This document shows positions 1 to 64,000 of a DNA stretch of 64,000 nt, piece by piece (position 1 is the stretch's first letter; every line of letters begins with the position of its first letter). The notes under the pieces are model-generated. The model was not told the origin of the DNA, ran no database searches, and saw only the letters and a list, made by a program, of their open reading frames with translations. Where the stretch lies: contig CBDAOY010000005.1 of the NCBI GenBank assembly GCA_965198225.1, positions 192,001 through 256,000 on the forward strand. The letters are read 5' to 3'. This stretch comes from Terriglobia bacterium (GTDB lineage: Bacteria > Acidobacteriota > Terriglobia > 20CM-2-55-15). A program made the translations under genes and the position numbers.

Positions 1-1
1 T

Positions 2-844
2 GCACGTCGTGCGCACCGCACCTATCGACGCAAGCGTGACGTTTTCCCAACTGAGTGTTCCGGTCAACAGGCTGATCAGGAAAGCGCCGACCACACCGAC
101 GACGGCCGCTTCGGTCGGGCTCGCTACTCCGCTGTATATCGAGCCCAAAACCCCTACCAACAGCAGCAGCACCGGCAGAACGAGCGGGATACTGCGGAAC
201 CGCTCTGGCCAGGTGAAACGCTCGTGTGTTTTCGGAACGAGCATCGGGTTGGCCCAAGAGGCAACTGCGATGTACGTCATGAAACCGAACGCCAGCGCCA
301 GCCCGGGGACGATTCCCGCGATAAACAGCTTCAGTATCGAGACCTCGGCCAGGACTCCATAGATGATCATCACCAGACTGGGTGGGATCAGCAGACCCAG
401 CGTACCGGCGCCCGCGAGTGAGCCGAGAACGATGCTGCGGTCGTAGCCGCGTTCGTCGAGTTCATGGATCGTGATCCGACCGACGGTTGCGGTCGTCGCC
501 GCCGAAGATCCACACACAGCCGCGAAAACGGTGCACGCGAGCACGTTGACGTGCGCCAGCCGACCCGGAATCCAGGTGGTCCAGGGCGCGAAGCCGCGGA
601 GCAGCATGTCTGAAAGCTTCGTTCGAAAGAGGATCTCCGCCATGTAAATGAAAGCTGGCAGGGCCAGCAGCTCCGGTGTGATCGCGGTATTCCAGACCGA
701 GTTCGCCAGGACCCGCGCGACGGGAACGTTCGTGAACAGGGCGAGACCGGCGATTCCCACCGTGAAAAGGCCCGCGAATACCCAGACGCCGACACCCAGG
801 ATTAGGAGAAGAATCCCGAGCACAAGTGGCGGTGCCGTACCCAT
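2..844 (-). CDS. TRAP transporter large permease (DctM family), partial; runs off the left edge
   Basis: Hand translation from ATG at 844: MGTAPPLVLGILLLILG...FAAVCGSSAATTATVG...GTLGLLIPPSLVMIIYG...SPTEAAVVG, which are DctM signature motifs. It follows the DctQ and DctP genes. Confidence 0.93.
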   Translation of the reverse strand, partial: MGTAPPLVLGILLLILGVGVWVFAGLFTVGIAGLALFTNVPVARVLANSVWNTAITPELLALPAFIYMAEILFRTKLSDMLLRGFAPWTTWIPGRLAHVNVLACTVFAAVCGSSAATTATVGRITIHELDERGYDRSIVLGSLAGAGTLGLLIPPSLVMIIYGVLAEVSILKLFIAGIVPGLALAFGFMTYIAVASWANPMLVPKTHERFTWPERFRSIPLVLPVLLLLVGVLGSIYSGVASPTEAAVVGVVGAFLISLLTGTLSWENVTLASIGAVRTTC

Positions 845-856
845 GGGTCGCCGCAG

Positions 857-1459
857 CTAGTCGCGAGGCCCTTCATCCGCCGGTATCACGTCGGGAACCG
901 CTCCGAGCGTCAACCGGATCAGTCGGGCGAGGAACTGAAACGCCAGAACGAGGGCACCGGCGGTGACGACGAACTGCGGATAGCCGAGAGGCACCTGATT
1001 GACGGTGAAAGAGACAACTCCGCCTCGAAAGGAAGCCAGAGCCATCACGAACAGGGCCTGGGCGAGGAACACGGAAACCAGGAGTCCGATCAGGGTGGAG
1101 ACCCACTCGATTCGACGGCGCAGCGCAGGCCCAACAGCTTCGAGGACGGCGGTGACACGAACGTGTGCCCCGCAGCGCAGGGTGTACGAGGCGCCGAGGA
1201 GGAACACTCCGGCCATCGCGTAGGCACTGTACTCCCAGGTGAAATGCAGGCTCTGCTCGAAGACTGTCCTCCAGACGATCTCCAGCAGCATGAGGACGAT
1301 GATTGCGGCAAGGAGAACGGCCGCCGTCATCCCGGATACAACCGACAACCATTCCGCGGCGCGAACAAAGGTCCATGCGGCACGATGCGCTTGGGGCGTG
1401 CTCTGCCGCTTGTCGGGGGAAACGTCCGAAGCGGAGAGCGGGCTGGCATCGAGAACCAT
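857..1459 (-). CDS. TRAP transporter small permease (DctQ family)
   Basis: Four TM segments and a GAHVRV motif; lies between dctP and dctM. The start at MVLDASP (1459) abuts the dctP stop. Confidence 0.88.
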   Translation of the reverse strand: MVLDASPLSASDVSPDKRQSTPQAHRAAWTFVRAAEWLSVVSGMTAAVLLAAIIVLMLLEIVWRTVFEQSLHFTWEYSAYAMAGVFLLGASYTLRCGAHVRVTAVLEAVGPALRRRIEWVSTLIGLLVSVFLAQALFVMALASFRGGVVSFTVNQVPLGYPQFVVTAGALVLAFQFLARLIRLTLGAVPDVIPADEGPRD

Positions 1460-1460
1460 T

Positions 1461-2474
1461 TCAGCGGCCGACCCGCTCCAGGAACTCCCCGACGACGGCC
1501 TGGGCCTCCTGGCTGGCCGTCTCGAGATACTTCCGCCAGACGCGTTCCCCGGCAGCCAGGAGTTCTCTCCGGAGCTGTGGGTCGGGCGCCGCAACTCTCA
1601 TGCCGTCGTTCTCGAGAACGGCGAGATTCTCGTGATCGAGCTCTTCGCTGATTTCCCAGAACCTCGGCTCCAGTTCCAGGGCCAACTTCTCGACGGCAGA
1701 CCGGCTTTCCGGCGACAACGCCTTCCAGGCATCGAGATTGACGACCACGATGCTGATGGGATTGCCCCAGTCGAAGCGGCTGTAATAGCCCATGAACTCC
1801 GCAAACTTCCCGTCCACACCGGACATGCTCGACGTGGAAACGCCGACGATCAGTCCGGACGCTAAGGCCGGCACGACCTCGGACCACGGCAATTGGATCG
1901 GACTCGCGCCCAGTTCCTCGAAGAACGCGATCGCCCCCGCGCTCGCGGCACGCATCTTCAGGCCTCTGAGATCCATCTTTGTTTCGATCTGGTACTTCGA
2001 ATACAGGCCCTGTCCCTGCCACGGAACCATGTAGAGCAGCTTTTGATTGTGGGAGGCGAAGATTTCATTCAAGTAGGGTCGCAGAACGTCGGCCAGGACA
2101 CGGGTCTCTCGATAGCCCAGCGCGAGAGCCGGCATGGCGCCGAGAGCGGCCAAGGGCACCTCACCGACCTGCCATTCGAGCGACGACTCCGCTGCGTCGA
2201 CGATCCGGTCACGCACAGCGGCGATAGTCTCGGGCCCCTTTAAACCAAGGGATCCGCTGGCGTGAATGCTGATATCCAGCTTGCCCCCGGTCGCCTTCCT
2301 CGCTTCCTGGGCGAATGTTCTCAGGTTCTTCACGTGGAAGTTGCCCGGCGGGAACACCGTGGCGAGGTTCCACCGATGTGTTTGCCCGGACCGGGTCGTG
2401 TTTGTTTCCGGTCCGCTAGCGCTACAGGATGAAACCGTCAAGACCAGCACCGCGGCGAGCGATGTCGTTAGCAT
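1461..2474 (-). CDS. TRAP transporter substrate-binding protein (DctP family), probable lipoprotein
   Basis: DLRGLKMRA and LGASPIQLPWSEVVPALASG DctP motifs; signal MLTTSLAAVLVLTVSSC with lipobox-like Cys. Start could be 2474, 2492 or 2552. Confidence 0.9.
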   Translation of the reverse strand: MLTTSLAAVLVLTVSSCSASGPETNTTRSGQTHRWNLATVFPPGNFHVKNLRTFAQEARKATGGKLDISIHASGSLGLKGPETIAAVRDRIVDAAESSLEWQVGEVPLAALGAMPALALGYRETRVLADVLRPYLNEIFASHNQKLLYMVPWQGQGLYSKYQIETKMDLRGLKMRAASAGAIAFFEELGASPIQLPWSEVVPALASGLIVGVSTSSMSGVDGKFAEFMGYYSRFDWGNPISIVVVNLDAWKALSPESRSAVEKLALELEPRFWEISEELDHENLAVLENDGMRVAAPDPQLRRELLAAGERVWRKYLETASQEAQAVVGEFLERVGR

Positions 2475-2662
2475 GTTTCCGATTCTCACCATTTCCGAGC
2501 ACCTAGTGGCCGCGAGCTTCATTCGAGCGACGAGTTCCGACCAAGGCGCCATTTTACGTCATGAACGGGTGGATTGTTTCGCCGATCGTTGGCGAGGGAC
2601 CTCAGGCGGATGTCAACTGACGGAAGAGAAAGGGCGCGTGTCGCACGGCTGGCGTCCCTGGG

Positions 2663-3448
2663 TCAATCAAGAACGGCATTGGCGAATCCGTCGACGATAG
2701 CGTTCGCGCCCGAACGAAGGCAGCCGTGATCGGAACCGATGGCGAAGAAGGAAACGCCCATTTTGCGCCACCGCGGAACCGCGACGGGACTGTCCAGGAA
2801 GATCCCCACAGGCCGCTCTTGCTCCCGCGCCGCCTTGCAGATCTTCTGAACTGCGGATTCCACCTCGGGATCGTTCGGGCCTGCCGCACCGTAGGACACG
2901 GTCAGATCCATCAATCCGATGAAGAGGCAGTCGAGACCCGGCGTGGCGGCGATTTCTTCAATGGAGTCCACCGCATCGGGGTCTTCGATCTGGGCGAAGA
3001 CCGTTGTCAGGGACGCACTGCTTTTCAAGTGGTCCGGCATCGACCGGGCACCGTAATCGGCGGCTCGTGTCGTGGCCGAGTACCCCCGGCCGTCCGGACC
3101 GTAGTGGGCGGCGAGAACGGCTGCGCGGGCATCCTCCGCTGAACAGACGTGGGGCACCATCACGGCGATAGCGCCCAAGTCGAGGGCCTGGAGGACATGC
3201 TCGCGCCGGAGAGCGGGGACACGGACAACCGATGGCAAACCGACGGCCCGGGCCGCCAACAGACACACGTCAAGATCCGTGCGGTCGAAGCTCGCATGTT
3301 CGCCGTCGAAAATAACTGCATCCAGTGCGGTCTGGCCCAAGAGTTCCGTCTGGGCCGCCGATGGCGTTTTCACGAACGTCGCGACCAGCGGATCCCCCGC
3401 ACGGAGTCTGCTCTTGAAGGTTTCCGGGACGGACTGACGGGGCATCAC
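2663..3448 (-). CDS. HpcH/HpaI-family class II pyruvate aldolase
   Basis: DGEH, LDLGA..VMVPHV, AQIE and FIG..DL motifs of the HpcH/GarL/RhmA family. Confidence 0.9.
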   Translation of the reverse strand: MMPRQSVPETFKSRLRAGDPLVATFVKTPSAAQTELLGQTALDAVIFDGEHASFDRTDLDVCLLAARAVGLPSVVRVPALRREHVLQALDLGAIAVMVPHVCSAEDARAAVLAAHYGPDGRGYSATTRAADYGARSMPDHLKSSASLTTVFAQIEDPDAVDSIEEIAATPGLDCLFIGLMDLTVSYGAAGPNDPEVESAVQKICKAAREQERPVGIFLDSPVAVPRWRKMGVSFFAIGSDHGCLRSGANAIVDGFANAVLD

Positions 3449-3488
3449 TTCTCCTCTTCATATATCGCCTGCATTCGCGCTCCGCGGC

Positions 3489-4292
3489 TCACAGCGACGC
3501 CAGTCTGGCGTTCGGAATGTCAGTGACCAGCATGTGGGCCGGTGTGTGCGTGATGCAGATCGGCGGGCGCGCGGCCTCGAGCACGATTTGCGGTGTGACG
3601 CCGCAGGCCCAGAACACCGGGAGTTCGTCATCCTTCACTCGGGGCCTGGAACCGTAATAGGGCTCATCCAATCTGTCGATCCCGATGAGCTTCGGATCTC
3701 CCAGATGCACGGGTGCGCCGTGCACGGCTGAAAATCGGGTCGTTGTCTGAATGGCGCGGATAGCATGTGCGGCGCGAAACGAGCGCATGGAAACGACCAG
3801 CTTGCCGCGGAACGGCTCGGCCGCGGCGCAGTCGACGTCGGTCACGTAGCATGGGACCACGTAATCCGCTTCCAGGTAAGGCTGCGGAATACCGGCGTCA
3901 CCGATCGCCTGCTCGAAGGACAGGGAGCAGCCGAGCGCGAAAACAACGAAATCGTCCTGCCAGATGTCCGTGACGTCGGGGCGATCGCCTACTTCTTTCC
4001 CATCCTGAAAAACGCGATAGCTCGGAACGTCTGTGCGGATGTCCAGATCCTTCGCCAGGGTTGGAAGGTGCGGATCACCGGGCTCGGAGACCGCAAGCAA
4101 CGGGCAGGGTTTCGGATTGCGCTGGCAAAATCGGAGGAAGGCATCGGCGTAGCTCTGCGGAAGGATGGTGAGGTTGGCCTGAACATACCCCGGCACCATG
4201 CCCGTCGTATGATCGCGAAATTCTCCCGACCGGGTCGCGTGCCGGAGCGCAACCGGATCGGTAAAATCGACTTTGGCCTTTCGTTGATCCAT
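3489..4292 (-). CDS. DUF1445/YcsI-like putative hydro-lyase (D-glutamate cyclase-like)
   Basis: GYVQANL, FCQRNPKPCPLL, HGAPVHLGDP, PVFWACGVTPQ and ITHTPAHMLVTD motifs typical of the family. Confidence 0.9.
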   Translation of the reverse strand: MDQRKAKVDFTDPVALRHATRSGEFRDHTTGMVPGYVQANLTILPQSYADAFLRFCQRNPKPCPLLAVSEPGDPHLPTLAKDLDIRTDVPSYRVFQDGKEVGDRPDVTDIWQDDFVVFALGCSLSFEQAIGDAGIPQPYLEADYVVPCYVTDVDCAAAEPFRGKLVVSMRSFRAAHAIRAIQTTTRFSAVHGAPVHLGDPKLIGIDRLDEPYYGSRPRVKDDELPVFWACGVTPQIVLEAARPPICITHTPAHMLVTDIPNARLASL

Positions 4293-4371
4293 TCAGTACT
4301 CCTGCAGGCGACACGATCGCACCCGAACTCGAACCGCCAGACGGAACCCTTCGGGGTGTCGGACCCAGCTC

Positions 4372-5808
4372 TCAGACGGTCGCTGCCCCTCTTACAAAGA
4401 AGCGGTTGATGGCATGCTCTGTGTTGGGCCGGGTGGCGAGCGACACGCCGACCATCAACACGAGAGAAGCGATGACTCCAGGATAGATCTCGTGAAACTC
4501 AAATAAACCCATCTGCTTCAGGACGAAACCGGCAGCCGCTACGACGAACCCGCCCACCGAACTCGCGATCGCACCGGCACGTGTAGCGCGCCGCCAGAAC
4601 AACCCGAAAAAAAGAGGAACGAAGAGTGTTGAAGCCATGCCGCCCCAGGCGATACCTGCGATCACCTGAATCAACGGAAAGGGGTTCAATGAGACGTATG
4701 CCGCGATCAGCGTGACGGTCAACCCGAAAACCAGCGTGGCCCGGCGGCTGATGCCGAGCAATCGCGCCTGGCTGACCTTCCCCTTGGCGGATTGGTACAC
4801 ATCCACCGCAAAATACAACCCGACGACGTGTAGGAGGCCGTCGGTGGTCGAGTGAACCGACGCCGTAATGGCCAGCAGGATGAAGAGGCTGACCCATCCT
4901 CCGATCACATTCTTGAACATGTAAGGAAACGCGCTATCGCCCACCTGATCCTCCGGTATGAGCATCCCGGCCCCGACCCCACAGATGATCACCGAGAGTG
5001 TAATCAGCATTATGATGATGCCCCCAAACGCAACCTGTTTCCGCGCTACGTCGGTGTCCCGGCTGGCGTAAAAGCGATGAAGATAGTAGGACTGGGTCGG
5101 AATGCCAAGACCCCAGACAAGAGCCCAGCCGATGAGATCTCCCGCGTTTGAGACTTCGCCGCCGAAGAAATGCGACAGGGGTTCGGGAGGGGCATGGATC
5201 ACCGCGAAATTGGTTTTCCAGAGCACCACGATCGCCCCGGTCAAAACGCCGCCGCCCATCAGAACGGCTTGAATCATATCGGTCCGGACGACGGACGTGA
5301 GCCCACCCAGCACCGTGTAGGTCACGAAGACCGCTCCCAGCAGAAGGATCGCCAGCGGAACGGCAAAACCGATGAGAGTGTTCAGGGCGATGGCCACGCC
5401 AAGCAGCTGAACGATCAGAGTGATCGAATAGAGCGATATGACCGCCAGAGCGGAAAAGGTTCCCAGGCCGACCGATTCGTAGCGGGTGCGTAGAAGTTCT
5501 GGTACGGTCGTGAGTCCGGATTGATGCATCTTCTTGGCAGCCACGACGAGCAATATCCAACCCAGTGCGGTTCCGTAGCAGACGAACGAGACCGCGGACC
5601 AGCCGTAGCGTGATGCGTAACCGGAGGTGCCGATAACGGTTATCGCGGAAAGGAAAGTCGCGACGAAGGAGCCGGTGGCGAGGGTCGTTCCCAGTGACCG
5701 GTCCGCCACGGCGTAGGCCGCAAAGGTTTCTTTGCGGTAACCCCAGACGCCGACAGCGAGGATGAACAGCGAATAGACGATGAAGGCGGCCAGCAGTTGG
5801 TAGTCCAT
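4372..5808 (-). CDS. Sodium:solute symporter (SSS) family protein
   Basis: About 13 TM segments; YTVLGGLTSVVRTDMIQ and FWRRATRAGAIAS SSS motifs. Confidence 0.92.
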   Translation of the reverse strand: MDYQLLAAFIVYSLFILAVGVWGYRKETFAAYAVADRSLGTTLATGSFVATFLSAITVIGTSGYASRYGWSAVSFVCYGTALGWILLVVAAKKMHQSGLTTVPELLRTRYESVGLGTFSALAVISLYSITLIVQLLGVAIALNTLIGFAVPLAILLLGAVFVTYTVLGGLTSVVRTDMIQAVLMGGGVLTGAIVVLWKTNFAVIHAPPEPLSHFFGGEVSNAGDLIGWALVWGLGIPTQSYYLHRFYASRDTDVARKQVAFGGIIIMLITLSVIICGVGAGMLIPEDQVGDSAFPYMFKNVIGGWVSLFILLAITASVHSTTDGLLHVVGLYFAVDVYQSAKGKVSQARLLGISRRATLVFGLTVTLIAAYVSLNPFPLIQVIAGIAWGGMASTLFVPLFFGLFWRRATRAGAIASSVGGFVVAAAGFVLKQMGLFEFHEIYPGVIASLVLMVGVSLATRPNTEHAINRFFVRGAATV

Positions 5809-5912
5809 CAGCTCCCGCTCTCAGCGCCTTCCAGCCGTTTGAGGATCAACGCAAGGATCAACGGAATCAGGGCGATGGTCATTGCGGAAACCAGAATCCA
5901 GTAGATAAGCAT
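5808..5912 (-). CDS. Small single-TM protein (34 aa) translationally coupled to the SSS transporter
   Basis: MLIYYWILVSAMTIALIPLILALILKRLEGAESGS; its TGA overlaps the SSS ATG (TGATG), and TATAAT lies about 26 nt upstream. Too short for the ORF track. Confidence 0.65.
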   Translation of the reverse strand: MLIYWILVSAMTIALIPLILALILKRLEGAESGS

Positions 5913-5997
5913 CGAATGTCTCAAGACAGGCTTCCATTATAACCATGCAAAACATAGACAAGGTTGCCTCGGTGCGGAATGGAAGTACGACATCCGT

Positions 5998-6274
5998 CTA
6001 GCAGCCCGTGGCAGAACTCTGCAGGGTTGCGCGCAGGGGTCTTCGGGTTGCAGGAGCGAACAGAGGAGCGGAGCGATGATCATTCATCGTGACCGACGAG
6101 GGACAAAGCCTGCGGCCCGACCCCCCCTGCGCCCTTCGGGTTACGGCGAAACGGGGCCGTCTTCGTTGTCGCCGACTCCTCCCAATGAATGAGCATTGTT
6201 TCGTCCTCGCCTCCTAGAATCCGGCCCCGTTTGGCCGTAACGCGGCCCTGCAGAGTTCTGCCACGGGCTGCTAG
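5998..6274. mobile_element. MITE-like element (277 bp) with 29-bp terminal inverted repeats ending in CTAG
   Basis: ctagcagcccgtggcagaactctgcaggg (5998-6026) is the exact reverse complement of 6246-6274. There are nested internal inverted repeats and no ORF. Confidence 0.8.
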
Positions 6275-6461
6275 GGGAGCCGGCCCGAGCGAAGTGAAGG
6301 CAGAATTTTTTGCCTGCTGACAGATCATTCATCCGGCGAGTCCGCAAGATGCCCGCTCGACTTGACAATACTTGCGGGAAAGTTGCGGGGCAGCGCGGTT
6401 GCCCCGCTTTCTGTTTTCGGAACCTTGTGGGACATCGGGGGCTCCCGTATGATCTCAGGCG

Positions 6462-7277
6462 GTGAAGATCAGCGAAGCGCAAACCTCGCCGCCGCAGTCA
6501 CCCTCCAACAGTTTTCGACTCAGGCTGCAATCGGAGCTGGCGGAGCGTTGTGCCGGCAACCCGCAGTACTCGCTGCGATCGTTCGCACTGCATCTCGATA
6601 TCGACCACTCCACGCTCTCACAGTTGCTGCGCGGTAAGCGAACGCTGACCGAGGCGGCGATCCGGAAGCTCGGCTCCGCGCTGAAGCTCGGCCCCGACGA
6701 GGTTGAGTCCTACCTCGCAAATCACCGACGATGGCCCGTCGCCGATCCGAGCTTCGACGAGGCGACACGCCTGACCCGGGACGCGGCCGAGATGATCACC
6801 GACTGGTATCACTACGCGATCCTGGAGCTGACGCGCCTCGAGAGCTTCCGGGCCGACTCGTCGTGGGTCGCACGCGTGCTGGGGATCTCGACGGGTCAGG
6901 TCAACATCGCGCTGGTTCGGCTGTGCCACCTGGGGCTACTCGCGATGGAAGGCGATCGCTGGGTCGACCGTTCCGAAGGGCTGGTCGTCAGCATGGAGGG
7001 TTTCACTCAGGCGGCGATCGACCGGTTGTGGTCGCAGGTGCGGGAGCTGGCCCTCGCCTCGATGCGGGATCCCGCCCGGATACACGAGCACAGCTCGACG
7101 ACGCTGGCCCTCGACTCGAAACGGCTGCCGGAGATCACCGAAAAGATCGCGCGCTTTCGCAGCGAGCTGCTGGAACTGCTCCAGCGCGACCGGGCCCGCG
7201 ATGACGTCTATCGACTCGAGATCAGCCTCTTCCCGATCACACGAACCCCACCGATCAAGGAGAAAGACGATGGGTAA
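6462..7277 (+). CDS. TIGR02147/DUF4423-like protein with N-terminal HTH
   Basis: NPQYSLRSFA..L....STLSQLLRGKR, WYHYAILEL, C-terminal HSSTTL and VYRLEISLFPIT motifs. GTG start with TATGAT 8 nt upstream. Confidence 0.8.
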   Translation: MKISEAQTSPPQSPSNSFRLRLQSELAERCAGNPQYSLRSFALHLDIDHSTLSQLLRGKRTLTEAAIRKLGSALKLGPDEVESYLANHRRWPVADPSFDEATRLTRDAAEMITDWYHYAILELTRLESFRADSSWVARVLGISTGQVNIALVRLCHLGLLAMEGDRWVDRSEGLVVSMEGFTQAAIDRLWSQVRELALASMRDPARIHEHSSTTLALDSKRLPEITEKIARFRSELLELLQRDRARDDVYRLEISLFPITRTPPIKEKDDG

Positions 7278-7626
7278 CCCGCTAACGCACTGGCAGATTA
7301 TCAGCAAGGACCCCGACGGGGCGGCCGGCTTCTACAAGGAGCTGTTCGGCTGGAAGGTCGATACGGCCAACCGGCTCAACTACCGGATGATCGACACCCA
7401 GTCCGATGGCAAGGGCGTGCCGGGCGGCATCTGGCCCGGTCCCCCGGAGGGGCACGCCCTCGTGCAGCTGTTCGTCGAGGTCGACGATGTCGACGCCGCC
7501 GCCGAGAAAGCGACCGAACTGGGAGCGGCCGTCGTGATGGGCAAACAGGTCCTGCCCGACGGCGACGAGATGGCGATCATCCACGACAGTTTCGGCATCA
7601 CTTTCGGTCTGTGGGGGAAGGGCTAG
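7270..7626 (+). CDS. VOC/glyoxalase family protein
   Basis: MGNPLTHWQI...FYKELFGW...FVEVDDVDAA..KA.ELGA; overlaps the upstream stop. Confidence 0.88.
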   Translation: MGNPLTHWQIISKDPDGAAGFYKELFGWKVDTANRLNYRMIDTQSDGKGVPGGIWPGPPEGHALVQLFVEVDDVDAAAEKATELGAAVVMGKQVLPDGDEMAIIHDSFGITFGLWGKG

Positions 7627-7864
7627 CAGGCCGGCGATGGGTGCAGGCTCACCGTCGACGGCGAGACCTGCATCCGTAGCGGAACGTGGCAAGTGCCGAT
7701 CTTCCGCGTGATGATTGTCCTGAGGCGGGGTGAAGAAGGGGCTCGACATCCAGATGGACATGGTCGCCGATACCCTCGTGATTGAGGAGCAGCGGGAGTA
7801 AGGGCTCTCTGTGTGCTGCGTCGGTTCCCGCTAGCCCAGTATGGCGGGTGGACAGTTGGTGAGT

Positions 7865-7954
7865 AATTAGGGGGCAGAGCCCCCATTTACCTCATTTCGA
7901 AACTGCAACAAGTGGAGAACAAATCGGGGAAATGGGGGCTCTGCCCCCTTAATT
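7865..7954. repeat. Inverted REP-like pair (gggggcagagccccc / gggggctctgccccc) between convergent genes
   Basis: aattagggggcagagcccccattt and aaatgggggctctgcccccttaatt are near-perfect reverse complements, and each is also a hairpin. Confidence 0.75.
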
Positions 7955-7958
7955 CACG

Positions 7959-9026
7959 CTACCTGGCGGCATAGGTCCGGGTGAACTGGTTGCGTCCGTT
8001 GGTGATGATGTAACTGCGACCATCGGGCTGGACGCTTGCCTTGATCCAGTATCCCAGGCACTCATCCTCGTCCGTGGGGTTGGCGGTCATCTGTTCCGCT
8101 GCGCTATGGTCTTCGTCAGTGTCCAGCGCGCGGTGGAGCTGCCAGATTGCTTCCACCCCGGGAGTGTTCTGGACCACGTCGAATCCGTCCGCTCCTCCAC
8201 CCTTGTGGGGACCATTGTTCACAACCGCCACGGTCGGCATGAGCGCCCCAATCAACTGCGGAGCGACGCCGTCGCCATGGTGAGGCACCTGAAAGAGGTC
8301 GATCGCCCCGACAGGATTCTCCGGACAGGCGAGTTCATGTTGGATGTTCACTGTCAGGTCACCGAGGTCGAGGAACTCAAATCCTGCGAACGACACCAAG
8401 TAGCCGATGCTATGGCTGTTCTCTCCGGGTGAGTCGCTACCCGGTGGCGTCCCCTGGCAGTGAGCGTTTGGAGTTTGCCCCCCCGTCCGGCTGAGAACGC
8501 GCTCGGCCGACGTCACGAACATCAACGCCATCCCGGCGAGCGGCAATGTATCTCCAGGCTTGACGGTCCGTCGCTTGCCCTTCGCGGTGCTCAGGTACGC
8601 CTCCCAGACCCTGCGACTGCTGTCAGGATCCCCCTCAACCCTGTCGCCATGATCGATGAACTGCCCGATCGGTGCACGGGCGGACAGTTCCGGAACGCCG
8701 CCAATGTGGTCGTCGTGGTAGTGCGAGGCGATGAAGTAGTCGATCCGTGTGATACCCGCATCCATCATCGCCGCCTGGATTCGAATGGCATCGCGTCCGT
8801 CGTCACGATTCCAGCCCGCGTCCACCAGGATCGATTCTCGCGCTGGCGTAACGATCAACGTCGCCGCCCCCCCTTCGACGTCGATCCAGTAAATGTCCAA
8901 TGTCTCGTTCGGCGTGTCGAGTCCTGAACAGCCCAGCAGTAGCCCAACCGCGAGACCGATCAATTGACGGATATCGAAGCGAAGGACGTTCGGAATCAAG
9001 ATGCGATCCAACGAATTGTTATCCAT
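7959..9026 (-). CDS. ComEC/Rec2-like MBL-fold metallohydrolase, probable lipoprotein
   Basis: IYWIDVEGGAATL, SHYHDDHIGG (HxHxDH), LGDL and QVPHHG motifs; LLGC lipobox. The start at 9026 overlaps the upstream stop. Confidence 0.85.
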   Translation of the reverse strand: MDNNSLDRILIPNVLRFDIRQLIGLAVGLLLGCSGLDTPNETLDIYWIDVEGGAATLIVTPARESILVDAGWNRDDGRDAIRIQAAMMDAGITRIDYFIASHYHDDHIGGVPELSARAPIGQFIDHGDRVEGDPDSSRRVWEAYLSTAKGKRRTVKPGDTLPLAGMALMFVTSAERVLSRTGGQTPNAHCQGTPPGSDSPGENSHSIGYLVSFAGFEFLDLGDLTVNIQHELACPENPVGAIDLFQVPHHGDGVAPQLIGALMPTVAVVNNGPHKGGGADGFDVVQNTPGVEAIWQLHRALDTDEDHSAAEQMTANPTDEDECLGYWIKASVQPDGRSYIITNGRNQFTRTYAAR

Positions 9027-9720
9027 CGTTCCGGGATGGATCGACCTTCGTGTTCTTCCAAACCGCTCCGATAAAACCAACAAAGGTACCGATCATCAGG
9101 AAAGCACCGGAGAAGAGTTTGGCGGACTCCTCCAAAATGATCGAAACCGTCGTTGCCGGTTCACTGGTTGAATCGATGAATGTGTGAATCCCGTAGAACA
9201 CGAATGCAACCGCAAACGTCTCTAGAACCATTCGCCAGCGCATCAAACCTGGTAATAGCAAGATCAATATCACCACCGCCAGGACGCCATAGAAGACGAC
9301 AATAGTGTCATTCCAATGCCTGAAGAGACCCGAACCTGTGAAGCCGTCCATCAGATCGCCGGCACGTTCGTGGAATTCCAGCGATTCATCGAACCAGAGA
9401 AAAGCGAAACCCAGTGCCAACACAAACCACACCCATTGGTGCGGATCGCGCGCGCGAATGAGCGTCACCGCTGAAGCCAGGGAAAAAGCACTTGCGGCGG
9501 CAAGGAAAATCGCTGACAACGGCGTTATCGCGCCATATTCGTACACAAAATGATATTCCGGCGGCCCACCGGTGGGGACCAGAATCATCGCAAAGATGAT
9601 GTAGGTAAGCGTGAAGCCGATTACGACGCTGAAAACGGACACGACCCTGGGAAGGTCATCCGTGCGCCGTTCTACAACCGCCGCACGCAACCGGTCGTAG
9701 AAACCGTCAATCATGTCCAC
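9019..9720 (-). CDS. Hypothetical multi-pass membrane protein
   Basis: About 6 TM helices with polar motifs FDESLEFHE and LEESAKL; coupled to the MBL gene. Confidence 0.75.
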   Translation of the reverse strand: MDMIDGFYDRLRAAVVERRTDDLPRVVSVFSVVIGFTLTYIIFAMILVPTGGPPEYHFVYEYGAITPLSAIFLAAASAFSLASAVTLIRARDPHQWVWFVLALGFAFLWFDESLEFHERAGDLMDGFTGSGLFRHWNDTIVVFYGVLAVVILILLLPGLMRWRMVLETFAVAFVFYGIHTFIDSTSEPATTVSIILEESAKLFSGAFLMIGTFVGFIGAVWKNTKVDPSRNDG

Positions 9721-9840
9721 GGGGTGCCTGTTCGATTTGCGGCCTGCGAGAGATGCTCTACACCGTGCGCCGCAGCAGCGAGGTCGTCAGGTTCAAACTC
9801 GCCCGCTTCCGGGGCAATGAGCTCGCCCAGCACGCCAAGG

Positions 9841-10236
9841 TCATTCCTGCTTGCTCGGAATGAGCCACACGCAGAAGAACGCCGTCACGACGTGCATTGC
9901 CGACAGGGCTACGACGGTCGCGCTATCGGCGCCGGTTCTAACGGGCCCTGCGAACGATACAACCAGGACGACCAGTGCGGTCAGCCGAAAGTTACGGGTG
10001 GCTTTGTCCGTGTAGCGTTCCAGGAGGAAGTACGCGACCACCGCACTCAGGACGCCTACTACACTGGCCCCGCTCACCCGCACGATATCGATGGTTACCT
10101 GCTCGGGAAGGTCCATCGACGCTCCGAGCGCAACGTAGAAAACAATCACGTTTCCCAGAACTGAACCGACTGCTGCCATGCCACCCGAACCGAGGAGACG
10201 GCTTATGCCAACGGAACTCTCTTTGTGTTCTGCCAT
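9841..10236 (-). CDS. Small 4-TM membrane protein (DUF6069-like)
   Basis: Four hydrophobic segments; RNF...ALVVLVVSF and LSAMHVV patterns. Confidence 0.65.
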   Translation of the reverse strand: MAEHKESSVGISRLLGSGGMAAVGSVLGNVIVFYVALGASMDLPEQVTIDIVRVSGASVVGVLSAVVAYFLLERYTDKATRNFRLTALVVLVVSFAGPVRTGADSATVVALSAMHVVTAFFCVWLIPSKQE

Positions 10237-10465
10237 CGTTTTGTTTCTCTGAAGAAACGTTTCGCCAGCGCCCTCGTTTGCGAGGTGTGCTTCATCTTAA
10301 TGCATAATTCGCCCTGCCAACGCAATGATCGTGCGACGACACACTCGCCGGGAAACAGGTCTTTTCTTTGACCCGGGTCCCTGCCTTTCGTAATATTCAT
10401 CCAAGTTTTCCTGAAAGTCAGCCGGAGGACGTGAAGCGGGCCGTTGAGCCGCCCTGGAGGTAGAT

Positions 10466-11980
10466 ATGCAGTGTCGTTGCTTATGGTTGGTTCTGGTCGT
10501 CGTATCCGTCGCCACCGCGGCGTGTACCAGCGAGGTAACATCGGCTTGTGCCGACCTCGCTGCCCTCAACATGACGGATGTGAGTGTCACGTCTTCAGAC
10601 GAGGTCGCAGCCGCAGACGGAGTGCCAGGCCACTGTAGCGTAAACGGGATGATCGACGGGCGGATCCGGTTCGCTTTGCTCCTTCCGGACGACTGGAATG
10701 GCCGGTTCGTCATGGGCGGCGGGGGCGGCTTTGTCGGAACCGTCCAGAACCAGGCACAGCCGTTCGCGCTGGCGCAGGGTTATGCGACCGTCGGTACCGA
10801 CACGGGTCACTCTGGAACCGGTATCGAGGCCGGTTGGGCTTTGGAGAATTCAGAAGCGGAGATCGACTTCGGCCACCGGGCCGTTCATCGGACCGCCGAT
10901 ACCGCAAAGAACCTGATCCGCGACTATTACGACGGCGACATCGCCCATTCCTACTTCTTCGGGTGCTCGCGCGGCGGCGGCCAAGGCATGATGCAATCCC
11001 AACGGTATCCCGCCGACTTCGACGGCATCGTTGTCGGGGCGCCTGCCTACGACTGGCCCGGCCTCGGGGCTGGTTTCATCCAGACGCAGCAGAAAATCTA
11101 CCCGGATCCCCACGACCTCGCCGCCCCTGTCATTTCCGCGGAGACTCGACACTTGCTGCAATCGGAGATCCTGAACCAATGCGATGCCCTGGACGGCGTC
11201 GAAGACGGCGTGATGGAGGATCCGCGCCGGTGCAGCTTCGGCACCGACAGCCTCCCACAATGCCCGGGCGGTGTCGCCGGGCCGGACTGTGTGACCGCCG
11301 CCCAGTTGGAAGCCATCAATGCCGTCTATGATGGACCAACTGTCGATGGCGAACAGGTCTTCGCTGGATTCCCCTTTGGAGGCGAAGCCGAGCCGGAGGG
11401 CTGGGGCAGCTGGATCACGGGAGGCGAAGGCGCGAACGGGCCCGGTGCGCCCAGCCTGCACTACGCCTTCGGCACGGAGATGTACAAGTACCTGGTCTTC
11501 GACGATCCGAACTGGGACTACACTTCCTATGATTTTTCCACCTATGAGTCCGACATCGCGTCGGCCGCGGAGATTCTCAACGCGACAGACACGGACCTGA
11601 CGCATTTCAAATCCAACGACGGAAAAATGATTATGTGGCAAGGCTGGTCCGACGCCGCAATCACCGCGCTCGGAACCATCGATTACTACGAGGGTGTCGA
11701 GGCGGGTGATCCTGACGTCCGCGACTACGCCCGTCTGTTCATGATGCCGGGTGTGCTTCACTGCTCGGGCGGGCCCGGGCCAGACGACGTCGACTGGCTC
11801 GCCGCAATCACCCATTGGGTAGAACGAGACACCGCGCCGGGTGAACTGTTGGCCACGAAGTTCGACGAGAACCGGACGGCTGTTCGGACGCGTCCGCTCT
11901 GTCCCTATCCGATGGTTGCCGCATACACAGGGTCGGGAAACACGGACGACGCGGCAAACTTCGAGTGCGTCGAACCCTGA
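10466..11980 (+). CDS. Tannase/feruloyl esterase family alpha/beta hydrolase, exported
   Basis: GCSRGG nucleophile with adjacent Cys, WSD Asp and VLHCSGG His-Cys; DTGH and RPLCPYP motifs; GGAGG RBS; signal peptide ending TAAC. Confidence 0.93.
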   Translation: MQCRCLWLVLVVVSVATAACTSEVTSACADLAALNMTDVSVTSSDEVAAADGVPGHCSVNGMIDGRIRFALLLPDDWNGRFVMGGGGGFVGTVQNQAQPFALAQGYATVGTDTGHSGTGIEAGWALENSEAEIDFGHRAVHRTADTAKNLIRDYYDGDIAHSYFFGCSRGGGQGMMQSQRYPADFDGIVVGAPAYDWPGLGAGFIQTQQKIYPDPHDLAAPVISAETRHLLQSEILNQCDALDGVEDGVMEDPRRCSFGTDSLPQCPGGVAGPDCVTAAQLEAINAVYDGPTVDGEQVFAGFPFGGEAEPEGWGSWITGGEGANGPGAPSLHYAFGTEMYKYLVFDDPNWDYTSYDFSTYESDIASAAEILNATDTDLTHFKSNDGKMIMWQGWSDAAITALGTIDYYEGVEAGDPDVRDYARLFMMPGVLHCSGGPGPDDVDWLAAITHWVERDTAPGELLATKFDENRTAVRTRPLCPYPMVAAYTGSGNTDDAANFECVEP

Positions 11981-12096
11981 CGCGAAGGAACCACCTGGCG
12001 TGAAGCCCACTCAAACGAGTCAGAGTCCCTGATCTGAGACCAGGTGGCCCGGTTAACATCGCTTTACTTGCAAGCAGGGGCATATTGTGGGCAAAT

Positions 12097-12348
12097 GACC
12101 TGAACAGGGGGCCCAAGCTCAACGCCAGGGAGCAGATCTAGCTCAAACGGAAAAACAAAGACAACGTCTTTCCGGAAGAGATCCGGGCTGAGCCCCGGGC
12201 CGGCGAGGTCCATCTTCTGTTTTCGAGGTCTGCCGGGATCACCGAAGCGGACAAGGACGTCGAGTTGGTCGTGGAACTGGACGGATTCAAGTTCAAGAAG
12301 AAGTTCAGCCTCAAAGACATGGTCGTGCACGGAGAGCTGGAGCTGTAG
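12097..12348 (+). pseudogene. C-terminal remnant of a hypothetical protein gene
   Basis: Coding-like frame ...EQI*LKRKNKDNVFPEEI...GFKFKKKFSLKDMVVHGELEL* with an in-frame TAG at 12139-12141 and no start codon. Confidence 0.5.
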
Positions 12349-12371
12349 AAGAGTGCCAAAGTCCCCCGGGG

Positions 12372-13103
12372 TCAGTGCGTCATCGCGTATAGGACGATGT
12401 TGATCCCCAGCCTCAGGGCTTCGGTGGAGGGTCTCAGCGGGAACGCGGGCCGGTCGATCCACTCCCAGAAATCGCCGACGTCGTTGTTGTAGCAGATGAT
12501 CACTCCCAGATCGCCGTTGTCGCGCTCGATGCCGTAGAAGATGGCGGCGCCACCGACCGCATAAGGCGATTCGATGTACAGGCTGTCGATGTCGTAGAAC
12601 GTGCTCAGCATCGGGTGGGTGTCGTCGAGAACCACCAGATCCCGCTCCGGGAACACGCGCATCAGGTTGGCTTCCATCATCTCGAAGTGCCTTGGGCCAT
12701 CGAAGTCGTCCATCATCACCAACCCGCCCCGCTCGACATATTCCCTGAAATTCCGTACTTCCACGTCACTGAGCCACATCATGCCCGGTTCTGAAATGTA
12801 GCCGAAGGGGTACTCGAATATCTCTTCGCTGGCAATCGGAACGATCCGATACGACATCTCCTCGACATCGATGATCGTGGCTTCACTCATGATCTGGTTG
12901 AGGTGTTGTTCGGCGTCCGGGTAGTCATGGGCCCATCCGCCCCTGCCGGCGTAGGCCCATCGCGCAAAGATGAATTCGGTTTCCGCAGGTTCGTTCTGAA
13001 AGACGCGACGCGAGCGCTGGCCGAACCGGCCGTACTGTCCGAGTGCCAGGCCCGTTACCAAAGAGACGAGGATTAGAGCCAGTCCCCAGCGGATGCGCAA
13101 CAT
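12372..13103 (-). CDS. DUF4159 domain protein, exported
   Basis: WAHDYPDAE, EYPFGYISEPG, GGLVMMDDF, NNDVGDFWE and GINIVLYAMTH motifs; signal peptide from ATG 13103. Confidence 0.85.
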   Translation of the reverse strand: MLRIRWGLALILVSLVTGLALGQYGRFGQRSRRVFQNEPAETEFIFARWAYAGRGGWAHDYPDAEQHLNQIMSEATIIDVEEMSYRIVPIASEEIFEYPFGYISEPGMMWLSDVEVRNFREYVERGGLVMMDDFDGPRHFEMMEANLMRVFPERDLVVLDDTHPMLSTFYDIDSLYIESPYAVGGAAIFYGIERDNGDLGVIICYNNDVGDFWEWIDRPAFPLRPSTEALRLGINIVLYAMTH

Positions 13104-13421
13104 GACTCGATTCTTCGCCCGACTCCTGGTGATTTCAAGCAAGAACCCCCGACAAGGGCGGTGGCACGACTCCTTGACACCACCTTCGGGCCGTTCTATA
13201 AGGGCTAGCCCGAGCCGCTGCCGGATCGTTGCGACCTGATGGGAATTAGGGACATATTTCAATTCGCTCTGGAATACCCGCTCGTTGTGCTTGCTATCGT
13301 GATCGCGGTGGTGTGGCTGTACCGGGACAAGGCAGGTCGATTGCCCCGAAGGATGTTCCCGGGTACAACTTCGCGAACCAACTGAGAAGCCTCTTCTTCG
13401 GAATGTGACCAGTGAAGATGA

Positions 13422-13702
13422 GTAGGCCGTTGTCCGTAGGCCGCTATTGCGGCAGGTTACGACAGCCCGCGCTTTTCAGCTCGACTGCCGACGACGCGGT
13501 CGGAACCAAGGATGGGGCGGGATAGCTCGTTGTTCGTAGGCCGTTATGGCGGCAGGTTACGGCAACCCGCTCTGATCAGCTCGACTGCGGCTGGACGCGG
13601 CCCGCACGGGGAGCAGGGGATGATCTAGAACGGTCCGGGAGCATGAGAATCGGTTGACTACACGAACACACTCCGTCAACGGCCTACGGCCTACGGACTA
13701 CT
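13422..13702. repeat. Intergenic repeat block: ~100-bp imperfect tandem duplication plus GTAGGCC/GGCCTAC heptamer runs
   Basis: gttgtccgtaggccgctattgcggcaggttacg...tcagctcgactgc recurs about 100 bp later. The inverted heptamer run caacggcctacggcctacggactac is at ~13677-13702. Confidence 0.65.
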
Positions 13703-13706
13703 TTCT

Positions 13707-14735
13707 TCAACGCCCCAGGATCGTGGAGTCGGGGAAGAAGGACTTCCAGGCAAACCAGTAGGAAACGAACGACGGCACTTCGTCGAGCCTGGTTCCGGAG
13801 AGCGGACCGGAGATCGCACGGCCTTCGAAACCGTCCCATTCCGAACCCGTCGCCGCGTCGCGCAGGATTCTGCGACCAGCTTCGTCCCGGTTGTAGCTGA
13901 AGGAGTGGTTCCCGGACCGAAAGACCTTCCCGGTGGTTCCGTCGGGCGTGGCGACGGCAATCAGTGCGCTGCCGTCGGCGGAAACCCCCAACGCCCGGGC
14001 GCGATTCGCGTCCTCGGTCAGGACAGCGAACGGGCGGCCATCGATGTGGAAGCTCAAGACCGTGGCTTTCGGACCGATGTCATCTTGCTCGAAACTCGTC
14101 GTACCGCTCGCTCCGATGACCATGTTCTGGTGGTAGCGGCGGCGCGACGCCCGAATTCGATCCAGATCGCCCATCGGAGGTACCGACATCACGAGGGTAT
14201 CTGGATGGAGGGTGTGCCACTGTTTCCAGGTCATCAGCGAAGAGGGATACATCTCGAGTGTCTTGCCTTCCATCTCACCCTGTATCGCCTTGCCGAGCGC
14301 CTGGGCCCACCACGACTCGGTCCGACGATCGTAGAACACCACGTTCTCGCGCCACAGCACACCGGTGAAACCAAACGTGAGTTCCTCGCCGTCGACCCTT
14401 CGGACATACACGATGCCCGTGTTGCACAGCGGTCACCAGGTCGCGGTGATCGGCGTGTCGCCGATCGTGTCGTTGACGATCTCCCTGCCGTATAGCAGGA
14501 GGACCGGATACGCCGTGACGGCGTCTCCCGCCGTCACGCCGATCACGAGGTCGTCGGCTTCCATGGAACCTGCCTCACCCGCTACGACGAACGGAGGAAA
14601 ATCCAGAACCTCCATGCCATCCTTGGGAGCACCGCGGACGACTGGATCACCGTCGACGACGGCTTCTTCCCGCCATCGCTGGCCACCTTCCAGGACGGTG
14701 AACGCAAGAGTCAGCAGAAGCAGCATCCGCATCAT
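13707..14735 (-). CDS. DUF3179-family exported selenoprotein (UxxC; Sec codon TGA at 14433-14435)
   Basis: ORFs 14433-14735 and 13707-14411 are in the same frame, separated only by TGA: EIVNDTIGDTPITATW-U-PLCNTG, where the family has CPLC. A SECIS-like hairpin follows; YDRRTESWWAQ and SYWFAW motifs are present. Confidence 0.88.
14401..14419 (-). promoter_or_regulatory. Bacterial SECIS-like hairpin of the DUF3179 gene
   Basis: CGGGCAU-[CGUGU]-AUGUCCG at +14..+32 after the in-frame UGA. Confidence 0.72.
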
Positions 14736-15238
14736 TTCTCCTCCAACAGTTCTTCAATCTTCGCCAGAAGCTGCTCGCGGCTGGCCAGCCCCACGTGCTT
14801 CATAGCGACCCAGCCTCGACGGTCGAGTATGAAGGTCGTCGGCACCCCGATGATTCCTCCTATTTCTTTGAGGATCTTCTCGTTCGATAACACGATCGGA
14901 TAATTGATCTCGAGATCGCGGATGAACCTGGCGATGCCTTCGCTGTTTTCCCCGTCCAGCGTGACACCGACGACCTCGAAACCCAGATCTTCGTACTGCC
15001 GCTTGAATTCTATGAACCATGGGATTTCCACACGGCATGGCGGACACCAGGTCGCCCAGAAATTGATGAGCCGGACTTCGCCGTCGAACTGGTCGGAAGA
15101 GACGACGCTCCCCTGCGAGCTCGGGAGTTCGAATGCGGGAAACGGCTGTCCTTCCTGAGCCTGTGCCTGGACCAGCTCCGGACTCTGCAACACCGGGGCC
15201 AGCAGCAAGAGGAGCGAAACCGTGATTCTTCTGATCAT
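14732..15238 (-). CDS. TlpA/ResA-like thiol-disulfide oxidoreductase, exported
   Basis: INFWATWCPPC and GVPTTFILDR motifs; signal peptide; the stop overlaps the DUF3179 ATG (ATGA). Confidence 0.92.
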   Translation of the reverse strand: MIRRITVSLLLLLAPVLQSPELVQAQAQEGQPFPAFELPSSQGSVVSSDQFDGEVRLINFWATWCPPCRVEIPWFIEFKRQYEDLGFEVVGVTLDGENSEGIARFIRDLEINYPIVLSNEKILKEIGGIIGVPTTFILDRRGWVAMKHVGLASREQLLAKIEELLEEK

Positions 15239-15245
15239 TTCGCGA

Positions 15246-15599
15246 CTACTTGTCAGACCAGACAGCCAGTTCGTTCCCGCTCGGATCCGCAAAGTGAAAA
15301 CGTCGGCCGCCGGGAAACTCGAAGGTCTGGCGGACAATCGTTCCGCCTGATTCCCGGACTTGCGACTCTATCGCCTCGAGATCGACTGCATAGATGACCA
15401 CGAGAGGTCCGCCACCCTGGTTGGCCTCGACCCTACTGAACCCACCCCCGAGGCGGCCGTCGCTGAAGCTCGTGTAGTCCGGCCCGAAGTCCTGGAAGGC
15501 CCATCCGAAGACGCTGTGATAGAAGCTCTTGGTCGCCTCGATATCCGTCGCAGAAAATTCCACATAGTCGATCCGGCGATCCTGCTCGGATTGACTCAT
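15246..15599 (-). CDS. VOC/glyoxalase family protein
   Basis: IDYVEF...FY..VFGW.F.DFGPDY...FPGGRRFHFADPSGNELAVWS; AAGGAGG RBS. Confidence 0.92.
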   Translation of the reverse strand: MSQSEQDRRIDYVEFSATDIEATKSFYHSVFGWAFQDFGPDYTSFSDGRLGGGFSRVEANQGGGPLVVIYAVDLEAIESQVRESGGTIVRQTFEFPGGRRFHFADPSGNELAVWSDK

Positions 15600-15612
15600 C
15601 CGGCCTCCTTGC

Positions 15613-16662
15613 TTAAGGACCCTTGCGGCGCAGTTCGACCGGCGCGCGGCTGCCATCATGCCGGGAGAGCTTCACGACGAAGTCGACTGGGACTTCAGCC
15701 GGCAGGTAGCAGATCGTGTCGTCGCAGGCCTGGTACTTGAAGCTGCCGCCGATCCTGATCTCGTCTTGCCGGGCGCGCGCCGAAATCGTCACATCTTTCC
15801 GGATCCGTACCGTGTGGTGGAAAACCGGCACTCGCTCGTCGATCGCGGGGAGGTGAAGAATCTCCGCGCCGGGAAACTCGGTCTCGTGTGTGATCAGGAG
15901 CGGATCTTCGGCGATGTTGAACTCGCTCGCGGTATAGCCCTCCACTCCGGGCGCATAGATGTGCATCCTGTCGGGCAGCTCCACATCCAGGACGAGCGTA
16001 ATTCGGTTGCCCGAGCTCGCCTCATCATCGCTCGAGTACGCCGTCAGCTTGAGGTGGTCGGTCTGCACCTCGACACGCCGGGCCCCCGCAACGCCGAATT
16101 CCCGGGTCAGGATGGAATCCGCCGTGTAACGCTCCCGATGATCCTGTTCAAAATACTTGGCCTTGACGATTCCGTTTGCGTCCACGACGTAGGTGCCGGG
16201 GAACGGCACGCCATACCATTCGTGGTCTTCGGGGATGTTCGTATTCAGGATGTCGAAAGCTCCGATGATTTTCGAGTCGGGATCAGCAAGCAGCGGGTAG
16301 GTGATCCCGACGCGTTGGGCAAAGTGCCGGATCACCTCCGGGGTGTCGTAGGTGATCGCGACCAACCCCAGGCCCTGCTCTGCCAATTCATCCAGGGTGT
16401 CTTCCAGCTCCACGAGCTGGGTCTTGCAGAACGGTCACCAGTCTGCGGAACGGTTGACGTAAACCATCGCGCCGTTCGTACCCTTGATCGAATCGAAATC
16501 GACCATGCGGCCGCTCTGGTCGAGTGCCCGAAAGTCCGGGATCCTTTCGCCGACTTCGGGGCCGGTGCGGATGTTCTGATCGTACGGATCTTGCTGGCGC
16601 TGCGCGAAGGTTGGCACGGTCCACAGAAGCAGCACGAGGATGAACGGGGGAACACGTTTCAC
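15613..16662 (-). CDS. Peroxiredoxin-like (AhpC/TSA, thioredoxin-fold) selenoprotein fused to a C-terminal DsbD-alpha-like domain (UxxC; Sec codon TGA at 16435-16437)
   Basis: ORFs 16435-16725 and 15613-16413 are in frame across a single TGA: GPEVGERIPDFRALDQSG...RSADW-U-PFCKTQLVEL...YPLLADPDS...PFPGTYVVD. C-terminal YQACDDTICYLP. GTG start with GAGGAG RBS and signal peptide. Confidence 0.9.
16404..16420 (-). promoter_or_regulatory. Bacterial SECIS-like hairpin of the Prx-like gene
   Basis: CCAGCUC-[GUG]-GAGCUGG perfect stem at +15..+31 after the in-frame UGA. Confidence 0.75.
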
Positions 16663-16698
16663 AGGGTCACTCTCCTCGAATCTCAAAGGACTTGAAAC

Positions 16699-16707
16699 AT
16701 CATAGCA
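16699..16707 (-). promoter_or_regulatory. Putative extended -10 promoter of the selenoprotein operon
   Basis: TGC-TATGAT about 37 nt upstream of the GTG start, with TTGCAA further upstream (15-nt spacer). Confidence 0.4.
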
Positions 16708-16887
16708 TCGCGTGAGGTCTTGCAAAATCTATTGATGATTACGGTAAGGCAGCTGTCAGCTTTCCTCGCTCTGCTCTTCGCCTTCTGGCTGGCCTAAGCT
16801 CATGGCTGATATCCAAACGCTGATTGCTCATGGCGGTCGGCGATTGGTAACGGATGGCTAAAGAGTAGAAAAGCCTGCAGGAAAGAC

Positions 16888-16916
16888 TTGCATTCGAGTC
16901 GTATACACACTATGGT
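16888..16916 (+). promoter_or_regulatory. Putative sigma70 promoter with palindromic operator-like boxes
   Basis: TTGCAT-17 nt-TATGGT; GTATAC and GTGTACAC palindromes flank the -10. Confidence 0.5.
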
Positions 16917-16940
16917 TTGCGTGTACACCACTCATCGTGA

Positions 16941-17036
16941 AGGTTGTCCGGCGGGCACGGGACCCCAGCCCGCAAAGCTGGCAGCGTAGTCGACTTAGGT
17001 CGACTTAACTCGCCAGCCAGCCCGTCGGTCAACCTC
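16941..17036 (+). ncRNA. Candidate structured ncRNA of unknown family
   Basis: Closing stem aggttgtccggcgggc / gcccgtcggtcaacct encloses gctggc..agtcgac-ttag-gtcgact..gccagc. It lies downstream of a promoter with no credible ORF. Confidence 0.4.
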
Positions 17037-17161
17037 GTTCCATTGTGATCGCCCTTCCCAGCTTTTTCCGAGAAACGGCTCTAACTAGCATAGGACTGTG
17101 CCATCCCGGATTCTGTAACGAGGATTACACAATCTCCCCACAAGCTACCCCCCCCCCCCCA

Positions 17162-18043
17162 TTAACCGCCGGATTCGAGCCACGACCGTATTCCCTGCCC
17201 GATATCGACCGGTGAATCCTCCTGGATGAAGTGGACGCCCTTGACCGTGATTTCGCTCTGGTTTGGCCAACCCCTGCAGAAGTCCCTCTGAGCGCCGGTG
17301 AGGATCGCGCCCGGTTCCGCGTTGACGAAGAACTTGGGCACATCGGAACGGCTCAACCATTCCGCATAGTCCGCGACGATGTCGTGGACGTCAGCCGGAT
17401 CGCCGTCGATCGGAATCTGGCGCGGCCACGTCAGCGTCGGGCGCCGACCCTCCCCGGCCTCCGCAAAAGGCCTTCGGTAGACTTCCATCTCATCGTCGGT
17501 CAGCTTGCGCAGCATGGAGCCGGGTAGCACGCGTTCGACGAAGACGTTCTGTTCGAGCACCATGGTCTCGCCGGCCGGAGATCGAAAGCCTTCGAACACG
17601 CCGCGAGCCGCCTCGGGCCAATCCGACCAGTGGAGCGGTCGAACAATCGCTTCCATGTAGGCGATGGCTCGCACCGATTCCCGGTGTCGGTTCGCCCAGT
17701 CGAAGCCCAGAGCCGATCCCCAGTCGTGCACAACGAAGGCGACGCGTTCGGTGATGCCGAGTTGGTCGAACAGGGTGTCCAGATACTGTCGATGTTCGAC
17801 GAATCGGTAGCGCTCCGGGCCGCTCTGTTCGAGCTTGTCCGAATCGCCCATCCCGATCAGGTCGGGTGCAACCAGGCGCCCGAGCCCCTCCAGGTGCGGC
17901 ATGACGTCGCGCCAGAGGAAAGACGACGTGGGGTTGCCATGAAGAAAAACGATCGGGTCCCCCTCGCCGACTTCGACATACGCCATCTTGCGGCCGAGAA
18001 CCTCGATCTTCTTTTTTTGGTATCGCGCCTCGGGAGCACTCAT
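17162..18043 (-). CDS. dhaA: Haloalkane dehalogenase (DhaA/LinB-type, HLD-II)
   Basis: [16 protein letters not shown] (Asp nucleophile plus Trp), YMEA (Glu), [12 protein letters not shown] and [10 protein letters not shown] (His). Confidence 0.93.
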
Positions 18044-18194
18044 GGACAACTCGTTTCGTCCAGCGATCGCCGGACGCAGGCAGTATACGCCAGGATCCCT
18101 ACATCAGCCCCGCGCCACCCGATAGGGCTTGCGGAACCGAAGGGGCTTCATCTCACCGCCACCCTCTGGGGGAAGGTTGATACCATGCCCGGGA

Positions 18195-18860
18195 ATGCTG
18201 TCGCATGAGCAAGCTCGGGAGTTCTACGATCGGTTCGGATCCAAACAGGACCGCCAGAGATTCTACGAAGACCCCGCATTCGATCAGATGATCCTCCACG
18301 CCGACTTCGAAAATGCCCGTTCGGTTTTCGAACTCGGATGCGGCACCGGACGTCTTGCCCGCCGTCTGCTCGAGAACCGCTTGCGCCAGAGCGCATCGTA
18401 TCTGGGTGTCGATGTGAGCTCCGCGATGGTCGGCCTGGCCCGGGAGCGACTCGAGGGATTCGGCTCGCGCGTCCGGGTACGCCAGACAGCCGGCACGCTG
18501 CACCTGGAAGAGGCCGATGAGTCGTTCGACCGTTTCATCTCGACCTACGTCCTCGACCTCCTGTCCGTCGAAGACATCGAAATCGCATTGAGTGAGGCGC
18601 ACCGGGTTCTAGTGTCGGGAGGCCTGCTCGGGCTCGCGAGCCTGACCCACAGCCAGGGGGTGGGATCACGACTGATCGAAAGAGTGTGGATGGCGGCGCA
18701 TTCGCTGCGGCCGGCCTGGGTGGGCGGCTGCCGTCCGATTCGGATCGAGGAATACCTGCGGGAAGTAGAGTGGAAGATCGTCCACGTGGGACAGGTGTGC
18801 CGCTACGGACTGTGTTCACAGGTCGCGGTGGCCAGGAAAAACTCGGGGATCACGCGGTGA
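18195..18860 (+). CDS. Class I SAM-dependent methyltransferase
   Basis: VFELGCGTG, GVDVS..MV and HRVLVSGG motifs; C-terminal VGGCRPI. Confidence 0.88.
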   Translation: MLSHEQAREFYDRFGSKQDRQRFYEDPAFDQMILHADFENARSVFELGCGTGRLARRLLENRLRQSASYLGVDVSSAMVGLARERLEGFGSRVRVRQTAGTLHLEEADESFDRFISTYVLDLLSVEDIEIALSEAHRVLVSGGLLGLASLTHSQGVGSRLIERVWMAAHSLRPAWVGGCRPIRIEEYLREVEWKIVHVGQVCRYGLCSQVAVARKNSGITR

Positions 18861-20091
18861 TGGCGCCGTATGCCCGGCCGCCCTTGAACGTCGCAAACGG
18901 CTGCAACAAGCGGCTCCCCGTCCTCTGGTCGCCAGCCGAGTCGATGAATTCAAAGGCTCCCTCCGACACTCTGAACAACGCTACGTCGGCCTCGGCCCCT
19001 TCGCGAAGGGTTCCGAGACTCTGCGACCGACCGAAGATACGAGCCGGAGTGCTCGTCGCGCTTGCGATGACCTGCTCGAGCGTCATTCCGAGGTGCAGAA
19101 ACTTCGACAAGGTGGTCGGGAGGCCAAACACCGGGCCGGCTGCATTGCCTTCATGGACATCGCTCGAGATCACGTCCGGAAACACCCCCTGTTCGACAAT
19201 TTTCTCGGCCGTGCCGAACGAAAAGTTCCCGCGACCATGGCCGATATCGAAGAAGACTCCTCTCTCGGAAGCCTCGCGGGCCGCAGCCAACACGACGCCG
19301 TCCTCGTCCAGGATACTGCCCCGGGCCCGGTAGGCATGCGTCACGACATCCCCCGGCCGCAGCATTCGAAGAAGCTCCGACAATGGAGAGGGGGATCCGC
19401 CGATGTGAACCATCAGTGGCAATCCTGTCGCCCCACAGGCCTCGAGAGCCAGCGCGAGAGCCTCGCGATCGCGACCGCCTTCGATGTTCGGTGTCATCCG
19501 CACTTTCATGCCGACGATCACGTCCCGATTGTCTTCGATCGTCCGCACGGCGGCCTCGACGTCGGCGTAGGACAGGAGGGCGAGTTCGTTGGAGTGGGTA
19601 AGGCCAATCGAGGAAATGTTCAGGAGAGACAGAACCCGGGTCGCAGCGTTGTTGACGACGTACTTGCGGAACCCTGGGAATGTTGTCGCGCCCGCCGACC
19701 CGCCGTCGATGAGGGTGGTCACGCCTTTCGCCACGCCGACCACGTCGGCAGGAATGCCGAAACGCACGACGCCATCGTAAATGTGAACGTGGATATCGAT
19801 GAGACCCGGCGTAACGATGTGTCCGCCGGCGCTGATCACTCGACGGCCCGAGGATCGGGGAATATCGGCGGCAACACGAGAGATCTTCCCACCAGTGATC
19901 GCCACGTCACGGACGGCCGAGAGGTTTTCGGAAGGGTCGATCACCCGACCGCCCTTTATCAGAACGTCGTAGCGATCGTCCTCCTGCTTCTCGAACGGAC
20001 TACCTCCGACCGACCCGGCGGGGAAGCCCGCCGCGAAACAGGCGCCGACTCCTATCCCGCGAAGGAATTCCCTGCGCGAGGATTCCTTCAT
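18850..20091 (-). CDS. Amidohydrolase/deacetylase-family metallohydrolase (dihydroorotase-like) with Tat signal
   Basis: MKESSRREFL twin-arginine signal; PGLIDIHVH, GMKVR, MVHIG, THAY and ISSDVH metal ligands. Confidence 0.9.
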   Translation of the reverse strand: MKESSRREFLRGIGVGACFAAGFPAGSVGGSPFEKQEDDRYDVLIKGGRVIDPSENLSAVRDVAITGGKISRVAADIPRSSGRRVISAGGHIVTPGLIDIHVHIYDGVVRFGIPADVVGVAKGVTTLIDGGSAGATTFPGFRKYVVNNAATRVLSLLNISSIGLTHSNELALLSYADVEAAVRTIEDNRDVIVGMKVRMTPNIEGGRDREALALALEACGATGLPLMVHIGGSPSPLSELLRMLRPGDVVTHAYRARGSILDEDGVVLAAAREASERGVFFDIGHGRGNFSFGTAEKIVEQGVFPDVISSDVHEGNAAGPVFGLPTTLSKFLHLGMTLEQVIASATSTPARIFGRSQSLGTLREGAEADVALFRVSEGAFEFIDSAGDQRTGSRLLQPFATFKGGRAYGAITA

Positions 20092-20117
20092 CAAGTCCTC
20101 CCGACCCTCTGCACGCC

Positions 20118-20621
20118 CTATGCCCAGGGATTCTCGTCCGCGCTCGGACCGTAAATCGACGGCACGGGAACATTCAACAGGCGAAGGTAGACCGACATCT
20201 GACCCCGGTGATGGTACCAATGGTTCAGCATGATCGAGCGAACCACGCCGATCCGAGGGACCGCCATCAGCTCCTGCCCTCCCTTCATGGCCTTCCATGT
20301 CGCCATCGCCGCCGCGTCATCCATGCCGTCTAGAATCTCCCGCGCCTTGTTGACACCCTCGTCGTGCGTGGCCAGCATATCTTCGACCGACGACGCCGAC
20401 GGTGCCTCACCGAAGTCGGGCACTTCCACTTCGTCCTGGGCAGCCATTCCGGCGATGTCTCCAGGAGCGCTGGCGATGTGCTGCGCCAGTTGGCCGAGCG
20501 ACATGGATTTCTCGTGCGGCTTCCAGTCGAGCTTGTCGCCTGGGACCCGCTCGAGGACGCGTCTGGTCGTCGCGGCTTCCTGGTCGAACTCCATCAATAT
20601 TGAATCGACGATGCGTGGCAT
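20118..20621 (-). CDS. DinB-family protein
   Basis: WKPHEKSMSLGQLAQHIA and NHWYHHRGQMSVYLRLL..PVPSIYGPSAD motifs; AAGGAG RBS. Confidence 0.92.
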   Translation of the reverse strand: MPRIVDSILMEFDQEAATTRRVLERVPGDKLDWKPHEKSMSLGQLAQHIASAPGDIAGMAAQDEVEVPDFGEAPSASSVEDMLATHDEGVNKAREILDGMDDAAAMATWKAMKGGQELMAVPRIGVVRSIMLNHWYHHRGQMSVYLRLLNVPVPSIYGPSADENPWA

Positions 20622-20671
20622 GGTGAACTCCTTACTCTATGAATTGCTTGATTGGGTCGGTATTGTCGGCA

Positions 20672-21505
20672 CTACTCCAATGGCGTGTCGTCCCTGTTGG
20701 CCCACTCGGCCATCGACCCGTCATAGACCCGCACCGGGCCCTGCCCGGTGAGTTCCAGCGCGAACGCCACGAATGCCGCCCGGACCGCCGCCTGACAGTA
20801 GGTAACGGTTTCGGCTCCAGGATCGATTCCGGTCGCGGATAGAATGGCCTGGATCTCCTCCGGGGACCGAAAGCGCCGGACGGCCTGCGGGTCCTTTGAG
20901 TTTTCAAGCAACCGGTTCCACTCCAGGTGAAGGGCTCCAGGGACATGCCCGACACGTTCGTTGCCGTGAGCGGCCTTCCCGTGGTATTCGTCGTCGGAAC
21001 GAGCGTCGATGACATGGAGGCTGGCGTGGCCCTCCATCAGTTCCCCGACAGAAATCAAACGGTCCGGTTGAAGTTGCGCTGTCAGAGCCGGCGCCTCCCG
21101 AGCCGGAACCGTTTCGTAAGACACGGGTAGTCCAGCCGAAACCCACCCCTGCCATCCTCCGTCCAGGATCTTCACTTGCGCGTGCCCGTAATAGCGGAAG
21201 ACCCACCAGAGACGGGTCGCGAATAGCGTTCCCCAGTCGTCGTAGGCCACGACCGTTGTTTCGGGACCAACGCCCAGGTCGGAGGCGAGCTTCTGAAACT
21301 CCTCGAAAGAAGGCAGGTGCAACTTCGGGTTTCCGGAGTCGTCCTCGCCTTTCACGTAGGCGTGACCCCCTCGACACAGGGCCCCGGGGACATGGGCGCG
21401 CGCGTAGCTCGACTGTTCCCAGGGACAGTCGACGACGACGATGGAATCGTCGCCTCTATTCTCATGGAGCCACTCCGGGCTGACGAGCGATTCAGGGTAA
21501 GTCAT
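20672..21505 (-). CDS. Two-domain rhodanese sulfurtransferase (SseA/MST-like)
   Basis: HVPGA twice, LDGGWQGW, active-site TYCQAAVRA and VYDGSMAEW. Confidence 0.92.
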   Translation of the reverse strand: MTYPESLVSPEWLHENRGDDSIVVVDCPWEQSSYARAHVPGALCRGGHAYVKGEDDSGNPKLHLPSFEEFQKLASDLGVGPETTVVAYDDWGTLFATRLWWVFRYYGHAQVKILDGGWQGWVSAGLPVSYETVPAREAPALTAQLQPDRLISVGELMEGHASLHVIDARSDDEYHGKAAHGNERVGHVPGALHLEWNRLLENSKDPQAVRRFRSPEEIQAILSATGIDPGAETVTYCQAAVRAAFVAFALELTGQGPVRVYDGSMAEWANRDDTPLE

Positions 21506-21588
21506 AGTTTCTTTTCGGAGAATATGGAGTGTAGCGCGATTGTGCGACGTGCGTGAACATCAATTGAGGGCCGGCGCGCAGGCGCACA

Positions 21589-21999
21589 TCAGCCGTCTGC
21601 TGGCCGGAAGGTGTAGCACCAGGCTTCACCCTCCAGCACCGTCTCGCCCCCCTGGCGCCGAACCTCGACCTTGAGCTGCGTCACCGGCTTGGTGTCGTGA
21701 ACGCTCACGATCTCGGCTTCGGCCGTGATGGTGTCGCCGATAAAGACGGGAGCGGTGAACCTCCAGTTCTGGCTGAGAAAGACCGTTCCCGGGCCCGGCA
21801 TGTCCATCGCGACGAGGGCGTGAAGCAAACCCGTCGTCAAGCCGCCCTGGACGACGAGCCTTTCAAACTTCGTCTTGGAGACGAACGCCTCGTCGAAATG
21901 GAGGGGGTTGTAGTCACCCGAGATCTCGGCGAACGACTTCACGTGCTCTACGCCCAGGGTGAGCGACCGGCTGGCCTTCTGTCCGACTTCCAGCTCCAT
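21589..21999 (-). CDS. MaoC-family (R)-hydratase/dehydratase
   Basis: FAEISGDYNPLH, PGPGTVFLSQ and F.APVFIGDT motifs; start MELEVGQKAS. Confidence 0.9.
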   Translation of the reverse strand: MELEVGQKASRSLTLGVEHVKSFAEISGDYNPLHFDEAFVSKTKFERLVVQGGLTTGLLHALVAMDMPGPGTVFLSQNWRFTAPVFIGDTITAEAEIVSVHDTKPVTQLKVEVRRQGGETVLEGEAWCYTFRPADG

Positions 22000-22013
22000 C
22001 GGGACCAGTCCGG

Positions 22014-22247
22014 TCAGCCCCGCGCCAGGGGGTCTGGGAAACGCCGGACGCGCCGCAGCGTCACGAAAGTCGCGACGTGGAATGCGATGATGACAAAGGC
22101 CCCGACCTGAAGGATCGTCCACTCCAGACGGAGGTCCGCCTCGCCACGCCGGATGTCGCTGAGCGCCAGATGACTGACCAGAAGAACAAGAGTCGAGGCA
22201 GCTCCCAACGCGAGCGTGAACGCGGTCGTCTTTCTCAAACTTTGCAT
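22014..22247 (-). CDS. Small 2-TM hypothetical protein
   Basis: GAGG RBS; MQSLRKTTAF...SHLALSDIRRGEADLRLEW...; codirectional with maoC. Confidence 0.6.
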   Translation of the reverse strand: MQSLRKTTAFTLALGAASTLVLLVSHLALSDIRRGEADLRLEWTILQVGAFVIIAFHVATFVTLRRVRRFPDPLARG

Positions 22248-22304
22248 TTCGACCTCTATCGTCGTGGGTGACGGCAAGTGTATCATGCGCCCAGGAGTTG
22301 ATTG

Positions 22305-22799
22305 ATGAGCTCGTCCCCCTCGCCAGTCGTCGCCACGTTGGAGGCGCTTGGCGTCGACTTCGAAACCATCGCAATCGATCCAGCGTTCGCCGATACCGCT
22401 GCATTCTGCGAGAAATACGGATATCCGCTCGAGAAGTCCGCCAACACGATCATCGTGGTCTCGAAAAGAGGGCCCAAGAAACATGCCGCATGTGTCGTGC
22501 TGGCAACTCACTTTCTGGACGTGAACAAGCGCGTCCGCAAACTGATGGAAGTTTCGCGGGCTTCATTCGCTTCGGCGGAACAGATGAAGGAGTTGACCGG
22601 CATGGAAGTAGGTGGTGTCACGCCGATGTCGCTTCCCGAGGGCCTCCCGCTCTATGTCGATGAGCGGGTGATGCAATGTGACTGGATCATCCTGGGCGGG
22701 GGTGGACGGGATCTCAAGATAAAGACTTCGCCCGAAGTCTTTACGAAGCTGGGAGCCGCGATCGTATCGGACCTGGGGATGGAGCCGCGGAAAGAATAG
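22305..22799 (+). CDS. YbaK/EbsC (aminoacyl-tRNA editing) family protein
   Basis: ADTAAFCEKYG, SANTIIV, LTGMEVGGVTP and ILGGGGR..KI motifs; AGGAG RBS. Confidence 0.88.
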   Translation: MSSSPSPVVATLEALGVDFETIAIDPAFADTAAFCEKYGYPLEKSANTIIVVSKRGPKKHAACVVLATHFLDVNKRVRKLMEVSRASFASAEQMKELTGMEVGGVTPMSLPEGLPLYVDERVMQCDWIILGGGGRDLKIKTSPEVFTKLGAAIVSDLGMEPRKE

Positions 22800-22940
22800 A
22801 TAGGTGGGGGGACCGTCCGGCGTTTGCGTTCCCGAAACACAGGCCTACGCATGCTGTAGGCGCACTCTGCAACCAAGGGACTGCGTGGGACGGTGGGCCC
22901 GACGCTAATTGATGGTCCGGGTCATAGACCGCACCTACAC
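22800..22940. repeat. REP-like cluster between convergent genes
   Basis: Contains gggacggtgggcccgacgctaa (reverse complement of the 61.6-kb repeat unit) and gtcatagaccgcacctaca (GTAG-type REP). Confidence 0.65.
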
Positions 22941-22972
22941 CTCCGTTTGGACGCACACTTCTCCAAAATCCA

Positions 22973-23523
22973 CTACTTGAAATCCGTTTCCATCCGTTTG
23001 AGGTCCGAACCTTCTCCCATGGCGATCAGGTAATCACCCACCTCGATCCGGGTACTCGGCGCGGGATTGAAGAGCATCGTCTCCTCGGGTTTCTGGATGG
23101 CGAGAACGATCAGGCCGTAGTTCTGACGGATTCCGGATTGTTCGAGCGTCTTTGAGGCTACCGGGCTCGACGGAGATACTCCGACCTGGCCGATCTCGAG
23201 ATCCTTCTCCGAGGATTTGCTGAACGCAGTTGCGATGTCGAGGAAGCTGAGCACGTGCGGCTGGAGCAACGATTGTGCGAGACGGTGCCCGATGAACGGA
23301 TACGGGGTCAGGACGGTATCGGCGCCCGCGATGCGAAGACCCGTCCCTGGGTACTCATCGGGTGTAGCTCGCCGAAACCCACCGTCGTCAGCGTGATCAA
23401 AGCCATGTAGAAACTGTCGAACCACGACCACCCCTCGACGACGTGAAAGCCGATGGTGCCGGCGGCGAGCACGACGCTCAACAGGCCAAATATGAGCAGT
23501 AATCGTCTTGTCAACGAATCCAT
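22973..23523 (-). pseudogene. Potassium channel/TrkA (Kch-like) gene with internal deletion and frameshift
   Basis: The N-terminal TM1 and pore (LITLTTVGFGE) stop at QGRVFAS. A different frame resumes at LRIAGADTVLTPY and continues into a TrkA-C domain. TM2 and most of the RCK N-lobe are missing. Confidence 0.82.
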
Positions 23524-23671
23524 CTCTGCGTCCACAAACTGTATAGCAGATTTGGCAACGGAATGAGCCGACCTTGCAAGGATTTGCGCGGACTATGCGG
23601 CGAGCGTGTTGACGCGATTACCTGCCGGACAGCGTCCGGTCGGAAAGCATGGCTTCAGCCCAAGTCTTTTG

Positions 23672-23750
23672 TCAACACGGAGGCACGAGGAACACGATGG
23701 AAATCATGTTTCTTTTTCCGGCCTTCGTGAACTTCGTGTCTTCGTGTTGA
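23672..23750. repeat. Inverted pair of 9-mer-periodic repeats (caacacggaggcacgaggaacacga / ttcgtgaacttcgtgtcttcgtgttga)
   Basis: Same family at ~28505, 29001-29077, ~46097, 56925-57005 and ~60535. Confidence 0.65.
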
Positions 23751-23771
23751 ACACGAGGCCTTGCAGGTTCG

Positions 23772-25430
23772 CTACCAGCCTATGGCCAGGCCATCTTTGC
23801 GTGGATCGGACCCGCCCATCAACGCTCCCGACACGGGGTCGATGATGATTCCCTGGTAGCCACCGAAAGCACCGAACGAATCGATGATGCTGTGGCCTTT
23901 CCGGGACAGGCCGAAACGGACGTTCCCGTCGATAGCCGACTCGAGCGCGACACCACGACTGGAATGGCGGAAACGCGGCGCTTCGCCTGCGTGCTGAACG
24001 TCCATCCCGAAGTCGACTACGTTGGCCACGACCTGCACATGGCCTTGGGGCTGCATGTCCCCACCCATCACGCCGAAGGAGAAGAACGGTTGTCCATCCT
24101 TGAGCACCATCGCGGGAACGAGAGTGTGAAACGGCCGCTTCCGCGGGGCAACGCGGTTGCGGTGGCTGGGATCCAGGACAAACGATCCGCCCCGGTTGTG
24201 GAGCGCGATGCCCGTATCGCCCGCAACGACACCGGAGCCGAAGGACGAGAACAGGCTATTGATGAACGATACGACGTTGTGATCGCCGTCGACGACCGTG
24301 AAATACACCGTGTCGCCCTCCTCCGACATTCCCGGCGGGGCTTCACGCTGGGCGCGATCCGGATCGATCAGGCGACGGCGTTCGGCGGCGTACTCCTTGG
24401 AGATGATCGTGGCCGTGGGCAGGTCGACGTGATCGGGGTCGGCGATGAAGACCTCGCGGTCCGCAAAGGCCAGTTTCTTGGCCTCGACCATCGTGTGGAG
24501 ATAATCGACCGAATTGTGCCCCATCGCTTTCAGGTCGAAACCTTCGAGGATGTTCAACATCTCCAGCGCGGCGATCCCCTGCGTGTTGGGCGGCATCTCG
24601 TAAACTTCATGGCCGCGGTAGGTCGTCGAGACGGGCTCGACCCACTGGGCATCGAATTCCTCGAGGTCCGCGAGCGTCAACAGACCGCCGAGCTCATCCG
24701 ATGTCTGGACGATCTTGTGGGCGATCTCGCCCTTGTAGTAAGCGTCGCGACCCTCGTCGGCGATCAGTCGAAGGGTCCGAGCGAGGTTGGGACTCCGAAA
24801 CACCTCGCCGTGCCGGGGGGCCCTCCCATCGATCAGGTAGGTTTCCGTCGCGGCGGGGTTGCGCCTCAACTTTCCGGCTGCGCCCGACCACTGACCGGCG
24901 ATGATCTCGGAGACCGGGAACCCATTCTCCGCGTAAAAGATCGCCGGCTCGAGAATGCGGGACATCGGCAGCTTGCCGTAGCGCTCGTGGAGCTTGAACC
25001 ACCCGGCGACGGCACCGGGCACCGAGACCGAGTGGATGTCACCCGGAATCCGGCTCATTCCGTGCGCCCTGAAGTAGTCGAGAGTGGCTTTCGAGCCCGC
25101 CCAACCACTGCCGTTCAGAGCCGTAACCTTGCCGTCCTCCTGCATGTAGAGCAGGGCAAACATGTCGCCGCCGATGCCGGTCATCGGTGGTTCGACGACG
25201 TTGAGAACGGCCGCGGCCGCGATCGCGGCGTCGACGGCATTTCCCCCTTCCATCAGTATGCTGAGGGCCGCTGTGGAGGCCAAAGGCTGGCTGGTTGCCA
25301 CCATTCCGTTCATCGCCAGCACGGGAGACCGGGTACCCTGCGTGTGGGTCGCCGGCCGGTCGCCATGCTGTAGTCCGAAGGCGAGGCCCGCCGTCAGCAG
25401 GACAGCTGCCAACGTCTTGATCGCTTTCAT
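23772..25430 (-). CDS. ggt: Gamma-glutamyltransferase, exported
   Basis: GGNAVDAAIA, GIGGD, catalytic Thr in GDTVYFT, KRPFHTLVP, GVMGGDMQPQGH and GGSDPRKDG; signal peptide. Confidence 0.95.
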   Translation of the reverse strand: MKAIKTLAAVLLTAGLAFGLQHGDRPATHTQGTRSPVLAMNGMVATSQPLASTAALSILMEGGNAVDAAIAAAAVLNVVEPPMTGIGGDMFALLYMQEDGKVTALNGSGWAGSKATLDYFRAHGMSRIPGDIHSVSVPGAVAGWFKLHERYGKLPMSRILEPAIFYAENGFPVSEIIAGQWSGAAGKLRRNPAATETYLIDGRAPRHGEVFRSPNLARTLRLIADEGRDAYYKGEIAHKIVQTSDELGGLLTLADLEEFDAQWVEPVSTTYRGHEVYEMPPNTQGIAALEMLNILEGFDLKAMGHNSVDYLHTMVEAKKLAFADREVFIADPDHVDLPTATIISKEYAAERRRLIDPDRAQREAPPGMSEEGDTVYFTVVDGDHNVVSFINSLFSSFGSGVVAGDTGIALHNRGGSFVLDPSHRNRVAPRKRPFHTLVPAMVLKDGQPFFSFGVMGGDMQPQGHVQVVANVVDFGMDVQHAGEAPRFRHSSRGVALESAIDGNVRFGLSRKGHSIIDSFGAFGGYQGIIIDPVSGALMGGSDPRKDGLAIGW

Positions 25431-25579
25431 GGTTTGTCCTCCAACGTCGCAGTGAATTCGCATTTCGTCAGCTTAATCAGAACCGCCTGTATCGCTTGGG
25501 TTTGGAAGAATCTAACATCCGACCGGAAGAGTGTCTAATCAAAACCGGCTGCTGCTGCGGTTGCTATAATCGGGGCGCT

Positions 25580-26200
25580 ATGCGCATCACACATTTGCTC
25601 CGGTGGCTGGGCGTTCTGACGCTCGGCGGATACGTGTTCGTAGGGTTCACTCCGTTTGCGAACGTGCTCGCTTTTCACCTGATGGCGGACTTCGAGCTTG
25701 CGCCCGCCGACGCGGTCGTCGTTCTGGGCGGAGGATTGGGTGCGGACGGGGAAATGGGAGTCGCCTCGCTGAAGCGTGCCGTGCGTGGCATGGAACTTTA
25801 CCAGTTGGGATACGCACCGCTTCTGGCACTGCTCGGCCCGCAGTCCGTCGAGAACTCTCCCTCGGAAGCGTCCCTCCGGCGGTTACTCGCTCTGACCATG
25901 CAGATACCACCCGAGGACATCGTTACAGAGCCGCGAGGCCTGACCACGCGGGACGAGGCGAGGCTGATGAAAGAGGTGCTGACCCCGATGGGAGTGCGGA
26001 GCATTCTTCTCGTGAGCGATTCACAGCACCTCATTCGCGCGCGGATCCTTTTTGAAAACGAGGGTTTCGAAGTCCTGACCGCGCCCGCAGACGTCATGTC
26101 GGTCCTGAGCAGTGGCCCAACGGCGCGGCTCAGCCTCGTGGAGTGGGTGCTGCGGGAACAGGGAGCGCGGCTCTACTACCAAGCTTCGGGATATCTCTAA
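25580..26200 (+). CDS. YdcF/DUF218 family protein
   Basis: ADAVVVLGGG, SEA, E.RGLTTRDEA and LLVSDSQH..RA motifs. Confidence 0.88.
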   Translation: MRITHLLRWLGVLTLGGYVFVGFTPFANVLAFHLMADFELAPADAVVVLGGGLGADGEMGVASLKRAVRGMELYQLGYAPLLALLGPQSVENSPSEASLRRLLALTMQIPPEDIVTEPRGLTTRDEARLMKEVLTPMGVRSILLVSDSQHLIRARILFENEGFEVLTAPADVMSVLSSGPTARLSLVEWVLREQGARLYYQASGYL

Positions 26201-26518
26201 ATGACAACACTGACACTGCTAGCCCTTGGGATCGGGACATCGTTCGGGGCGTACCTGATCGGAACCCGACGGTTGAGATTCTCTCGAGCAGCTTTGGGTG
26301 AAGGTTTGGGCAGGCTCGCGGAGTCGATTGGCGTCTCGGTCGCTTTCTTCGTCGTCAACGCAACAGCCGTCGTCGTCATCGCACTTGTTTCGCGCGCGGC
26401 TGGACGCTTCGTCTCACTCTATACTGCGACCGATCCCATTCTGATAGTCCTCTCCTTGGTCCAGGCCGCCGCCTTCCAGTTCTGGCGTTACAGCCACGGC
26501 CACAATGGCAAGGAATGA
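26201..26518 (+). CDS. Small membrane hypothetical protein
   Basis: Three hydrophobic segments; tightly coupled between ydcF and alkA. Confidence 0.7.
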   Translation: MTTLTLLALGIGTSFGAYLIGTRRLRFSRAALGEGLGRLAESIGVSVAFFVVNATAVVVIALVSRAAGRFVSLYTATDPILIVLSLVQAAAFQFWRYSHGHNGKE

Positions 26519-27153
26519 AACGCTATGCCGACAAGATCGATGCGGGGGTAAGGCACCTTCGGTCCCATGATCCCGTGATCCGGGCTGTCATCCGGATGTG
26601 TCCACCCCTGACATCGCTCCGCCTGGAACGAAATCGCTTTCGCTCGCTCGCAAACTCGATCCTGTCACAGCAGATCTCCATATACGCAGCCCGGTCGGTC
26701 CGAGGCCGTCTGGTCGGACAGGTCGGACCCGGTGGATTCACTCCAGCGAGAATCGCCAGACTGAGCGTGGAAGAGCTTCGTGCGATCGGTGTGTCCCGGC
26801 CCAAAGCGCGCTACCTTCTAGACCTTGCTGAGAAGGTGGACTCGGGGCAGGTTCGACTGAATCGGCTTGGGCGCCTTAACGACGATGAAGTGGTCCGGGA
26901 GTTGGTTGGAGTCAAAGGAATCGGCGTCTGGACTGCCCAGATGTTCCTGATCTTCGCCCTCGGACGCATGGATGTCATGCCGTGGGACGATTTCGGCGTT
27001 CGCGCCGCGATCCGGCGCCTTTATGGTCTGGAGACCCTTCCGGACAAGAAGACGTGCCTGGAGATCGCCGAGCCATGGCGCCCGTACGCGACCATCGCCT
27101 GCTGGTATTGCTGGCGGAGCCATGAGATGGAGATGGGGAGGAAGAAATCGTAG
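26515..27153 (+). CDS. DNA-3-methyladenine glycosylase (AlkA/HhH-GPD family)
   Basis: ILSQQIS, VKGIGVWTAQMFLIF, MPWDDFGVR and WRPYATIACWYCW motifs. Confidence 0.92.
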   Translation: MKRYADKIDAGVRHLRSHDPVIRAVIRMCPPLTSLRLERNRFRSLANSILSQQISIYAARSVRGRLVGQVGPGGFTPARIARLSVEELRAIGVSRPKARYLLDLAEKVDSGQVRLNRLGRLNDDEVVRELVGVKGIGVWTAQMFLIFALGRMDVMPWDDFGVRAAIRRLYGLETLPDKKTCLEIAEPWRPYATIACWYCWRSHEMEMGRKKS

Positions 27154-27180
27154 GCCGTTATCCGTAGGCCGTTGTCGGGT

Positions 27181-27249
27181 TGTAGGTGCGCTCTATGAGC
27201 GCACGACCTCGCATGCAGGACCAATGTGCGGTCATAGACCGCACCTACA
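27181..27249. repeat. GTAG-type REP doublet (REPIN-like)
   Basis: tgtaggtgcgctctatgagcgcac ... gtgcggtcatagaccgcacctaca in inverted orientation; same arrangement at 61911-61979. Confidence 0.8.
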
Positions 27250-28371
27250 CTAGGCCGCTGGGCGCTTCTTCCCGAACAGACCCTTCAGGATGGATTTCTT
27301 CTGGCTGACGACCACGCGGTTCTTGCCGTCCTTCTTCGCTTCGTAGAGCGCTCCATCGGCCGAGGCGACGAGTTGCTCGGCCGTCTCGCTGCCCGTGAAG
27401 CTTGCCAGTCCGCAGCTTGCGGTGAAGCGGACGAAACCCTCGGGGTCTCCCGACCGGAGTTCGTAGCGTGTCGAGGCGATTTCGCGCAGTAGTTCGGAAA
27501 ACTTCGACTCCGCCTGATCCAGCGTAACGCCGTCCAGGAGAATCGCAAATTCCTCACCGCCGTAGCGGGCGACCAGGTCCTCGGTACGCACACATTTCTT
27601 CAGGATCTGCGCGGCTCCCAGCAACACGCGATCGCCGACCTGGTGTCCCATCGTGTCGTTGATTTGCTTGAAGTTGTCCAGGTCGAGCAGGGCCAAAACG
27701 AAGCCGGCCCCCGTCGAAGGGTGCTGCCGGATCCATTTCCGGATGGAGTCGTCAAAGCAGCCCCGATTCGCGACCTGAGTCAGGGGATCGATCAATGCGT
27801 CTTCCTCTGCTCGAGCCAACCGGGTCTGCAGGGTTTCGATCTTGCCGGACAGATGGGAGTGACTTTCCTGGTCGCTCTTCCGCTGTTCCTCCACGAGTCG
27901 GTTCAGGTCGTGTGCTTCGGTCTTGATCTGTTCTTTGAGTAGCTGGATGTCGTTGATCTCCAGCAGGCCTTGAAATCGCCGGGATGATGCGATCAGGCTA
28001 TCGCTGAATTCCGCAGATTGACCGGCGAGCGTCCGTACTGTCTCGCGCAGCACATCGATGATCTCGATGAACTCGATCTCCCGGTTGAGAGCGTGCTCGC
28101 GGGCTTGACTGAAAAACCTCTCGCAGGCTGTGAGACACGACTCTGCCAGCACCTGGATCGACTTGCCGCTTTCAAGATCGAGATCGGCGATGAGTTTGCG
28201 AAATCCTCCGAGCTCGGACCGGAACTCCGGTGTTGTCTTGAGGCTCTCGTTACCGACCGCGACATCTGAGAGCAGGGCCAGCAGGCGATCGATAACGTCC
28301 AGTAACTCGTTCGAAAGGTTCCTGGTGGAACGCTTTTCTTCGACCGGATTCAACTCAACCAATTCGGACAT
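27250..28371 (-). CDS. Diguanylate cyclase (coiled coil plus GGDEF domain)
   Basis: DPLTQVANR, DLDNFKQINDTMGHQVGD, I-site RTED and GGEEF. Confidence 0.93.
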   Translation of the reverse strand: MSELVELNPVEEKRSTRNLSNELLDVIDRLLALLSDVAVGNESLKTTPEFRSELGGFRKLIADLDLESGKSIQVLAESCLTACERFFSQAREHALNREIEFIEIIDVLRETVRTLAGQSAEFSDSLIASSRRFQGLLEINDIQLLKEQIKTEAHDLNRLVEEQRKSDQESHSHLSGKIETLQTRLARAEEDALIDPLTQVANRGCFDDSIRKWIRQHPSTGAGFVLALLDLDNFKQINDTMGHQVGDRVLLGAAQILKKCVRTEDLVARYGGEEFAILLDGVTLDQAESKFSELLREIASTRYELRSGDPEGFVRFTASCGLASFTGSETAEQLVASADGALYEAKKDGKNRVVVSQKKSILKGLFGKKRPAA

Positions 28372-28575
28372 GCACTTCTCCCACAGGAATTGCTGCGTCT
28401 CAATCACCACATCGACCGACCAAGTCTGGTACTTTAGGCCCAAAACAGAACATGGGATTGGCCACGGAAGCACAGTGGCACAGATTTCTTACTGAAAAAT
28501 CCCTTCCGTGCCGCTGTGCCTCCGTGGTTAATGATCCTAAGGTTCGATCAAACGGTTGATACCAAGAGGGATAAG

Positions 28576-28995
28576 ATGAAATCTTACCGCGAAGAGCTTT
28601 GGTTCGAGACCGCTGACAGGCGGGACTATATCAACATTACGCCCCGGGTTGAGGAGGCGCTTCGCCGCAGCGAAGTTCGGGAAGGCTTGTGCCTGGTCAA
28701 CGCCATGCACATCTCGGCCAGTGTGTACATCAACGACGATGAATCGGGGCTGATCCAGGACTATGACGACTTCCTCGAACGGCTGGTCCCGCACGCGCCG
28801 ATCGATCAATACCGGCACAACGACACCGGCGAAGACAACGCCGACGCTCACATCAAGCGACAACTGATGGGGCGTGAGGTGGTCGTCGCAGTCACCGAAG
28901 GCCGGCTCGACTTCGGCCCATGGGAACAGATCTTCTACGGTGAATTCGACGGCCGCCGCCGCAAACGCGTCCTGGTCAAGATCATCGGCGAATAG
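28576..28995 (+). CDS. yjbQ: YjbQ/UPF0047 family protein
   Basis: [21 protein letters not shown] and [17 protein letters not shown] motifs. Confidence 0.92.
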
Positions 28996-29000
28996 GAAGA

Positions 29001-29077
29001 ATAACCACGGAGGCGCGAAGGCACGGAGAGAACAACAGATTTCCAAGAACTCCGCGCCTCTGTGCCTCGGTGGTTAT
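29001..29077. repeat. Inverted repeat pair between convergent yjbQ and priA (possible bidirectional terminator)
   Basis: ataaccacggaggcgcgaaggcacggag / ctccgcgcctctgtgcctcggtggttat. Confidence 0.7.
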
Positions 29078-29109
29078 TCCCTTCCTTGCCTTCTTCTTGA
29101 ACCGATCGT

Positions 29110-31083
29110 TTACATCAGGGAGACGGGGTCGACGTCGATGATGACTTTCGTGGCGGAAGTTTTCTGTTCTTCGAGGTGAGTCCGAAGGCGGTCCAGGACG
29201 CCATGGAGGTCCGCACGGGATGCAGACTTGATCAGCAGCTGATGTCGGTAGGTTCGCTTGAGTTTTTCGAGTGGGGCGGCTGCAGGGCCGAGAATCCGGA
29301 TCGAACGTGTCCGAAGGCCGTCCAGGAAATCGTTGATCTCCTGAGCGAAACCCCTGGCCCTTTCGCGACTGCGATCCAGTACCATCACACTCGCCAGGGA
29401 CGTGAACGGAGGGTAGAACATCGCCTTCCGGAAATGTACCTCGCGGGCGTAGAACTCTTCAAATCGATGTGTGGCCGCGAGCTGGAAACTGTAGTGATCG
29501 GGGAAGTAGCTCTGGAGCACCACTTCGCCTGGAGAGTCACCGCGCCCGGACCGACCCGCGACTTGAGTCAGCAGTTGAAACGTTCGTTCGGCCGCCCGGA
29601 AATCCGGCAGCGACAGTGCCGCATCGGCCGCAATCACGCCCACCAACGTCACGCGTGGAAAATCGTGTCCCTTTGCAATCATCTGGGTTCCGACAAGGAT
29701 GTCCAGCTCCCCGGCCCGGAATTGCCCGAGCAGTCGATCGTAATCGCGAATGTGCCGCATCGTGTCACGATCGATCCGACCGATTCGGGCCCCACCCAGC
29801 GCTTCCCGAAGGCGTATCTCAACCTGCTCGGTGCCTTCCCCGATGTAGTGGATGTATTCGCTCGAACACTCGGGACAGGTGGCATCCGCTTTCCGTGTGA
29901 GGCCGCAGTAGTGGCACAGGAGGCGGTTGATCGACCGGTGGTATGTCATCGACACGCTGCAGGCGTTGCAGGTGAATGCGTAACCGCAGCGGCGACAGAG
30001 CAGAAACATCGAGTACCCACGCCGGTTCAGCAGGATCATCGACTGTTCTCCGCCCCCGAGTCGATCTTCGAGCGCATCCAGCAGGCGAGTGGAAAACAGG
30101 GCCTGCTTTCCCTGTCGCACGTATTCATCTCGCATGTTGACGATCTCGACTTCGGGCAGAGGCCGCTCCTCGACGCGGACAGGAAGCTGGACGTAGCTGT
30201 AGCGCCCGAGCTCGGCGTTGCGGAACGATTCCATCGACGGGGTCGCCGATCCCAGCACGACAAGGGCGCCGGCCATCTTCGCGCGCATGATGGCCGAATC
30301 TCGGGCGTGGTAGCGCGGCATTTCCTCCTGTTTGAAGCTGCCCTCGTGTTCTTCGTCCACGATGATCACCCCCACGTCCTCGAGGGGAGCAAACAGCGCC
30401 GACCGTGTTCCGATGACGATCGGGGCGTTGCCCGTGTAGATCCGGAGCCACTCTTCGATACGCTGTTTCCGGGACAGCGAGCTGTGCAGGAGGGCCAGAC
30501 GGGAGCCGAACCGGTGCTCGAACCGTTCACGCAGCTGCGGCGTCAGTCCGATTTCAGGAACAAGGACCAGAGCCGTCTTCCCCAGTCGGAGGAAGTGTTC
30601 GACGGCGCGAAGGTAAACCTCGGTCTTGCCGCTCCCTGTGACGCCATGAAGCAACATACTGTTGAACCGATCGTTCCCGATGATCGTCTCTAACGCCCGA
30701 CGCTGATCGTCGGTGAGCTCGACTCCGTGTCGGACGGTGAGCGGCCCCGGCTTGCGGGTCTCGAACCGATCGACGTGTCTGCGGGTGATCGCAGGCGGCA
30801 GTGCGCCCTTCAGGACTTCCCCGAGCGGCGCCATGTAGTAGTCGGAAACCCATCGGCAGAGCTCGAAGATGTCAGGACGGATGAGCGGGTTCCGATCGAG
30901 AACCTCGCTGACGGGCCGGACATCGAGATTCTCCGGCCTCTCGTCACGCAGCGCGACCACGAAACCCTGGACCTCACGCCGGCGAAACGGCACGCTTACC
31001 CTGGCGGGTAGTTCGAGTGAATCCGGAATCTCGTAGATGAACGTACGGAACAAAGGAAGGCAGAGCGCAACCTCGGCGTACAT
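29110..31083 (-). CDS. priA: Primosomal protein N'
   Basis: LHGVTGSGKTEVY, DEEHE, Cys-rich zinc region, GTQMIAKGHDFP and QVAGRSGR. Confidence 0.97.
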   Translation of the reverse strand: MYAEVALCLPLFRTFIYEIPDSLELPARVSVPFRRREVQGFVVALRDERPENLDVRPVSEVLDRNPLIRPDIFELCRWVSDYYMAPLGEVLKGALPPAITRRHVDRFETRKPGPLTVRHGVELTDDQRRALETIIGNDRFNSMLLHGVTGSGKTEVYLRAVEHFLRLGKTALVLVPEIGLTPQLRERFEHRFGSRLALLHSSLSRKQRIEEWLRIYTGNAPIVIGTRSALFAPLEDVGVIIVDEEHEGSFKQEEMPRYHARDSAIMRAKMAGALVVLGSATPSMESFRNAELGRYSYVQLPVRVEERPLPEVEIVNMRDEYVRQGKQALFSTRLLDALEDRLGGGEQSMILLNRRGYSMFLLCRRCGYAFTCNACSVSMTYHRSINRLLCHYCGLTRKADATCPECSSEYIHYIGEGTEQVEIRLREALGGARIGRIDRDTMRHIRDYDRLLGQFRAGELDILVGTQMIAKGHDFPRVTLVGVIAADAALSLPDFRAAERTFQLLTQVAGRSGRGDSPGEVVLQSYFPDHYSFQLAATHRFEEFYAREVHFRKAMFYPPFTSLASVMVLDRSRERARGFAQEINDFLDGLRTRSIRILGPAAAPLEKLKRTYRHQLLIKSASRADLHGVLDRLRTHLEEQKTSATKVIIDVDPVSLM

Positions 31084-31094
31084 CACGCTCCGAC

Positions 31095-31754
31095 TCAGTG
31101 TCCGGCGAGCTCAGCGCGAATCTGCTTCATGTCTTCCCAGACTTCCCGTTTCTTCTCAGGGTTGCGCAGGAGATACGCCGGATGGAAAGTTGCGATGAAA
31201 CGCACCCCGTCGATGTTGTGGAAACGACCTCGCAGCCTGGAGATCGGAATCTTCATCCCCAGCATCGTCTGTGCCGCGAACGTCCCCATGCAACAGACGA
31301 TTTCGGGTTGAATGGCGTCCAATTGCTGCTTCAGAAACGGACTGCAGGTCTCGACTTCGACCGCTTCCGGGTTCCGGTTTCCCGGTGGACGACATTTCAA
31401 GACATTGCAGATGTAGACATCTTCCCGTCTGAAACCGATGGATTCGATGATCTTCGTCAGCAGGCCTCCGGCTCGCCCGACGAAAGGCAATCCCTGTCGG
31501 TCTTCCTCCGCGCCGGGTGCTTCGCCGACGAACATCAACCGCGCCGTCGAGCTTCCGGAACCGAACACGATGTTTGTGCGCGTTGGCGCGAGCCCACAGC
31601 GCTGGCAGTCTCCCAGCTCGTGACGGATGTCTTCCAGGGTCAAGGCTTCCGACCGGCTGTTCTCATCCTTCAGGTCCGCGCCGCCCAGATCGACGGACTC
31701 GATACCGATGTCGCGAAAGAACGCTAATTGGTCGGAAATGTCGGTTCTGTTCAT
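31095..31754 (-). CDS. Uracil-DNA glycosylase family 4
   Basis: CQRC, FVGEAPG, PFVGRAG, KCRPPGNR and TFHPAYLLR. Confidence 0.95.
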   Translation of the reverse strand: MNRTDISDQLAFFRDIGIESVDLGGADLKDENSRSEALTLEDIRHELGDCQRCGLAPTRTNIVFGSGSSTARLMFVGEAPGAEEDRQGLPFVGRAGGLLTKIIESIGFRREDVYICNVLKCRPPGNRNPEAVEVETCSPFLKQQLDAIQPEIVCCMGTFAAQTMLGMKIPISRLRGRFHNIDGVRFIATFHPAYLLRNPEKKREVWEDMKQIRAELAGH

Positions 31755-31767
31755 GACGTGGTGAGTA

Positions 31768-31886
31768 AGCCACGATTACGCAGAATACATAGCCACGGAT
31801 TACACAGATTTCTCGGATAGGAACAACTTGTCCTCTGCCCTCCGAAAGACCACTCCTAATCCGCTAAATCCGTGCAATCCGTGGCT
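31768..31886. repeat. Inverted pair of cacggatt-periodic repeats
   Basis: agccacggattacacagatt ... aatccgctaaatccgtgcaatccgtggct; the family recurs at ~35130-35235 and 53671-53767. Confidence 0.7.
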
Positions 31887-32015
31887 GGTTTTTTCGGCGC
31901 CAGCAGCATTCATTTGAGACAACGTTTAACGGCGGCAACGGCCTACCCATAACGGCCTACGTGTCCTCGAGCGACGAAATCTGCGCTGAGCCACTCTGGC
32001 GGGGACCGAGGCCCC

Positions 32016-33230
32016 TTACAGGAGCGCAACAACGCGGTCCAGGATCCGGTCCGCCATCTCCAGCTTCGACATCCGTGGCAGCTCTTCCCGGCCTCCATCG
32101 GCATCGACGATACTGGCTTGATTACTATCACTGGCGAAAGCCGAATCGGGTCCCGATACTGAGTTCACGACAATCAGATCGAGGTTCTTCGACTTCAGCT
32201 TATCCAAGCCGAATTCGAGGTGGCGCTCGGTTTCGGCGGCGAATCCGACCAGAACCTTGCCGTTCTTTTGCTTTCCGAGCTCGGTCAGGATGTCCGGTGT
32301 CGGCTCGAAGACCACGTCGAGGCCGACGTCTTTCTTGATCTTCTGAGAAGCGACACTCTGAGGGCGGAAGTCCAACGGGGCTGCCGCCTTGACGACAACA
32401 TCGGCGGTGTCAAAGTGCTCGACGACTGCATCGCGCATCTCCTGGGTCGTTCGAACCCTGATGGTTCCGGGAAAGTCGAGATCGGTCGGTCCCGATACGA
32501 GGGTCACGGCGCCTCCACGGGCACGTGCCGCTTCGGCGATCGCAAACCCCATCCTGCCCGAGGAACGATTGCTGATGAAGCGAACCGGATCGATGTCCTC
32601 AACAGTCGGGCCGGCTGTTACCAGTACTTTCCTGCCGGCAAGGTCGGGGGAGTGCGACAGCAATGTCGTCACGTAATCGACGATCCGGCTCACTTCCGCC
32701 AGCCGACCCGGCCCTGAGGTGTGGCACGCCATCTGCCCGACGTCCGGATCGACGAAGCGAACGCCTCGACTGCGGAGTGTCGCGATGTTGTCCTGAACCG
32801 AGGGGTGCTCCCACATGCGTGTGTTCATCGCGGGTGCAATGACGACGGGAGCCGTGACGGCAAGGTGGAAGGTGGTGAGGAAGTCGTCCGCGACACCAGC
32901 GGCCATACGTGCGATACAGTTGGCCGTCCCAGGCGCCACCAGGAAGAGGTCGATCGATTGTGCGAGAAAGATGTGATCGAAAGGATCCGGCAAGCCGGTT
33001 TCGGACCGGGAGCCGTCGAATAGATCGAAGTATACCCGGTCGCCGGAGAGAGCTTCGAACGTCAGCGGGGTCACGAATCGGGCAGCGTTTCGAGTCATGA
33101 TCACGACAACGTCAAGACCTTCATCCTGAAGCCGTCTGAGGATTTCGGCAGCCTTATAGCAGGCGATTCCGCCGCTTACGCCCAGCGCAATCCTTCCCCT
33201 CTTCGCCCTCGATGACGTCGCCGCGCTCAA
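32016..33230 (-). CDS. coaBC: Bifunctional phosphopantothenoylcysteine decarboxylase/synthetase
   Basis: [46 protein letters not shown] and VGFAAET; TTG start with GGGAG RBS. Confidence 0.95.
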
Positions 33231-33279
33231 TTTGTTCTCCCGCTGCGAACCGCCGCGACCGGACTTCGGTCGCCCGTGG

Positions 33280-33483
33280 TCATTTTTTCTGCAGTAAAAC
33301 CTCTGTCTCGGGAATCGTGAACTGCACCAGTCCCTCGAGCAGTTCCCGTTTGGCGATCTGCGTTGGTTTCTGTGCCATATCGCCGACCCTCGGTGCGCCC
33401 CCGCCCTGGATTTGTCGAGCTCGAAGCGCTGAAACGATGACAAAACGGTATTTACTGTCGACATTGTCAGGTATCTTGATCAA
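33280..33483 (-). CDS. rpoZ: RNA polymerase omega subunit
   Basis: DSKYRFVIVSALRARQIQGG; lies between gmk and coaBC. Confidence 0.9.
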   Translation of the reverse strand: MIKIPDNVDSKYRFVIVSALRARQIQGGGAPRVGDMAQKPTQIAKRELLEGLVQFTIPETEVLLQKK

Positions 33484-34097
33484 TCTAAGCCTCCAAAAGT
33501 CGCGATGATTTGATGAATACGGTCGGCTTCGCCCGGCGGCGGAGCGGCGCCTGCACGCACGATGGCATCCAGCTGCGGTATCGCTTCATCCAGCTTGTCG
33601 TTGACGACGACATGGTCGTAGTCGCGGTAACACGATATTTCACTCTTCGCGATCGCGAGCCGTTTTCGGATCGTCTCTTCATCCTCGAGCCGGCGGGAAC
33701 GGAGCCGGCGTTCCAGTTCGTCGAAGGACGGCGGCATCAGGAAAACCGTCACCGCACCCGACATCGCCGACTTCACCTGCCGGGCACCCTGGACGTCGAT
33801 GTCCAGGATTACGTTCCTGCCTGCTGCGAGGTTGTCCTCCACAAACTTCCGCGAAGTTCCGTACAGGTTCCCGTGATACTCCGCCCACTCCAGAAAGTCT
33901 CCGCCTTCGACCATCGCCTTGAACTCCGCCCTGTCGACGAAGAAATAATCGACGTGGTTGGCTTCGCCCGCACGCGGGGACCGCGTCGTGTAGGAGACCG
34001 AGAACGTCAGATCTTCGAAGTTTCGTATGAGGTGCTGGACTAAAGTGGTCTTCCCGGAGCCAGAAGGAGCCGAAACAATGTACAAGTTTCCGCGCAA
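33480..34097 (-). CDS. gmk: Guanylate kinase
   Basis: SAPSGSGKTT, SYTTRSPR.GE, YGT and LDIDVQGA. Confidence 0.96.
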   Translation of the reverse strand: MRGNLYIVSAPSGSGKTTLVQHLIRNFEDLTFSVSYTTRSPRAGEANHVDYFFVDRAEFKAMVEGGDFLEWAEYHGNLYGTSRKFVEDNLAAGRNVILDIDVQGARQVKSAMSGAVTVFLMPPSFDELERRLRSRRLEDEETIRKRLAIAKSEISCYRDYDHVVVNDKLDEAIPQLDAIVRAGAAPPPGEADRIHQIIATFGGLD

Positions 34098-34189
34098 TCC
34101 TTCATTATAGCGTAAGACGTGGGGCCAGTCGTCAGTTGTCAGTTACATCGCCCTACCGCGACTGACTACCGACTACTACCTACTGACTA

Positions 34190-35089
34190 CTATTCGATAT
34201 TCTGCACCTGCTCCCGGAGCTTGTCGATTTCCACTTTTATTTCGATCGCCGCCTCCCCGATCCGGATCCCTGCATGATTCAGCCCCGAAGTCTTGGACAG
34301 TATCGTCGTCACTTCGCGGTTCATCTCCTGTAGCAGGAAATCCATCCGCTTGCCCGTCTCTTCGTCGCGTGTCTTCAAGTCTCCGAACTGTTTCAGGTGG
34401 CTCTCCAGACGGGTCGTTTCCTCGGCGATATCGCTCTTCTCGGCGTAGAACAGCGCTTCGACCTCGAGCCGGTTGCTGTCGACCTTCAGGTCCGGGGCGA
34501 GTTCCGCCGCCCGGGTCAGGAGCGATTCCCTGTGATGCTGCAACAGGGCATCGGCCCCATTTTCGATTGTTTCCAGATTCGTGCGGATCTTTCCGATCCT
34601 GTTATCCAGATCCCGGAGGAGTGACGCACCTTCCTTCATCCGCATCTCTTTGACTTGCTGCAACGCAGCCAGCGTGGCCTCCTCAAGGTGACCCGAAACC
34701 TTGCTCATCTCCTCTGCCGTCAAGTTCTCATTCGACACGGTGATCGCCCCAGGCAGTTTTGAGATCGATTCCAGCGTCAACCCGCCTTCGATCGGATGCT
34801 TCGCCCGCAGTTCGTCCATCAGCTCGACGTAGGAAGAAATCAGGGCCGGGTTGGTTTCCATTCGGATCTTCTCGCGCGTCAGTCCGATCTTGACGAACAG
34901 GTCCACACGACCCCGCCGCAGGGTGTCGGACACTGCTTTTCGAACGACTCCCTCCAAACTCTGAAACTCAGACGGGAGCCGCACGTGGACATCCAGGTAA
35001 CGGTGGTTGACTGTCTTGGCTTCCACCGAAACGGCCAGGTTCGGCGCTTCGATTCGCCCTGAGCCAAAGCCGGTCATGCTGTATATCAT
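34190..35089 (-). CDS. yicC: YicC/YloC family endoribonuclease
   Basis: MIYSMTGFG, VNHRYLD, GKRMDFLLQEMNRE and LREQVQNIE. Confidence 0.95.
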   Translation of the reverse strand: MIYSMTGFGSGRIEAPNLAVSVEAKTVNHRYLDVHVRLPSEFQSLEGVVRKAVSDTLRRGRVDLFVKIGLTREKIRMETNPALISSYVELMDELRAKHPIEGGLTLESISKLPGAITVSNENLTAEEMSKVSGHLEEATLAALQQVKEMRMKEGASLLRDLDNRIGKIRTNLETIENGADALLQHHRESLLTRAAELAPDLKVDSNRLEVEALFYAEKSDIAEETTRLESHLKQFGDLKTRDEETGKRMDFLLQEMNREVTTILSKTSGLNHAGIRIGEAAIEIKVEIDKLREQVQNIE

Positions 35090-35243
35090 ATCGATTTCAC
35101 CCGTTATCTACGGATTACGGAAAAGAACTGCCACGGATTACACAGATTACACGGAGAAAGAAGAATACTTGGGTACTATCGGAAAGATCACCCCAAATCC
35201 GCTAATCCGTGGCTGAACCTCCCCGTGCAATCCGAGGATCGTC

Positions 35244-37049
35244 TTACCCCCGCTCTTCCAGCGTCTTGGTCACGTCCTGAAACTGGAGGTTGTGGAGCTT
35301 CCAGTAGAGTCCACGGCGGAGGATGAGCTCTTCGTGAGTGCCATCCTCGACGATACGTCCGTCCGAAAGCGCGAGGATACGGTCGGCTCGACGGACCGTG
35401 GACAGCCGGTGTGCGATGACGATGGTCGTGCGGCCCGCCATCAAGTTCTCGAGAGCCTGCTGGACCAGAGACTCCGACTCCGTATCCAGGGAGGAAGTCG
35501 CTTCGTCCAGGATCAGGATCGGAGCATTCTTCAGGAGGGCCCGGGCGATGGAGATTCGCTGGCGCTCCCCGCCCGAGAGTCGCAATCCACGCTCTCCGAT
35601 CACGGTCTCGTAACCTTCTGGCAGGCTGCAAACAAAATCGTCGACCAGGGCAGCGCGAGCAGCGGCGTGGACAGCGCGGTCATCAGCATCGGGATTCCCA
35701 TATGCGATGTTGGTTCGAATCGTGTCGTTGAAAAGGATCACGTCCTGCGTGACCATCGCGATGCTGAGCCGAAGAGACCGCAGCTTGAAGTCACGGATGT
35801 CGATTCCGTCGATCTCCACACGGCCTCCTGTCACGTCGTAGAAACGTGGGAGCAGGTTGACGAGGGTCGTCTTTCCCACACCGCTGGAACCGACCAGAGC
35901 CAGCACTTCCCCCCGCGGCAGCGAAAACGAAATGCCGTCCAGTGTCGGGTCGACCCCGTCGTAAGAAAAACGCACGTTCATGAAGTCGATGCTCTGCCGA
36001 AACTGATCGAGGTCCACCGAGCCGGGGTCCGACTCCCGCTCCGATGCCATGATCTTGAACAGTTGGCCTGAAGCGCCAATCGCCTGCTGGAAGGAGTTGT
36101 TGATCCCGCTCATTCGGCGGATCGGGTCATACAGTTTGATGAGGGCAATGACAAAAGCCGCGAACAACCCGACGGTCATTCGGCCAGCCTGGATCTCGTT
36201 ACGTGCGTACACGAGAAGCGCGACAACCACGAAGATTCCGAGGATCTCCATCAGGGGAGAAGACAGGGCATGGGTCATTCTCTGGCGCAGGTTCAGCCGG
36301 AATATTCGGTCGGCGACGGATCGGAACTTGCCCAACTCCGTCCCTTCCATCGTGAAGATCTTGACGATACGGTTGCCCGAGAGGGTCTCGAAGAGGATGT
36401 TCGCCATACCGGCCATTTCCTCCTGGTTCGAACGACTCAGATTCCGGAGCCGACGTCCAAACCAGAGCGTGGGATAGAAGACCAGGGGCACAAGCGCGAG
36501 AGACATGATTGCCAGCTTCCAGTCGATCACGAACACGGCAAGCAGCAGGGCCAAGAGGATCGCGCTCTGTTTGAGAAACTCCGCCAGCGTCTCGGAAACC
36601 GCAATCTGGACCTTTTCGACATCGGCGGACACCCGTGAGATCAACCCGCCTGTGGGATGGTTCGTGAAGAACCCGAGAGGTTGAAAGACGATCGATCGAT
36701 ACAGGTCGACCCTCAAGTCGCGTACGACTGACTGGCCCAGGAAGGCCGTCGAAGCAATCCCCCCGTACTCGGCCGTGGCCTTCAAGATCGTCGACACGAC
36801 GAGCGCTACCAGAATCCACACGCCATATTCCGCCGGGACATCGAGAGTGATGTCGTCAAAGAAGGGGATGTCCAGCGTCGGCGCGGCAGACTGCTCCAGC
36901 ACGGTATCGAAGACGAGCCCGATCAGGAACGGGGAGATCGCTTCGAGGACGCCCACGACGATGGCGAGCAGCAGAGACAGAACCAGCGCCCAGGTGTAGG
37001 GGCGGATGTAACCCCGGAACCGGTCCGCATTGGACTCAGGTTCCTTCAC
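35244..37049 (-). CDS. MsbA-like ABC exporter (TMD plus NBD)
   Basis: Six-TM domain, GSSGVGKTT, LSGGERQR, ILDEATSSLD and IAHRLST. Confidence 0.9.
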   Translation of the reverse strand: MKEPESNADRFRGYIRPYTWALVLSLLLAIVVGVLEAISPFLIGLVFDTVLEQSAAPTLDIPFFDDITLDVPAEYGVWILVALVVSTILKATAEYGGIASTAFLGQSVVRDLRVDLYRSIVFQPLGFFTNHPTGGLISRVSADVEKVQIAVSETLAEFLKQSAILLALLLAVFVIDWKLAIMSLALVPLVFYPTLWFGRRLRNLSRSNQEEMAGMANILFETLSGNRIVKIFTMEGTELGKFRSVADRIFRLNLRQRMTHALSSPLMEILGIFVVVALLVYARNEIQAGRMTVGLFAAFVIALIKLYDPIRRMSGINNSFQQAIGASGQLFKIMASERESDPGSVDLDQFRQSIDFMNVRFSYDGVDPTLDGISFSLPRGEVLALVGSSGVGKTTLVNLLPRFYDVTGGRVEIDGIDIRDFKLRSLRLSIAMVTQDVILFNDTIRTNIAYGNPDADDRAVHAAARAALVDDFVCSLPEGYETVIGERGLRLSGGERQRISIARALLKNAPILILDEATSSLDTESESLVQQALENLMAGRTTIVIAHRLSTVRRADRILALSDGRIVEDGTHEELILRRGLYWKLHNLQFQDVTKTLEERG

Positions 37050-38767
37050 TGGTCTGCCAGTACCGAACGGACGTGCTGTTCGATCTTGGTGTAGCTCCTC
37101 ATCTTCATCAGATCTTCGGTCATCTCCCGCAATTCGGCGATCGACACGGAGCGAATCATCCTCTTGATCCTCGAGTACGCTCCGAGGTTCACCGACAGTG
37201 CTGTAAACCCCAGCCCGAGCAGCACAGCGGCCGACATCGGGTCGGCTGCCAGCTCGCCGCAGACCACAATGGGTTTACCCGTCGGTGCAACCAGCTCCTG
37301 GACTAGCCGGAGAAGACGGAGCACCGCCGGTTGGTACGGACTATAGAGCTGAAAACCGGAACGATCCGTGCGGTCGATGGCGAGACAGTACTGGATCAGG
37401 TCGTTCGTACCCAGACAGAAGAAATCCACCTGAGATGCCATCAGGTCGCAGGTATGCGCGGCGGCCGGAGTCTCGATCATGACGCCGACGGGCACGGTCT
37501 CGTCAAACGGGACCCCTCCTCGTGTCAATCGGCGGCGAACGTCGGCGATGATGTCCATTCCCGCGCTCAGTTCATCCAGCGTGGACACGAATGGAAGCAC
37601 GATCCGGGCCTGGCCGCGCGGGGAGGCGCGGTAAATCGCCCGCAGCTGAGTGCGGAAGACGTCCCGGTTTTCCAGGCAGAAACGCAGCCCACGGAGTCCG
37701 CTGTCGGGGCTCATTCCGTCGCCCCTGCCGTCCCGGAGTCCGACGTCGATCGTCCGGAAGTTGATCGGCAGGGCCTGTGCTTTCGAGAGCAGGTAAGAAT
37801 AGTCCTCGACGAGCCGGTCCTCTTCCGGCTCCTTCGCATCCCGAAAGAACTCGAACTCGGTCCGGTAGAGCCCGATCGCCTCACAGTCCTTGGCCACAAC
37901 CGTCTTTATCTCTTCCTTGAAGTTGATATTCGCGCCCAGCAGGACGGAAATGCGATCCTTGGTCACACATGGTGCGTGGATGGCGCGTGCGAGCCGGCGC
38001 TGCGACTTCTTGACTTCCTGTTCCCGTCTTCGATAGCGCTCGAGTGTTTCGTCGGATGGGGCGCGGATGACAACCCCTTCGTCACCATCGACGATGATCA
38101 GTTCGCCGGAGATCAACCCCGGCAGCACATCGGCGACGCCCATCACAGCTGGCACTCCGATCGAACGCGCCATGATGGCCGTGTGTGACAGGGGGCTGCC
38201 CGTCTCCGTCACAAGGCCGACGAGACGGGACGACTTCAGTTCGATCAGCGTCGAAGGGGGGGTCGTCTTCCCGACGAGGATGGAGTGGTATCGGAGCGAC
38301 CGGAAAGTCGGAGGCTGGTAGGAACGCAGGTTGACCAGCAACCGCCGAACGATGTCTTCCAGGTCTCCGCGACGCTCGCGCAGGTATTCATCGTGGACAC
38401 GATCGTAGGCCTCGAGAATCGTCCCGCTGACACTCTGGATCGCCCATTCGGCGTTGATCTGCTCCTTCTCGATCTTCTTGACGATCCGGTCGATGAAGAT
38501 CCGGTCCTCCAGAATCATCAGGTGAGCATCGATCAGGGTCGTCGAGTCCCCGCCTCGCGAACGCTCCAGCCGCGTCTGCATCTTCTGCAGTTGGGCCCTG
38601 GACTTCTCCACGGAGCGGAGGAAGCTCTGGATCTGACGGGGAACCTGCTCGGGCTTCAGCGAATAGTTGAGCGTCACCAATTCGGGATCCCACGCCGTGA
38701 CGGCGTGACCGAACGCGATGCCCGGAGACGCTGCTACCCCTTTCAGTTTGCGCTCGACTATGCTCAT
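37046..38767 (-). CDS. ptsI: PTS enzyme I (PEP-protein phosphotransferase)
   Basis: GVAASPGIA, SHTAIMARS phospho-His, IGLYRTEF, GTNDLIQY and VCGELAAD. Confidence 0.94.
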   Translation of the reverse strand: MSIVERKLKGVAASPGIAFGHAVTAWDPELVTLNYSLKPEQVPRQIQSFLRSVEKSRAQLQKMQTRLERSRGGDSTTLIDAHLMILEDRIFIDRIVKKIEKEQINAEWAIQSVSGTILEAYDRVHDEYLRERRGDLEDIVRRLLVNLRSYQPPTFRSLRYHSILVGKTTPPSTLIELKSSRLVGLVTETGSPLSHTAIMARSIGVPAVMGVADVLPGLISGELIIVDGDEGVVIRAPSDETLERYRRREQEVKKSQRRLARAIHAPCVTKDRISVLLGANINFKEEIKTVVAKDCEAIGLYRTEFEFFRDAKEPEEDRLVEDYSYLLSKAQALPINFRTIDVGLRDGRGDGMSPDSGLRGLRFCLENRDVFRTQLRAIYRASPRGQARIVLPFVSTLDELSAGMDIIADVRRRLTRGGVPFDETVPVGVMIETPAAAHTCDLMASQVDFFCLGTNDLIQYCLAIDRTDRSGFQLYSPYQPAVLRLLRLVQELVAPTGKPIVVCGELAADPMSAAVLLGLGFTALSVNLGAYSRIKRMIRSVSIAELREMTEDLMKMRSYTKIEQHVRSVLADQ

Positions 38768-38810
38768 TGAACTCGAAGTCGCCGCGACGAGAAGCCCTCA
38801 GGTGACGGGT

Positions 38811-39077
38811 TCACCGGCTCGCCAGGTACTGACACACGGCGTCCACGGCCTCCTCTTCATCGTCTCCCTCGGCACGAACCTGAACCCGGGTTCCCTGGCC
38901 CGCAGCCAGTAGAAGAATGCCCAGTATGCTTCGGGCGTCGGCTTCTACGTCGCTGCCAGCGTCTGCCCTGGACAGGCTGATCTCCGAGGAGAAGCTCTCG
39001 CTCAGCCGCACAAGTCGCGCAGAGGCCCGCGCATGCAGGCCCAGGCGGTGCCCGATAACGACTTCTCTTGATGTCAT
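38811..39077 (-). CDS. ptsH: Phosphocarrier protein HPr
   Basis: GLHARAS (His15) and DARSILG (Ser46 site). Confidence 0.93.
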   Translation of the reverse strand: MTSREVVIGHRLGLHARASARLVRLSESFSSEISLSRADAGSDVEADARSILGILLLAAGQGTRVQVRAEGDDEEEAVDAVCQYLASR

Positions 39078-39478
39078 GATTTGGGCGAGAGCAAATCGCT
39101 GGCGATGTGGATATTGTCCTGGCCGGTCTCTCGTACCAGTTTCGCTGCCGTCGCCAAGTCGTCTTCGGGGCCGAGTTGAGTCAGCTTGATCAGCATCGGC
39201 AGGTTGACACCGGTGACGATTTCGATGGCCCCCTGGTCGAGGAAGGTCGAGGCGATATTGGTCGGCGTTCCCCCAAACATGTCGGTCAGAATCAAGACGC
39301 CGGAACTCGAGTCCACGCGTTTGATCGCCTTCTCGACCATATCGGAAGCCATGTCCACGTCGTCGTGCCAACCGATCGATACCGCCGCGATGTTCTGGAT
39401 GTCGCCGACAATGGCCTCGGCGGCGTTCAACAGCTCCACCGCAAGCCTGCCGTGAGTCACTATGAGACCGCCAATCAT
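39074..39478 (-). CDS. PTS EIIA (mannose-type)
   Basis: MIGGLIVTHG, ILTDMFGGTPTN and VTGVNLPML. Confidence 0.93.
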   Translation of the reverse strand: MIGGLIVTHGRLAVELLNAAEAIVGDIQNIAAVSIGWHDDVDMASDMVEKAIKRVDSSSGVLILTDMFGGTPTNIASTFLDQGAIEIVTGVNLPMLIKLTQLGPEDDLATAAKLVRETGQDNIHIASDLLSPKS

Positions 39479-39655
39479 GCTCGCTCCCTGTCGCAGAATT
39501 TTATCACGCAGGCTGTTGGGACGTAGACCGTAGGCCGTACCCGGTGTCCAACTGATTGCTGACAACCCACTACTTCTATATGCCGGTCACAGGCGAATCC
39601 AACGTCCGTGTCGCGCGAAGCGCGACTAACGTTCAGCGGCCTACGGCCTACGTCT

Positions 39656-40521
39656 TCACCTCTTCTCCACATCCCGGTGGATCACCTTGATTCGGACCGC
39701 CGAATCCGCAAGAGCCTCTGCGATCGAGTTGACCATCATCACCGAGCGGTGGCGCCCCCCCGTACAGCCTATTGCGATCGTCAGGTACGCCTTGCCTTCC
39801 CTGTCGAACTCCGGCAGCAGGAAATCAGCATCGATTGAAGGCGTACGAGAAAGTCCATCGCGACTCTATGCGAGCGGATGTACTTGATGACGGGTTCGTC
39901 AGATCCCGTAAGCTGCTTCAACTCTGGCACGAAATACGGATTCGGAAGAAAGCGAACGTCGAAAACCAGATCCGAATCGACCGGAATCCCGTGCTTATAC
40001 CCGAAGCTGACCAGGCTCAACAGCAGACCTGCGGACTCCTGCTCATCGAACAGGCGATCAGTGTACTTCCGCAGGTCGTGGATCGAGAAATGGGAGGTGT
40101 CGACGATATGATCCGACATTTCCCGGATGGGGCGCAGCCGCTCCCTCTCCATCTGGATCGCTTCCCGTACAGGCCGTGTCGAATCGAGAGGATGGGGCCG
40201 CCGGGTCTCGCTGAAACGCCGGATCAGCGCGTCGTCGGAAGCTTCGAGAAAATAGAGCGACGCATCAAGGCTGTGCGCTTCCTTGAGCTCCTCAAATAGC
40301 CGGGGGAACTCGCCCAGAGCTGCACCCTCCCGCACGTCCACGACCAGCGCGGCGCGGCGGAAGTTTCCCTCGGCCTTCACCACCAGCTCGGAGAACTTGC
40401 CCAACAGCCCCACCGGCAGGTTGTCGACGCAGAAATAACCCCGATCTTCCAGCGCGCGAAGGAAGGTTCCTTTGCCGGAGCCGCTGGGACCTGTGATGAC
40501 GATGAGAGGTGAGGCTTTCAT
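39656..40521 (-). pseudogene. rapZ: RNase adapter RapZ/YvcJ with a 1-nt frameshift near 39827
   Basis: ITGPSGSGKG, CVDNLP and FDVRFLPNP. After QSML the conserved DFLLPEF.REGKAYLTIAIGCTGGRHRSV...HRD continues in another frame to TGA at 39656. Confidence 0.9.
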
Positions 40522-40565
40522 GGCGATGGTCGCCGAAGCCCGGTTGAGATAATCTTCGCTGCCGG

Positions 40566-41108
40566 CTATTGCTCCGGTTCAATCCAGCCGATGTTGCCGT
40601 CCTTGCGCTTGTAGACGACGTTCAGACGATCGGTCTTTGAGTTTCTGAAAGCGAGAAAACCGTGGCCGGAACCACTGATTCGCGTCGCCGCTTCGTCGAT
40701 GCTGAGCGGCTTCACCTCGGCACCGTCCGTTCGGATTACTTCAGGAATCTGTTCGGCAAGCTCAGGTTCGATCTCGGTCACAGAATCCGCCGCGATGACT
40801 CGGGGACTCACCGCGTGACGTCGGCGATCAACATAACGCTTCTTTGACTTGAGGACCTGCTTCTCCATCTTGTCCAGGGCCGAGGCAATGGACGTGTACA
40901 TATCGGTGGACTCGTCCGTGGAATTATGAAAACCGTTTCGCGTCTTGAGGTTAACCTCCGCGATATGCCGCTGATGTTTCTCTGCGGTAAGGATGAAGTG
41001 AACTTCTATCATTTCGTCGACGGCCGGCAGCCGATCCAGCCGATCGAGAGCAAACTTCCGGATGGGCTCGGTAACGTCGATGTGACGCCCTGTAAACTCC
41101 ACTCTCAC
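40566..41108 (-). CDS. hpf: Ribosome hibernation promoting factor (long HPF)
   Basis: EFTGRHIDVTE, DMYTSI and C-terminal KPLSIDEA...NVVYKRKDGNIGWIEP. Confidence 0.93.
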   Translation of the reverse strand: MRVEFTGRHIDVTEPIRKFALDRLDRLPAVDEMIEVHFILTAEKHQRHIAEVNLKTRNGFHNSTDESTDMYTSIASALDKMEKQVLKSKKRYVDRRRHAVSPRVIAADSVTEIEPELAEQIPEVIRTDGAEVKPLSIDEAATRISGSGHGFLAFRNSKTDRLNVVYKRKDGNIGWIEPEQ

Positions 41109-41214
41109 GAGAGTACCTCCATGTTTGTGGGCCCTCTGTGTTCAGCTTTCGGCTCCAGACGACCCTCTCGTTCCACGGGGGCTGAGAGCTGAACGCTGAC
41201 AGCCGATCGCTTCT

Positions 41215-42762
41215 TCACAGCCTTTCCCGACGCTGGTGCGTGCTGGGAATCTTCAGGTCTTCGCGGTACTTGGTGATACTGCGGCGAGTGACCGAAATGC
41301 CATCGTCTTTCAGCAGAGTGGCAACCTTCTCGTCGGTCAAAGGCTTACGTGGATCTTCGTTGTCGATCAGACGTTTGACCTTCAGTTTGACAAGAGTCAG
41401 CGAGGTTCCGCCGTAGGTTCCGCTGACAGCTTCGGAGAAGAAGAATCGCAGCTCGTGGACGCCCTGGGGAGTGTGGGCAAACTTGTTTGCGACTGCACGG
41501 CTGACCGTAGAGGGATGAACGCCGACCTCTTCGGCAACTTCCTTGATCATCATCGGCTTGAGCGCGTCGATCCCCACGTCCAGGAACGGCGTCTGTCGGC
41601 GGATGATCGCTTCGCAGACCTTGACGATGATGTTCTTCCGCTGCTCGATATTCTTCAGCAACTGAACGGCCGACTTGAAGCAGTCCTTGACGTAGTTGCG
41701 AACTTCTTTGGTTGCTTTGCCCTTCTCCAGCATCCGGCGGTAGGTCTGGCTCAGCCGGAGTTGAGGCACTTCGTCTTCATTGGTTACGACGGTGTACTGA
41801 TCACCCACCTTCACGATAAACACGTCGGGTTCGATGTGGCGGGCCGCGAGCTGGTTGTACTTCTGCCCAGGGCGGGGATCCAGATGCTTGATGATCTCGA
41901 CGGCCCCGAGCACCTCGGGCAACGGACAGCGCAATGCCTTGGCGATCTCCTTGTACTGCCGGTTCTGCAGCTTGCGAAGATGGTCGGTCACGATCTCCAT
42001 CGAGATGGGGCTGTCCTCCTCGAGCAAGGCAAGTTGTATCAGAAGACATTCACGCAGGTCACGCGCGGCAACGCCCTGGGGATCGAAACCCTGGACCGTC
42101 AGCAAAGCGCTCTCGACAACCCCCATTGAATGGCCGCCCGAGGAGGCAATCTCATCCAGCGAGAGCGGGATCTCCCGGTCCTTGTCGCTGACCGCCGCAA
42201 GGTAGCCATCGGCGTTGAGGTTACCGATGATGGAACGACAGGCTTCCCGAATCTCCTCGTCCATTATGACCATACCGAGTTGCCATTCGAGGTGGTCGGT
42301 CAGGTTGGACGGCCGGGCGAGGAAGTTCTCGAAAGAAGGCTTCTCGAACACCTCGGTTTCACGCGGACGCGATGCGCCGTCGTTCAGGTACTTTTCGAAC
42401 TCCTGCAGGTCGAAGTCACGAAACTCATCCTCCTCGGCGGGCGGATCCGGTTCGGGTTTCTCGGGGGTCGGTTCGTCGTTCTCTCCGCTGCGCTGATTGA
42501 GCAGCTCGTACGCCTCGTCTGTCCGGTCGGCTTCCGTCCCCTCCGACTCTGCGTCCGCAGGCTTCTGGTCGGTTTCTTCCTCGGCCGATTCGACAATTTC
42601 GGTGGCCTCCTCGAGCACGGGGTTCTCGACGAGTTCGGCAGAGATCATGTCCTGTAGTTCGAGCTTGTTCAGGGCCAGGAGGCTGACCATCTGGACGAGA
42701 CCCGGGGTCAGTACCGTTTTCTGGGTGGGCTTGATGACAAGCCTGTGCTCTAAGAATGCCAT
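41215..42762 (-). CDS. rpoN: RNA polymerase sigma-54 factor
   Basis: GVAARDLRECL, HPSTVSRAV and RpoN box variant TRRSITKYRE. Confidence 0.96.
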   Translation of the reverse strand: MAFLEHRLVIKPTQKTVLTPGLVQMVSLLALNKLELQDMISAELVENPVLEEATEIVESAEEETDQKPADAESEGTEADRTDEAYELLNQRSGENDEPTPEKPEPDPPAEEDEFRDFDLQEFEKYLNDGASRPRETEVFEKPSFENFLARPSNLTDHLEWQLGMVIMDEEIREACRSIIGNLNADGYLAAVSDKDREIPLSLDEIASSGGHSMGVVESALLTVQGFDPQGVAARDLRECLLIQLALLEEDSPISMEIVTDHLRKLQNRQYKEIAKALRCPLPEVLGAVEIIKHLDPRPGQKYNQLAARHIEPDVFIVKVGDQYTVVTNEDEVPQLRLSQTYRRMLEKGKATKEVRNYVKDCFKSAVQLLKNIEQRKNIIVKVCEAIIRRQTPFLDVGIDALKPMMIKEVAEEVGVHPSTVSRAVANKFAHTPQGVHELRFFFSEAVSGTYGGTSLTLVKLKVKRLIDNEDPRKPLTDEKVATLLKDDGISVTRRSITKYREDLKIPSTHQRRERL

Positions 42763-42794
42763 GTTCAGCGCGGACCGAATCCCCTGAGGTTCAT

Positions 42795-42810
42795 AGCAAG
42801 AACCCTACCA
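42795..42810 (-). promoter_or_regulatory. Sigma-54 -24/-12 motif upstream of rpoN
   Basis: The minus strand reads TGGTAGGGTTCTTGCT (GG-N10-GC), ending 33 nt before the rpoN ATG. Confidence 0.65.
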
Positions 42811-42846
42811 AATCCCCGAAGGGACGCAAGAAATGCATATGCAAAT

Positions 42847-43572
42847 CTAATTTAGACTAAAACGCTCGCCGAGATAAACCCTTTTGACTTCCTCGTCGGC
42901 ACTGAGCTCGCGGGGCGTCCCGGACCTGAATATGACCCCTTCGTTGATGATATAGGCTCGGTCGGTAACCTGGAGAGTCTCCCGAACGTTGTGGTCGGTG
43001 ATGAGAATCCCGATCTGGCGATCCTTCAGATGCTGGATGATCTTCTGAATCTCGAGCACGGTGATCGGGTCGATTCCCGAAAACGGCTCATCCAGGAGGA
43101 TGAACTTCGGCGAGATGACGAGCGAGCGTGCGATCTCGACCCGCCTTCGCTCTCCGCCCGAGAGGGTGTCGGCGAGACTCCTGCGGACGTGGCCGATCCC
43201 GAATTCGTCAAGGAGCGTCTCCAGGCGTTCCCGACGCTCCTGCCGGGAGAGGGGAAGCGTCTCGAGAATCGCCATGATGTTCGCCTCGACACTCAGCTTG
43301 CGAAAGACGGAAGCTTCCTGCGGCAGGTAGCTGATGCCGTTGCGCGCCCTCAGGTACATCGGTAGTTCGGTGATGTTGCTCTGATCGAGGAGAACGGATC
43401 CCGAATCGGGCCGTGTGAGCCCGACGATCATATAAAACGTCGTCGTCTTGCCGGCTCCGTTGGGACCCAACAGGCCGACAACCTCACCCTGGGAGACCTT
43501 CAGGTCGACATCGCGGACGACCCTACGGTTCTTATAGGTCTTACCTACCCCGACTGTTTCCAGAACCGCCAT
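42847..43572 (-). CDS. lptB: LPS export ABC transporter ATPase
   Basis: [43 protein letters not shown] and [10 protein letters not shown]. Confidence 0.96.
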
Positions 43573-43582
43573 AACTGAAAGC

Positions 43583-45622
43583 CTATCGCGGGCCGACCAA
43601 CCGGCGCGAAACGACACGACTGCCGTCTTCGCCGTTCACGACGACTCCGTTGTCCTCGATGTTCATCACCAGCTTCCGTCCCTGCACGGCGGTCGTCGAG
43701 TCGGAAACTTCGGCCTCCCGTCCATACAGCGTGATTGTCTGCGCGGCCTCGCTGTAGATCGCCTCGTCGGCCTTGACGCCAAAACCACGCCCGGTGATGA
43801 TGACATCCTCCTTCGCCACGATCCGGCGAGGTTCTCCGCCTTCGAGCGTTGCCTCAAGATCATCCGCACTCAGTGTCATGTCGTCGGATCGGACACGCAC
43901 GTTGCCGACATAGTGCACGACACCAGTCGGATCGGCAAACTCGAGCCTGTCGGATCGCGCGCGGAGTTCTTCGACAGTGGAGTCGATCTCGCCCACTGCG
44001 ATAAAGCGCCGTTCCCGGGGGAAAATCTCGATCGCTTGTGCGCGAACGTGAATCCGCTCGCGCCATAACTCGGCGGTATCGGAGTACACGATCTTCTCTC
44101 CGTCGCCTTCCGCCTTCCCGCCGACGATGAGAGTCGGGTCCGCCGGGTCGAGCGAAACGGTCCGCGCGTCGCCCACGGCTGTGAAAAACTGTTTCGTCTG
44201 ATCGAGAGTGATCGTGTCGGCCTCGACACGAAAACGCTCGTCGGAAACCACGGGCCGGCCCTGGAGGACAATTCTGTCGCCGGCGGAGGACACTTCGGCG
44301 CGGCCTGCAGTCCCCCTGCGGCCTCCCTGGTCGAAGCGGATGTCGCCGGTCTGGACCAGCTCGATCAACCCCCCGCCCTCCGGATCGAACGCCGCGGTGG
44401 TCCTGTCCCCTGTCGAGCGGCCCGAGGCGGTTTCCAGGGTTGCCCGTCGGTCGGTCCGGAACCGAACCAAACCCGACCGCTCGATCTCAAAGTCGCGGCC
44501 CCGGAGTCGCGCATCTCCGAGGCGCAGAAACGAATCCTCCGAAGTCGACACGGCGTTCCCAACGTCGAGGCCGAACGCCCCGGAAAACTGGTTGCGAATC
44601 CGCGCGGATCGAAGCTCCTCTTCCGGCCCGAATACCATACGGGCGCTGCCGGTCGCCTCAAGGGCTCCGATGCGTCCCGCTCCGTCGAAAAAGCCGTCGA
44701 TCCGGTCACCGAACAGGGACTGCGGATCGTTTTCCTCGCCCGAGTGCAGCGCCGCCGTCCCACGAGCGGACATACTCTGAGCAGCACCTTCCGGCGACAG
44801 CGTCATGTGCAGCGCGGCGGCATCCAGAATCCAGTCTCGCCCGGGATCGAAGGATTCCGCGTGCACCTTGCCAGAGACAGTCAGTGCGCTCGGGCGAAAA
44901 GTTGCGTCTACCAGCTCCGCACTTGCTTCCTCGCCAAGTAGCCGCCCTCCCGCGGATAGGATCTCGACTCCTCCGGAAACCTGGGCCCAACCATCGCGCT
45001 GGTGAAACCGGGCACTGGCAGTCTGGAGTGTGGAACCATCCTCGAGCGTGATCTTAACAGAGCCATCCAGGACAACCATACTGTCCGGGATAAGGAACCT
45101 CAGGCTGTCGGCCCGACCTTCGAACTGCCCGGGGCGCGTCACGAGGACGGGTTGGCGAGACTCTATCGTGCGGGCTCGGTGGTTGTAGATCAGTTCGGCG
45201 GTACGCCCGACGGTGTTCTCATCCAGATGGAGTTCGACATTGCCCTCGAAGCGGATGTCGTCGGTCTCTGCGTCGTAACCGCATTCATCGCTCTGGATTC
45301 GACGCTCCGGGTCGCCCGCCTCTCCGAAGATGGTCACCGTCACGTCCTGGAGCAGGTTCCGACCGTCGGTAAATCCCAGGTTCGTCCGCGCTTCGATCGT
45401 GAACGAGATGCGCTCTCCGTCCGTCCGCGACAGCTTGAAGCCCTCGGTCAATGCCGACATGTTCTCCACGAGTCTTGGCAGGGGCTCTTCGAAGACAGGA
45501 TCTTCGGCAGGCCGATCCCAGTAGTTCCAGACCGGCACCGCGATCAACGCCACGACGATGACAGGAATGACGAATCGGAGTGCGCGAATCAGGTGATGGG
45601 TGTAGATCTTCTCCAGGCGCAT
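43583..45622 (-). CDS. Large LptC/LptA (OstA-like) multi-beta-jellyroll LPS transport protein
   Basis: N-terminal TM anchor followed by repeated beta-rich OstA-like segments; directly upstream of lptB. Confidence 0.8.
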
Positions 45623-45783
45623 CCCCTTGATCGTACCACGGCGGTCCGGAGCCGGAAGGCTCCGGACCGCCGAGTAGTCAGTCAGTTGTCAGTTGTCGGA
45701 AAGCCAACCGGAGATTGGGCCTAGGCTTGCGAATTTGGCCGCGAAGAGAACTGTTTGGATGGTTCTTCCGGAAACTTCGTGTC

Positions 45784-46030
45784 CTATCGCAAATCGCGAT
45801 ATTTGAACAATCCGCATTGGTTGTTCATTGGACATTGCTTTATTTCAAATCGAAGGAGGCGCCGTGCTGAGCATGAAGTGCGCATGAGTGCCTACACCGG
45901 CTCTCTCGGAAAACCGTAAACTCTGCTGGATCATCACCGCATCCGTCAACACCGCTCGAAGCTCCGATCAATGACAAATCGAGCGATCTGCAACCCCCAA
46001 TCTCGAATGCGGATTTGTCCATTGACCATG
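45784..46030. repeat. AT-rich short-period repeat region; inverted copy at 53873-53910
   Basis: cctatcgcaaatcgcgatatttgaa (~45784) is the exact reverse complement of ttcaaatatcgcgatttgcgatagg (~53886-53910). Confidence 0.65.
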
Positions 46031-46257
46031 CGATAGATTCCTTCTTCCCCCCCCGAAACCCATTCAAAAACCGGAATTCCCATTTTGATAGACATTCTTC
46101 GTGACCTTCGTGTCTTCGTGTTGAAAAAAAATCGCTCCGATCCGCTGAAACGGTCGCTTGGAAGATAGGCTGGAACGGGTTGTATTCCCCTCTTTTTAGA
46201 GGGATAATTCCGCCCTTCCAGCAGAAATCCGTCTGGTCGCAGACAAGGAGTATGGTT

Positions 46258-46752
46258 ATGAATCGCCGGGTAAGCATCACGATAAACGGCACCAAACATG
46301 AGCGGGAGATCGAGCCGAGGGTCCTGCTCACTCATTTCATCCGTGACCTCGCTGGCCTGACCGGAACACACGTCGGCTGCGAAACCAGCATTTGCGGGGC
46401 CTGCACCGTGCTGGTGGATGGCATCGCCGTCAAGTCCTGCACCATGTTTGCGGTTCAGGTCGATGGTTCGGAAGTGGTGACGATCGAGGGAATGGCTCGA
46501 GACGGAAAGCTGCACCCGCTGCAGGAAAGTTTCTGGGAAAAGCACGGCCTGCAGTGCGGCTACTGCACGCCCGGCATGATCATGTGCAGTTATCAGTTCC
46601 TCGTGAACACTCCGTCTCCGACCGAGCAGGAAATACGCGATGCGCTGGACGGGAACCTCTGCAGGTGCACCGGCTATCAGAACATCGTCCGCGCGGTGGA
46701 ATCCGCTGGCGAAAAGATGCGGGAAGACCGAGCCGCAGCGGTCGGATCGTAG
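46258..46752 (+). CDS. coxS: 2Fe-2S small subunit of a CO dehydrogenase/xanthine oxidase-family enzyme
   Basis: [20 protein letters not shown] and GNLCRCTGY; AAGGAG RBS. Confidence 0.93.
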
Positions 46753-46761
46753 GAGGCAGGC

Positions 46762-49089
46762 ATGACGAATCGCTTTGTCGGTCAGGCAGTAAAACGAAAG
46801 GAAGACCCGCGGCTGGTTGCCGGGGCTTCGGCCTACGTCGACGACATCGTGCTGCCGGGTATGCTCTACGCAACGGTTGTGCGCAGCGTCCACGCTCACG
46901 CCCGCATCAAGAGCGTCGACGTGACGCGAGCACGGAGTATGCCGGGAGTCCACACGGTACTTACCGGGGAAGATACCAGGGACGCGCTCGGTTCCGTTCC
47001 GTGCGCGGGTCAACTCCCCGACCTGAAGGTCCCCAATCACCCCCCCCTGGCCGTCGACAAGGTTCGGTTTGTGGGGGAGCCGATTGCCCTGGTCGTTGCC
47101 GACGACCGCTACGTCGGAGCAGACGCCGCCGATGCGGTCGAGATCGACTACGAGCCCCTGCCGGCGGTCGTTGACCCGGAAAAAGCCATCGAAAGCGGCG
47201 CCACCGTACTCCATGAGGAATGGGACGACAACGTGGCGTTCCGGTTCGGCTTCGAGAACGGCAACACCGAGGAGGCCTTCGCCAGCGCCGAACATGTAAC
47301 GAAGCACCGCTTCATCAACCAACGCCTGGCGCCCATCTCGATGGAGACTCGTGGCGTCGTCGCCGATTTTCAGATGCCCGCGGAAGAGCTGGTCGTCTGG
47401 ACATCGACCCAGATCCCGCACCTGGTCAAGACACAGGTGGCGGTGATGCTGGGATTTCCTGAGAACCGCACACGGGTCATCGCGCCGGAAGTCGGAGGCG
47501 GATTCGGTTCGAAGCTCAATGTCTATGCCGAGGAAGCCCTGGTGGCCTACGCGGCTCAAAAGATAGAGAGGCCGGTCAAGTGGATCGAGTCGCGGCGTGA
47601 AAACATGGCGGCGACGATTCACGGGAGGGACCAGATCCAGGATGTCGAGCTGGCGCTCGAGAAGGATGGGACGATTCTCGGAATGAGGCTGGGAGTCGTC
47701 GCCGACCTGGGCGCATACCACCAACTCCTGACACCGATCATCCCGACGTTGACAGCACTGCTTGCCCCGGGCGCCTACGGGATTCCTGCTTTCAAGGTCG
47801 ACATGGTCGGCGCTTTCACGAACAAGATGTCGACCGACGCATATCGCGGAGCCGGCCGCCCGGAGTCCACCTACCTCATCGAACGGATCATGGATGTCGC
47901 AGCGATGGAGCTGGGGATGGACCCTGTCGAACTCCGGCGGAAGAACTTCCCTCAGCCCGATCAGTTCCCGTACCAGACCTCGGGCGGCGTGGTTTACGAC
48001 AGTGCCGACTACGAGAAGGCCCTGGACCGGGCGCTGGAGATCGCCGACTACGATGGACTCCGGGCCAAGCAGGCCGAGATGCGCAAAGAAGGGAAACACA
48101 TGGGCATCGGCATCTCGACATACGTCGAGATCTGCGCGATGGGTCCATCGACGGCAATGCCTGCCGGCGGGTGGGAAAGCGGGACCGTCCGCATCGAGCC
48201 GACCGGCAAGGTCACGGTCTTGACTGGCGCGTCGCCCCACGGACAGGGACAGGAAACATCCTTCGCGCAAATCGCAGCCGACGAATTCGGCATCGACATG
48301 GACGATGTGGTTGTCCTGCACGGAGACACCGGCCGCATCCCCTACGGCATCGGAACTTTCGGCAGCCGGGGCACGGCTGTCGGCGGCACCGCGATGTACC
48401 TGGCGATCCAGGATCTCAAGGAAAAGATGAAGAAGATCGCCGCCCATCAGCTAGGCTCCGAACCGGAAAAGATCGAGTTCGGCATCGGAACGCTGAGCGT
48501 CGCCGGAGAAGGCGACAAGTCAATCAGCTTCAACGATGTTGTCACCGCGGCCTACATCGCGCGGGATATTCCGCAAGGGGTAGAACCGGGTCTGGAAGCG
48601 ACGCGATTCTTCGAGCCGTCCAACTTCACGTTCCCGTTCGGGACTCATGTCTGTGTCGTCGAAATCGACGGCGAAACCGGTGAAATCGACCTTACCCGTT
48701 ACATCGCGGTCGATGACTGCGGGAAGGTCATCAACCCGCTTCTGGTCGAAGGTCAGCTTCACGGTGGAATCGTCCAGGGTGTCGCCCAGGCGCTTCATGA
48801 GGAAGTGGTTTACGACGACAACGGCCAGTTGGTGACAGGCAGCCTGATGGACTACGCGCTACCGCGCGCGCACGACATGCCGATGATCGAGATGGATCGA
48901 ACCGTGACACCGTCACCGGTTAACCCGTTGGGGGTCAAGGGTGTCGGCGAAGCGGGAACGATCGGCTCGACGCCCTGCGTCGTCAACGCCGTGGTCGACG
49001 CGCTGGCTCCGTTCGGGGTGAAACACATCGACATGCCGCTCCGGTCGGAAAAGATCTGGAAAATTCTGAAAGGAGGTAGTCCGTCATGA
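46762..49089 (+). CDS. coxL: Molybdopterin large subunit, form II CoxL-like
   Basis: GGGFGSK, active-site AYRGAGRPE (not the form I AYxCSFR), GQGQET, FGSRG and KGVGEAG. Confidence 0.9.
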   Translation: MTNRFVGQAVKRKEDPRLVAGASAYVDDIVLPGMLYATVVRSVHAHARIKSVDVTRARSMPGVHTVLTGEDTRDALGSVPCAGQLPDLKVPNHPPLAVDKVRFVGEPIALVVADDRYVGADAADAVEIDYEPLPAVVDPEKAIESGATVLHEEWDDNVAFRFGFENGNTEEAFASAEHVTKHRFINQRLAPISMETRGVVADFQMPAEELVVWTSTQIPHLVKTQVAVMLGFPENRTRVIAPEVGGGFGSKLNVYAEEALVAYAAQKIERPVKWIESRRENMAATIHGRDQIQDVELALEKDGTILGMRLGVVADLGAYHQLLTPIIPTLTALLAPGAYGIPAFKVDMVGAFTNKMSTDAYRGAGRPESTYLIERIMDVAAMELGMDPVELRRKNFPQPDQFPYQTSGGVVYDSADYEKALDRALEIADYDGLRAKQAEMRKEGKHMGIGISTYVEICAMGPSTAMPAGGWESGTVRIEPTGKVTVLTGASPHGQGQETSFAQIAADEFGIDMDDVVVLHGDTGRIPYGIGTFGSRGTAVGGTAMYLAIQDLKEKMKKIAAHQLGSEPEKIEFGIGTLSVAGEGDKSISFNDVVTAAYIARDIPQGVEPGLEATRFFEPSNFTFPFGTHVCVVEIDGETGEIDLTRYIAVDDCGKVINPLLVEGQLHGGIVQGVAQALHEEVVYDDNGQLVTGSLMDYALPRAHDMPMIEMDRTVTPSPVNPLGVKGVGEAGTIGSTPCVVNAVVDALAPFGVKHIDMPLRSEKIWKILKGGSPS

Positions 49090-49949
49090 TCCCGGAGAAT
49101 TTCGAATACCTGACTCCGGCTTCCTTGTCCGAAGCCGTCGGCCTGCTCGAAGAGCACGGTGACAGCGCGAAAGTGCTGGCCGGTGGGCACAGTCTGATCC
49201 CGATGATGAAACTGCGCCTGGCGGCGCCGACACGACTCATCGATATCGGGAAGATCTCCGAACTGGTTTTCATCAACGAGGACGACAGCACGCTCCGGAT
49301 CGGAACGCTGACGACGCACCATGCGATCGCGAACTCCGACGTCGTCAGGAACCACTGCCAGGCACTGGCCGAAGCAGCCGGACAGATCGGCGACATACAG
49401 GTACGCAATAAGGGCACGATCGGCGGGAGCCTGGCTCACGCCGACCCCGCCGCCGACTACCCGGCCGCTATTCTCTCTTCCGATGCCGCGATCGTCGCGG
49501 CGGGGCCGCAGGGTGATCGGGAGATCTCGGCGACGGACTTTTTCGTCGATATGCTGACAACCGCACTTGAGCCCGGAGAGATCATCCGGGAGATCCGAAT
49601 TCCGATACCACACGGTTCTAACGGCAGCGCCTACGTGAAGATGGCGCAGATGGCGTCGGGTTTCGCGATCTGTGGAGCGGCCGCACGGGTCGCCATCGAG
49701 AACGGCACGGTCTCCGCATTGTCGGTTGGCATCACCGGAGTCTCGGGCAGCGCCTATCGCGCGACCGGAACCGAAGACGCACTCCGGGGACAGAACGCCA
49801 CACCGGATGCGGTCAGCGCCGCCGCGGCCAAAGCGGCCGACGGCATCACGGCGCTGGACGACATCCATGCCTCGGCCGACTACCGGCTCGACTTGGCCCG
49901 CATCTTTGCCGCACGCGCGATCGGAGCCGCGATCGAACGCGCGGGATGA
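49086..49949 (+). CDS. coxM: FAD-binding medium subunit
   Basis: LAGGHSLIPMMKLRLA, QVRNKGTIGGSLAHADPAAD and DIHASADYR. Confidence 0.93.
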   Translation: MIPENFEYLTPASLSEAVGLLEEHGDSAKVLAGGHSLIPMMKLRLAAPTRLIDIGKISELVFINEDDSTLRIGTLTTHHAIANSDVVRNHCQALAEAAGQIGDIQVRNKGTIGGSLAHADPAADYPAAILSSDAAIVAAGPQGDREISATDFFVDMLTTALEPGEIIREIRIPIPHGSNGSAYVKMAQMASGFAICGAAARVAIENGTVSALSVGITGVSGSAYRATGTEDALRGQNATPDAVSAAAAKAADGITALDDIHASADYRLDLARIFAARAIGAAIERAG

Positions 49950-50386
49950 CGGTCGAAGGGACATTCTCCTTCCAGAACGCCTCACGGGATGCGGTCTGGG
50001 ATTCGTTGACGAATCCGGACCGCATCGCGGAATGCCTCCCCGGCTGCGACAAGCTCGAACAGATTGATGAACACGGCTACCGGATGAACATCGAAGTCGG
50101 GATTGGTGCGATTCGCAGTTCCTATAAGGGAACCGTCCACCTCAAGGACTTCAGCCCCCCTTCGGCGTACTCCCTCAAGGTCCGGGGCACGGGCAGCGCT
50201 GGCTTCATGGAGGGGGTGGGAAACATCCACGTTGATGAAGCGGGTGACGGAGTGCGGGTCCGCTATTCCGGAGACGTATCGGTCGGCGGAAAAATTGCCG
50301 CGTTAGGCCAACGCATGGTCGGCGGGGCCGCCCGGATGGTGATCGGCCAGTTTTTCAAGTGCGTGGCGAGCAATTTGGACGGATAG
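49946..50386 (+). CDS. coxG: CoxG (SRPBCC) accessory protein
   Basis: VWDSL.NP....CLPGC and VGGKIAALGQRM motifs; last gene of the SLM operon. Confidence 0.9.
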   Translation: MTVEGTFSFQNASRDAVWDSLTNPDRIAECLPGCDKLEQIDEHGYRMNIEVGIGAIRSSYKGTVHLKDFSPPSAYSLKVRGTGSAGFMEGVGNIHVDEAGDGVRVRYSGDVSVGGKIAALGQRMVGGAARMVIGQFFKCVASNLDG

Positions 50387-50398
50387 GGAAAATCTTCA

Positions 50399-50619
50399 AG
50401 GGAATCGGCGTTCCCGAACTTTTCTGCTTAGCCAACACCCGGGGACAGGGCAAGCCCTGTCCCCCCTCACAGTGGCTCTCTCGCGGACTGTGTCGCTTAA
50501 CGAAGACACCGAGGGAATCGGCGTTCCCGAACTTTTCCGCTTAGCCAACACCCGGGGACAGGGCAAGCCCTGTCCCCCTCACAGTGGCTCTCTCGCGGAC
50601 TGTGTCGCTTAGCGAAGAC
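50399..50619. repeat. Tandem duplication of a 113-bp unit with the hairpin ggggacagggc-aa-gccctgtcccc
   Basis: Units start at 50399 and 50512 and are nearly identical; a third partial copy is at ~60455-60500. Confidence 0.85.
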
Positions 50620-50632
50620 TGTTTGCTACAGA

Positions 50633-52351
50633 TCAGTCGGACTTGATGAAGACGTCGAGTTGGTCGCCCAGGTCCCGGGCGGAGGGGGTGATGATCGTCT
50701 TGTCCCCGACGACAATCTTGATGTTCGACTGCGAGGCGGCTCGAACATCGTCCTCGCAGACGACATCCGCAGGCTTGGGAGGCGGTTTGGGCGGGCTCGC
50801 TGGTGGGACGCTCCCCAGCTCGGCATAGGTGCCGAGCGGTGGGGCCGGCGAGGTCGGTGCAGGAGGTGGATGAGCGGCAACGGTCTTCTTCTCGAGCCAG
50901 CGGTTCACGACACTGGCGATCTTTTCTCGATCCGACGACCCGGCCGGGTTTCCAATTCTCGAAGATGTGAGGGTTGGCGTCGCACCCACGGCTGGAGACA
51001 GGGGCGCTTCTCGTACTCCGAAAGCCACCCGCTTCAGGTTGATCAGGTGGAGCGGGGATATGTTGTCCGAGGTGATGTTTCCGCCCGCGGCACCGCAACC
51101 CAGCGTCATCGATGGGAACAGGTTGGTCGTGTAGCCTACTGCGCCCAGGGCAGCCGGGGTGTTCACGCATATCCGGAAGGCGGGTTTGTGTAGCGCGAAC
51201 TGGCGAATCACTTCGTCGTCGTTCGAATGGAGGGCCAGTGTGTGCCCGAGGCCGCCGAAACTGAGGATGTCGATACATTTCTGACATCCTTCTTTCCAGT
51301 CTCGAACCGTATAGTAGGCAAGGATAGGCGACAGCTTCTCCATCGACAGCGGGTGTTCGCGTCCCACTCCGTCGGCCGCACCTACCAGCGCCCGGGTTCC
51401 TTCCGGGACGTCGATGCCTGCCATCTCGGCGATACGAGGTGCGGACTGACCGACGATCTTGGTGTTGAGTCCCCCGCGGGGTGTTTGAATCACTCTCTCG
51501 AGACGGGTTCGCTCGTCGGGGTTGCAGATGTAGGCCCCCTGCCTCGACAGTTGCTCCAGCGTCGCAGCACCGATGGAGTCGTCGCAGATGAGCGACTGCT
51601 CGGACGAACACAAAGTTCCGTTGTCGAAACACTTCCCCGTCAATACGTGTTGCACTGCTTTCGCCACGTCGGCGGAGCTTTCGATGTAGGCGGGGACGTT
51701 ACCCGGTCCGACTCCGAACGCGGGCTTCCCGGCGCTGTAGGCGGCACGAACCAGGCCGGGACCTCCCGTCGCGAGTATCACTGCGGTGATCCGGTTCTTC
51801 ATCAATTCCTCGGTGCCTTCCATCGTCGGTGTAGTCATGCATCCGACGACCCCGGGCGGCGCCCCTGCCTGCTCGGCCGCCTGCGCGATCAGTCGCGCTG
51901 TTTCGGAAATACACCGCACCGCGGACGGATGCGGACTGAAGACGATTGCGTTGCGACCCTTGAGGGCGATCAACGCTTTGTAGATCGTCGTCGATGTCGG
52001 GTTCGTCGACGGAATGATTCCGGCAACCACACCGACCGGACTCGCAACTTCAAAGATTCGCTTTTCGCGGTCCTCACTGACGATTCCGACGGTCTTCAGC
52101 GGGCGGATGGCTTGATAGACGTTGTCGGCACAGAAGAGGTTCTTGGCTTTCTTATCCTCGGCTGTGCCGAAACCGGTCTCCTCGACAGCGAGGCGACCAA
52201 GAGCGGCCGCGTTCTCGATTGTGATCTTGGAGATAGCCGCCAGGATTGGTTCCACTCGATCTTCGGAAAAATCCTCAAAGAGTTTTCCCGCGGAGTGGGC
52301 CTTCTCGAGCAGGCGTCGAGCCTCTTGAATCGATGAGAGATCCTTGTCCAT
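50633..52351 (-). CDS. Acylating aldehyde dehydrogenase (EutE/AdhE-like) with C-terminal extension
   Basis: PSTNPTST, LATGG, GVGPGN, FDNGTLCSSEQ, EKLSP and GHT; followed by an amphipathic helix, a Pro-rich linker and a small C-terminal domain. Confidence 0.92.
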   Translation of the reverse strand: MDKDLSSIQEARRLLEKAHSAGKLFEDFSEDRVEPILAAISKITIENAAALGRLAVEETGFGTAEDKKAKNLFCADNVYQAIRPLKTVGIVSEDREKRIFEVASPVGVVAGIIPSTNPTSTTIYKALIALKGRNAIVFSPHPSAVRCISETARLIAQAAEQAGAPPGVVGCMTTPTMEGTEELMKNRITAVILATGGPGLVRAAYSAGKPAFGVGPGNVPAYIESSADVAKAVQHVLTGKCFDNGTLCSSEQSLICDDSIGAATLEQLSRQGAYICNPDERTRLERVIQTPRGGLNTKIVGQSAPRIAEMAGIDVPEGTRALVGAADGVGREHPLSMEKLSPILAYYTVRDWKEGCQKCIDILSFGGLGHTLALHSNDDEVIRQFALHKPAFRICVNTPAALGAVGYTTNLFPSMTLGCGAAGGNITSDNISPLHLINLKRVAFGVREAPLSPAVGATPTLTSSRIGNPAGSSDREKIASVVNRWLEKKTVAAHPPPAPTSPAPPLGTYAELGSVPPASPPKPPPKPADVVCEDDVRAASQSNIKIVVGDKTIITPSARDLGDQLDVFIKSD

Positions 52352-52416
52352 ACACGTCCGGCCTCGCGAGTCCTGCGATGTGAAGCGCAAGAAACTCGCG
52401 CGTTAGGAAGCGGCGA

Positions 52417-52689
52417 TCAACCTTTGACGATCAGGTCCACATCGTCGTAAGGGCTAGGGATGACATGCACGCTTACCAGTTCGCCGACACGTCCGGCAGC
52501 TGCAGAACCCGCATCCACTGCGGCTTTGACGGCCCCCACCTCACCTCGAACGAGCACGGCCACATAGCCTCCCAACGTGTATTCTCTCTTTATGAGAGAC
52601 ACGTTGGCCGCTTTGACCATCGCATCAGACGCTTCAACCGCGCCGATAAACCCAAGTGTCTCAACCATACCGAGCGCTTCTCGCATCAT
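52417..52689 (-). CDS. Bacterial microcompartment hexamer shell protein (BMC-H, EutM/PduA-like)
   Basis: [24 protein letters not shown]...[14 protein letters not shown]...VSVHVIP.P. Confidence 0.95.
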
Positions 52690-52802
52690 TACCTCGATGG
52701 AGTGGAAACGGCTCCCCTCGCACCCGCAAGGCCACACTCCGGGAAGATTCCGACACCCCCCGAGCGGTGGGGTACGCTAGCAGAATCGATACATAAAAGC
52801 AA

Positions 52803-52831
52803 TTGACTCCTAAGTGTCTAATTTATAAGAT
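52803..52831 (+). promoter_or_regulatory. Sigma70-type promoter upstream of rodZ
   Basis: TTGACT-17 nt-TAAGAT in an AT-rich island. Confidence 0.6.
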
Positions 52832-52867
52832 CTTACTTATTTCTTGGAACGGTGCGCTCGGGATAGT

Positions 52868-53632
52868 ATGTCGGGTTTCGGAAAGAAGTTCAGATCGGCC
52901 CGCGACGCGAAGGGTCTTTCCCTGAATCAGATCGCGGAAGAAACGCGCATCAGCGCGCGATTTTTGCGTGCTATAGAGCAGGAAACGTTCCACCTACTAC
53001 CGGGCGGTGTCTTCAACCGCGGGTTCATCCGCACCTACGCCACGCAGGTCGGGCTGGATCCCGATATCGCCGTCGCGGAGTACGCAGACCTTACCGAGGA
53101 GACGGTGGTTGAAGAACCTTCTCGATCACCTGAGCTGGCCCCCGAACGCCATATCGTCCCTGTCGCAGTCGGAGGTCTTGTTGTCCTAGTTGTTCTCTTC
53201 TACATTTTCGCGTCGCGCGATAGCAGCGTGACCACGGGAGCGGCCGAACCGACGGCACCGGCGTCCCAGGCGATGGCCCGTCCCGAGCCGGCACCTGCTG
53301 TGAACCGCCCAGAAACTCTTCAGCCCCCGCCCCCTCCGCCTCGCGCAACGATCGAACCCCCATTCGAAGGCGTCACCATTCAGATCCAGGTCCATGACGA
53401 GACGTGGGTGGCACTCGCGGCCGACGGAAGAGAAGTCATCGGCGGTGAAGTCCTCGGCGCCGGAACCAGCCGGCGCTACACGGCACGCGAAGCAATCGAG
53501 CTGACGGTCGGCAACGCCGCCGGCTTGTCTCTCCTCATCAATGATCGCGAAGTCCCGCCACTCGGCAGAGCCGGACAGGTGCGCATCCTGACGATCACCC
53601 CGGACAACATCGACCGCTTCACCGGCAGCTAG
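52868..53632 (+). CDS. rodZ: RodZ-like protein (HTH, TM, DUF4115)
   Basis: ETRIS.RFLRAIE....LPGGVFNRGFIRTYA, one TM helix, and C-terminal VGNAAGL.L.IN. Confidence 0.88.
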   Translation: MSGFGKKFRSARDAKGLSLNQIAEETRISARFLRAIEQETFHLLPGGVFNRGFIRTYATQVGLDPDIAVAEYADLTEETVVEEPSRSPELAPERHIVPVAVGGLVVLVVLFYIFASRDSSVTTGAAEPTAPASQAMARPEPAPAVNRPETLQPPPPPPRATIEPPFEGVTIQIQVHDETWVALAADGREVIGGEVLGAGTSRRYTAREAIELTVGNAAGLSLLINDREVPPLGRAGQVRILTITPDNIDRFTGS

Positions 53633-53670
53633 CTGACAGCCCGCAACCGCCGATTGCACGGACAGAATCC

Positions 53671-54020
53671 AGCCACGGATTGCACGGATTTAGCGGATTA
53701 GGGGTCGTCTCTCGGACAGCGCGCCACAGGCTTCTTCCTGTCCGCGGAATCCGTGTGATCCGTGGCCTTCCTTCTTACTGTCATAGCTCCAGCCAGACGC
53801 GCTTTTTGTAGACCGTCCTCGCCACGTCTACCTCGGAAATCTCAAATGAAGCAATTTCCAATGATCAACCTGCAATGTGGATTATTTCAAATATCGCGAT
53901 TTGCGATAGGACCGGGTTTCGTTTCGCTCAGAGATGACCTGGATCTATTGCAAATTGGTCAATGGACGAATCCTGATCGCAAGTTGGAGATTGGAAATTG
54001 CTCAATTTGTCATTGGTCAG
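53671..54020. repeat. Intergenic repeat mosaic (cacggatt family plus AT-rich heptamer family)
   Basis: 53671-53702 is the reverse complement of 31855-31886; 53873-53910 is an inverted copy of the 45784 block. Confidence 0.65.
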
Positions 54021-54095
54021 AGCGTCGAAAGAACGTTCCAACTATGACACCTGAGCGGAGTCGCTAGCTACGCGCTGCTGGTATAATTGTGGGTT

Positions 54096-56888
54096 ATGTC
54101 CAAGGCCTTGAAGTCGTCTGAGCAGGAACGGATCGTTGTCACCGGTGCCCGAGTCCACAACCTCAAGAACATTGATTTCGAGATTCCTCACAGCGCGCTG
54201 ACCGTGGTTACGGGCGTGAGCGGTTCCGGCAAGTCGTCGCTTGCGTTCGACACCATCTATGCGGAAGGGCAGCGCCGCTACATCGAATCGCTGTCGGCCT
54301 ACGCGAGGCAGTTCCTGGAGCGGATTGAGAGACCCGACATCGACGAAGCGACCGGAATCGCTCCAGCTATCGCGATCCGTCAGCGCAATACTGCCCGCAC
54401 ACCGCGATCCACGGTCGGCACCTCGACTGAAGTCAACGACTACATACGCCTGATGTTCGCACGTGTCGGCGTCACGCGATGTCGCGAGTGCGGAACGGTT
54501 GTGCAGAAAGACACGGTGGATCAGATTGCCGATGCCGTGACCTCCTGGTCTCAAGGGTCGCGCTTCTACGTTCTGTTTCCGCTGCCCCGGATGGACGGCG
54601 AAGAGGAGATAGCGAAGTGCCTCGGCGACCTCAAGCGCCGCGGTTTCGGGAGAATCTTCCAGGACGGTCGGACATACGAGTATTCGCGACCCGAATCGCT
54701 CCTCGACGTCAGGTTCGACCGTGCGACCTACGTGCTGGTCGACCGGCTCATGGTCGGCGATGATGTCCGGCAACGACTGGTCGACTCTGTCGAAATCTGC
54801 TTCCACGAAAACCGGGGCGAAGTCGTCCTCCAGGTTGCCGACACGGACGGCGGCAGTGCAGGCCAAACTCATCGCTTCAGCGAGCGCTTCGAATGCAAGA
54901 AGTGCGGTATCCGCTACGAAGATCCGGAACCGCGTCTGTTCTCGTTCAACAATCCTTTCGGAGCGTGCTCGAAGTGTCAGGGATTCGGCAACACGATAGA
55001 CCTCGACATGAACCTGGTGATTCCCGACAAAAGCAAGAGCCTCGTTCAGGGAGCCATCGAGCCATGGACCAAGCCGCGATACAAGAGCTATCTGACGGAC
55101 CTCAAGAAACGGGCATCTGCGGTGGACTTCCCGCTGGATGTGCCCTACCGCGACCTCGAACCTCAGCACCGGGAATTCGTCGTGAAACGCGTGCGGAAGT
55201 TCTTCGACTACCTGGAGACCAAGAAGTACAAACTGCACGTCCGGGTGTTCCTGAGCCGCTACCGCGGCTACACGGTCTGCCGTGCATGCGACGGATCGCG
55301 CCTCCGCCAGGAGGCACGCGACATATTCGTCGATGACAAGAACATCGCGGACATCTCTCGGATGTCGACCAGCGAGGCATTCGACTTCTTCCGCGGGCTG
55401 AAGCTATCCCCGTCCCAGTCGGAAATCGCCGAAAGAATCCTCTGGGAGATTCAGACGAGACTTCGGTTTCTAAACGACGTGGGGCTGCAGTACCTGACGC
55501 TGGATCGACTGTCCTCCACGCTGTCCGGCGGTGAGGCTCAGCGAATCCAGCTGGCTACCTCCCTTGGCTCGACCCTGGTCGGTGCCCTCTATGTCCTGGA
55601 CGAACCGTCTATCGGCCTGCACCCGCGCGACGGGCTCCGGCTGATCGACATCCTGAAACGGCTCAGGGGACTCGGCAATACTGTTCTGGTCGTCGAGCAT
55701 GACGCGGAGATGATTCGTTCGGCGGACTGGATCATCGACCTTGGTCCGGGTGCGGGCGAGAACGGCGGCAATCTGATCTTTCAGGGTCCGTTGCGCGAAC
55801 TCCAGAGGACGACGGCCTCGCTAACCGGGAAGTACCTGAACAACGAGCTCCGTGTGCCGCTGCCGAAACAGCGGCGAAAAAGGGGCAAGCAGAGGCTCAT
55901 CCTGCGCCAGGCAGCCATGCACAACCTGAAAGGCATCGACGTCGAGATCCCACTCGGGCTGATGACCTGTATCACCGGAGTCTCCGGGTCCGGAAAGTCG
56001 ACCCTGGTCCACGATTGTCTCTACGAGGCGTTGAAGTCGCACCTCCAGGGTACCGATCCACCTCCGGCCAGCGGCCGTGTGGAGACAAACTCCAAGTGGA
56101 TTGCCGACGTCGTCCTCGTCGACCAGAGCCCGATCGGCCGGACCCCCAGATCCAACCCGGTCACATACATCAAGGCGTTCGACCAGGTTCGGGATCTCTT
56201 CGCCGCCTCGCGAGAGTCCCATTCGCGTGGCTACACGGCGGGAAGCTTCTCGTTCAACATCCCCGGTGGAAGATGTGAAACCTGCCAGGGAGACGGCACG
56301 GTCACCGTTGAAATGCAGTTCCTCGCCGATGTCGAGCTCGTGTGCGAGGAGTGTAAGGGCATGCGCTACAAGAGCGGCGTCCTGGAAGTCCTCTACAAGG
56401 GCAAGAATATCTACGAGGTGCTTCAGATGACGGTCCGGGAGGCTCTCATGTTCTTCTCGAACGTCGGCCGTATCACAAAAAAGCTGACGATGCTCGAGGA
56501 AATCGGCCTGGGCTACCTGCGGCTCGGTCAGTCGGCTACGACTCTTTCAGGTGGTGAAGCCCAGAGAATCAAGCTAGCATCGTACCTGGCGAAGGACACG
56601 AGCAACAAGACGCTGTTTATTTTCGATGAGCCGACGACCGGCTTGCATTTCGACGACATCAACAAACTGCTTGTGGCCTTCCGGAGATTGATACGAGCCG
56701 GCGGATCGGTATTGATCATCGAGCACAACCTCGACGTCGTGAAATCCGCGGACTGGATCATCGACCTCGGTCCGGAAGGGGGAGACGGCGGCGGTCAGGT
56801 CGTGGCGGTCGGAACGCCCGAGCAGATCTCCAGGAGCCGAAAATCAACCACCGGTCAGTTTCTCAAGCCTGCACTGAAACTTTCGTAA
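54096..56888 (+). CDS. uvrA: Excinuclease ABC subunit A
   Basis: GARVHNLKN, two GVSGSGKS Walker A motifs, LSGGEAQRI twice, and zinc fingers. Confidence 0.96.
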   Translation: MSKALKSSEQERIVVTGARVHNLKNIDFEIPHSALTVVTGVSGSGKSSLAFDTIYAEGQRRYIESLSAYARQFLERIERPDIDEATGIAPAIAIRQRNTARTPRSTVGTSTEVNDYIRLMFARVGVTRCRECGTVVQKDTVDQIADAVTSWSQGSRFYVLFPLPRMDGEEEIAKCLGDLKRRGFGRIFQDGRTYEYSRPESLLDVRFDRATYVLVDRLMVGDDVRQRLVDSVEICFHENRGEVVLQVADTDGGSAGQTHRFSERFECKKCGIRYEDPEPRLFSFNNPFGACSKCQGFGNTIDLDMNLVIPDKSKSLVQGAIEPWTKPRYKSYLTDLKKRASAVDFPLDVPYRDLEPQHREFVVKRVRKFFDYLETKKYKLHVRVFLSRYRGYTVCRACDGSRLRQEARDIFVDDKNIADISRMSTSEAFDFFRGLKLSPSQSEIAERILWEIQTRLRFLNDVGLQYLTLDRLSSTLSGGEAQRIQLATSLGSTLVGALYVLDEPSIGLHPRDGLRLIDILKRLRGLGNTVLVVEHDAEMIRSADWIIDLGPGAGENGGNLIFQGPLRELQRTTASLTGKYLNNELRVPLPKQRRKRGKQRLILRQAAMHNLKGIDVEIPLGLMTCITGVSGSGKSTLVHDCLYEALKSHLQGTDPPPASGRVETNSKWIADVVLVDQSPIGRTPRSNPVTYIKAFDQVRDLFAASRESHSRGYTAGSFSFNIPGGRCETCQGDGTVTVEMQFLADVELVCEECKGMRYKSGVLEVLYKGKNIYEVLQMTVREALMFFSNVGRITKKLTMLEEIGLGYLRLGQSATTLSGGEAQRIKLASYLAKDTSNKTLFIFDEPTTGLHFDDINKLLVAFRRLIRAGGSVLIIEHNLDVVKSADWIIDLGPEGGDGGGQVVAVGTPEQISRSRKSTTGQFLKPALKLS

Positions 56889-56924
56889 ATCTCGGGAACT
56901 CGATCGGAATTGAGAAGAAGAGAT

Positions 56925-57005
56925 AACCACGGACGCACGGAGACACAGAGTTATGTTCTCGACGCGAACCTACAAATCCCTCCGTGCCTCGGCGCCTCCG
57001 TGGTT
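56925..57005. repeat. Inverted pair of 9-mer-periodic repeats
   Basis: aaccacggacgcacggagacacagag / ctccgtgcctcggcgcctccgtggtt. Confidence 0.7.
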
Positions 57006-57092
57006 GAGGTTTCTTCTTGTCATCCGCGTCAAGCGATAGGGGAACGACTCGATTTGAAGGCGTCGAGAAAACGGTTTGGCTGCTGTTAGGCA

Positions 57093-58322
57093 ATGATTAT
57101 TCGACTGGCGCTTCTCCTCATCCTGGCTCAAGAACCGACGCAGCTGCTCCCGCTCGAACAGATGTACGAGCAGGCAGTGGAATTGATGGAGGCCGGGGAG
57201 TGGGACAACGCGATCGAGCAGCTCGAGGCGATCCGCCACGAAGAGCCCGATCACGTCCCGACGCTGTTCAACCTGGCAATCAGTCTGTCAGAGACAGGCC
57301 GAGTCGATCGCGCCGTCGCGTTGTATCAGGAAATCCTGGAGTTTGACCGAACCCTCTTCGAAGCACAGATGAACCTGGCCATTCTGCTGTACGAATCCGG
57401 GAACTCGGAAGGTGCAATCGAGGAGTTCGCCCGCGCGGCTGCCCTTGCTCCAGACGACCCTGTTCCGGTTCTTTACCGTGCACAGACTCTCGATCAGTCC
57501 GGGCGCGACGCGGAGGCTGAGCAGGAATACCGCAGGGTGCTCGCGATCGACCCCGAAGTGGCCGATGCCTGGGAGAAGCTGGGGTTCCTCTACCGCCGTG
57601 CCGAACGGGGCGAGGAAGCCTACGAGGCGTTGATCCAGGCTCGACGCCTGGGCGTCCGATCTCCTGCCGTGTTCATCAGCCTCGGAGATCTGGCGGTTGA
57701 TCGAAACGACTTGACCGCGGCGAAAGATCACTTCGAGAACGCCAACCGGCTCCTCCCCGATGACGAAGACGTTCAACTCCGCCTGGCCTTGACCTTACGA
57801 GATCTGGAGGAATTCCCGGCCGCAATCGAGCTCCTCGAGAAGCTGCCGACAGCAAAGGAGGCGCTCGGAGAAGCCTATTTTGCAAGCGAAGCATACGATC
57901 ACGCCCTCCTCGTATACGAGAGTCTCGTGGGGGCGAACCCCGACAACGCCGATTATTGGTATCTGGTCGGCCGCAGCCTCTTCGAAATGGATCGTCGAGA
58001 ACAGGCCATCCCCTACCTCCAGAAGTCGCTGGTGCTCGAACCCGGGCGGGTCGCCGGCTGGGGGACACTCGCCGCTATTCATTACAGGATCGAGGATTGG
58101 GTCAACGCCGGCGCGATGTTGCTGAAGTACCTGGAACTCGAACCCGACCACGCACCGTCGCACTTCGCGCTGGCGACCTGCTTCGACAAATTAGGCAACT
58201 TCGAAAAAGCGCTGCTGCACTATAATAGATTTACCGAACTCGACGATGGGAGCGACGATGTACGATCCTTCCAGGTGCGACAGAGGGCCAAAGCTCTCCG
58301 TTTGCGTCTCAAGAAGAACTAA
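57093..58322 (+). CDS. Exported tetratricopeptide-repeat protein
   Basis: Signal peptide and multiple TPR-like helical repeats. Confidence 0.88.
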   Translation: MIIRLALLLILAQEPTQLLPLEQMYEQAVELMEAGEWDNAIEQLEAIRHEEPDHVPTLFNLAISLSETGRVDRAVALYQEILEFDRTLFEAQMNLAILLYESGNSEGAIEEFARAAALAPDDPVPVLYRAQTLDQSGRDAEAEQEYRRVLAIDPEVADAWEKLGFLYRRAERGEEAYEALIQARRLGVRSPAVFISLGDLAVDRNDLTAAKDHFENANRLLPDDEDVQLRLALTLRDLEEFPAAIELLEKLPTAKEALGEAYFASEAYDHALLVYESLVGANPDNADYWYLVGRSLFEMDRREQAIPYLQKSLVLEPGRVAGWGTLAAIHYRIEDWVNAGAMLLKYLELEPDHAPSHFALATCFDKLGNFEKALLHYNRFTELDDGSDDVRSFQVRQRAKALRLRLKKN

Positions 58323-58836
58323 CCCAAGCCGCCTGCGAATATTCGTTCTGTTTCTATTGGCGATCAACCTTGCCGCCTGCTCGGCGCGCCCCAATGTGTT
58401 TTCCGAGCCACGCGACGAACGCCTGCGCAGGTTTGATCGAGAGCGTGCACAACTTCAACGCACTACAGATCCCGTCGGTCGGACCAAGATCCATATCCGA
58501 CTCTCGGAGTTAAGAATCAGTTTCGTTGGCGACGCCGTAGATATTGGTGACTTCGAGATGATGGAGGAACACCTCGAGGGATACCGGACGACCATCAAAG
58601 AAGCCCGCGACACGATGATGAATTCCGGACGGGATGCATCCCGCCGGTCGGGCGGTTTTCGGGAGTTGGAAATTGCCCTGAGGCAGCACATGAGACAGCT
58701 CGACGACATCGGGGGCCGCTTGACCTTCCAGTACCGAGATCCGGTCGAAGAAGTCATTACCGAGGTTTCCGAGATTCGTGACGAGCTGTTGAGAGCTTTG
58801 TTTCCGGACGGAAATGCGACTTCGAGCAGCCACTAG
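58246..58836 (+). CDS. Hypothetical helical lipoprotein (start uncertain, possibly near 58333)
   Basis: FVLFLLAINLAAC lipobox followed by a coding-like helical region. Confidence 0.65.
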   Translation: MGATMYDPSRCDRGPKLSVCVSRRTNPSRLRIFVLFLLAINLAACSARPNVFSEPRDERLRRFDRERAQLQRTTDPVGRTKIHIRLSELRISFVGDAVDIGDFEMMEEHLEGYRTTIKEARDTMMNSGRDASRRSGGFRELEIALRQHMRQLDDIGGRLTFQYRDPVEEVITEVSEIRDELLRALFPDGNATSSSH

Positions 58837-59431
58837 TCTATTGGCCGCCTCCCTGGTGGCGGGTGCATTGAGCGTGACCGTGGTCGCGGCCGCAGAGTAC
58901 TTCACCGTACTGGAGATCGACCAGATTCGGGAGGCCCAGGAGATCGGAAGGCGGGTCCCCGTCTTCCTCAACATCGCCCAGACCCGGCTCGTGTACCTCG
59001 GGCTGCAGGAAGTGGAGAAGAAAGAAGAAGGTAAGGCTTCAAGAGTGGCGAAGGCGCTCGTGTCCGTGTTCCAGCCCGGGATGGCAGTCGAGGCCGAGAA
59101 GGCCGAAGCCGAAGCGAAGACCCGGGCCGAAGAGAGCGACGCGGAGCTGGTCGAGTTCACACGAACCGAACTGCTGCGTGGCATCTACCAGGCTCTCGAA
59201 GAGGCGATGGACAACATCGACGACGCTTACGAGCGGAAACGGGGTGACGTCCGTGGGCCGCTCGAGGAACTGAAGCAGTTCACCGAAACCACGATACCGC
59301 TGCTAAAGCGATTCGAACCCGAAACCTCACGCGAGAAATCCGCGCTCCAGGATGCGCTCGAGCAGGCAGAACTGGCGCTCGAAGGGGCCACGAGCGCTCT
59401 CGAAATCGTTCCCAAGACTCCGAAGCCCTAG
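58814..59431 (+). CDS. Hypothetical exported helical protein
   Basis: Signal peptide; EIDQIREAQE and MDNIDDAYE segments; coupled to both neighbours. Confidence 0.75.
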   Translation: MRLRAATSLLAASLVAGALSVTVVAAAEYFTVLEIDQIREAQEIGRRVPVFLNIAQTRLVYLGLQEVEKKEEGKASRVAKALVSVFQPGMAVEAEKAEAEAKTRAEESDAELVEFTRTELLRGIYQALEEAMDNIDDAYERKRGDVRGPLEELKQFTETTIPLLKRFEPETSREKSALQDALEQAELALEGATSALEIVPKTPKP

Positions 59432-60160
59432 ATGTCTCAGCTTTCCCTCAGGTTCGAGGAGTTCCCTCCGGGCGTGGGCAACCTCGAGTTTGCCTTCAAG
59501 ACCGTCCATCGTCGACTGAAACCGCGAACGCCCCTGCCCTCGATAGAGAGTGAGTTCTTCCCCTCCGTCGGGGCCAACCACAGCGCAACGCTGGAGGATG
59601 GGGTTCTCCGGGTCCGCGTCAGCGACCTGTTCGCCCAAGCGCCGCTGGAAGTCCTGGAGACCGTCGCGACGATCCTTCTCTCGAAAATCTACCGCAAGAA
59701 AGTCGATCCCCAACACCACAGGGAGTACCGTCGTTTCACGATGAGTGAAGAGATGATCGAGCGCAGCCGGCGCGTTCGGTCTCAGAGGGGTCGCCGAGCG
59801 AGAACGACAGGCCCGGTCGGATCCCATTGGAACCTGGAGGTGCTGTTCGCCGAAGTGAACGCTCGCTACTTCGACGGTACCCTCCGCAAGCCGGAGTTGT
59901 CATGGACCCCGCGCAAAGCACGATCGGTGCTGGGCAGGTACAACTACGACGACGACGTCATCTTCATCAGCCGTCTCCTCGATTCGAAGGCTATCCCCAG
60001 TTACGTCGTCGCATACATCCTCTTTCACGAAATGCTGCACGTGAAACACCAGCCCCGGATCTCCAATCTCCGGGAAATCGTCCACACCCCCGAATTCCGC
60101 AAAGAAGAAAAGCAGTTCGAGCACTACGACGCCGCCAACCTCTGGTTGAAAGAAAACTGA
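59432..60160 (+). CDS. SprT/YgjP-like zinc metalloprotease domain protein
   Basis: N.RYF.G.L, LGRY, YILFHEMLH (HExxH) and HTPEFR. Confidence 0.85.
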   Translation: MSQLSLRFEEFPPGVGNLEFAFKTVHRRLKPRTPLPSIESEFFPSVGANHSATLEDGVLRVRVSDLFAQAPLEVLETVATILLSKIYRKKVDPQHHREYRRFTMSEEMIERSRRVRSQRGRRARTTGPVGSHWNLEVLFAEVNARYFDGTLRKPELSWTPRKARSVLGRYNYDDDVIFISRLLDSKAIPSYVVAYILFHEMLHVKHQPRISNLREIVHTPEFRKEEKQFEHYDAANLWLKEN

Positions 60161-60304
60161 AGAAGTAGTCAGGTGTCCGTGGCAGAACCGACTCCCCTCC
60201 TGCCAAGGAGGGGTGGATGCGCCGAAGGTGAAGACGGGGTGGTTCTTCCCACTCATCACTTTTCACTCGTCACTCGTCTCTCCCCCACAAAAACTCACAG
60301 GGAC

Positions 60305-60411
60305 TGTGGAAAAGCTTGTGGAAAAGCGGTGCTGTGTCGCTCTAAGCAGCCCTAAAACTAAGGTTTATAGCGTCTTGCGCTGATTCAAGGCGGGCGCGAA
60401 GCTGTGGAAAG
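60305..60411. promoter_or_regulatory. Cluster of DnaA-box-like 9-mers
   Basis: TGTGGAAAA at 60305 and 60317 and TGTGGAAAG at 60403, against the consensus TGTGGATAA. Confidence 0.4.
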
Positions 60412-60564
60412 TCCGGTAAATTTTTCGAAGCAAACGCACTCCTTGCGTGCTGGACACCCGGGGACAGGGCAAGCCCTGTCCCCCTCACATCGGTTCTCTC
60501 ACGGCGCTTTACGCTCAGCGAAAGAGCAAAATCTTGGTGCCTTCGCGCCTCCGTGGTTAATGTC

Positions 60565-61596
60565 TTAAGCGGGGACGGTGGGGAGAATTTCCAGGATGAG
60601 GTCTTTGAGCTGCGCAATACCTTCGCCCGTCTTGGCGGAGATCAGGGCCTCGCCCGTCCGGGTGGCGCGGGGGATCTCCACCAGGTCGGCCTTGTTGTAG
60701 ATCGTCAAACAGGGGTGGCCGCCCGCACCGAGATCCTCGAGTACGTCGACGACCACACGTGTCTTCTCCTCGTAAAGGGGATCGGAGACGTCGACGACGT
60801 GCAGAATCAAGTCGGCGGCGACGACCTCTTCCAGGGTCGCTCGAAACGCGGTCACCAACTGGTGAGGGAGTTTGCGGATGAAGCCGACCGTATCGGAAAC
60901 CAGAACCGGGGCGCCCGCGATGCGGATACGCCGGATCAGCGGGTCGAGCGTGGCAAACAGACGGCCCGAGACGACGGTCTCCTCACCCGACAACCTCGAA
61001 AACAGGGTCGATTTGCCAGCGTTCGTATAACCCACAAGCGACACCACGGGCACATGGCTCCGTTTCCGGCGCGATCGGTGGAGCTGCCGCTGTTTGCGGA
61101 CTTGTTCGATCTCCCGCTTCAGCTTACCAATCCGCTGACGGATCCGGCGGCGATCGACTTCGAGCTTGGTTTCACCCGGCCCGCGGGTTCCGATACCGCC
61201 GCCAAGCCGGGAGAGCCACTCACTCCGGCCCGCGAGGTGGGACACGCGGTAGTTGAGCTGGGCCAGTTCGACCTGCAATTTGCCTTCGCGCGTCTGGGCG
61301 CGACGGGCGAAGATGTCTAGGATCAGGCCGGTGCGATCGATGATCGTGACATCGAGCGTGTCCTCGAGGTTTCGTATCTGGCTCGGGCTCAAGTCTGCAT
61401 CGAAGATCACAAGGTCGGCGCCCTCGACCAGGACTTCCTCTCGGAGTTCGAAGGCCTTCCCCCTACCCACGAAGAACGTGGGATCGGGTTTGTCCCGATG
61501 CTGGATGACCTCTTTGAGGACACGTGCGCCGGCGGCTCCGGCCAGTTCCCGAAGTTCGTCGAGGGAGTGAAACCCGACCAGTATGGCTGATTCCAT
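60565..61596 (-). CDS. hflX: GTPase HflX
   Basis: EGKLQVELAQL, GPGETKLE, VGYTNAGKST, LFATLDP, DTVGFI and NKAD. Confidence 0.96.
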   Translation of the reverse strand: MESAILVGFHSLDELRELAGAAGARVLKEVIQHRDKPDPTFFVGRGKAFELREEVLVEGADLVIFDADLSPSQIRNLEDTLDVTIIDRTGLILDIFARRAQTREGKLQVELAQLNYRVSHLAGRSEWLSRLGGGIGTRGPGETKLEVDRRRIRQRIGKLKREIEQVRKQRQLHRSRRKRSHVPVVSLVGYTNAGKSTLFSRLSGEETVVSGRLFATLDPLIRRIRIAGAPVLVSDTVGFIRKLPHQLVTAFRATLEEVVAADLILHVVDVSDPLYEEKTRVVVDVLEDLGAGGHPCLTIYNKADLVEIPRATRTGEALISAKTGEGIAQLKDLILEILPTVPA

Positions 61597-61602
61597 TTAT
61601 TA

Positions 61603-61892
61603 GCGTCGGGCCCACCGTCCCCCTCTGCCCAAACTGAGAGAGTTGGCGGGCGCCGCCTCTGCTCGATCTGTCGCGGAGAAAGACCGCTGGTCCGGTCCCC
61701 CCACGCCCCAGAGTTATTCGCGTCGGGCCCACCGTCCCCCTCTGCTCCAAACTGAGAGAGTTGCCGGGCGCCGCCTCTGCTCGATCTGTCGCGGAGAAAG
61801 ACCGCTGGTCCGGTCCCCCCACGCCCCAGAGTTATTCGCGTCGGGCCCACCGTCCCCCTCTGCTCCAAACTGAGAGAGTTGGCGGGCGCCGC
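61603..61892. repeat. Tandem array of 117/118-bp near-identical units (about 2.5 copies)
   Basis: Units start at 61603, 61720 and 61838 (gcgtcgggcccaccgtccccctctg...cagagttattc). Confidence 0.9.
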
Positions 61893-61910
61893 CCATGAGC
61901 CTCGGGGAGG

Positions 61911-61979
61911 TGTAGGTGCGGTCTATGACCGCACATTAGTTCCGTTTCGGTGGATGTGCGCTCATAGAGCGCACCTACA
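61911..61979. repeat. GTAG-type REP doublet
   Basis: tgtaggtgcggtctatgaccgcac ... gtgcgctcatagagcgcacctaca. Confidence 0.8.
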
Positions 61980-62082
61980 GTCACTTTTCACTCGTCACTA
62001 CTCTCGGGGTTCTCTTGGTTCGCTTGGCCGCTCGCGCGGTTCAGCCGGCCGCTCGCGCGGTTCAGCTGGCCGCTCGCGCGGT

Positions 62083-62337
62083 TCAGCTGGCCGCTCGCGG
62101 GGGTGGTCGCGGGGGACCGTGGCCTCCGGCTTGCTTCGAAGTCGTAACAGTGGAGATGGCGTGCTTGAAGATGAGCTGTTCCTGGTGGTTCGCCTCGAGG
62201 ATGACCGAATACTTGTCGAAACCGCGAAGTCGGCCCATCAGCTTGACGCCGCTCATCAGGAATATGGTGACCGGCAACTTTTCCCGCCGAACGGTGTTGA
62301 GATAGACGTCTTGGATATTCTGAGACTTGCCTTCCAT
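62083..62337 (-). CDS. hfq: RNA chaperone Hfq (C-terminal tail probably frameshifted; extended end 61998)
   Basis: [26 protein letters not shown]....[14 protein letters not shown]; lies between miaA and hflX. Confidence 0.95.
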
Positions 62338-62362
62338 AGGGAACTCCCCCAAAAAGATAGAG

Positions 62363-63352
62363 TTAACTTCGAGACGCGGTGTCCGGCGGGGGGCCGGAAT
62401 GCGCGCTCAAAGCATGTTTTACAAACTGATGGACTCTTTTTCTGATCTTTTCATCATTTCCGAATCCATCGAACCATTGAACCGAATGCTGCCTGTTGAA
62501 CCAGGTTAACTGTCGCTTCGCGTACCGGCGGGTATCGCGTTGCATCAACATTATCGCCTCATCACGGGCGGTTTTTCCATCAAGATAGTCCAGAACATGG
62601 CGGTAGCCTATCGCTTCAAACGCCTTTGAGGTCGGGGCAACATCGGAGGCGAGCAAGCCGCGCACCTCTTCGGGCAGCCCCCGCTCCCACATATCCACTA
62701 CCCTCTGGTTGATTCGATCGTAAAGCGCCTGGCGGGGCGGATCGAGACCGATCAGCGTGAAGCTGAAGCCGACCAGGGGAGTCCTGGCCTCCTGGTCCAG
62801 ATGCTCGGAAAGGCGTTTGCCGGTCTCGAGCCGGACCTCGATGGCACGGATGACCTTCGGCTTGTCTCGAGGGGCAATCCTGCCGGCGGCGTCCGGATCG
62901 AGTCGCTCCAGGACACGATGAATGTGCGCACGGCCGCGGGTCTCGGCCGTGCGTTCCAACCTTTCCCGCCAGTAATCAGAGCGCCGGGGTCCCGCAAACA
63001 GACCTTCGAGGAGAGCCCGAAGATAGAGCCCCGTCCCACCGACAAGAACGGGGACGCGTCCACGTTCGCGAATCTCCGACATGACGGCGCGGGCCCGCCG
63101 CTGGTAGTCGCCAGCGCTGGACCGTTCCGCAGGATCAAGGACGTCGATCAGGTGGTGAGGTACTCGCTCCCGATCCCGCACGGAGGGCTTGGCCGTCCCG
63201 ATGTCGAGGTGACGGACGAGGTGGAGGGAATCATAATTGATGATCTCCCCGTCGAATTCTTCCGCGATTCCCAGGGCAAGCTCGGACTTGCCGCTGGCGG
63301 TCGGGCCCGCGATGGCGATCGCGGGATGGGAGGCGGAAACGGGTGGGCTCAA
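62363..63352 (-). CDS. miaA: tRNA dimethylallyltransferase
   Basis: [26 protein letters not shown] and [11 protein letters not shown]. Start is TTG 63352, or ATG 63385 supplied by the MITE. Confidence 0.95.
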
Positions 63353-63353
63353 G

Positions 63354-63532
63354 CTAGTGGCCTGTAACGGAGATATCGGCACCATCGCCGATGGGTCTTG
63401 CCAGTCGAGGTCGAGGAGAGAGGAGGAATTGATGCGGTTTCATCATGACGACGAACGACAAAGAGATCGACGGCAACCCCCATCGGCCCGGAGGGTTGCG
63501 GTGGAACCGATATCTCCGTTACAGGCCACTAG
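63354..63532. mobile_element. MITE-like element (179 bp) with 26-bp terminal inverted repeats ending in CTAG
   Basis: ctagtggcctgtaacggagatatcgg (63354-63379) is the exact reverse complement of 63507-63532; there is further internal pairing. Confidence 0.8.
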
Positions 63533-63999
63533 TACGCCCGGTCCAACTCGATTCCGCGGTAGTAGGTCTTCAGAATCTCTTCGGCGGCGGCCCCGTCGAT
63601 GGCCATTCCGTAGGCGCCGACCTGGCACATGCCGACACCATGCCCCCAGCCACCCCCGTAGAATGACATACCCAGCAGTTCTCGCCGGGAGTTACGCTCC
63701 TCGTCGATGTAGACCAGGCTGTCACGCAATCCGATAAGAGTTCGTAGCCGGGAGCCGGCGATGACCCGACTGCCGTCGGTTCCGCGAAACTCGACCCTGA
63801 CGGCGCGGTCTGACGGCCCGCGCGCCAGAACCCGGATGTCTTCGAGCAGGCCGATGTCGAGGGAGCGGATTGCCGTGTCGAGTTCTTCGCGAGTTCGATG
63901 GGTCTGCCAGCGCGCCAACGGCGAGTATCGATCCGCGGAAGGGTTGCCGATGTTAGGACGGTAGACGAGAGCCTCAATCTGACCGTCGAGAATCCGGAG
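63529..63999 (-). CDS. SpoIID/LytB domain protein, C-terminal part (runs off the right edge)
   Basis: G.GWGHGVGMCQVGAYGMA..G....EILKTYYRG; the frame is open to the window end. Confidence 0.9.
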   Translation of the reverse strand, partial: LRILDGQIEALVYRPNIGNPSADRYSPLARWQTHRTREELDTAIRSLDIGLLEDIRVLARGPSDRAVRVEFRGTDGSRVIAGSRLRTLIGLRDSLVYIDEERNSRRELLGMSFYGGGWGHGVGMCQVGAYGMAIDGAAAEEILKTYYRGIELDRAY

Positions 64000-64000
64000 A

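Follow-up and report, generated by a model that had tools for sequence, protein, structure and literature searches.

Two probable selenoproteins, a Prx-like/DsbD-alpha fusion and a DUF3179 protein, in a four-gene operon of an acidobacterium

Described relatives of the encoded proteins

The selenoprotein families considered here are already on record. A Prx-like thiol:disulfide oxidoreductase (UxxC/UxxU, PF00578) and DUF3179 (UxxC/T, PF11376) are both listed as selenoprotein families in Table 1 of PMC9312934 and in Table 1 of PMC13188914, and reviews credit the DUF3179 family to Zhang and Gladyshev 2007 (PMC1976440). The original prediction, which had presented two hidden selenoproteins in an undescribed combination, was thus anticipated as far as the proteins are concerned. 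In the literature searched, DUF3179 turned up in two selenoprotein reviews and one table entry; a search on selenocysteine with DsbD or Prx-like proteins gave, among the matches listed, no title or abstract describing a fusion of the two, and papers on the selenoproteome of Acidobacteria contained nothing on either selenoprotein by title or abstract. DUF3179 is a widespread family and, to our knowledge, one without a known function.

The first gene of the locus described here agrees with the listed Prx-like family in its AhpC/TSA fold, in a UxxC motif that opens with selenocysteine (Sec), in the cysteine found in other homologs and in the SECIS-like hairpin just downstream. It differs in having an additional C-terminal DsbD-alpha-like domain, which is absent from the Table 1 entries of PMC9312934 and PMC13188914. 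The DUF3179 protein departs from its listed family in nothing essential, with a full Pfam match and Sec at the first Cys of CPLC; UxxA, UxxD and UxxS variants among its relatives go beyond the UxxC/T of the published tables.

The locus

The DNA analysed is a stretch of 64,000 nt from a Terriglobia bacterium of the Acidobacteriota (contig CBDAOY010000005.1, positions 192,001 to 256,000), referred to here as the window. It contains an operon of four co-directional genes, in the order AhpC/TSA-fold plus DsbD-alpha fusion (gene 1), VOC protein, TlpA/ResA-like thioredoxin and DUF3179 protein, with the following features.

16699..16726, minus strand: promoter-like site, TTTGCA-16 nt-TATGAT with TG ahead of the second hexamer, ~37 nt before gene 1 begins
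15613..16662, minus strand: gene 1 (Prx-like/DsbD-alpha), GTG at 16662 to TAA at 15613, 349 codons
16435..16437, minus strand: in-frame TGA of gene 1, context SADW-U-PFC, first position of UxxC
16404..16420, minus strand: SECIS-like hairpin in gene 1, begins 17 nt past the U of UGA, stem of 7 bp around a GUG loop
15694..16020, minus strand: DsbD_N (DsbD-alpha-like) domain of gene 1, PF11412
15246..15599, minus strand: VOC/glyoxalase-fold gene, ATG at 15599 to TAG at 15246, 117 aa
14732..15238, minus strand: TlpA/ResA/CcmG-like gene, ATG at 15238 to TGA at 14732, 168 aa, WCPPC at 15049-15035
13707..14735, minus strand: DUF3179 gene, ATG at 14735 to TGA at 13707, 342 codons
14433..14435, minus strand: in-frame TGA of the DUF3179 gene, context TATW-U-PLC, first position of UxxC
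14401..14419, minus strand: SECIS-like hairpin in the DUF3179 gene, begins 16 nt past the U of UGA, stem of 7 bp around a CGUGU loop

The predicted tight coupling of the genes was reproduced: the VOC start, preceded by AAGGAGG, lies 13 nt past the stop of gene 1, the TlpA-like start lies 7 nt past the VOC stop, and the DUF3179 start overlaps the TlpA-like stop in an ATGA. The first and last genes are, as had been proposed, single frames, interrupted by nothing other than the TGA that opens the UxxC motif. The promoter-like site is the only one in 13200-17300, where shuffled sequences contain 1.3 on average, i.e. there is no excess, and it is its position ahead of gene 1 that commends it.

Genes 1, 3 and 4 each begin, as judged by eye, with a short charged N-terminus followed by a hydrophobic stretch resembling a signal peptide, and the VOC product lacks one, in keeping with the forecast of signal peptides on three of the four products. 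From their sequences the products of genes 1, 3 and 4 look exported.

Contigs assembled from runs of three other studies span both TGAs, and the differences listed for them are all at other sites; the TGA of gene 1 is covered by contigs of these three studies and by one from an RNA library with no differences. The splitting of the genes is no sequencing error, and the concern that reads might carry TGY at these codons is not borne out by these contigs. The RNA runs (shares 0.08-0.09) gave only a 286-nt contig, on gene 1, and DNA can occur in such libraries.

Selenocysteine decoding

The genome encodes the complete Sec machinery on which the original prediction depended: a tRNA-Sec (72.9 bits, anticodon tca), selA (537.5 bits), selB (387.3 bits) and selD (372.6 bits), all above curated cut-offs, the selD gene itself containing one TGA. 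In the Prx-DsbD_N fusion the aligned column is occupied by TGA at 27 of 30 loci and by Cys at the other 3, and the same counts, 27/30 and 3/30, were obtained for DUF3179 loci of the phylum. The expectation that orthologs would carry TGA or a Cys codon at these columns was borne out in this way; the orthologous four-gene operons expected with them were not found among the loci compared. Among full-length database homologs, the Sec column of gene 1 holds Cys in 12 of 13 and Trp in the other, and that of DUF3179 is invariantly Cys (92/92).

Were the TGAs real stops, both genes would be pseudogenes or would be expressed as separate fragments. Gene callers do split both, and ~22 of the 120 best DUF3179 matches and about half of the best Prx-DsbD_N matches are fragments beginning right after the TGA. 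Against such a reading, each TGA keeps to a single column even though the sequences compared share 29-67% identity, and the protein sequence is conserved on both sides of it, the remaining homologs have Cys in that column, and hairpins lie downstream of the TGAs in a genome equipped to decode them. We consider true stops exceedingly improbable.

The hairpin of gene 1 is paired in 96.3% of 189 cells across 27 Sec-type orthologs, with compensatory changes in 3 pairs, and the Cys forms retain 3-5 of the 7 pairs (n=3). That of DUF3179 is paired in 95.0% of 161 cells across 23 Sec-type orthologs, with a single compensatory pair (GC in 18, AU in 5), and its Cys forms retain 1-5 of the 7 pairs (n=5). 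Covariation in the latter is thin, as a control slid by two columns scores equally (0.179 vs 0.165), but with 54% of cells paired. Support from the hairpin is accordingly weaker for DUF3179 than for gene 1. Folded alone, neither hairpin is more stable than shuffles (z -0.4 to +0.1), and an Rfam scan of 13000-17500 with E up to 10 returned three chance-level rows and no SECIS family.

By these comparative criteria both in-frame TGAs are very probably Sec codons, and we therefore propose that two full-length exported selenoproteins are made from one transcription unit. The consequence for annotation is that both proteins are cut in two by gene callers, and databases are full of such fragments. 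DUF3179 was found in 146 of 401 sampled Acidobacteriota genomes, its best matches having TGA in most cases, and the Prx-DsbD_N fusion in 50 of the 401; many Acidobacteriota appear to use Sec in exported redox proteins of the thiol type.

Distribution of the four genes

The original prediction had envisaged a dedicated system formed by all four genes. The combination was not found in three other genomes of the genus, among 20 more distant DUF3179 loci (6 kb flanks) or among 29 Prx-DsbD_N loci of other genomes (1.5 kb flanks), and the set of four genes is not conserved as a system. Each of the three genomes of the genus has its TlpA-DUF3179 pair apart from the Prx-DsbD-alpha gene, with the VOC gene apart from both. 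One of them (G401) has adjacent, overlapping TlpA (61% identity) and DUF3179 (67%, TGA) genes, with a different ORF following its Prx gene. In another (G403) a TlpA gene (56%) adjoins a Cys-type DUF3179 gene (54%). In G402 and G403 a distance of 0.35 to 2 Mb separates the Prx-DsbD_N orthologs (66-67%, TGA) from DUF3179. VOC orthologs in the genus (67-71% identity) are at unrelated places, those of G402 and G403 (70%) being 0.17 to 1.8 Mb from DUF3179 and at least ~1.5 Mb away from Prx-DsbD_N.

It could be supposed that all four genes serve one dedicated selenol relay, with electrons passing from CcdA to the Prx-like UxxC domain, the DsbD-alpha domain, TlpA and finally DUF3179. The tight coupling of the genes behind one promoter-like site would be explained by this, and there are scattered instances of proximity elsewhere: one genome (G134) has three of the four families within ~6.6 kb, two DUF3179 genes being 4-5 kb away from Prx-DsbD_N and TlpA, and in another (G391) a Cys-type DUF3179 gene adjoins Prx-DsbD_N. 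DUF3179 also occurs in 39 of the 49 other fusion-bearing genomes as against 146/401 overall, a comparison affected by the kinship of these genomes and by the shared dependence of both traits on Sec. The relay is opposed by the separation of the fusion, the VOC gene and the TlpA-DUF3179 pair in all three genomes of the genus, by the rarity of DUF3179 (2/30) and TlpA-like genes (3/30) near Prx-DsbD_N loci (1.5 kb flanks, own locus included) and by the lack of a signal peptide on the VOC protein. We think it unlikely that a single pathway unites the four genes. Most likely the operon is a lineage-specific arrangement in which two envelope reductase modules, separate in the nearest relatives, were recently brought together, although the co-localisation in G134 and G391 means that treating the modules as independent could understate a functional link between them.

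The VOC product matches Glyoxalase (PF00903) with 37.6 bits against a cut-off of 20.6. None of the other loci compared has a VOC gene next to one of the selenoprotein genes, and the suggested connection with the handling of electrophiles is therefore left without comparative support. The VOC protein would be a cytoplasmic member of the unit without a demonstrable link to the other genes.

The Prx-like/DsbD-alpha fusion

The N-terminal part of gene 1 matches AhpC-TSA (PF00578) with 95.2 bits against a cut-off of 26 and contains the motif W-U-P-F-C. A true peroxiredoxin of the AhpC, BCP/PrxQ or Tpx kind was considered and rejected, the scores being below the respective cut-offs (43.2 bits vs 140 for PRK09437, the best of the peroxidase models, and 29.7 vs 272 for AhpC). 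The closest solved relatives are ResA chains. The C-terminal part matches DsbD_N (PF11412) with 30.6 bits against a cut-off of 25, and the profile recognizes this domain in 30/30 orthologs. Its motif is Y-Q-A-C-x4-C-Y-x-P, and both cysteines are kept in 35/35 loci. No chain in the PDB was matched by the DsbD_N part, whether by sequence or by profile.

The host genome has one CcdA/DsbD_TM gene, and none was found near the operon (4375-28473 of the window). Gene 1 might obtain its electrons from this single CcdA/DsbD-type membrane protein, and its Prx-like/ResA-like UxxC domain and DsbD-alpha-like Cx4C domain would then exchange reducing equivalents in the envelope, by analogy with the gamma and alpha domains of DsbD.

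DUF3179 and the TlpA-like thioredoxin

Read through its TGA, the DUF3179 protein matches PF11376 with 226.2 bits over profile positions 1-292 of 292. An internal duplication is evident from the homology between its halves (hhalign probability 99.8, E 3e-28, 126 columns). The AF2 model has a pLDDT of 91.7. When the domains were compared with solved folds, the 44 best rows for each domain were Rieske-type (Z 8.5-5.0 and 8.0-4.0, over ~75-105 residues), a Z of ~8 being common where there is no clear match. In the model the protein thus consists of a homologous pair of Rieske-like domains, the N-terminal one containing W-U-P-L-C. Searching the PDB with the full model by Foldseek gave nothing at E <=0.001, the top rows being unrelated large proteins with TM ~0.1; the profile of the N-terminal domain gave only chance haemoglobin rows from the PDB, with no sequence-level similarity to solved Rieske proteins, and Pfam detected no Rieske domain in the protein at E <=0.01.

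The ligands of a Rieske cluster are provided by CxH and CxxH motifs. These are missing from DUF3179, which was accordingly rejected as a [2Fe-2S] Rieske protein: U101-x-x-C104 is its sole Cys/Sec pair, a further Cys/His box is lacking, and Cys does not occur in its C-terminal domain. The residue at position +3 is C in 13, A in 10, T in 8, D in 4 and S in 1 of the Sec-type proteins (n=36), and C in 71 and A in 1 of the Cys-type proteins (n=72). The second Cys is thus lost in 23/36 Sec forms against 1/72 Cys forms, and a lone nucleophile fits better than a two-thiolate site. These counts also fit a Sec that is catalytic rather than structural.

The thioredoxin encoded upstream has a Redoxin match of 79.3 bits and the WCPPC motif. 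It scores below the equivalog cut-offs for ResA (89.5 vs 170 bits), TlpA (73.8 vs 230) and DsbE (60.7 vs 123), and is therefore described as TlpA/ResA-like with no named ortholog. A partnership with DUF3179 is suggested by several gene arrangements, some of them in distant phyla. DUF3179 is fused to a thioredoxin-like domain in 6 of its 120 best database matches and at two Methanosarcinales loci, and TlpA, CcdA and DUF3179 genes form strings at three loci, two of them actinobacterial and one archaeal. Of 80 diverse loci, 9 have a TlpA-like ORF in the same orientation as DUF3179 and no more than 1.3 kb from it, with 3 further hits in the roughly twice larger remainder of the loci; the other 71 of the 80 have no such neighbour within this distance. 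Among 20 DUF3179 loci of the phylum, tblastn detected a TlpA-like gene at four, two of these beside DUF3179. Pfam scans of 129 and 90 neighbour ORFs yielded no single recurrent partner family, the picking of these ORFs being crude enough to have missed at least one TlpA-like gene (at locus L052). Structure prediction for a complex of the natural Cys-type TlpA and DUF3179 of a genome of the same genus gave no answer (0.00 against a mark of 0.32) and speaks neither for nor against binding.

TlpA is known to keep copper proteins reduced. DUF3179 might by extension bind a metal or metalloid as a chaperone or sensor, its Sec or Cys serving as a ligand in the loop that in true Rieske proteins bears the cluster, with the TlpA-like thioredoxin merely keeping it reduced. 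The Rieske-like fold of both domains would suit such a role, as would the scattered metal-themed neighbours of DUF3179 (CobW, HupE/UreJ, COX1/COX2, a Cu-oxidase_4 family protein, RcnB and an ABC-3 permease) and the class I pyridine-nucleotide-disulfide oxidoreductases beside it in 5 loci, and several metal-handling families appear in the same selenoprotein tables (PMC9312934, PMC13188914). None of the metal-related neighbours recurs, however, and the frequent loss of the second Cys in Sec forms, the missing Rieske ligands and a C-terminal domain devoid of Cys all argue against metal binding, which we regard as improbable.

We favour instead a role for DUF3179 as an extracytoplasmic reductase with two Rieske-like domains and no iron-sulfur cluster, in which attack would come from the Sec, replaced by Cys in other lineages, with the TlpA-like thioredoxin re-reducing it. 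Taken as a whole, the best explanation of the locus is that both TGAs encode Sec and that the four genes form one unit of recently joined modules, one a Prx-like/DsbD-alpha relay and the other a DUF3179 reductase recycled by TlpA. We put the probability of this combined reading at roughly 0.6.

Comparison with known systems

The operon adds neither a new selenoprotein family nor a new system that is conserved. It does supply a testable idea for DUF3179, for which the observations point to a Rieske-like fold, a single nucleophile and partnership with a thioredoxin.

The spacing of the cysteines in the alpha domain of E. coli DsbD is Cx5C. Gene 1 differs in having Cx4C, in lacking a membrane domain within the polypeptide, in placing the thioredoxin-fold domain ahead of the alpha domain and in using Sec instead of the attacking Cys. 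What it shares with DsbD, and with CcdA acting together with ResA, CcmG or TlpA, is the combination of extracytoplasmic thioredoxin-fold and DsbD-alpha-type domains, each with a Cys or Sec pair, in a host that has a CcdA-type gene.

The nearest parallel to DUF3179 is with cluster-less Rieske folds, for example that of the assimilatory nitrite reductase small subunit (3c0d and 4aiv in the PDB, both among the matches). Both halves match these (Z 7.7-8.0, 92-98 residues), and the CxH/CxxH ligands are absent from them as well. DUF3179 differs from them in being a tandem of two, in being apparently exported and in having U/CxxC in its first domain, with no detectable sequence similarity. It is possible, if doubtful on present evidence, that DUF3179 represents an unrecognised class of extracytoplasmic reductase, built from tandem cluster-less Rieske folds, with one Sec or Cys nucleophile recycled by a dedicated route from CcdA to a TlpA-like protein and with Sec forms that dispense with the resolving Cys, which in this operon would have been joined with a Prx-like/DsbD-alpha selenol reductase.

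Gene organization and domain content

The original prediction described four tightly coupled minus-strand genes, two of them split by a single TGA codon, and the gene coordinates and frames bear this out. The features are as follows.

13707-16662, minus: the four-gene set
16662-15613, minus: gene 1, Prx-DsbD_N fusion (GTG at 16662, TAA ending at 15613; start 9 nt past GAGGAG)
16437-16435, minus: in-frame TGA of gene 1 (SADW-TGA-PFC), its sole interruption
16420-16404, minus: hairpin 3' of the gene 1 TGA, 7-bp stem, loop GUG
15599, minus: ATG start of the VOC gene, 13 nt past the gene 1 stop, AAGGAGG ahead
15238, minus: ATG start of the TlpA-like gene, 7 nt past the VOC stop
14735, minus: ATG start of the DUF3179 gene, in an ATGA overlap with the TlpA-like stop
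14435-14433, minus: in-frame TGA of the DUF3179 gene (TATW-TGA-PLC), its sole interruption
14419-14401, minus: hairpin 3' of the DUF3179 TGA, 7-bp stem, loop CGUGU

In Pfam, gene 1 matches AhpC-TSA (95.2 bits) and DsbD_N (30.6 bits, cut-off 25), gene 2 Glyoxalase (37.6 bits), gene 3 Redoxin (79.3 bits) and gene 4, with its TGA read through, DUF3179 (226.2 bits, whole profile covered). None of the four products reaches the cut-off of an NCBIfam model, and ‘TlpA’ is therefore to be read as TlpA/ResA-like. The nearest solved relatives are DsbE/ResA/TlpA-type thioredoxins for gene 3 and ResA chains for the first domain of gene 1. Two exported selenoprotein genes, an exported thioredoxin gene and a cytoplasmic VOC gene share one tight unit. 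The flanking genes (a DUF4159 protein, an alpha/beta hydrolase, a methyltransferase and others) are unrelated to it, and no CcdA gene was found nearby (4375-28473 of the window). The promoter-like site just upstream of gene 1 is the only one in 13200-17300; shuffled sequence also gives one.

Selenocysteine decoding

Decoding of both TGAs as selenocysteine (Sec) is very probable (about 0.95), judging from the machinery, the aligned TGA and Cys codons, the hairpins and independent contigs, and the selenoprotein call for both genes is sound. The genome (9 contigs, 97% complete) holds the full set of genes for Sec insertion: tRNA-Sec (72.9 bits; SeC with anticodon tca in ARAGORN), selA (537.5 bits), selB (387.3 bits) and selD (372.6 bits; G000:C9:419380-420303, locus L018). 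As selD has one in-frame TGA, the selenophosphate synthetase is probably itself a selenoprotein.

Homologs were predicted to carry Cys or TGA at the motif column, and they do. DUF3179 matches occur in 146 of 401 sampled genomes of the phylum and fusion matches in 50 (E <= 1e-25); among the 30 best loci for each, the present one included for DUF3179, the aligned column is TGA in 27 and Cys in three. One of the 27 TGA fusion loci (L097) comes from a genome flagged unpublished, and without it the count is 26/29. The motif RSADW-U-P-[YF]-C-K-T-Q-L-V-E is almost constant among the fusion loci, and in 13 full-length database homologs the column is Cys 12 times and Trp once. For DUF3179 it is Cys in 21/21 full-length database homologs aligned, and C101 and C104 are invariant in the query (C put for U) and 92 full-length homologs. 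Fragments of 208-241 residues starting just past the TGA column make up about 22 of the 120 best database matches, as expected of genes cut at TGA.

Sequencing error as the source of the TGAs is countered by contigs from runs of three other studies, which cover the whole stretch with 0-2 differences per piece and bridge all three gene junctions. Both TGAs are contained in them, and the differences listed (37 further rows aside) all lie elsewhere. An identical 286-nt contig from a metatranscriptome library, a kind that can hold DNA, spans the gene 1 start and TGA (16391-16676). Metagenome contig depth at 90% likeness rises 5- to 20-fold at 14991-15097, 15633-15739 and 16382-16488, the segments of the three active sites WCPPC, Cx4C and UxxC; near-identical motifs evidently occur in many other community members.

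The gene 1 hairpin is well conserved. In the 27 Sec-type orthologs compared, 96.3% of 189 cells are paired, with compensatory changes at three pairs; no shuffle out of 500 equalled the pairing or covariation seen, while slid controls were 12-46% paired. Support for the DUF3179 hairpin is thinner: 95.0% of 161 cells are paired in 23 Sec-type orthologs, with one compensatory pair (GC 18, AU 5), a count that does not exceed that of shuffles, and one of the slid controls reaches the same covariation score. This alignment leaves out four Sec-type loci (L042, L043, L048 and L051), which have another hairpin, CCACACC-GGUCU-GGUGUGG, starting closer to the UGA. Cys forms keep 3-5 of the seven pairs for the fusion (three loci) and 1-5 for DUF3179 (five loci). 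Folded alone, neither hairpin showed unusual stability, and neither matched an Rfam family.

Several related genes were seen in passing. The same genome has a second Sec-type DUF3179 paralog (G000:C6:220573-221532; L054:6001-6960; 48% identity, W-U-P-L-C); upstream of it, a TlpA-like gene is reduced to its C-terminal half, the N-terminal part being out of frame or lost. Two genomes of the genus (G402 and G403; loci L125 and L126, ~1486-1953, minus) have a stand-alone Prx-like gene, carrying W-U-P-F-C but lacking DsbD_N, as the divergent neighbour of a Sec-type DUF3179, and other short Prx-like TGA genes are present in the genus. Database protein P0125 (610 residues) joins AhpC-TSA and DsbD_N to DUF899 (PF05988). 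In a genome of the same family (G412), a TlpA-like gene (L114:3142-4028) has TGA at the Trp position of WCxxC and an interruption of ~480 nt; it is probably a pseudogene.

Conservation of the gene set

The highest-identity named relatives among the matches returned are Acidobacteriota MAGs (Terriglobia, Vicinamibacterales). In the congeneric genome G401, a TlpA-like gene (61% identity) and a Sec-type DUF3179 (67%) overlap at the start of the latter; the Prx-DsbD_N ortholog is on a second contig, where the next ORF is a different one, and the VOC ortholog is on a third. G403 has a TlpA-like gene (56%) with a Cys-type DUF3179 (54%) beginning 7 nt downstream. In G402 and G403, each a single contig, the distance from the DUF3179 genes to the fusion orthologs with TGA (66-67%) and to the VOC orthologs (70%) is 0.17 to 2 Mb. 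By tblastn over 6-kb flanks of 20 phylum DUF3179 loci, a TlpA-like gene is found in four, VOC in none and the fusion in one (G134), 4-5 kb off and adjoining a TlpA-like gene. Conversely, of 30 fusion loci, the present one included, two have DUF3179 nearby and three have a TlpA-like gene.

This distribution argues against the four-gene set as a conserved system; the unit is lineage-specific. What is conserved is the TlpA-DUF3179 pair, which the fusion and VOC genes most likely joined in this lineage. The single four-step relay of the original prediction, a dedicated module, agrees with the tight coupling seen here and is possible, but less likely given the separation of fusion, VOC gene and pair in the genus.

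Fold and function of DUF3179

The AlphaFold2 model of DUF3179 (93 sequences) is confident, with pLDDT 91.7 and pTM 0.88. Foldseek returned no PDB match, and an exhaustive structure aligner matched residues ~231-336 to Rieske-type domains: all 44 best rows are Rieske proteins or domains (Z 8.5 to 5.0, ~75-105 residues, rmsd 2.4-4.2). When the N-terminal part is modelled by itself (pLDDT 84.0), the aligner yields that list again (Z 8.0 to 4.0). As Z near 8 is common for this aligner, the fold call rests on the uniform list and the coverage of whole small domains. Independently of the models, profile-profile alignment of one half with the other (probability 99.8%, E 3e-28, 126 columns) shows DUF3179 to be an internal duplication, with U/CxxC in the first copy only. 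No sequence-level similarity to solved Rieske proteins was found. A metal-binding role would suit the Rieske-like match and is possible but less likely; DUF3179 has no second Cys/His box, and so no Rieske cluster is expected.

A redox role is suggested by the second Cys position (+3) of the motif. In the best matches of 108 loci (30 phylum and 78 diverse, two duplicates dropped), this residue is C 13, A 10, T 8, D 4 and S 1 in 36 Sec forms, all TGA, and C 71 and A 1 in 72 Cys forms, counts that come from related, non-independent sequences in several distinct motif groups. That the second Cys goes missing in Sec forms alone (the one alanine aside) fits the expectation for a lone redox nucleophile, and the DUF3179 Sec may be one, its oxidised form being resolved by an outside thiol.

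Thioredoxin-like proteins are candidates for that thiol’s source. Six of the 120 best database matches are DUF3179-thioredoxin-like fusions, and such an N-terminal fusion also occurs in two Methanosarcinales loci. A profile of TlpA-like sequences picked up a same-strand ORF no more than 1.3 kb from DUF3179 at 9 of 80 diverse loci, and only three further matches in the larger remainder of these loci. Most DUF3179 loci thus lack such a neighbour and have heterogeneous others, which counts against a universal partnership. At three of the nine loci, the TlpA-like ORF and DUF3179 flank a CcdA (DsbD_TM) gene; one-strand strings of TlpA-like, CcdA and DUF3179 genes are seen at L137, L175 and L182, from two actinobacterial MAGs and a Woesearchaeota genome. 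A class I pyridine-nucleotide-disulfide oxidoreductase (Pyr_redox_2 plus dimerisation domain) adjoins DUF3179 at five loci in three phyla (L053, L056, L064, L134 and L187), two of which also have an adjacent VTT/DedA-type membrane protein.

Proposed mechanism

Reducing power would enter the envelope via a CcdA-type protein; the genome has one such gene, away from the four-gene set, as a possible electron source. The two domains of gene 1, thioredoxin-fold UxxC and DsbD-alpha-like Cx4C, would exchange electrons within one polypeptide, much as the gamma and alpha domains of DsbD do, and then act on envelope substrates. Separately, the DUF3179 Sec would attack an oxidised substrate and be recycled by the TlpA-like thioredoxin. 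The VOC gene may merely ride along.

Relation to known selenoproteins

The two selenoproteins are not new, as both families, Prx-like thiol:disulfide oxidoreductase (UxxC) and DUF3179 (UxxC/T), are in the tables of PMC9312934 and PMC13188914. In these tables the DUF3179 entry is attributed to Zhang and Gladyshev 2007 (PMC1976440), where, in the parts consulted, the family does not go under that name. The four-gene combination is absent from the section on selenoprotein operons of PMC13188914, and no mention of a Rieske-like fold for DUF3179 was found in the literature. The locus offers a good correction to the annotation of two known families rather than a new system, and what it adds to them is a concrete, testable picture of DUF3179.
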